Shown here: positions 1-64,000 of the stretch, piece by piece | How the letters are laid out: every line of letters begins with the position of its first letter | Numbering within the stretch: position 1 is the stretch's first letter | Assembly (NCBI RefSeq): GCF_003018235.1 | Contig: NZ_CP027437.1 | DNA length: 64,000 nt | Reading direction: 5' to 3' (one strand) | Origin: Escherichia coli | GTDB lineage: Bacteria > Pseudomonadota > Gammaproteobacteria > Enterobacterales > Enterobacteriaceae | Made by a program: the position numbers and the translations under genes | Notes under the pieces: model-generated | What the model was told of the DNA's origin: nothing | Seen by the model: the letters and a program-made list of their open reading frames with translations, nothing else | The model's database searches: none

Positions 1-21780: not shown

Positions 21781-24444
21781 TCAGAACTTATATTTCAGGC
21801 CCACCATCACTGCGGTGTCATTGTAGCCATTATCACCCAGCTGCACGCCCACATTACCCCAGACGCTGGCCGCCGGATTCAGATTGCCATTTACGCCAAG
21901 TTTAATTTCCCCCAGATTACGCGCCCCGTCTTGTTCGACTTTCACACCGTTCATTGAGACAGCAAAATCTTTACTGTTATGGATCCAGTTCATTTCAACA
22001 AAAGGTTCAAAGTCGTCACCGTGCGGACCGCTGTTTTTCTCCTGAGTACGAATAAAGGAGCGGAAACCAAGTCGGGTCTGGATGTTGTTATTTGCGTCAT
22101 TCTCAATACGTGAGCCATTGGCTTCCGTGTGCGCATTATGATCGACGCCCATCCAGATAGCCTGTGCCTGTGGCTGGAAGATCCACGTATATTTCGCCGC
22201 TTCCAGACCAAAGGATTTATTCAGGGCAAAACCGTAACCCGCTTCCAGCGAGACGGTTGCACCTTTCGCGCTATAGGATTCATAGGCTAATTCATCTCCT
22301 TTCACCGAGTTTTTAAACCAGCTATATTGCGCCCAGGCGTCAATGTATGCGCCTTTTTTACTGATGTCATCGGCAAACCAGGTGGCATACAGCCCTGCGC
22401 TATAGCCTCTGACACTCCCTTTCGAACGATAATCCGACACGCTGGAATGAGTTGAGTTGTAGTCGCGGGCATAACCAGCCATCACTCCCAAACGCCAACT
22501 GTCACTGTCGGTAAAACCACCGGTTAACAGATCCGCCCCTAACTGCGAGACGTAGCGATGCGAGGTCGTTCTCAACTGTCCGTTGCTGTCACGCCAGGCA
22601 TTATGCCCGCCAATTTGACGTAGCCAAAGTCGGCTTGAACGCTCCTGTTCAGTTACAGGATCGATGTAGCGCGTTTCACCTGCACGATCGTTCAGACGCA
22701 TAACAAAAAGAGTGTTAGCGGCTGCCAGGTTGGCGACGTAACTTCCAGCTTCGGGGCGCAGGACGGGGGTAGGCGTTTCTGTTGATTCTGAATTTCCCTC
22801 TGAGCTGTTATCCTCCTCATTCACTGACTGATAACTTGTCAAATACCAGTTTTTGCCTTGTTGTTTTAGTTGATATTCGAAAGCTCCAGCTGCAATCCTT
22901 GCATCACCTTGTCTGAAGGCATCTGCTGGAGATTCATCGCCATTCACAGTTATGAGTTCGATCCCATTTAGCGTGGCCGCGCCGCTTCCTCCAGCATTTT
23001 TCACATAGACGGTAGTTGACCCCGAAGTATTACCCTCAACAATCAGTCTGTCCGTAGCCGATTTATCATCACCTAATACGGTGCGGATATTAAGCTGACC
23101 ATTATCACCGACATAATTACCTTTTACGGTTAACGTTTTTCCCTGGGTAAATGTTTGACCATCATCATACGAAAGATTGATAATACTGTCTGAATTAGTC
23201 AGATGGGTAACAACGGAGTCATCTTTCATATTCCAGATTGTGTTTTCTGAAAGCTTCAGTGTGGTTGTGCCGCTAACGAGTTTAGTCGCTCCATTTAGAG
23301 TAGAGTCGGACGAAATTATGTTTAAGCCACCTCCAGTATTATTAACCAGAATATTATTACCAGGCGTGATAATACTTCGATTAAGGATGCTTACATCCGT
23401 TGTAGTTTTGTTAACATCAATACTATCCAAAGCACTTGAAAGTTCGACACTTGATAGTGCTATTTTGGCTTGAGAATCGATATTTGATGCATCAATTGAT
23501 ATTCCTTTATCTTGTTCTGATACCGCGGTGACATTGGAAAAAAATAACTCTCCACCATTGTATATTTTTGCAATGGGGGCTTTAGTGCCTTTTGTTGTAA
23601 TAGAACTATTTTTTATATCAATGTTACCTTGTCGAATAGCAACTGTATAACTTCCATGCTCCCCGGTTTCAAGTGCCACATAATCTAAATTAATATATGC
23701 TTTTTCCCCATTAGCATAAGCACCATAGCTATTAGTGCCATTAGTTGTTATGGAACCACCATTCATTTTTAAATCAGCACGGCTAATAACTTCGTAACTG
23801 TTAGAATCACTAACTTCATCATCTACAGCATCGACACATGTTCGAGACTCTCCAGGACTTGAACATGCAAGAACACCTACTGCATTTTCCCCATAGGTAA
23901 CAATGTTCGTTTTATCTGTGGTTTCAAGACGGGTGTTATTTTCCACAATCCCAGAATCATTAACCTGACTTAAAAGTCCCGCTGAATATGCCCCCCTCGT
24001 CTCGACTGAATTATCACCATTCATAACGATGGTGCCACCAAATTCACTGACTACTGCGCTGGCTGTTATCCCTCCATTAACATCTTGGTTATTTCCTTTG
24101 TCAGATACGCTTCCAGAGGTCTTAATATCGCTATCGCTTATATATAATACTTTGTTATGACTATCAACAGAAATACCATAAGATCCATCACCACTAGTCA
24201 TCACACTGGCATTATTTATATATCCAGTTACACCGTCATCCACTTTCACAGCATGGCTTTCGTCTTTAGTGGTTAGATACTCTCCATTACTTATCGAATT
24301 ATTATCTTTGATTTCAATCGGAGATTCTTCATCAGTTATATAGGAAAGTATACTATAATCATCCAACAATTGTGTTGCATATGCATTACCCACCGCCAGA
24401 GCAATAAGTCCCAAACTAAACCCGGGGAGTTTTTTCAGTTTCAT
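21781..24444 (-). CDS. Autotransporter (full length; sits where I recall K-12 having the ycgH pseudogene)
   Basis: 887-aa ORF with signal peptide MKLKKLPGFSLGLIALAVGNAYA, Ser/Thr/Asn/Gly-rich passenger, C-terminal beta-barrel ending ...VGLKYKF. Confidence 0.8.
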   Translation of the reverse strand: MKLKKLPGFSLGLIALAVGNAYATQLLDDYSILSYITDEESPIEIKDNNSISNGEYLTTKDESHAVKVDDGVTGYINNASVMTSGDGSYGISVDSHNKVLYISDSDIKTSGSVSDKGNNQDVNGGITASAVVSEFGGTIVMNGDNSVETRGAYSAGLLSQVNDSGIVENNTRLETTDKTNIVTYGENAVGVLACSSPGESRTCVDAVDDEVSDSNSYEVISRADLKMNGGSITTNGTNSYGAYANGEKAYINLDYVALETGEHGSYTVAIRQGNIDIKNSSITTKGTKAPIAKIYNGGELFFSNVTAVSEQDKGISIDASNIDSQAKIALSSVELSSALDSIDVNKTTTDVSILNRSIITPGNNILVNNTGGGLNIISSDSTLNGATKLVSGTTTLKLSENTIWNMKDDSVVTHLTNSDSIINLSYDDGQTFTQGKTLTVKGNYVGDNGQLNIRTVLGDDKSATDRLIVEGNTSGSTTVYVKNAGGSGAATLNGIELITVNGDESPADAFRQGDARIAAGAFEYQLKQQGKNWYLTSYQSVNEEDNSSEGNSESTETPTPVLRPEAGSYVANLAAANTLFVMRLNDRAGETRYIDPVTEQERSSRLWLRQIGGHNAWRDSNGQLRTTSHRYVSQLGADLLTGGFTDSDSWRLGVMAGYARDYNSTHSSVSDYRSKGSVRGYSAGLYATWFADDISKKGAYIDAWAQYSWFKNSVKGDELAYESYSAKGATVSLEAGYGFALNKSFGLEAAKYTWIFQPQAQAIWMGVDHNAHTEANGSRIENDANNNIQTRLGFRSFIRTQEKNSGPHGDDFEPFVEMNWIHNSKDFAVSMNGVKVEQDGARNLGEIKLGVNGNLNPAASVWGNVGVQLGDNGYNDTAVMVGLKYKF

Positions 24445-24843
24445 AGATTAACCATCCATTCATTGGATTAACAAACATTCCTGGTCAAATAACCTATGAG
24501 TTCAGATTACCAAAACAGAGGGTAAAGACAAAAACAAAAGCACAAAAAATTTAAATAGATAAACAGCGACAATATATAAATGATAAATAAGGCGGCATTA
24601 TCATTTTTCACCTTATTTTCATGACATTGATCACTTTGGGGTGACGATTTTGTTTAACAAATAACTCTTCGACATCAAAATTATTAATAGTTGCCATAGA
24701 AATTATTTCGGTGATATATAAAACCAACTGTGATAACACCAGGGTTGACAACTATTTGCGCAAAAATTCCTTTCCTTCAATGATCCAGGCGTTCACTGTC
24801 AGCACCCCATTCAGCCGCATACTGACAGTGAGAAACTGAAAGA

Positions 24844-25062
24844 TTATTGCTGATCCCTGTGGCTGACGAGTCTTTCCCTTAATCGATTAATCAGATTGAT
24901 CGCCAGCCAAACAAGGGCATTAAGCAAATTTATCGTCACAAGCACTTCTCCCAGCCCGGTACTGGGTTTTGCAATAAGGATGACCAGGAGAGTGATCAGC
25001 ATAAATGCAATGGAAAAGATGATATAGAGAGTGAAATAATCCAGATTATTACTATTTTTCAT
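24844..25062 (-). CDS. ymgF: Small inner-membrane protein YmgF
   Basis: ORF 24844..25098; ATG at 25062 gives MKNSNNLDYFTLYIIFSIAFMLITLLV... Confidence 0.8.
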   Translation of the reverse strand: MKNSNNLDYFTLYIIFSIAFMLITLLVILIAKPSTGLGEVLVTINLLNALVWLAINLINRLRERLVSHRDQQ

Positions 25063-25193
25063 GCTACTAATGGCAATCCTGTCAAAACTTTCAAACAATT
25101 ATAGCAAACAAAATAATGAACAATAGTAACAAGAGGCAACGAGCTAATTAGCTGTCTATAATTACACCGCACCATGGCCTTGCTGATCAATTT

Positions 25194-26717
25194 TCACTCA
25201 ACCACAACCTTCACCTTCGGTTTAGAAAGGATAATTTTGACCAGGTCGATATATGTAACAGGTTTATAGAAATAATAACCCTGCTGAAATGTGATATTAT
25301 TTTTATTCAGATAGTCAAGTTGTTCTTTCGTTTCGACACCTTCAGCGACGATACTGATCGAAAGTTTACGCGCCAGATCCAATACACAATCCAGAATTCG
25401 GGTTGATTCTCGGTCTGCGTTGACGCGGCCAACGAAACTGTGATCAATTTTGATATAATCAATATGCAGGTCATGCAGATAAGAAAGCCCTGAGTAGCCA
25501 GTACCGAAATCATCCAGCGCGATGACAAAACCATTTTCATGCAGAATGTTCAACCGCTGAACCAGACTTTCATCAACATTTAATGGCTCACGCTCGGTAA
25601 CTTCCAGAACGAGGTTTAAATCGCGGCGGGTAAAACTGTCACGGTAATTTAAGCACTCGTCGACAAACGTCGGCGAAATAATATGCGAGGCGCTAAAATT
25701 AATTCCAATATGAAAACCTTCCGGCAGTTTACTCGAGATAGCGTTCATCTGTCTGGCAACCTGATTCATCAGGCTTTGCGTAAGCGGAACGATTAATCCG
25801 GATTTTTCAGCAAGTGGAATAAATGCCGCGGGTGATATATATCCACCGTGAGGTTGTTTCCAGCGGGCTAACACCTCAACTCCCCGCAATGTCCCTTCCC
25901 GACCATTTACCACAGGTTGGTAAAAAGGGACGATCTCACCATTATTTATAGCCCGTCGCAAGATCTCTTCAGGCGTTGCGCTTTTATTGAAATACCTATC
26001 AAGCAGGAAGGCAGCGGCGCAGGCGATTAACAGAATAAATATCAAAATCCCAAAGCCTTTATCGATTAGTCTGTAGAAGCTAAAGAGTGGCGGCGGGTTA
26101 AAGATAATAGTGAAATGATATTTTGTGGAGTGAACCTTCTCGGTATAGGGATAATGTCCATTAAGCGTCATCACATCACCCGTTGGTCCAATAATGTCAT
26201 CCGCCACGCGTAATACATACCTTACCCCTTTCAAGGGTACATTAAGCGCCCCGCGAATATGCTGATCACTTATCGTAACCAAAATGCGCGTATCTGCAAA
26301 TTGGCTCTGATAGAGCAGGATAGGTAATCTATTAACGGTGTCGATTGCCGGAGCCAACAGTAAATTACTGTCCGGGAAAACAGGAATACGAGACAGCAGG
26401 ACCCGATTCCCCGGTAAGGATGTACACCAGACCGTTCCCTGTTTGAGAATGATGATTGTGCGCAGGTGAGGTTTCAGAGCTGCTTCAGTGCCAAGCTGAT
26501 ATTGCTCCTCGAGGTCGCATTCCTTCCCGGCAATGTTAACCGCCGTTTGAGTCGCCTGTGACGCTTCTTCAAGTATATGATTGATATTGTTGGCGGCATA
26601 TCTTGCTCCCGCCAGGTACTCTGCTTTTGCGGAATACCAGAGCTGGATGTTCAAAATAGCGACACCGGTTATAAACAAGCATATCGCAATGAGGATGGGT
26701 ATGAGTGTATTGCGCAT
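25194..26717 (-). CDS. pdeG: c-di-GMP phosphodiesterase PdeG (CSS-motif sensor plus EAL domain)
   Basis: 507-aa ORF with N-terminal TM/CSS domain and C-terminal EAL domain; synteny with ycgG. Confidence 0.9.
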   Translation of the reverse strand: MRNTLIPILIAICLFITGVAILNIQLWYSAKAEYLAGARYAANNINHILEEASQATQTAVNIAGKECDLEEQYQLGTEAALKPHLRTIIILKQGTVWCTSLPGNRVLLSRIPVFPDSNLLLAPAIDTVNRLPILLYQSQFADTRILVTISDQHIRGALNVPLKGVRYVLRVADDIIGPTGDVMTLNGHYPYTEKVHSTKYHFTIIFNPPPLFSFYRLIDKGFGILIFILLIACAAAFLLDRYFNKSATPEEILRRAINNGEIVPFYQPVVNGREGTLRGVEVLARWKQPHGGYISPAAFIPLAEKSGLIVPLTQSLMNQVARQMNAISSKLPEGFHIGINFSASHIISPTFVDECLNYRDSFTRRDLNLVLEVTEREPLNVDESLVQRLNILHENGFVIALDDFGTGYSGLSYLHDLHIDYIKIDHSFVGRVNADRESTRILDCVLDLARKLSISIVAEGVETKEQLDYLNKNNITFQQGYYFYKPVTYIDLVKIILSKPKVKVVVE

Positions 26718-27052
26718 TCACTTGTCCCGGCCAAAGGGTTTAATACATAAAAATGACATTCATTCGCTCGCGCTGGCGTCTACAGAGAGCATGGTAGAGA
26801 GCATCACAAATATCCACGCCGAAGATAAAATTTTCTCCATCTTCATCTAACCTATTAATTATTAAGCATAATGTAGGCAGAATTAAACAAATTAGGCGGG
26901 ATATCAGGCGTCAAGAATGGAAAACGAGCGCTCTCCATTCTTGTTGGCTCCCTGATATTGCGGATATATTAAGAAAGCATAACGCCTGAAATACTCACTT
27001 TGCACCAGCATGGTGATACATCTGATCTTTATTCTAAAGCCTTCCACAAGTT

Positions 27053-27301
27053 TTAAGAGAGCACGGATTCCCTGTCATTAATAATGATATCCGTTAGTGT
27101 AGTCTTATGCATTTCAATGTACTGCAAGATTTGCAGATAGAGATCAGAAAGAATCACACTGGTTTCATCTTTTAAACGCAAGCGTAAAGCCTGATCAATA
27201 ATATGACTATCAACATATCCATGCGTCATGAACACCTCCCTCTCGAGATTTTTAAACAACGCACATTGAAAAATAAATCTCTCTGGGATTGAATTATTCA
27301 T
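27053..27301 (-). CDS. ymgC: Protein YmgC
   Basis: ORF 27053..27328; ATG at 27301 gives MNNSIPERFIFQCALFKN... Confidence 0.85.
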   Translation of the reverse strand: MNNSIPERFIFQCALFKNLEREVFMTHGYVDSHIIDQALRLRLKDETSVILSDLYLQILQYIEMHKTTLTDIIINDRESVLS

Positions 27302-27413
27302 GTCAGCCTCGTAGGAATAGTGACCCAATAAAATTATGCTGTGTATAGTCTAAAGCGACAGACAAAAATAAGATGACTGAGTTTTCTATAAACTTATACT
27401 CAATAATTGAAAG

Positions 27414-27680
27414 TTACATATCATCCGCTGTGTATCGCAACACGATTTCCAGTGTTTTTCTAATCACATCAGCTTTGAGAATATCACTTGTTGTTTCCAG
27501 AGAGTGTATCAGACTTAAGATAATATTTTTATTATTAACATTATCGCCTGAAAGCATTAAATTGGTCACAGCCTGCCCTAACACAGCTGACTCTTCTTCT
27601 AACAAATTACCTGAACTACGAAAGTAGCTTGATAACGCTTTATCAGTTATTGCATTATGAATTGTAGTATCTTCAAGCAT
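27414..27680 (-). CDS. ariR: Biofilm/acid-resistance regulator AriR (YmgB)
   Basis: 88-aa ORF; part of the ycgZ-ymgA-ariR-ymgC operon. Confidence 0.9.
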
Positions 27681-27708
27681 AGTAACCTCTCATCTTACTT
27701 ATGAAATT

Positions 27709-27981
27709 TTAATGTATTCTGTTTATTTTCTTACCATTGAACATACTTTTATTGTCAGCTATCGCTGTTCTTCTGTTTGGCTCTCCTGTATCACTGTTGC
27801 TAAAATCACGAATTATGCTGTCAATTAAATCTCGTCGGAAAGCATTTTCCTCAGCCGATTTCATTACGAGTAATTGCTTAATAAGAGTCTGTAACGAAAA
27901 ATTTATCTTCATGCGCAGTATATGGAGCACCGCCTGGCCAGTAATTTCATATTTTGTACTTTCATTATCAGATGTCTTCAT
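27709..27981 (-). CDS. ymgA: RcsB connector protein YmgA
   Basis: 90-aa ORF; operon synteny. Confidence 0.88.
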   Translation of the reverse strand: MKTSDNESTKYEITGQAVLHILRMKINFSLQTLIKQLLVMKSAEENAFRRDLIDSIIRDFSNSDTGEPNRRTAIADNKSMFNGKKINRIH

Positions 27982-28023
27982 AACGACTTCATAGCTAACC
28001 TGTTAAATAATCAGGCTGTTGCA

Positions 28024-28260
28024 TTATTCAAAAAGCAACCCAATTAGTGCATTATAATGTTTCTGTTCCTCTTCCCCTGTCGCTTGTTCCAGTCGGCATA
28101 GAAGTTTGGCACAAAGCGACTTTCGACTCAGATTACGTCCATCTTTCAAAATCTCAGTCACAATTTCCCCGAGAGTTTCCTGCTGAGTAGGCAAGTTAGC
28201 TTTTGCAAAGTAACGAGTGATTGCTCCCGCAGAATCTAAAGTCACTGAATTTTGATGCAT
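28024..28260 (-). CDS. ycgZ: Protein YcgZ
   Basis: 78-aa ORF; first gene of the ycgZ-ymgA-ariR-ymgC operon, divergent from bluF. Confidence 0.88.
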   Translation of the reverse strand: MHQNSVTLDSAGAITRYFAKANLPTQQETLGEIVTEILKDGRNLSRKSLCAKLLCRLEQATGEEEQKHYNALIGLLFE

Positions 28261-28573
28261 GCTACGCCTCTGTTAAAAATGTTAATCAATGTTAAGTGAG
28301 GTAACAATAGCAAACTTGTACGAAATATGTGTACAGAATGATAAATTAATTTTTTGCATTTAGTGCTAATACATATAAAACAACAGGTTATGATAAAAAA
28401 TATTGCATCATTTAAATGACAACCTATACAAGAATTTTCGCCAACTCATCTTCAACTTTTTCCATTTTTTATCAATGTAAAGAAACAGTTATGTTTTGGT
28501 ATTAAAAGAAAGACACCGGAAGATATGTCTGTTACCGTCTTACTCTCGCCTCTCCCATTACCCTGGACAGTTA

Positions 28574-29785
28574 ATGCTTACCACCCTTATTTATCGTAGC
28601 CATATACGTGACGACGAACCTGTCAAAAAAATCGAAGAAATGGTTTCGATAGCAAATCGCAGGAACATGCAGTCTGACGTAACAGGGATCTTACTGTTTA
28701 ATGGTTCTCATTTTTTCCAGCTTCTGGAAGGTCCGGAAGAACAGGTTAAAATGATATATCGGGCTATATGCCAGGATCCACGGCACTATAATATTGTTGA
28801 GCTGCTGTGCGATTACGCGCCTGCTCGCCGTTTTGGCAAAGCGGGAATGGAATTATTTGATTTGCGCCTGCACGAGCGAGATGACGTTTTACAGGCCGTA
28901 TTCGACAAAGGCACATCAAAATTTCAGCTAACTTATGATGACAGAGCGCTACAATTTTTTCGTACTTTTGTCCTTGCAACCGAACAAGCAACCTATTTCG
29001 AGATCCCTGCCGAAGACTCCTGGCTTTTTATCGCTGACGGATCTGATAAAGAACTTGATTCCTGTACCCTTTCACCAACTATAAACGACCACTTTGCCTT
29101 TCATCCTATTGTCGATCCCTTATCGCGGCGGATAATCGCTTTTGAAGCCATTGTGCAAAAAAATGAAGACAGCCCGTCAGCTATAGCGGTTGGGCAGCGT
29201 AAAGAAGGGGAAATCTATACAGCGGATCTCAAAAGTAAGGCGCTTGCATTCGCGATGGCACACGCACTTGACCTCGGTGATAAAATGATTTCAATCAATC
29301 TATTACCTATGACCCTGGTTAACGAACCTGACGCAGTCTCTTTTTTACTTGATGAAATAAAGGCCAATGCTCTGGTGCCTGAACAAATCATCGTTGAATT
29401 TACTGAAAGTGAAGTCATATCTCGGTTTGATGAGTTTGCAGAAGCGATTAAATCGCTTAAGGCTGCCGGTATCAGTGTAGCAATTGATCATTTTGGCGCA
29501 GGTTTTGCCGGTTTGTTACTCCTGTCACGCTTCCAGCCTGACAGAATTAAAATCAGTCAGGAATTGATTACCAATGTTCATAAAAGCGGGCCACGGCAGG
29601 CAATTATTCAAGCGATCATAAAATGCTGTACATCACTTGAAATTCAAGTCAGTGCTATGGGCGTGGCAACACCAGAAGAGTGGATGTGGCTTGAATCCGC
29701 AGGAATTGAGATGTTTCAGGGAGATCTGTTTGCTAAAGCTAAATTGAATGGTATCCCTTCCATAGCGTGGCCAGAGAAAAAATAA
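28574..29785 (+). CDS. bluF: Blue-light sensor BluF (BLUF plus degenerate EAL)
   Basis: ORF 28496..29785 (TTG); ATG at 28574 gives MLTTLIYRSHIRDDEPVKKIEEMV... matching recalled BluF (403 aa). Confidence 0.9.
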   Translation: MLTTLIYRSHIRDDEPVKKIEEMVSIANRRNMQSDVTGILLFNGSHFFQLLEGPEEQVKMIYRAICQDPRHYNIVELLCDYAPARRFGKAGMELFDLRLHERDDVLQAVFDKGTSKFQLTYDDRALQFFRTFVLATEQATYFEIPAEDSWLFIADGSDKELDSCTLSPTINDHFAFHPIVDPLSRRIIAFEAIVQKNEDSPSAIAVGQRKEGEIYTADLKSKALAFAMAHALDLGDKMISINLLPMTLVNEPDAVSFLLDEIKANALVPEQIIVEFTESEVISRFDEFAEAIKSLKAAGISVAIDHFGAGFAGLLLLSRFQPDRIKISQELITNVHKSGPRQAIIQAIIKCCTSLEIQVSAMGVATPEEWMWLESAGIEMFQGDLFAKAKLNGIPSIAWPEKK

Positions 29786-29989
29786 TTTTCAGCACATTCT
29801 TTCACATGATTTCAGTAAATCATCGTGAAAATGAATACGTTATGTTTAAATTTAATCCACATTAAAAATAATGTTTCATCCAATTTAGCTGAAATCTTAT
29901 TTATACTTTGTACAATTTTAGCGTATATTGTACAAAGTATTATTGGGTCGTGTACAGGCGACGGAGATTTGTGACCGCAAGGAGGAATT

Positions 29990-30721
29990 GTGGCTTATTA
30001 CAGCATTGGTGATGTTGCTGAACGTTGCGGGATTAATCCTGTCACTCTCCGGGCCTGGCAACGCCGCTACGGTTTGTTAAAACCACAGCGCAGTGAAGGC
30101 GGACACCGACTCTTTGATGAAGAAGACATACAACGCATCGAAGAGATCAAGCGTTGGATAAGTAATGGCGTCCCTGTAGGCAAAGTTAAAGCATTACTGG
30201 AAACCACCAGCCAGGATACGGAAGATGACTGGAGCCGCCTGCAAGAAGAGATGATGTCAATTCTTCGTATGGCTAATCCTGCCAAACTACGCGCGAGAAT
30301 TATTTCACTGGGTCGAGAGTACCCAGTAGATCAATTGATTAATCATGTTTACCTTCCTGTTCGCCAGCGTCTCGTGCTTGATCACAACACCTCCCGCATT
30401 ATGAGCAGTATGTTTGACGGCGCATTAATTGAATACGCAGCAGCCTCGCTTTTCGAAATGCGCCGTAAGCCCGGTAAAGAAGCCATTCTGATGGCGTGGA
30501 ATGTTGAAGAGAGAGCACGATTGTGGCTGGAAGCATGGCGTTTATCATTGTCAGGATGGCACATTTCTGTTCTTGCTGATCCCATTGAAGCGCCGCGCCC
30601 GGAACTGTTCCCAACGCAAACATTGATTGTCTGGACAGGCATGGCACCAACGAGAAGGCAAAACGAACTTTTACAACACTGGGGTGAGCAAGGTTATAAA
30701 GTCATCTTTCATGCCCCCTAA
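29990..30721 (+). CDS. bluR: MerR-family repressor BluR (YcgE)
   Basis: 243-aa ORF with N-terminal MerR HTH ([26 protein letters not shown]). Confidence 0.9.
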
Positions 30722-30941
30722 TTTCACCTTTATCCCGCCCCTTAGACAGAATCTTATAATCTGAACCCACAATAGCGTTTGTACCGGAGCTGGTCCGTTG
30801 CAAAATGCTCACCGGGAGAATTCAGGTAATCCCCCTTTCACACTTTGTACATATCACAGCCAAAGGACAGACCAGATTGAAGTGGTAAAACCGATCGTGC
30901 ACACTACGCAGTCTCACAACTAACAAGAGGTTATTATCCTG

Positions 30942-31346
30942 ATGGATCAGGTTGTTGTTTTTCAAAAGATGTTTGAGCAAGTGAGAAAAGAGCAAAACTT
31001 CTCCTGGTTTTATTCAGAATTAAAACATCACCGTATTGCACATTACATTTATTATCTGGCTACGGATAACATCAGAATTATTACTCACGATGACACGGTT
31101 TTGTTATTAAGAGGAACCAGGAACCTGTTAAAAGTTAGTACGACCAAGAACCCTGCTAAAATAAAAGAGGCCGCATTGCTTCATATTTGCGGAAAATCAA
31201 CATTTCGGGAATACTGTTCAACACTGGCAGACGCGGGCGTTTTCCGGTGGGTTACTGATGTTAATCATAACAAACGCAGTTACTACGCCATTGATAATAC
31301 GCTTTTATATATTGAAGATGTAGAAAATAATAAACCATTAATCTAG
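30942..31346 (+). CDS. ycgX: Protein YcgX
   Basis: 134-aa ORF; synteny. Confidence 0.85.
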   Translation: MDQVVVFQKMFEQVRKEQNFSWFYSELKHHRIAHYIYYLATDNIRIITHDDTVLLLRGTRNLLKVSTTKNPAKIKEAALLHICGKSTFREYCSTLADAGVFRWVTDVNHNKRSYYAIDNTLLYIEDVENNKPLI

Positions 31347-31553
31347 CTAAAGTTGGATGCTTAAAAAATGCTTCATAATTCAGTAAGGCATTAGCATAAT
31401 GGAAATAAAAGTGCAGAGACTATTCATATGGATGAGTAATACTATCTTTTTATTGCCACCCATAAATAATCACCAGATCAATACTATCAACTTGATATTT
31501 GAAATGTGATCACTTGACTTTTGATACGTTATTTTATAGCGGTTAACATATTT

Positions 31554-31606
31554 ATAAAAAACAACGGGCGTGCCATACGCCCGTTTCAATACTTAACGCA
31601 CATGTG
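31554..31606. repeat. Orphan copy of the icd 3'-flanking terminator region
   Basis: About 90% identical over ~53 bp to 32414..32466; includes hairpin aacgggcg-tgccata-cgcccgtt. Confidence 0.7.
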
Positions 31607-32043
31607 TTTTGGTTTAGTCATCATCCGGTTATATGTATTTTAGCCAGGAATGGGTTAAACCATTCCTATATAACTAAAAAATTGAAACCTTATTCTCATG
31701 TCATGCTTATATTCGTCATTATCGTTATATAAAAAGGCCAACCATAATGTTTAGCAAATTGGCACAAAGTAGTATAAAGGCTATGTTTTAATTACAGGAT
31801 GTTCAGTCATTTGAATGTATAACATTTTAGCTAAACAAATCTAAAACGAAGTGAATAATTTATTGTTTTCACTAAATCTCATTTTGTTTAACATCCATTG
31901 AGATTCCTTGCTTTAAATTTTGTTTTATATAAGCAATCGTTTTAATTAATTTATTTTTTTGAAGGGTAATATACTCATATGCAATATAAAGAAATGAACA
32001 TCCAAATGAACTATATTAAATACCGTGGGATAAGACATAACAA

Positions 32044-32367
32044 ATGAAGTGGGTAGTAATTGACACGGTAATTCAACCTACATGCGGCATATCTTTTTCA
32101 GCCATATGGGGTGATATGAAAATGATCATCTGGTATCAATCTACTATATTTCTCCCTCCTGGAAGTATATTTACACCGGTTAAGCCTGGTATTATCCTTA
32201 AGGATAAAGAATACCCTATTACTATTTATAACATCACACCATTCAACAAGAATTTATGGAGTTTACTCAAAAGCAGTCAAGAGTGTCCTCCAGGAGAAAG
32301 CGAAATAACAAATAAATGTTTGCATAAGAGTTGTATTATAAAAATATGCCCATATGGGCTCAAATAA
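32044..32367 (+). CDS. iraM: Anti-adaptor protein IraM (stabilises RpoS)
   Basis: 107-aa [26 protein letters not shown]... matching recalled IraM; long AT-rich upstream region. Confidence 0.75.
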
Positions 32368-32413
32368 TGGGTTTTATATAAATATGCTCGATATGCTATT
32401 AATAATATCCACA

Positions 32414-32466
32414 TAAATAAAACAACGGGCGTGTTATACGCCCGTTTCAATATTTAACACATGTAG
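32414..32466 (-). terminator. icd intrinsic terminator
   Basis: Hairpin aacgggcg-tgttata-cgcccgtt followed on the minus strand by a T-run immediately after the icd stop. Confidence 0.7.
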
Positions 32467-32469
32467 AGA

Positions 32470-33720
32470 TTACATGTTCTTGATGATCGCATCACCAAAC
32501 TCGCTGCATTTCAGCAGTTTAGCGCCTTCCATCAGACGTTCGAAGTCATAGGTTACAGTCTTGGCGTTGATTGCGCCTTCCATACCTTTAACAATCAGGT
32601 CTGCGGCTTCAGTCCAGCCCATATGGCGCAGCATCATCTCAGCGGAGAGAATAATAGAGCCTGGGTTTACTTTGTCCTGACCGGCATATTTCGGCGCAGT
32701 ACCGTGGGTGGCTTCAAACAGGGCGCATTCGTCACCGATGTTTGCGCCTGGGGCGATACCGATACCGCCGACCTGTGCAGCCAGAGCGTCAGAAATGTAG
32801 TCACCGTTCAGGTTCATACAGGCGATAACATCATATTCAGCCGGACGCAGCAGGATCTGTTGCAGGAATGCATCAGCAATCACATCTTTAATGACGATCT
32901 CTTTGCCGGTATTCGGGTTTTTAACTTTCATCCACGGGCCGCCGTCGATCAGTTCACCGCCAAACTCTTCACGCGCCAGCTGGTAGCCCCAGTCTTTAAA
33001 CGCGCCTTCGGTGAACTTCATGATGTTGCCTTTGTGCACCAGGGTCACAGAGTCACGATCGTTAGCAATTGCGTATTCGATCGCTGCACGAACCAGACGT
33101 TTGGTGCCTTCTTCCGAACACGGCTTAATACCGATACCGCAATGTTCCGGGAAGCGAATTTTCTTCACGCCCATCTCTTCACGCAGGAATTTAATCACTT
33201 TCTCGGCGTCGGCAGAGTCAGCTTTCCATTCGATACCCGCATAAATGTCTTCCGAGTTTTCACGGAAGATAACCATATCGGTCAGTTCAGGGTGTTTAAC
33301 CGGGCTTGGAGTGCCCTGATAGTAACGTACCGGACGCAGGCAGATGTAGAGATCCAGTTCCTGACGCAGGGCAACGTTCAGAGAGCGAATACCGCCACCT
33401 ACTGGAGTGGTCAGCGGGCCTTTAATGGCAACGCGATATTCACGAATCAGATCAAGGGTTTCAGCAGGCAGCCAGACATCCTGACCATAAACCTGTGTGG
33501 ATTTTTCACCGGTGTAAATTTCCATCCAGGAGATTTTACGCTCGCCTTTATAGGCTTTCTCGACTGCAGCGTCGACCACTTTCAGCATGGCTGGGGTTAC
33601 ATCTACACCGATTCCATCACCTTCAATGTAAGGGATAATCGGATTTTCAGGAACGTTGAGTTTGCCGTTTTGCAGGGTGATCTTCTTGCCTTGTGCCGGA
33701 ACAACTACTTTACTTTCCAT
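32470..33720 (-). CDS. icd: NADP-dependent isocitrate dehydrogenase
   Basis: 416-aa [41 protein letters not shown]... matching recalled Icd; intact 3' end. Confidence 0.97.
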
Positions 33721-33891
33721 TCACCTCTCCTTCGAGCGCTACTGGTTTGCTCGTCTGCCACCACGTTGCATATGCGTTTGCGTCCTGCGATACGGATGCT
33801 TTAGAGCAATTTTTTGTTAATGATTTGTAATTGGCTTGTCAATACTACCCTATTGTTTGCCGTCATGAAAGATGCGCGTTATTAGGCTATA

Positions 33892-33942
33892 ATGCGGCAA
33901 TTCATAATCTCTGAAAATACCATGCAAAAAACTTCTTTTAGA
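33892..33942 (+). pseudogene. rluE: Displaced native 5' fragment of rluE (first 17 codons, MRQFIISENTMQKTSFR)
   Basis: Matches recalled RluE N-terminus, then diverges after the 11-bp repeat and stops at 34036..34038; TATAAT just upstream. Confidence 0.6.
33932..33942. repeat. Left copy of the 11-bp direct repeat CTTCTTTTAGA flanking the rluE insertion
   Basis: Identical 11-mer at 35429..35439, in the same reading frame (S-F-R) in both copies. Confidence 0.7.
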
Positions 33943-34180
33943 CCAAAGACAGTATTTTCCCGACATTCAAATAAAGTATTAAATATCAATTATTTACACC
34001 AGATTTTAAGCAATAAAAAAACCACCAGAGATAACTAACAGGGTGCTATTTGGTCAAAATTTGACATTACTCGATTCAGCGACTATCTCACTTTGAGCAC
34101 TATTGGGAAAATTATCAAAAGTCATGGTTGAAGCGACAAGCAACGAGTAAATTATGGCATCCCCCCTTTTTGAGGTTCAC

Positions 34181-34267
34181 ATGAAACGCTTTGCACTGAT
34201 AGCTGTGAAACTCGTTGCCTTTACTGGTTCTGCATCTGCTGCAACCGAAGAAATCAACTTCAAGTAA
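34181..34267 (+). CDS. 28-aa micro-ORF with signal-peptide-like sequence (MKRFALIAVKLVAFTGSASA/ATEEINFK)
   Basis: ATG preceded by gagg; hydrophobic core plus A-x-A cleavage motif; absent from the ORF track (below length cutoff). Confidence 0.35.
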   Translation: MKRFALIAVKLVAFTGSASAATEEINFK

Positions 34268-34300
34268 CAGAAACACTATATAACAATGGAGTGTTGACAA

Positions 34301-34588
34301 ATGGATACTACCGAAGAACGCAATGGAACATATTTCTACAGAGGACACCCGAACCTGTCCAAAATAGAACTACTCAACGTCATATTCCTTGAAGAATTCT
34401 GTAAGGAATTGGGGATTGATTCGGTATCAGGTGCAGCAATCTTATCTGGTCAACCGTGGCTGGGTACAAGAGCGAAGCCGCAAGGGGCAACCCTGGGAAC
34501 AAGTGTTGTCTCAAAGTATGCGCGTATACTGATGAGAGATGCACGCATGCCTTTTGGTATTTGTGGGTGTAAGGATGCAGAAATCTAA
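34301..34588 (+). CDS. Hypothetical protein (95 aa)
   Basis: ORF in the rluE-inserted cassette; no recognisable domain. Confidence 0.4.
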   Translation: MDTTEERNGTYFYRGHPNLSKIELLNVIFLEEFCKELGIDSVSGAAILSGQPWLGTRAKPQGATLGTSVVSKYARILMRDARMPFGICGCKDAEI

Positions 34589-34736
34589 TAAGCTTGCTGC
34601 AATTATCGCTCGTTGGGTCCCGTGGATTGGTTGGGCTTCACTGTCGATGAGTCTTTACAGGGTTTCGACTCGTACCCAGGAAAAATACAATCTGATTGCC
34701 AAACCTCAAGACCGTATTAAGTGGACTTCCTTCTAA
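34575..34736 (+). CDS. Small hydrophobic protein (53 aa, Trp-rich putative membrane segment)
   Basis: ATG at 34575 with aagga RBS; AAIIARWVPWIGWASLSMSL hydrophobic stretch; stop overlaps the start of the next ORF (TAATG). Confidence 0.4.
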   Translation: MQKSNKLAAIIARWVPWIGWASLSMSLYRVSTRTQEKYNLIAKPQDRIKWTSF

Positions 34737-35071
34737 TGGCGACAACAATCACAGACGAAGTTTTAGCACTGTTCCGTGATGAGATTCCAGGTTATCAGGA
34801 TGACCACGGGAAGGAAATTCCGTTAGAACTGGACTCTGATTTGTTCGACTATCCACGAGATGATTTAGAGGACGCTATACGGAAATACAAAGAGAGGTTT
34901 GGGATTAACCTGGATAATCTGGACTGGTCTTTGTACCTTCCATGGGAGTCTGCACCATTGCTTCAACGATGGTTCAAGCTCAAGCGGGAAGAGGTAGAAA
35001 CAACACGTTTACCGTTAACTGTACGGATGTTTGCAGAATCAGCAGAAGCGGGAAAATGGCTGTATCAGTAG
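34736..35071 (+). CDS. Hypothetical acidic cytoplasmic protein (111 aa)
   Basis: ORF 34721..35071 with ATG at 34736 translationally coupled to the upstream small ORF; resembles small enterobacterial proteins of unknown function (family not verified). Confidence 0.55.
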   Translation: MATTITDEVLALFRDEIPGYQDDHGKEIPLELDSDLFDYPRDDLEDAIRKYKERFGINLDNLDWSLYLPWESAPLLQRWFKLKREEVETTRLPLTVRMFAESAEAGKWLYQ

Positions 35072-35403
35072 AATAAAAAAGAAGGCTGCGATGCCCCTCT
35101 TATTACTGCTGATGATAGTAGTGGTAAAGCATCATCCTAAACTTGAACAGTGAAGTGCTGTCACCCATCAGTAATACAGAAACACTATTTTTCATACCAG
35201 TATTTATTCAATTCATCAATGTAAAATGTGTTCATTGGGCCATATTTATCACCATGCAGCCACACAACCGCTGCTCACTAACCCAGGTATTGATGAAACC
35301 GCGCTGAAGAGCCTGAACCCTGAACCTCTAACGAGTACCTTAAAAGTCCAATGCAATCCGACACTGTGCTACCCTCTGCGTATAGCTCTATTTGGAATTT
35401 ACC

Positions 35404-36042
35404 ATGAAATACTTTAGCGATTCTAAATCTTCTTTTAGAAAAAAACAGGTTAGTCGACTAAACTCGCAACACTCCACTAAGCGTAAACCTGAAAATCAGC
35501 CCACGCGCGTGATCCTGTTCAATAAACCCTACGATGTTCTTCCGCAGTTCACCGATGAAGCCGGACGCAAAACATTAAAAGAATTCATCCCGGTTCAGGG
35601 CGTTTATGCAGCAGGTCGTCTTGACCGCGATAGCGAAGGGTTACTGGTGCTGACCAATAACGGCGCGTTGCAGGCGCGTTTAACCCAGCCGGGTAAACGC
35701 ACCGGAAAAATCTATTATGTGCAGGTGGAAGGTATTCCCACACAAGACGCACTTGAAGCCTTGCGCAATGGCGTAACCTTAAATGATGGCCCTACCCTGC
35801 CCGCAGGCGTAGAGCTGGTTGACGAACCCGCGTGGTTATGGCCGCGGAATCCACCAATTCGTGAACGCAAAAGTATTCCCACCAGCTGGCTGAAGATCAC
35901 CTTATATGAAGGACGTAATCGCCAGGTGCGCCGCATGACCGCCCATGTTGGTTTCCCCACGCTGCGACTGATTCGCTATGCGATGGGTGATTACTCTTTG
36001 GATAATCTTGCCAACGGCGAATGGCGAGAAGCGACAGATTAA
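35404..36042 (+). CDS. rluE: 23S rRNA pseudouridine synthase RluE with cassette-supplied replacement N-terminus
   Basis: ORF 35392..36042; ATG at 35404 gives [49 protein letters not shown]...; the body matches recalled RluE. Confidence 0.88.
35429..35439. repeat. Right copy of the 11-bp direct repeat CTTCTTTTAGA
   Basis: Identical to 33932..33942. Confidence 0.7.
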
Positions 36043-36051
36043 GGACGCAAA

Positions 36052-37673
<1,622 letters not shown>

Positions 37674-37708
37674 TTATTATCTTTACTTAAAACAAGGAAG
37701 CAGTGAAC

Positions 37709-38350
37709 GTGGCAAAGAATTACTATGACATCACCCTCGCCCTGGCCGGTATTTGTCAGTCGGCACGCCTGGTGCAACAACTCGCTCACCAGGGGCATTG
37801 TGATGCCGATGCGCTACACGTCTCACTCAACAGTATTATTGATATGAACCCCAGCTCGACGCTGGCGGTTTTTGGCGGCAGCGAAGCCAACCTGCGCGTC
37901 GGGCTGGAAACCTTGCTCGGCGTGCTCAATGCCAGCAGTCGCCAGGGCTTAAACGCTGAGTTAACCCGCTACACACTCAGCCTGATGGTGCTTGAGCGCA
38001 AACTCTCCTCAGCGAAAGGTGCGCTCGACACTCTGGGCAACCGGATCAACGGCCTGCAACGCCAGCTCGAACACTTCGATTTACAGTCCGAAACGCTGAT
38101 GAGCGCGATGGCTGCTATCTATGTTGATGTGATTAGCCCGCTTGGCCCGCGCATTCAGGTAACCGGTTCCCCTGCTGTACTGCAAAGCCCACAAGTGCAG
38201 GCGAAAGTTCGCGCAACCCTGCTGGCAGGCATTCGCGCCGCCGTGCTCTGGCACCAGGTTGGCGGCGGACGTCTGCAACTGATGTTTTCTCGTAATCGCC
38301 TGACCACTCAGGCAAAACAAATTCTTGCTCATTTAACCCCGGAGTTGTGA
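37709..38350 (+). CDS. hflD: High-frequency-lysogenisation protein HflD
   Basis: ORF 37703..38350; GTG at 37709 gives [21 protein letters not shown]... Confidence 0.9.
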
Positions 38351-39724
<1,374 letters not shown>

Positions 39725-39738
39725 GCCTCAAAACAGTG

Positions 39739-39765
39739 CCGGATGGCGATGCTGTCCGGCCTGCT
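39739..39765. repeat. REP-like palindromic element / terminator after purB
   Basis: gccggatggcgatgctgtccggcctgc imperfect palindrome. Confidence 0.4.
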
Positions 39766-39815
39766 TATTAAGATTATCCACTTTTTCTTTTTTCACTTTA
39801 CCTCCCCTCCCCGCT

Positions 39816-39832
39816 GGTTTATTTAATGTTTA
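39816..39832 (+). promoter_or_regulatory. PhoP box (direct repeat GGTTTA-N5-TGTTTA) of the phoPQ promoter
   Basis: ggtttatttaatgttta about 60 bp upstream of the phoP start. Confidence 0.7.
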
Positions 39833-39892
39833 CCCCCATAACCACATAATCGCGTTACACTATTTTAATAATTAAGACAGGGAGAAATAAAA

Positions 39893-40564
39893 ATGCGCGT
39901 ACTGGTTGTTGAAGACAATGCGTTGTTACGTCACCACCTTAAAGTTCAGATTCAGGATGCTGGTCATCAGGTCGATGATGCAGAAGATGCCAAAGAAGCC
40001 GATTATTATCTCAATGAACATTTACCGGATATTGCGATTGTCGATCTGGGATTGCCAGACGAGGACGGTCTGTCACTGATTCGCCGCTGGCGTAGCAATG
40101 ATGTTTCACTGCCGATTCTGGTATTAACCGCCCGTGAAAGCTGGCAGGACAAAGTCGAAGTATTAAGTGCCGGTGCTGATGATTACGTGACTAAACCATT
40201 TCATATTGAAGAGGTGATGGCGCGAATGCAGGCATTAATGCGGCGTAATAGCGGTCTGGCTTCACAGGTCATTTCGCTACCCCCGTTTCAGGTTGATCTC
40301 TCCCGCCGTGAATTATCTATTAATGACGAAGTGATCAAACTGACCGCGTTCGAATACACCATCATGGAAACGTTGATACGCAATAATGGCAAAGTGGTCA
40401 GCAAAGATTCGTTAATGCTACAACTCTACCCGGATGCGGAGCTGCGGGAAAGTCATACCATAGATGTACTGATGGGACGTCTGCGCAAAAAAATACAGGC
40501 ACAATATCCGCAAGAAGTGATTACCACCGTTCGCGGCCAGGGCTATCTGTTCGAATTGCGCTGA
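39893..40564 (+). CDS. phoP: Response regulator PhoP
   Basis: 223-aa OmpR-family [31 protein letters not shown]... Confidence 0.95.
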
Positions 40565-42024
40565 TGAAAAAATTACTGCGTCTTTTTTTCCCGCTCTCGC
40601 TGCGGGTACGTTTTCTGTTAGCAACGGCAGCAGTAGTATTGGTGCTTTCGCTTGCCTACGGAATGGTTGCGCTGATCGGTTATAGCGTCAGTTTCGATAA
40701 AACCACGTTTCGGCTGTTACGTGGCGAGAGCAATCTGTTCTATACCCTTGCGAAGTGGGAAAACAATAAGTTGCATGTCGAGTTACCCGAAAATATCGAC
40801 AAGCAAAGCCCCACTATGACGCTAATTTATGATGAGAACGGGCAGCTTTTATGGGCGCAACGTGACGTGCCCTGGCTGATGAAGATGATCCAGCCTGACT
40901 GGCTGAAATCGAATGGTTTTCATGAAATTGAAGCGGATGTTAACGATACCAGCCTCTTGCTGAGTGGAGATCATTCGATACAGCAACAGTTGCAGGAAGT
41001 GCGGGAAGATGATGACGACGCGGAGATGACCCACTCGGTGGCGGTAAACGTCTACCCGGCAACATCGCGGATGCCAAAGTTGACCATTGTGGTGGTGGAT
41101 ACCATTCCGGTGGAGCTAAAAAGTTCCTATATGGTCTGGAGCTGGTTTATCTATGTGCTCTCAGCCAATCTGCTGTTAGTGATCCCGCTGCTGTGGGTCG
41201 CCGCCTGGTGGAGTTTACGCCCCATCGAAGCCCTGGCAAAAGAAGTCCGCGAACTGGAAGAACATAACCGCGAATTGCTCAATCCAGCCACAACGCGAGA
41301 ACTGACCAGTCTGGTACGAAACCTGAACCGATTGTTAAAAAGTGAACGCGAACGTTACGACAAATACCGTACGACGCTCACCGACCTGACCCATAGTCTG
41401 AAAACGCCACTGGCGGTGCTGCAAAGTACGCTGCGTTCTCTGCGTAGTGAAAAGATGAGCGTCAGTGATGCTGAACCGGTAATGCTGGAGCAAATCAGCC
41501 GCATTTCACAGCAAATTGGCTACTACCTGCATCGTGCCAGTATGCGCGGCGGGACATTGCTCAGCCGCGAGCTGCATCCGGTCGCCCCACTGCTGGACAA
41601 TCTCACCTCGGCGCTGAACAAAGTGTATCAACGCAAAGGGGTCAATATCTCTCTCGATATTTCGCCAGAGATCAGCTTTGTCGGTGAGCAGAACGATTTT
41701 GTCGAGGTGATGGGCAACGTGCTGGATAATGCCTGTAAATATTGCCTCGAGTTTGTCGAAATATCTGCAAGGCAAACCGACGAGCATCTCTATATTGTGG
41801 TCGAGGATGATGGCCCCGGTATTCCATTAAGCAAGCGAGAGGTCATTTTCGACCGTGGTCAACGGGTTGATACTTTACGCCCTGGGCAAGGTGTAGGGCT
41901 GGCGGTAGCCCGCGAAATCACCGAGCAATATGAGGGTAAAATCGTCGCCGGAGAGAGCATGCTGGGCGGTGCGCGGATGGAGGTGATTTTTGGTCGCCAG
42001 CATTCTGCGCCGAAAGATGAATAA
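40564..42024 (+). CDS. phoQ: Sensor histidine kinase PhoQ
   Basis: 486-aa ORF with two TM segments, H-box and ATPase domain; overlaps the phoP stop. Confidence 0.95.
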
Positions 42025-42110
42025 ATATGTCCTTTTATCATTAAACACAACCAACCAATTGATTTAATTAAATAAATCTCACTACAGAAAGTGCCAAAAA
42101 TCGCAAATTG

Positions 42111-42131
42111 ACTACACCATTAACTACACCG
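42111..42131. repeat. 21-bp direct repeat ACTACACCATTAACTACACCG (candidate att core, left copy)
   Basis: Perfect copy at 53485..53505; imperfect similarity continues for ~40 bp to the right of both copies. Confidence 0.7.
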
Positions 42132-42286
42132 TTCGGTGCACTGTATGAAACAACGTGGAACAAATAGACACAAGAAATATATGGGCGGGTAATTTATCTA
42201 TGTGAAAGCGTGCCGACTAATAGGGCGTTAATGTCGATATGGGGATCCCCATATCGGGAACCATACCGGAATTTTTGCCAGGTTAA

Positions 42287-42409
42287 ATGTTAACCGCTGC
42301 CCTGTTAACATTTTTACCAAAAAGGTAGTTAACATTTTTTGCACGCAACCATATGAATCATAAAGACAAAATCAACAACAACGCTTCATCAGGCAGTTAA
42401 CATGTTAAC
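42287..42409. promoter_or_regulatory. Cluster of GTTAACAT / ATGTTAAC half-sites, including the 14-bp palindrome GTTAACATGTTAAC (candidate iterons/operators or packaging site)
   Basis: Motif at 42287..42294, 42304..42311, 42328..42335 and 42396..42409 in a gene-free ~0.8-kb terminal region. Confidence 0.4.
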
Positions 42410-42833
42410 TACTACAAAACGGTAATTTTTTCTCTGCGTGAGAGTGGGCGCGGTGTCCGAATTGTTCGTTGTTCGTGGCTAACCGCTCCCCCCCCTATAC
42501 CGGATTTTTTTCCGGTTAATCTTTAATCAGGCTGGTGGGGGTTACATACCCTTGATCACCGTAATGATGATTCAGGTATGCACCTTTCCCCCCGATGGGG
42601 TAAAAGCATCAACCGTAACGGTAATATCTGCCTTGATGGTCTGCGTGGTCATTATGACCATTCAGCCAATGACCTTAATCAGAATTTTTCGCTAAAAAAT
42701 GATGTTGGCCACGTCGTCCGGAAAGCACAAAATCCCGTCGATTTTTAATTAACGGTTAAACCGCCTTTTTGTCACGGTGTGTCACTGGTTGCCACTCACC
42801 GTCACGATGTCCGCTCGCCTGGCTGTAAATTAA

Positions 42834-42852
42834 ACTACGAAAATTTCGTAGT
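42834..42852. promoter_or_regulatory. 19-bp perfect palindrome ACTACGAAAATTTCGTAGT (followed by GGGACTACAAGTCCC palindrome)
   Basis: Read directly; lies upstream of the left-end hypothetical gene. Confidence 0.4.
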
Positions 42853-42925
42853 TGTGAGGGACTACAAGTCCCGCGCAAATTTCCCCCGGTCCCCTCAAAT
42901 TGAGGTTGCCGGAAATATCAACCAG

Positions 42926-43207
42926 TTACCGCCGTAACCGCTCCAGCTTCTTCCAGTGGTACGTAATTTTCTCTTTCTCCCGGTACATCTCAACGCGGCG
43001 ATTGTAGGCCAGCATTTCCAGAACGCGGATCCGTATGTCGCGCATATCTACATCGTTAAGCTGGATACCATCACGGCGCATCACCTCAGCAACCACACGC
43101 GCATAATTTTCAGCGGTCACGCTGTCCGGCTGCGTTGCCTGTTCGTCAGCCTGCTGGCTGATTCCTGCAACGCGGTGGATTAATCGCAGTATTTCGGCTT
43201 CTGTCAT
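42926..43207 (-). CDS. Hypothetical protein (93 aa)
   Basis: ORF 42926..43219; probable start ATG 43207 (MTEAEILRLIHRVAG...) with G-rich SD. Confidence 0.5.
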   Translation of the reverse strand: MTEAEILRLIHRVAGISQQADEQATQPDSVTAENYARVVAEVMRRDGIQLNDVDMRDIRIRVLEMLAYNRRVEMYREKEKITYHWKKLERLRR

Positions 43208-43241
43208 TGTGCCCCCCATCGTTCTAATCGTCTGGTGTCGT

Positions 43242-43295
43242 CGGGTCCTTCCTGGAATTATGGCCCGTTACGGGGCGGCGACCTCGCGGTTTTTC
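43242..43295. repeat. Inverted repeat, left arm (terminator-like hairpin plus T-run)
   Basis: Reverse complement of 43887..43940; the inner 32 bp are identical. Confidence 0.75.
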
Positions 43296-43521
43296 ACTAT
43301 TTATGAGATTTTTTAGGGGGTGGTTGTTGTTTAATTGTTTGTCATATCTATTTGATAACTAAGTAAAAATAGAGAGCAATACAACAACCTGATAGTGTTT
43401 TTTGATGCTACAAATAAAAAAAATGCTAATTGAATCAAATAGTTTTACAAAAATACGTGGTTGTTGTATTGCGTATTTGATGGCGTAACAGAAAGTGATT
43501 TTGAACTTTGCTGTTCTGTGA

Positions 43522-43731
43522 CTACTGATTGTTCCATGCTGGCGCGGCGAACGCTTCGGCATGACGCCCCCCAGCCAGAAAACCAGCCATTTTATTTCGT
43601 GCTTTGCTCACATCTTCCGGTGAGTAGCCGTAAATCTGTAAACCTTCATTGAATCGATGTTCTGTTTCTTCACTTGAGTACTCGTCGCTCTCCGATGAAA
43701 TCAGCCTGGCAACTTCAGTCTGCGTAGCCAC
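43522..43731 (-). CDS. Hypothetical acidic protein (69 aa)
   Basis: ORF inside the inverted-repeat-bounded cassette, downstream of CATGTCCGG repeats. Confidence 0.4.
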   Translation of the reverse strand: MATQTEVARLISSESDEYSSEETEHRFNEGLQIYGYSPEDVSKARNKMAGFLAGGRHAEAFAAPAWNNQ

Positions 43732-43753
43732 TCCTCACCTCACAATCACGACA

Positions 43754-43860
43754 AAACCGGTCATGTCCGGTTTACATGTCTATTTTTTGCGCATGTCCGG
43801 TTCATGGAAAGCCTATTTTTATATTTTTCATATAGTTAACTTGCAGAGAAACCGGACATG
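43754..43860. promoter_or_regulatory. Three copies of the CATGTCCGGTT(T) motif, including the 20-bp palindrome AAACCGGTCATGTCCGGTTT (candidate operators)
   Basis: 43754..43773, 43792..43806 and 43848..43860 (inverted). Confidence 0.45.
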
Positions 43861-43886
43861 GATCCCGGAAAATTTTCATAAATAGC

Positions 43887-43940
43887 GAAAAACCGCGAGG
43901 TCGCCGCCCCGTAACGGGTCCATATGCCGGAAAGGACCCG
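43887..43940. repeat. Inverted repeat, right arm; acts as minus-strand intrinsic terminator of the capsid operon
   Basis: Hairpins followed (on the minus strand) by a T-run, 30 bp after the stop of the 137-aa gene. Confidence 0.75.
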
Positions 43941-43969
43941 TAAAAAAGCCGGATTTCTCCGGCCTTGTC

Positions 43970-44383
43970 TCAGATGGTTTTCAGTATGCGATCGATGTCG
44001 CCGTCATCGCCCGGGTTTCTGCCATCGTATGCCATGCCAGCTGATACGGCTTGCGGGCTGTGCATGTCCATAAAGTTTTCAAAGGCTGCGGTAAGCTCTG
44101 GTGCAACCTTCAGGCGTTCCTGCTCTATGGTCATGCTAAGGATGCTTTTAGCCGTACCAACATCGATACAAGGCACGTTTGCCATTGCACGTAACAGCGG
44201 CTGATAGTCGCCAGATTCATCAAGCGCCATAATCGCATCAGAGCGCGGCTTGTCCTTCTCTTCCAGGCTGTTAAGTTGATATACGGCCTCGTAGGTTGAT
44301 AAACCTCTGTCAGCCATTGCCCGCGCTTCGGCCTTAAATTTACTCGCCAGCGGTAGCGTCATGATGCTTTCATTCGTTGCCAT
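43970..44383 (-). CDS. Hypothetical protein (137 aa), capsid-module associated
   Basis: ORF directly downstream of the decoration-like gene. Confidence 0.5.
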   Translation of the reverse strand: MATNESIMTLPLASKFKAEARAMADRGLSTYEAVYQLNSLEEKDKPRSDAIMALDESGDYQPLLRAMANVPCIDVGTAKSILSMTIEQERLKVAPELTAAFENFMDMHSPQAVSAGMAYDGRNPGDDGDIDRILKTI

Positions 44384-44395
44384 CGTTACCCCTGC

Positions 44396-44731
44396 TTATC
44401 GCGCCAGCGGCTGAACGGATACGCCAGAACCCGCAAAGGCGGCGCATTTTTTCGCGTCGGTGTCGACGCTCTCAGGCCAGTTTACAGCGGCGATATTGAA
44501 TATCCCCGCCTTGTAGCACTGTGCTGATTTCTGCTTTGACGTGTCCACGGGGTACGACGTCAGGTAAACAGCCTTGCCCGATTCCTGACCATCCCACGGT
44601 TTAAACTCGCCATTGTCCGCCAGCATCAGCGGGGTAAATTCCTGAATAACGCCAGCATCAGCGGCAAAATGTACCAGCGTCGTGGCGACCTGCTGACTGC
44701 CTGCAAATAACTCAATGTATGGAGTGTCCAT
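44396..44731 (-). CDS. Lambda gpD-like head decoration protein
   Basis: 111 aa; aligns to recalled lambda gpD (TPLMLxxxxxxxxxWDG..., xYKxGxF, WPE, KKxxAFAGxxxS). Confidence 0.7.
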   Translation of the reverse strand: MDTPYIELFAGSQQVATTLVHFAADAGVIQEFTPLMLADNGEFKPWDGQESGKAVYLTSYPVDTSKQKSAQCYKAGIFNIAAVNWPESVDTDAKKCAAFAGSGVSVQPLAR

Positions 44732-44742
44732 AGAATTCCCCG

Positions 44743-45798
44743 TTAACCAATTTTGACGGTAACAAATTTGCGAATATCTGCCGGTACCGGCTGCGGTGCG
44801 CTGTGTGTCTGCACGTACTCAATCGCCGGATCGCCGTCTTCAATCCAGTTTTTCGGGTAGAACATGTTTTGCGTTGCGCCCGTTCTTACCGCTTCCTGAT
44901 CCATAATCGCACCATAGGCCACCAGCCCTTTATTGTTGGTGTTACCCAGGACCAGCAAATCAGGCTCAAGGAAATATTTTTCGGTGCCGTCGCTGTCAGT
45001 GTATTTGCCGGAATAGACGATAAGGGCCAGATCACCAAGATAGCCTTTAAAGCTCACCACTTCGCCCAGGTTTTTACAGGCCAGTTCGGCGGCGGATTCT
45101 GAACCACGGGAAAGATCGTACAGCTCACGGAATTTTTTAAAGCTGCGTAATGTGCGCCATACCTCAGCGCCCATAATCATGACGTTTGCGGGGCAACCAG
45201 CCTGATCAGCATAAAGCTCGATGTCATAGATTGGGTCGTGCATGTCTTTATCCTGCTCGGACCATTTTTTACCATTGGCCTGCTCTATGATGCAGTTTTC
45301 CGGTATTTTCCAGTCGATTTCATAGCGTTCTATGCCTTCGCCCTCAATGATGTTTTTTCCGGTCGTTACCGCATTCACCGCCAGCCATTCCACGCGTGCC
45401 TTAATGGCGTTTATCTGGCGGCGCACGTTGCCAGTAATCAGGCGCATGCGTCGGTATGTAGGGTCGTTAAGCTGTGCCGGATCTTCTCCAGCCATGCGCA
45501 TGATGGTTTTTGTTGGATCGATTTCATGCTTTGGCTTCATGTAGCCGGGTTTAATCGTGCTGGTTTCGTACCCTTTATCGCGCTGGACATGGCTACCCAC
45601 CATAGGCGAACAGAACGCTGACATCGTAACCTCTTCAATGTCCAGGGTGTCCAGCATGATGCTTTGGGTGTTGAAGGTCGCCACGTTCGGGAAAAACAGC
45701 GTGGTAAACAGCGGACTGAATTTAAATTCAGCAATATCCCCGCGATTCAGGTACGCGAAAAGCTGGTTAGTGTTAAGTGCCGTTGCTTTTCCTGCCAT
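44743..45798 (-). CDS. Lambda gpE-like major capsid protein
   Basis: 351 aa; conserved blocks KFxFxPLF, TPGYxKPKHE, DPxYRRxR, YPKNWxxxGDP relative to recalled lambda gpE. Confidence 0.8.
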   Translation of the reverse strand: MAGKATALNTNQLFAYLNRGDIAEFKFSPLFTTLFFPNVATFNTQSIMLDTLDIEEVTMSAFCSPMVGSHVQRDKGYETSTIKPGYMKPKHEIDPTKTIMRMAGEDPAQLNDPTYRRMRLITGNVRRQINAIKARVEWLAVNAVTTGKNIIEGEGIERYEIDWKIPENCIIEQANGKKWSEQDKDMHDPIYDIELYADQAGCPANVMIMGAEVWRTLRSFKKFRELYDLSRGSESAAELACKNLGEVVSFKGYLGDLALIVYSGKYTDSDGTEKYFLEPDLLVLGNTNNKGLVAYGAIMDQEAVRTGATQNMFYPKNWIEDGDPAIEYVQTHSAPQPVPADIRKFVTVKIG

Positions 45799-46004
45799 TA
45801 TTCACCCCCATGAGTCTGATTCATGCCCAGCGCCGCGCGTAAATAGGCGCGTACCTGCCAGCCTGTTGACGGCTCAACCATCGCCAGCGGATCAAGTCCT
45901 GCCGCAATGCCTGCTTTTACGTTCTGCTGGTGGCGTTCCTTGAGCGCCTCCACGATGTCGGGGCTTATGTACACCGAAACACCGCCTTTTTTCTCTTCTG
46001 CCAT
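45798..46004 (-). CDS. Hypothetical protein (68 aa) upstream of the capsid gene
   Basis: ORF with start/stop overlap with the capsid gene. Confidence 0.4.
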   Translation of the reverse strand: MAEEKKGGVSVYISPDIVEALKERHQQNVKAGIAAGLDPLAMVEPSTGWQVRAYLRAALGMNQTHGGE

Positions 46005-46166
46005 TGGTTGAAATTCCTCTTTAACAAAAAAAACATAACTGGATGAAAATCCAGTTGTGATTATAATTGTGATTGCACTTTGTGCAACGATATTGAGTTA
46101 TATTGCAAATTATGAAATGATTATCCCGATCATGTGTGTCAGTGCACCAAAAAAAACTCATATGCA

Positions 46167-46207
46167 AAAGCCCGATAAGACCCCTCTGACCTTATCGGGC
46201 TTTTTTA
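46167..46207. terminator. Bidirectional intrinsic terminator between replication and capsid modules
   Basis: Stem gcccgataag/cttatcgggc with TTTTTT on the plus strand and a T-run on the minus strand. Confidence 0.55.
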
Positions 46208-46409
46208 TCTGTCGGCAAAGACATCGAACAAAAATTAATCACAATCATCATCTTTTTTTCATCAATGCGATTAAAAACAATAAATTACGCTCATGATGAT
46301 GATGACGATAAAACCACAAAAATGCGCTTTTTTCCGCGCCACCCGTCCCGTGGATGGTCCCGCCAGCCAGGAGGACCCATAAAAAAGCCGGATTGCTCCG
46401 GCTCTGCTC

Positions 46410-46682
46410 TCACTTCTGCGGGTAGTTGCGCCATATTGTTTTCCCTATACCATCTATCCCCATTTGTTTTTCAGTGCGATCAACCGACCGTTTCAGCGCG
46501 CCAAAACCATCCGGCGGCTCCGGTGGCCTCTGTGCCTTCCTGGAACATTCCAGCCGTCGCATTGCCACCTGTGCGCGTTCCTTGTCTGTCTCCACCAGCT
46601 GCATGACTTCACCCCATCGCGCGGCCGCCCTCCGGTAAAAGCCTTTCGACTCGAGTTCCTCCGCTATGCGGTCATGTACCAT
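46410..46682 (-). CDS. PerC-like transcriptional activator
   Basis: ORF 46410..46802; probable start ATG 46682 (strong SD, 10 nt after the SSB stop); motif GFYRRAAARWGEVM resembles the PerC RGLWRRAADLW motif. Confidence 0.5.
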   Translation of the reverse strand: MVHDRIAEELESKGFYRRAAARWGEVMQLVETDKERAQVAMRRLECSRKAQRPPEPPDGFGALKRSVDRTEKQMGIDGIGKTIWRNYPQK

Positions 46683-46692
46683 CCTCACCCCC

Positions 46693-47103
46693 TCAGAACG
46701 GAATACCATCACCGTAAGGGTCATCGCCTCCCGCTGGTGGCTGATTACCCTGTGTGCCTGTGGTTGTGCGTCGGCTCCCGCCAGGACGTGCCGTACGGGC
46801 ACTGATTACGCTGTCTGCAATGACCTGATAACCCTGCCGCGTTTCGCCGTTCTGTCCGGTCCACTGGCTTACCTGCATGTTACCCGCCACGCTCACCAGT
46901 TCGCCTTTGTGGTGTTTTGCCAGTGCGTCGGCCTGTCTGCCAAACGCCAGGACGGATAACCACATCGTCGCCGTTCCGTCATCTGTCTGGCTGCATGGCA
47001 GGGGAACCGCCATACTCGCCATCGCCATTTGTGTCCCTTTGCTGGTGGTCTTTAACTGCGGGTCAGCCACCAGCCGTCCGTAAGCCGCTATCTGTGCTGT
47101 CAT
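46693..47103 (-). CDS. Single-stranded DNA-binding protein (SSB-like)
   Basis: 136 aa; OB-fold-like N-terminus and C-terminal acidic tail ...DDPYGDGIPF (SSB signature DDDIPF). Confidence 0.7.
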   Translation of the reverse strand: MTAQIAAYGRLVADPQLKTTSKGTQMAMASMAVPLPCSQTDDGTATMWLSVLAFGRQADALAKHHKGELVSVAGNMQVSQWTGQNGETRQGYQVIADSVISARTARPGGSRRTTTGTQGNQPPAGGDDPYGDGIPF

Positions 47104-47342
47104 GCTGTCTGCTCTCCGGTTTTAACGTTGATGGTTGTTACCTGTTCCGCTTCGGCAATCTCCCGTTCTGTCAGCGTGGCAAAGTTTGCGGCCGCTGTGG
47201 TCATGAATGCGCTTATCAGTTCTGGATGTTCCTTCGCGTATCCTTCCCGCGTGTGGCGGTCGATGATTTTTATCGCCACCCTCAGCCAGTGTTCTGTAAG
47301 GTCAATGGCGCGGTGATCTGTCTTTTTGTGGCTTACCTTCAT
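47100..47342 (-). CDS. Hypothetical protein (80 aa)
   Basis: 4-nt overlap with the SSB start. Confidence 0.45.
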   Translation of the reverse strand: MKVSHKKTDHRAIDLTEHWLRVAIKIIDRHTREGYAKEHPELISAFMTTAAANFATLTEREIAEAEQVTTINVKTGEQTA

Positions 47343-47345
47343 GAT

Positions 47346-47669
47346 TTACTCCAGGGTACCGCTATTGCTGCAGTCGTTAACCGGATACCAGGCAAATACC
47401 CATGACTCACCGCAGTGAACAAACTTCTTATCTGGCAGATAAAGGCACTCGAACATTCCCTCATCAGGACTATGCGGACTCACGCCAAGCTCACTGGTCA
47501 GCACGGGTAAGATTTCGCGGTAAGTATCCCCAGTGCCGAAATGGTTGACCTCACAAAGCGCCCATGCAGCAATTGGGCTATACCATTCCGTGCCGTCGTC
47601 GTCTTTGAACTTCGCCCACCAGCCAGGAAGGGCGGTTGATAAGCTCAGTGTTTCAATTTCAGATTTCAT
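47346..47669 (-). CDS. Hypothetical protein (about 107 aa)
   Basis: ORF 47346..47714; start placed at MKSEIETL. Confidence 0.45.
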   Translation of the reverse strand: MKSEIETLSLSTALPGWWAKFKDDDGTEWYSPIAAWALCEVNHFGTGDTYREILPVLTSELGVSPHSPDEGMFECLYLPDKKFVHCGESWVFAWYPVNDCSNSGTLE

Positions 47670-47915
47670 AAATTCACCTTCTGTATTTTGTCCTGCTGTT
47701 CGATTTTTATTCATTACTCACCACTCCTCACTTTTACTCCTCACTTTTTAAGTTGCCTCACTTCGTCTCACTTGAGATTTTCGTGTTTTCTATTAATTTG
47801 TTTTATAAGATTTTTTTCACTCCTCACTTTTGAGGATGTATACAGGTGAGAAAGTGAGTAATTGTGTTAATATTTTGTAAAAACCTCACCGTTACTCACT
47901 TTTGCTACTCACTTT

Positions 47916-49325
47916 TTACAGTGGTCCTACATCATCACCATCAATGTAAATCACGGCGTCTTTTTCCAGTTTGGCTAACCATCGCCGCATATTTTTCACG
48001 TCATACCCAAGCCGTTTCATGTCATCACGTAACAGCGCAATAGTGCACTTGTCGCCGTTCTGTGTGCGTGAACGTATGCACCCCCATAGCGCGGTATGGT
48101 TTTCCGTCTTGTTGCCTGCCTCCTCGATGCGCTCCAGTTCAACAGGAGGACGCGGCTTATCCACCACCACCAGCGACGTGATTAATTCGCCGTCAGCGTC
48201 GGTAAAAAGCTCCACTACCCGCAAATCGTAGGCGGCTTCTTTGAGTTCCTCTGCGTCCTTCATTTTTGTGCATGAGATAACCAGGGCTTCGCTTCCTGCG
48301 TCCTCTCTGCGTATCCGGTATTCAGCGTCCAGTGATGCACGGAATGCACTGGAACCACGCGCGCCCTTTGTTTCATCTTTGCCGGAATGGTGAACCACCA
48401 GCACCGTGGACCCTGTGCGTCGTTTCAGTTCGTCACATCCACGGATAAACGCCCCCATGTCACGGGAGTCATTTTCATCATTGCCGCCAAAGCAACGCGC
48501 CAGCGTATCCAGAATAATCATTCGAACAGGTTTACCCGTTTCCCGCTCCACCTGGCTGGCTGCGATAACCATTTCATCAACATCAAGCGGGGCCGCCGGA
48601 AAGACCGGACGGTTTACCAGATACAGATTTTTCACCTGTACATCGTGCACAACCTCCCAGGCTTTTATGCGACGCGGAACGCCTATACCACCTTCACCAA
48701 CCACATAGAGAACAGAACCATGTGCAACCCTGCGGCCTCCCCAGTGGCGGCCCGTTGAAATGTGACACGCCCACGAACCAGCAAGAAACGATTTATAGGA
48801 TCCGCTCGCTCCGTATATGCTGCACAGCGACGCCGCCGGAATAATGCCCTTAACCACGTAATCCAGTTGCGTGTCATATCCGGTAGATCCAACGCTCATC
48901 GGTAGCGTGGTGTTTCGTTGGGGGTTTTTTGCCATTACCAGGCTTTCCCCTCTCTCCCATGTCTCCCGCAACCGTGGTAGCTGGTCGGTCCATTTCTCCA
49001 GCAATTCGAAATTTTCAGAAAGCAGTCGCGCTTCCCTGACTCCGGCAATCGCCAGTTTCGTCGCGATGGTTAGCAACTGCTCTTCGTCAATATTTCCGGC
49101 GCGTATCACTGTGACCCTGTGCCGCCCCTCATCAACAATTTGCAGATTATCCAGTTCGCTTAACTGATAACGGCCCAGGTAAACGGGAGGCGTCGGGTCT
49201 CCCGCCTTTTTGGCCTGTGCAACGATGTAATGCTCTGCAAATGAGTGAGCATCAACACCCGCGAAAATAATCGCGTCGGTGTACTTATCTTTCGGTAATA
49301 GTTTTACGTTCGGTGCCAGTTTCAT
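47916..49325 (-). CDS. Replication protein with RecA-fold (RepA/AAA_25-type) helicase core, Pri-Rep-like
   Basis: 469 aa; Walker A-like GASGSYKS, Walker B-like MIILDTLAR, SGKDETKGARGSSA motif typical of RepA-type helicases of satellites and plasmids. Confidence 0.7.
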   Translation of the reverse strand: MKLAPNVKLLPKDKYTDAIIFAGVDAHSFAEHYIVAQAKKAGDPTPPVYLGRYQLSELDNLQIVDEGRHRVTVIRAGNIDEEQLLTIATKLAIAGVREARLLSENFELLEKWTDQLPRLRETWERGESLVMAKNPQRNTTLPMSVGSTGYDTQLDYVVKGIIPAASLCSIYGASGSYKSFLAGSWACHISTGRHWGGRRVAHGSVLYVVGEGGIGVPRRIKAWEVVHDVQVKNLYLVNRPVFPAAPLDVDEMVIAASQVERETGKPVRMIILDTLARCFGGNDENDSRDMGAFIRGCDELKRRTGSTVLVVHHSGKDETKGARGSSAFRASLDAEYRIRREDAGSEALVISCTKMKDAEELKEAAYDLRVVELFTDADGELITSLVVVDKPRPPVELERIEEAGNKTENHTALWGCIRSRTQNGDKCTIALLRDDMKRLGYDVKNMRRWLAKLEKDAVIYIDGDDVGPL

Positions 49326-49621
49326 TTTTTACCCCTGAATCCGTTAATCATGTTTTTCATCTTCTGAATATTGGCGCGGGCCTTCTCCCTGCTGGTGGGC
49401 TGGCTGCGTTGCGCTGCCTGTACCAGAGAAAAATCACGCCGGAACTGATAAACAGGCATCACGCAGTCATATTCGTAGCCTTCACGGCGGTAGGTTACGC
49501 GCCGTTCCTCCACGCCCTTGATCATTACCGTGCCGCCGTACTGGTCGCGGTAAATATCCCCGCGCATGAATTTAGTGCGAGTTTTGCCGCTGGCAGTTAA
49601 GCCAGAATATTTAAGTTTCAT
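49322..49621 (-). CDS. Hypothetical basic protein (99 aa)
   Basis: 4-nt overlap with the replication gene start. Confidence 0.45.
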   Translation of the reverse strand: MKLKYSGLTASGKTRTKFMRGDIYRDQYGGTVMIKGVEERRVTYRREGYEYDCVMPVYQFRRDFSLVQAAQRSQPTSREKARANIQKMKNMINGFRGKK

Positions 49622-49626
49622 TATTT

Positions 49627-50109
49627 TTATTCTCCGGTGTGGGGCGTTTTATTCTGTTCGCGTAATAACTCTTTTTCTCTTAAATTGAATTCAGCTACGT
49701 AATCGGCATAATCAGCGGTAATATTCAGTACATCCACTCCCGTTGCTTTATATTCTTTCATACCAAGTAAGAAAAAAGATGCCCTTATCAGTTCCGATAT
49801 TGATGAAAGCGCATCAGTCGCATCATCGGATAATCCTGAAAATTCCTGTTTCAGGGCATTAAAACGATCATCACGCATAACCCCCCCATTTTCACAATCA
49901 GCAATCAGGATAGCTTTGGCCTCATTCAGTGCCATATCAGCGGTAAGCTGTGCGTATGCCAGTGAATGCGGGATTATTGCCCCGGTATATTCCGTCTCTC
50001 TGGTAATGTGTTTTTCTGCGGTTGCTGCCGTGCATGAAATATCAATCAGCGCGTGCATTAGCGTTCTGATAGCTTCGGCGGCTGCGTCCGGACGGATGTT
50101 ATTGCACAT
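49627..50109 (-). CDS. Hypothetical protein (160 aa)
   Basis: ORF in the leftward operon. Confidence 0.45.
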   Translation of the reverse strand: MCNNIRPDAAAEAIRTLMHALIDISCTAATAEKHITRETEYTGAIIPHSLAYAQLTADMALNEAKAILIADCENGGVMRDDRFNALKQEFSGLSDDATDALSSISELIRASFFLLGMKEYKATGVDVLNITADYADYVAEFNLREKELLREQNKTPHTGE

Positions 50110-50716
50110 GTATCACCCCCTGACGAATACGGGCGGCGAATACAGCAACACAACCAGACGGGCAACGGCTACGCGCTTCGCGTTCCGTCCAGGCGGTGAC
50201 GTGGATGATTTGGGATTCTGACGCGCAAAAGATGATAAAGCGCCAGATAAAGGCAGTTTGAGAATGTACGAGGGTAGGGATAGTAGCCATGTTGGCAGCC
50301 TCCTTTATCGTTGGGATAACCCCACCGCCGGAGGTGGTAAGCTCGCTGGCGGTGGACTGTACGGAGTTACCACAACTGGCGATAAAGGAAACCAGCCCGA
50401 CCGAAGTCGGCCCCGTACAGCCCACCATTGTAAAGGTGTGCGTGTGCGCCGATACAAAAAAAGACGCGTGCGGCGTCTGTATCGCCTTTATCTCCAGCGG
50501 GGTGGTAATCCCGGCACCCGTTTTATGAGGTGCACGGGAATCATAGCCATTTCCACCAGTGGCGATCAACTGGTTTTTCTGGCGAGCTTCCTGTTCGCTG
50601 GTGGCCTCAATGGTAATCACGCGCGGTTGTGCCGTGCTCAGGGCGATAAAACGCCAGATGTATTTATTCAGGTTGTACGAGCCCCGCCCTTGCGGGTGTG
50701 TGGTATGATTTCTCAT
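50099..50716 (-). CDS. Uncertain ORF spanning a tandemly duplicated ~0.4-kb module
   Basis: Frame open from ATG 50716 (GAGG SD) to stop 50099; a second SD plus ATG at 50290 inside; DNA-level paralogy between ~50221..50340 and ~50619..50750. Confidence 0.3.
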   Translation of the reverse strand: MRNHTTHPQGRGSYNLNKYIWRFIALSTAQPRVITIEATSEQEARQKNQLIATGGNGYDSRAPHKTGAGITTPLEIKAIQTPHASFFVSAHTHTFTMVGCTGPTSVGLVSFIASCGNSVQSTASELTTSGGGVIPTIKEAANMATIPTLVHSQTAFIWRFIIFCASESQIIHVTAWTEREARSRCPSGCVAVFAARIRQGVIHVQ

Positions 50717-50813
50717 AGCTACCTCGATACTCTGGTTATCGTTGGTGGTTAGACGCCCTGCATGTGTTGCGAGCACTGCGGGGCGTTGCTTAATTTGAGT
50801 AACACCACTCAAA

Positions 50814-50895
50814 CTGTGCGCACAGATTAAAATTATGTATGCGCACACATCAATACTTAACATCTCGTTTTTTTTGCTGTATTGTGTGCGCCCAT
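50814..50895. promoter_or_regulatory. Operator cluster between divergent operons: palindrome CTGTGCGCACAG plus two related TGTGCGC sites
   Basis: 50814..50825 perfect 12-bp palindrome; 50835..50850 near-palindrome; about 50883..50893 third copy. Confidence 0.5.
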
Positions 50896-50921
50896 AAAGT
50901 CCATTTAAGTAAGGTGCATCA

Positions 50922-51119
50922 ATGTCTAGCGGTAACACAAACAACAAATCAGCAAAGAAAAATATTCGATTCCCACATGAGCTTATAGATGGAATTGATG
51001 CCAGCGTTGAACAAGAAAAATTAACTAATCCTAGTGCTAATTTTTCCGCATGGGTCTTGGATGCCTGTGGACGCAAATTAAAATATGAACAGCGCCGCAA
51101 GGCCAAAGAATCAGAATAA
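50922..51119 (+). CDS. Small ribbon-helix-helix-type DNA-binding protein (candidate island repressor)
   Basis: 65 aa; KKNIRFPHELIDGIDA...FSAWVLDACGRKL pattern; divergent from the replication operon. Confidence 0.5.
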   Translation: MSSGNTNNKSAKKNIRFPHELIDGIDASVEQEKLTNPSANFSAWVLDACGRKLKYEQRRKAKESE

Positions 51120-51176
51120 TTACTATCAGCGCCGTGGTGTGAGGTACTCCGGCGCATTGCTTTACAGGTACACACA

Positions 51177-51401
51177 ATGACCAAAGGCACATCATCACCG
51201 GAAAACGGCGAAATTACGCCAACATATGAAATTATCCGGCAAAGGCAGTCAGAAGCCTGCGCCAGACTTGAGGAAGAACTAACCAGAACAAAAATACCAC
51301 CAGCGCCGCGCTTAGCGCCACCAGAAAAATTTGCCCTTGAAGATTTTGTCGAGAAATACCCACGGCGGCTTAAATCTGGTAAAAACCGCCCGCCAGGCTG
51401 A
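51177..51401 (+). CDS. Hypothetical protein (74 aa)
   Basis: ORF downstream of the RHH gene. Confidence 0.4.
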   Translation: MTKGTSSPENGEITPTYEIIRQRQSEACARLEEELTRTKIPPAPRLAPPEKFALEDFVEKYPRRLKSGKNRPPG

Positions 51402-51665
51402 TAGCATTGTCCACCAGCAATAGAACGGTTATCATGCTCTGGCTTATGTTTGGGATCACATACACATAAGGTGCAGCGGGTTAATTGTTCAGAAAGGCGG
51501 TTCCATTTCGGGGCCGCTTTTTTTATGCCTGAAAAACCCCAATTTTGTTGTTTTCCAGTCTCACCAGGGCGAACGAATCCCCGCCCACATTCGGGCGCAT
51601 ATTCAATCTTCATGGTTATATCTCTGTATTAGTGGATGTGTGGCGGCTGCGTGCCGCCAGCGTGA

Positions 51666-51854
51666 TTAATGAACTGCCTTGCAGCTATCCTTCCAGGCCA
51701 GAACCTCGGATAAAGACCAGCCAACGGAACGACCGCCAAGTTTACGACGTGATGGGAATTGTCCGGCCTTTTCCAGGCGGTAGCGGCATGAGCGGCTAAG
51801 GCCTGTTAGCTTTTCGCATTCTTTTTCACGTATAAACCGATCAGTGCTTAACAC
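51666..51854 (-). CDS. AlpA-family excisionase / transcriptional activator
   Basis: 62 aa; LTGLSRSCRYRLEKAGQFPSRRKLGGRSVGWSLSEVLAW matches the AlpA helix-turn-helix pattern. Confidence 0.7.
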   Translation of the reverse strand: MLSTDRFIREKECEKLTGLSRSCRYRLEKAGQFPSRRKLGGRSVGWSLSEVLAWKDSCKAVH

Positions 51855-52228
51855 TATTGCCCCCTTTCGTTTCTTAAAGAGTTATTTCGTGTTCTATTGC
51901 GTTGGGATGTGTCTGATTGTGTCAGGATGATTCAGAGTTGGCAAATGTTGAGGTCGTATGGTTTACAGAAAGAGGAACAATCAGGATAAAATCATTTAAA
52001 TTCATGTTAATACAAAGGCATAAAATCTCGTTTTATGCCTTTTTTCTCACGTGTTAAAGCGTTATTCGCTAATGTATAAAAAACCAGTCACACAAATAAA
52101 ATCAGTCACTTATAAACCTGCGTACTTTTTCGCCTCTTGTTCGTGGTTGTTCCACGTTGTTTCACATTGTTCGCCGTTGTATCTGTGTGCTTATCCAGTA
52201 TGCGCATACTGAAAAAACACGAAAAAAA

Positions 52229-53476
52229 TTATTTTCTTCTGGCTGCTGGTAGTGCGGTTACGTTTTCTTGTGTTCCCGCCAGTATCCCTAACCGCTCCGT
52301 CCACATATCCAGCGCATTGCGTTTAGCATCCAGATAACGGGAATGATTATAAACTCGCTGCATTCCTGGCATCTGGTGGCCTGTAAGCTGCTCCACGACG
52401 TGAGGATCCACGCCTAAATCGTTCAGCATCGTTGTAAAGGTGCGCCGGATGTCATGTAGTGACCAGTGAGGGTGATTTAGCCTCCTGTGCGCTAATCTGC
52501 CGTACTGCGACACGCTTGTTTCCTGTTTCACTTCCCCCAGCAATAAGCCCGTGTTCCTGTTCTGCTCCACCAGCTGCGTGACGAACGGCAGTATTGCTTC
52601 CGGTATGGGCCGGAATATTGCCACCTTCGTTTTGCTGTGTTCTTTCGGCACGGTCCAGAGCATTTCGGTAAAATCCCACTCTCTGATCTCCGATAACCTC
52701 AGTTCTACCGTCCGGCATCCGAACACAATCAGGAGGCGGATTAACGCGATGTAGTAAGGGGAAAATATTTTTTTGTCCAGTGCCTGCAATAATTCGCCCA
52801 GTTCTTTGGTGCTTAAGACACGCTCGCTTATATCCGGTTTTTTCCCAACGTCCGCCACACTCATATCATCAAGAACGTTGCTGATTGCATAGCGCCGCCT
52901 CCTGCAGAACTTAAGCGCCTGTTTGCACGTCTGTAGCAAGAATCCGGCAGTAACAGGCGTTCGCTTTGCCACCTGGTCAAAACAGGCCAGCCAGTGCCGT
53001 AGCTCGCATTTATCCAGCGGCATAGCACCAATGTGCTGTATTACGTGATTATTAAGGCGCTTTTTCAGGGCGGCATAATCCACGCGATTTTCCTTTGCGT
53101 ACGACTCAAGCCAGTAGGTGAGCGCATCGCCAACCGTTACCGGCTTTAACGCTTCCTGTACGGTGTAATTCATTTCATGACGTGGATTTTTCCCCTCTGC
53201 CAGCCATGCGCGACACTGGGCGGCTTTTTCCCTGGCTGATTTCAGGCTCAGATCAGGATAATTTCCCAGCTTAATGCGTTCCGGTGGTGCCCCCCTTCCC
53301 GTTCCGGCCCTGTAAGTGAAATACCAGGTTAAAAGGCCACTGGTTGAATGCCTGACGCTCAGGTTTCCACCGTCATTAAGAAAGGCTGTTTTTTGGGCGG
53401 GTGTGCCGTTGATTTTCCTCAGCTGTGTATCGCTCAGTTTGTTAAGTGCTCTGCTCATAATTTTGATTCCGGTCAT
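52229..53476 (-). CDS. Tyrosine site-specific integrase (P4-type)
   Basis: ORF 52229..53479; R...HxxR...Y catalytic-region motifs (HDIRRTF, GHQMPGMQRVYNHSRY); adjacent to the right repeat. Confidence 0.8.
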   Translation of the reverse strand: MTGIKIMSRALNKLSDTQLRKINGTPAQKTAFLNDGGNLSVRHSTSGLLTWYFTYRAGTGRGAPPERIKLGNYPDLSLKSAREKAAQCRAWLAEGKNPRHEMNYTVQEALKPVTVGDALTYWLESYAKENRVDYAALKKRLNNHVIQHIGAMPLDKCELRHWLACFDQVAKRTPVTAGFLLQTCKQALKFCRRRRYAISNVLDDMSVADVGKKPDISERVLSTKELGELLQALDKKIFSPYYIALIRLLIVFGCRTVELRLSEIREWDFTEMLWTVPKEHSKTKVAIFRPIPEAILPFVTQLVEQNRNTGLLLGEVKQETSVSQYGRLAHRRLNHPHWSLHDIRRTFTTMLNDLGVDPHVVEQLTGHQMPGMQRVYNHSRYLDAKRNALDMWTERLGILAGTQENVTALPAARRK

Positions 53477-53484
53477 CACAATTA

Positions 53485-53505
53485 ACTACACCATTAACTA
53501 CACCG
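53485..53505. repeat. 21-bp direct repeat ACTACACCATTAACTACACCG (candidate att core, right copy)
   Basis: Identical to 42111..42131; preceded by an extra ATTAACTACACC unit. Confidence 0.7.

Positions 53506-64000: not shown

Follow-up and report, generated by a model that had tools for sequence, protein, structure and literature searches.

A YlcI/YnfO-family protein as candidate operator-binding repressor at the early promoter of an EcCICFT073-type phage-inducible island of Escherichia coli

Results

An EcCICFT073-type island with a small plus-strand gene pair

The 64-kb stretch of Escherichia coli DNA analysed in this work (the window) harbours an island of 11.6 kb (42023..53639), which is inserted between phoQ and roxA (ycfD) and flanked by direct repeats of the att core GGACATATTT, located at 42023 and 53630. 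The att core, the insertion site and the size agree with those published for EcCICFT073 (Table S1 of PMC6092414), the prototype Gram-negative phage-inducible chromosomal island (PICI) (PMC6092414). The island is an EcCICFT073-type PICI and a relative of the prototype: its size is within 10-15 kb, it carries a replication module and, at one end, int and alpA, its att site is specific and not used by prophages, and genes for lysis or tails are missing. Read along the minus strand, the tyrosine integrase gene int (52229..53479) is followed by alpA (51666..51854; Pfam Phage_AlpA, 5e-18), by a pair of small genes on the plus strand and then by a leftward operon, and the gene order is the same in the CFT073 island. 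The two islands differ in that CFT073 has a primase where the window has an AAA_25 protein, and in the isrK and C4 RNAs that are added in the window's island. An E-like capsid gene and a decoration gene were assigned from their place in the gene order, by comparison with the CFT073 annotation, and two exact copies of the lambda-type cosN are found at 43273 and 43898.

AlpA is the activator needed for PICI induction; it activates its own expression, and alpA is switched on by helper phages (PMC6092414). In the same study, Fillol-Salom et al. (2018) described the global repressor of Gram-negative PICIs as unclear (PMC6092414). The plus-strand pair of the window, which is convergent with alpA, consists of a 65-aa ORF (50922..51119), the candidate repressor considered below, and a 74-aa ORF (51177..51401) that is co-transcribed with it. 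This two-gene unit ends at an intrinsic terminator (51491..51525, plus strand; hairpin followed by U7) of -20.7 kcal/mol (z = -3.0), which is weak in the reverse orientation (-9.8 kcal/mol, z = -0.9). The first-pass annotation had listed a 74-aa unknown after the 65-aa gene. The ORF is present as described, but it has no family match in Pfam, NCBIfam or PHROG, resembles small genes of other E. coli islands only in a C-terminal FALExF motif, and is replaced or absent outside the E. coli group while the switch persists. Judged from these comparisons, it is a lineage-restricted passenger outside the conserved switch.

The leftward operon starts with a structured leader and an RNA-rich Icd-like frame

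The leader of the leftward operon (50725..50786, minus strand) folds into hairpin 1 (50753-50786) and hairpin 2 (50725-50741), the latter beside the Shine-Dalgarno sequence. This leader, between O1 (see below) and the start codon, is conserved: compared over 31 loci, 12 of its 16 base pairs show compensatory changes, and the single-stranded motif between the hairpins, CUAACCACCAA in the window, is conserved as CUAACCACAA. Rfam holds no match for the leader. The first Icd-like coding segment (50537..50716, minus strand; NCBIfam phage_ICD_like, 3.1e-10) is the start of a 205-codon 'Ash/Icd' open frame (50099-50716). Within this frame lie both an isrK-like RNA, i.e. a P4 seqA-type element (50457..50533, minus strand; Rfam RF01394, 63.5 bits for a gathering score of 50), with its intrinsic terminator AGACGCCGCACGCGUCUUUUUU (50462-50478, minus strand), and a C4/CI-type antisense immunity RNA (50345..50432, minus strand; Rfam RF01695, 78.4 bits for a gathering score of 45). 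The rest of the operon (47916..50344, minus strand) encodes a second Icd-like segment, a 160-aa protein of unknown function, a DUF4222 protein and a 469-aa AAA_25 replication ATPase. SSB and PerC come after AAA_25 and precede the genes matching the CFT073 capsid and decoration genes. What had been annotated as a replication operon thus does contain a replication ATPase, but it begins with the leader, the Icd-like ORF, the isrK-like RNA with its terminator and the C4/CI-like RNA.

A predicted C4/CI RNA with a target element upstream of an Icd-like gene is the arrangement of P1 immI and of the P4 CI-type systems. The downstream ORFs were scanned for an ANT/KilAC domain, and none was detected. 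Matches to C4 and isrK in Gram-negative PICIs have already been noted by Mageeney et al. 2023 (PMC10111431). At the gathering score, neither RNA was found in CFT073, in E. coli strains 042 and E110019 or in 19 diverse loci, all of which retain the protein switch, so that we discarded the RNAs as an obligatory part of it.

Three symmetric sites lie on back-to-back promoter-like sequences

The gap between the leftward ATG (50716, minus strand) and the start of the 65-aa ORF (50922) is 205 bp long and holds three 12-bp sites of the form GTG-TGCGCA-CAC. The putative operator O1 (CTGTGCGCACAG, CTG-TGCGCA-CAG; 50814-50825) is a perfect 12-bp palindrome. The putative O2 (GTATGCGCACAC, GTA-TGCGCA-CAC; 50837-50848) lies 23 bp from O1, and the putative O3 (GTGTGCGCCCAT, GTG-TGCGCC-CAT; 50884-50895) is degenerate. 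Palindromic sites had been proposed between the leftward operon and the 65-aa gene; they are indeed present there, and their layout is conserved in 80 loci (see below). The heptamer TGTGCGC is not in itself informative, with 16 matches in the whole window for 13.4 expected (no enrichment). By contrast, the decamer TGTGCGCACA at one mismatch or fewer has four matches in 64 kb, three of which fall inside 80 bp, a clustering whose chance is ~3e-5 as estimated from the background rate. In 27 related loci, the exact decamer is confined to the corresponding places of the switch, with spacings of 23 and 47 bp.

The sites are placed on two sets of promoter-like hexamers. A putative leftward early promoter has its inferred -35 (TTGATG, 50848..50853, minus strand; TTGACG/A in relatives, with a conserved GTCAA anchor) separated by an 18-nt spacer from an inferred -10 (TAATCT, 50824..50829, minus strand; TATGGT, TATAGT or CATACT in relatives). 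O1 overlaps the -10/+1 of this promoter, and O2 lies within the spacer beside the -35. In the window, this -10 with its 18-nt spacer is weak, and a consensus scan of the window called no leftward promoter. A putative rightward promoter (50857..50885, plus strand) combines TTAACA (-35, 50857-50862), 17 nt and TATTGT (-10, 50880-50885) upstream of the 65-aa gene, and O3 overlaps its -10/+1.

The switch layout is conserved across Enterobacterales and Orbaceae

The comparative sample comprised 77 loci with a homologue from species-representative genomes and viral contigs, plus E110019, 042 and CFT073, i.e. 80 loci from Enterobacterales and Orbaceae that reduce to 58 distinct upstream regions. Site sets of the same architecture were found in all 80. 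The common gene layout consists of a leftward operon (replication genes, DUF4222 and Icd-like gene, the last nearest the switch), the small rightward gene, a variable segment, and leftward alpA and int. In relatives, the sites have the general form (G)GTG-N6-CAC(C), of which the outer GTG and CAC are conserved. The leftward -35 TTGAC, seen as its reverse complement GTCAA directly after O2, is present in 54 of the 58 distinct upstream regions; a leftward -10-like TAnnnT, located 16-19 nt from the -35 and running into O1, in 49 of 58; and the TAnnGTG arrangement, in which the end of the rightward TAnnGT -10 is the start of O3, in 42 of 58. O1 and O2 are 23 bp apart in most loci; in one clade the distance is 34 bp, about one helical turn more. 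One locus has four sites at 23-bp spacing, and another has lost one site through a 23-bp deletion.

The module is found in the prototype EcCICFT073, in the cf-PICI of E110019, in the helper-embedded PICI of 042 and in satellites of many Enterobacterales. EcCICFT073 shares with the window the att core, the phoQ-ycfD site, the size and the gene order, and has an RHH (ribbon-helix-helix)-like gene with a three-site switch in the same position: RefSeq now annotates a gene there for a 59-aa 'YlcI/YnfO family protein', which corresponds to the 65-aa gene in both location and direction. The annotation used in the CFT073 transcriptome supplement does not include this gene.

The 65-aa protein belongs to the YlcI/YnfO family and is probably ribbon-helix-helix

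The 65-aa protein is a member of the YlcI/YnfO family (NCBIfam NF041551, 59 bits for a cut-off of 30; Pfam DUF3950, PF13132, 28.3 bits for a cut-off of 25), and its homologues bear the RefSeq name YlcI/YnfO family protein. In the accessible literature, we found no functional study of YlcI, DUF3950 or an RHH protein in PICIs. It had been annotated as fitting an RHH DNA-binding protein, a view for which the evidence is consistent but weak. Below threshold, family members have many matches to families of the Pfam clan Met_repress (RHH), including HicB_lk_antitox (its RHH part), Arc, NikA-like, CopG_antitoxin, RHH_1 and RHH_5, HicB_lk_antitox being hit by 8 of 37 members (best 0.002) and Arc reaching 0.009. 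With hhalign, KSAKKNIRFPHELIDGIDA was aligned to residues 6-24 of Arc (KMPQFNLRWPREVLDLVRK; Arc sequence checked against PDB) at P = 0.005-0.007 and a probability of 5-7%. In this register, K12, N14 and R16 of the 65-aa protein fall on Q9, N11 and R13, the base-contacting strand residues of Arc, and R16 is invariant. The AF2 monomer (pLDDT 75) places two helices (19-35 and 41-64) after a free, unstructured N-terminus. On the other side, hhalign against CopG returned nothing, profiles from either a shallow or a deep alignment had no match among PDB sequences, and Foldseek found none in the PDB for the monomer. The AF2 model of a linker-fused dimer (pLDDT 56, no strand pairing) failed and is too poor to weigh either way. 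Pfam revealed no HTH domain in the protein. Taken from sequence, an RHH fold is probable.

Two leads were set aside. The ylcI gene of K-12 DLP12 lies between ybcW and nohD/cos without GTG-N6-CAC sites, and was rejected as a model for the switch. As members of lambdoid prophages are found near cos without the sites, the family may lack a single function. The 'transcriptional repressor' label seen in Pasteurella phage Pmp7 belongs to an overlapping ORF on the opposite strand and not to the homologue.

The operator centre covaries with four residues of the 65-aa protein

The central hexamer of the sites varies between islands yet is common to the sites within each island, e.g. TGCGCA in the window and TGCACC, CA[CT]A[AT]A, TTTAAA, TTGGGG or TCCGCA elsewhere. 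It tracks the four residues (11-14) that directly precede the [IV]RFP motif of the 65-aa protein: AKKN is found with TGCGCA, AKKH with TG[CTA]ACC, TTKG with the CA[CT]A[AT]A type (centres varying between CATATA and TATAAA), xYKG with TTTAAA (TGTAAA in one TYKG lineage) and ATKG with TTGGGG (CATAAA in one ATKG locus). Operators differ even among proteins whose helices are otherwise identical. Among 47 unique combinations, operator distance correlates with residues 11-14 when the rest of the protein is controlled for (partial Mantel r = 0.38, permutation p = 2e-4), and the reverse partial correlation is lower (r = 0.13). With gene and sites lying 100 bp apart, part of the covariation that is left after the partial test may be due to linkage.

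The other candidate proteins of the island do not follow this pattern. An identical RHH-like gene with identical operators occurs alongside AlpA alleles that are 60-66% or 94-100% identical to that of the window, and alongside differing Int and Icd types. Conversely, the window and EcCICFT073 have AlpA proteins that are 95% identical, together with RHH-like proteins that are only 34% identical and operators that differ (GGTGTGGCCCAC in CFT073). Since the operator centre covaries with residues 11-14 and not with the AlpA allele, the 65-aa protein is the best candidate for operator binding. We predict that the residues immediately ahead of the [IV]RFP strand recognise the central hexamer, with a specificity that differs by island.

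Discussion

A predicted repressor/operator switch at the early promoter

The sites, their conservation, their position with respect to promoter-like hexamers, the covariation and the family membership are observed features of this locus, from which we infer binding, the direction of regulation and a connection with AlpA. On this sequence-based footing, we consider it fairly likely that operators and regulator form a switch here, in which the 65-aa protein would read the sites, repress the leftward promoter and be autoregulated in a manner similar to Mnt/Arc. Two back-to-back promoters would be present in the control region (50753-50921), and the rightward one would produce the 65-aa protein in the resting island. 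Probably as an RHH dimer, this protein would bind the three GTG-N6-CAC sites. Occupation of O1 and O2 would bar RNA polymerase from the leftward early promoter, so that the Icd-like, DUF4222 and replication genes stay silent while the island is resident, and occupation of the weaker O3 would allow the protein to limit its own synthesis. In the window's island, transcripts that escape would meet the isrK-like terminator RNA and the C4/CI-like antisense RNA.

Upon induction, AlpA-dependent transcription from upstream might, speculatively, override or bypass the repression: it could run across the small-gene cassette in antisense, past the bound repressor and through the isrK terminator, in the way that P_LL relates to P_LE in P4. 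An AlpA-family protein of Pseudomonas is described as a Q-like antiterminator (PMC7969949, PMC9371919). The first-pass annotation had set a dedicated RHH repressor against the AlpA-type activation reported for other coliphage satellites. The conserved divergent promoter/operator region and the 65-aa protein as best operator-binding candidate stand, but the contrast with AlpA falls, the island carrying alpA and EcCICFT073 having AlpA plus the same module.

What else could use these sites?

The direction of regulation is not readable from sequence, and the 65-aa protein could bind the sites as an activator or as a Cro/Arc-like regulator of the lytic phase rather than as a maintenance repressor. 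The back-to-back -35 elements and the 18-nt leftward spacer would be compatible with promoters that need remodelling, and Arc, one RHH protein of P22 immI, works during lytic growth. We nevertheless regard this role as unlikely, considering that the parts of the promoter lying under O1 and O2 are the spacer and the -10/+1, where occlusion classically occurs, and that the 65-aa gene has its own promoter and terminator and points away from the helper-induced alpA unit, a disposition that fits expression in the resting state. A type II toxin-antitoxin pair made of the 65- and 74-aa genes, with an autoregulating RHH antitoxin and an incidental effect on the leftward operon, would account for the RHH-like first gene, the small second gene and the operator over the promoter, which is the usual layout of such pairs, and for the weak HicB-like and CopG_antitoxin matches. 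Yet two of the three sites lie on the leftward promoter and not on that of the 65-aa protein itself, and the second gene, being devoid of a Pfam, NCBIfam or PHROG match and replaced or absent elsewhere, leaves the first without a conserved toxin partner; we see little chance for this explanation.

Another protein might bind the sites, the 65-aa protein having some other role. AlpA is an experimentally known regulator of PICIs (PMC6092414), the PHROG label of the Icd-like segments is 'transcriptional repressor', and a helper-phage protein or a host factor might be invoked as well. Against these binders, the operator type follows the RHH-like allele and not the AlpA, Int or Icd alleles, in both directions, and the PHROG label was probably inherited from the cI region of P4, whose product is an RNA. 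A centre that differs among islands of the same host species argues against a host factor, and CRP, whose site is 2 bp longer than GTG-N6-CAC, was rejected like other host factors for its wrong spacing and for the island-specific centre. Altogether, we hold a different binder to be improbable. That the palindromes are chance features or a cos/ori element has next to nothing in its favour besides the lack of window-wide enrichment of the heptamer: the sites are clustered, conserved in position and covarying over 80 loci, and cosN lies 7 kb off, so the switch is not the packaging site. The comparative data effectively refute the chance and cos/ori readings.

Relation to known immunity systems

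A repressor/operator switch read by the 65-aa protein would have its closest functional analogue in immI of P22 (Mnt/Arc, divergent Pant/Pmnt), and its position recalls Stl of the SaPIs. As in P22, a small gene is divergent from the operon that it would control, short symmetric operators lie on back-to-back promoters with a likely autoregulation, and the strand and helix 1 of Arc match the local sequence register of the 65-aa protein. Unlike Arc and Mnt, the protein belongs to the DUF3950/YlcI family with an RHH fold that is only probable; there are three sites 23 and 47 bp apart; and the operon holds satellite Icd-like and replication genes and not ant. P1 immI (C1-controlled Op51, c4, icd, ant) and P4 (P_LE, seqA, CI RNA in eta, P_LL-vis bypass) resemble the window by a C4/CI-type RNA and an isrK/seqA-type element upstream of the Icd-like gene at the start of the early operon, by an early operon that leads to the replication gene and by an AlpA/Vis homologue upstream. 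However, P4 has no divergent protein repressor at P_LE, which is constitutive and unrepressed, whereas here the promoter is flanked by predicted protein operators; the P1 repressor C1 is not an RHH protein, and ant is found in P1 but not in the ORFs scanned in the window.

In the SaPIs and Gram-positive PICIs, which are phage satellites like the present element, the master repressor Stl (Rpr) is similarly located between the int side and the replication operon and divergent (str). Stl differs in being a larger HTH protein that is derepressed by helper proteins, in contrast to the 59-70-aa RHH-like proteins found here, for which we know of no helper-encoded anti-repressor, and the window-type island needs the activator AlpA in addition. 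The switch is not a system of the Stl, C1 or TA type. Autoregulated repressors of an RHH-like kind are familiar devices. The novelty lies in assigning the YlcI/YnfO family to such a role at the early promoter of Gram-negative PICIs, the prototype included, for which we found no description in the accessible literature, together with an apparent specificity code.

A possible master repressor and its implications

Beyond this island, a YlcI/YnfO-type RHH protein may be the missing master repressor of Gram-negative PICIs, cf-PICIs and helper-embedded PICIs, and thus their counterpart of Stl, an extension that we consider possible but rather doubtful. If true, the master repressor would have been overlooked since its gene was unannotated in CFT073. 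The four-residue code reading the GTG-N6-CAC centre would then define a dozen or more specificity types, i.e. immunity groups of satellites. Helper phages would induce these islands by defeating the repressor, either indirectly through AlpA-driven, terminator-resistant read-through, or directly by a phage protein, conceivably the YlcI homologue near cos of lambda and Stx phages. A class of satellites without an identified repressor would gain a specific small conserved gene and candidate sites at its early promoter, and the DUF3950/YlcI/YnfO family would gain a testable function with predicted DNA-specificity residues. The switch would also matter for engineered PICI 'drones', whose yield is affected when replication is unintentionally repressed or derepressed.

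Finally, a possible fourth operator is found outside the control region. The perfect palindrome GTATGCGCATAC (52198..52209), just downstream of int, has the same centre as O1 and O2 and may, on evidence that is still thin, link the repressor to the int-alpA region. It is kept in islands with the same RHH-like allele and is degenerate in CFT073.

Natural variants and relatives of the switch

The number and spacing of the operators (GTG-N6-CAC) that separate the gene of the 65-aa candidate repressor from the leftward early operon vary naturally among the compared loci (L035, 3871-3926; L042, about 3917; L075-L077). Four sites lying 23 bp apart are found in one locus, a 23-bp deletion has removed one site in one locus, and the O1-O2 spacing is 34 bp in one clade. 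The switch allele of the present island is also carried by E. coli 042 (L079; NC_017626.1, 2240252-2254834), within a capsid-encoding satellite that is inserted in a prophage's large terminase gene. Mageeney et al. 2023 described satellites of this type as helper-embedded PICIs.

Near the right cos end, phage lambda and many Stx phages encode a protein homologous to the 65-aa one, with 43% identity. The phage records concerned are those of lambda, DE3 and Stx-converting phages, and the gene is left unannotated in many of them; locus L080 (4252-4446) was covered as well. The family is represented in K-12 by ylcI of DLP12 and, judging by its name, presumably also by ynfO of Qin. No GTG-N6-CAC site was found upstream of K-12 ylcI.

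Leader and RNA genes of the leftward operon

The leftward operon opens with a conserved 5' leader (50725-50786, minus strand), which folds into two hairpins with compensatory base changes in 12 of their 16 pairs in an alignment of 31 loci (A3). In the same alignment, the hairpins are separated by the single-stranded motif CUAACCACAA, and the Shine-Dalgarno sequence sits at the second one. The leader matched no family in Rfam.

Two RNA genes (50345-50533, minus strand) lie inside a 205-codon open frame that is called Ash or Icd-like in RefSeq-style annotation: one for an isrK-like RNA, which has a terminator of its own, the other for an antisense RNA of C4/CI-like type. Since the Pfam Phage_ASH match of this frame spans the RNA genes, this family of proteins may consist in part of translated RNA. 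Outside the island and unrelated to it, the window also holds the C0299 sRNA (10252-10330, minus strand; Rfam RF00119, 112 bits).

Attachment region and island ends

Immediately 3' of the int stop codon lies a perfect palindrome, GTATGCGCATAC (52198-52209), which has the operator centre TGCGCA and may be a fourth operator. It is unchanged in three islands of the same RHH allele, and its CFT073 version is degenerate. The int-alpA interval also contains iterated (G)AACAA(C) motifs (52140-52190, minus strand), which are kept in CFT073 too and probably serve the attachment region as arm-type binding sites for Int/AlpA.

The cohesive-end sequence of lambda, GGGCGGCGACCT, is present twice without mismatch, the two copies facing in opposite directions (43273-43284, plus strand; 43898-43909, minus strand), in agreement with the cos1 and cos2 sites reported for EcCICFT073. 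Finally, the island is bounded by direct repeats of GGACATATTT (42023-42032 and 53630-53639), which is the same as the published att core of EcCICFT073.
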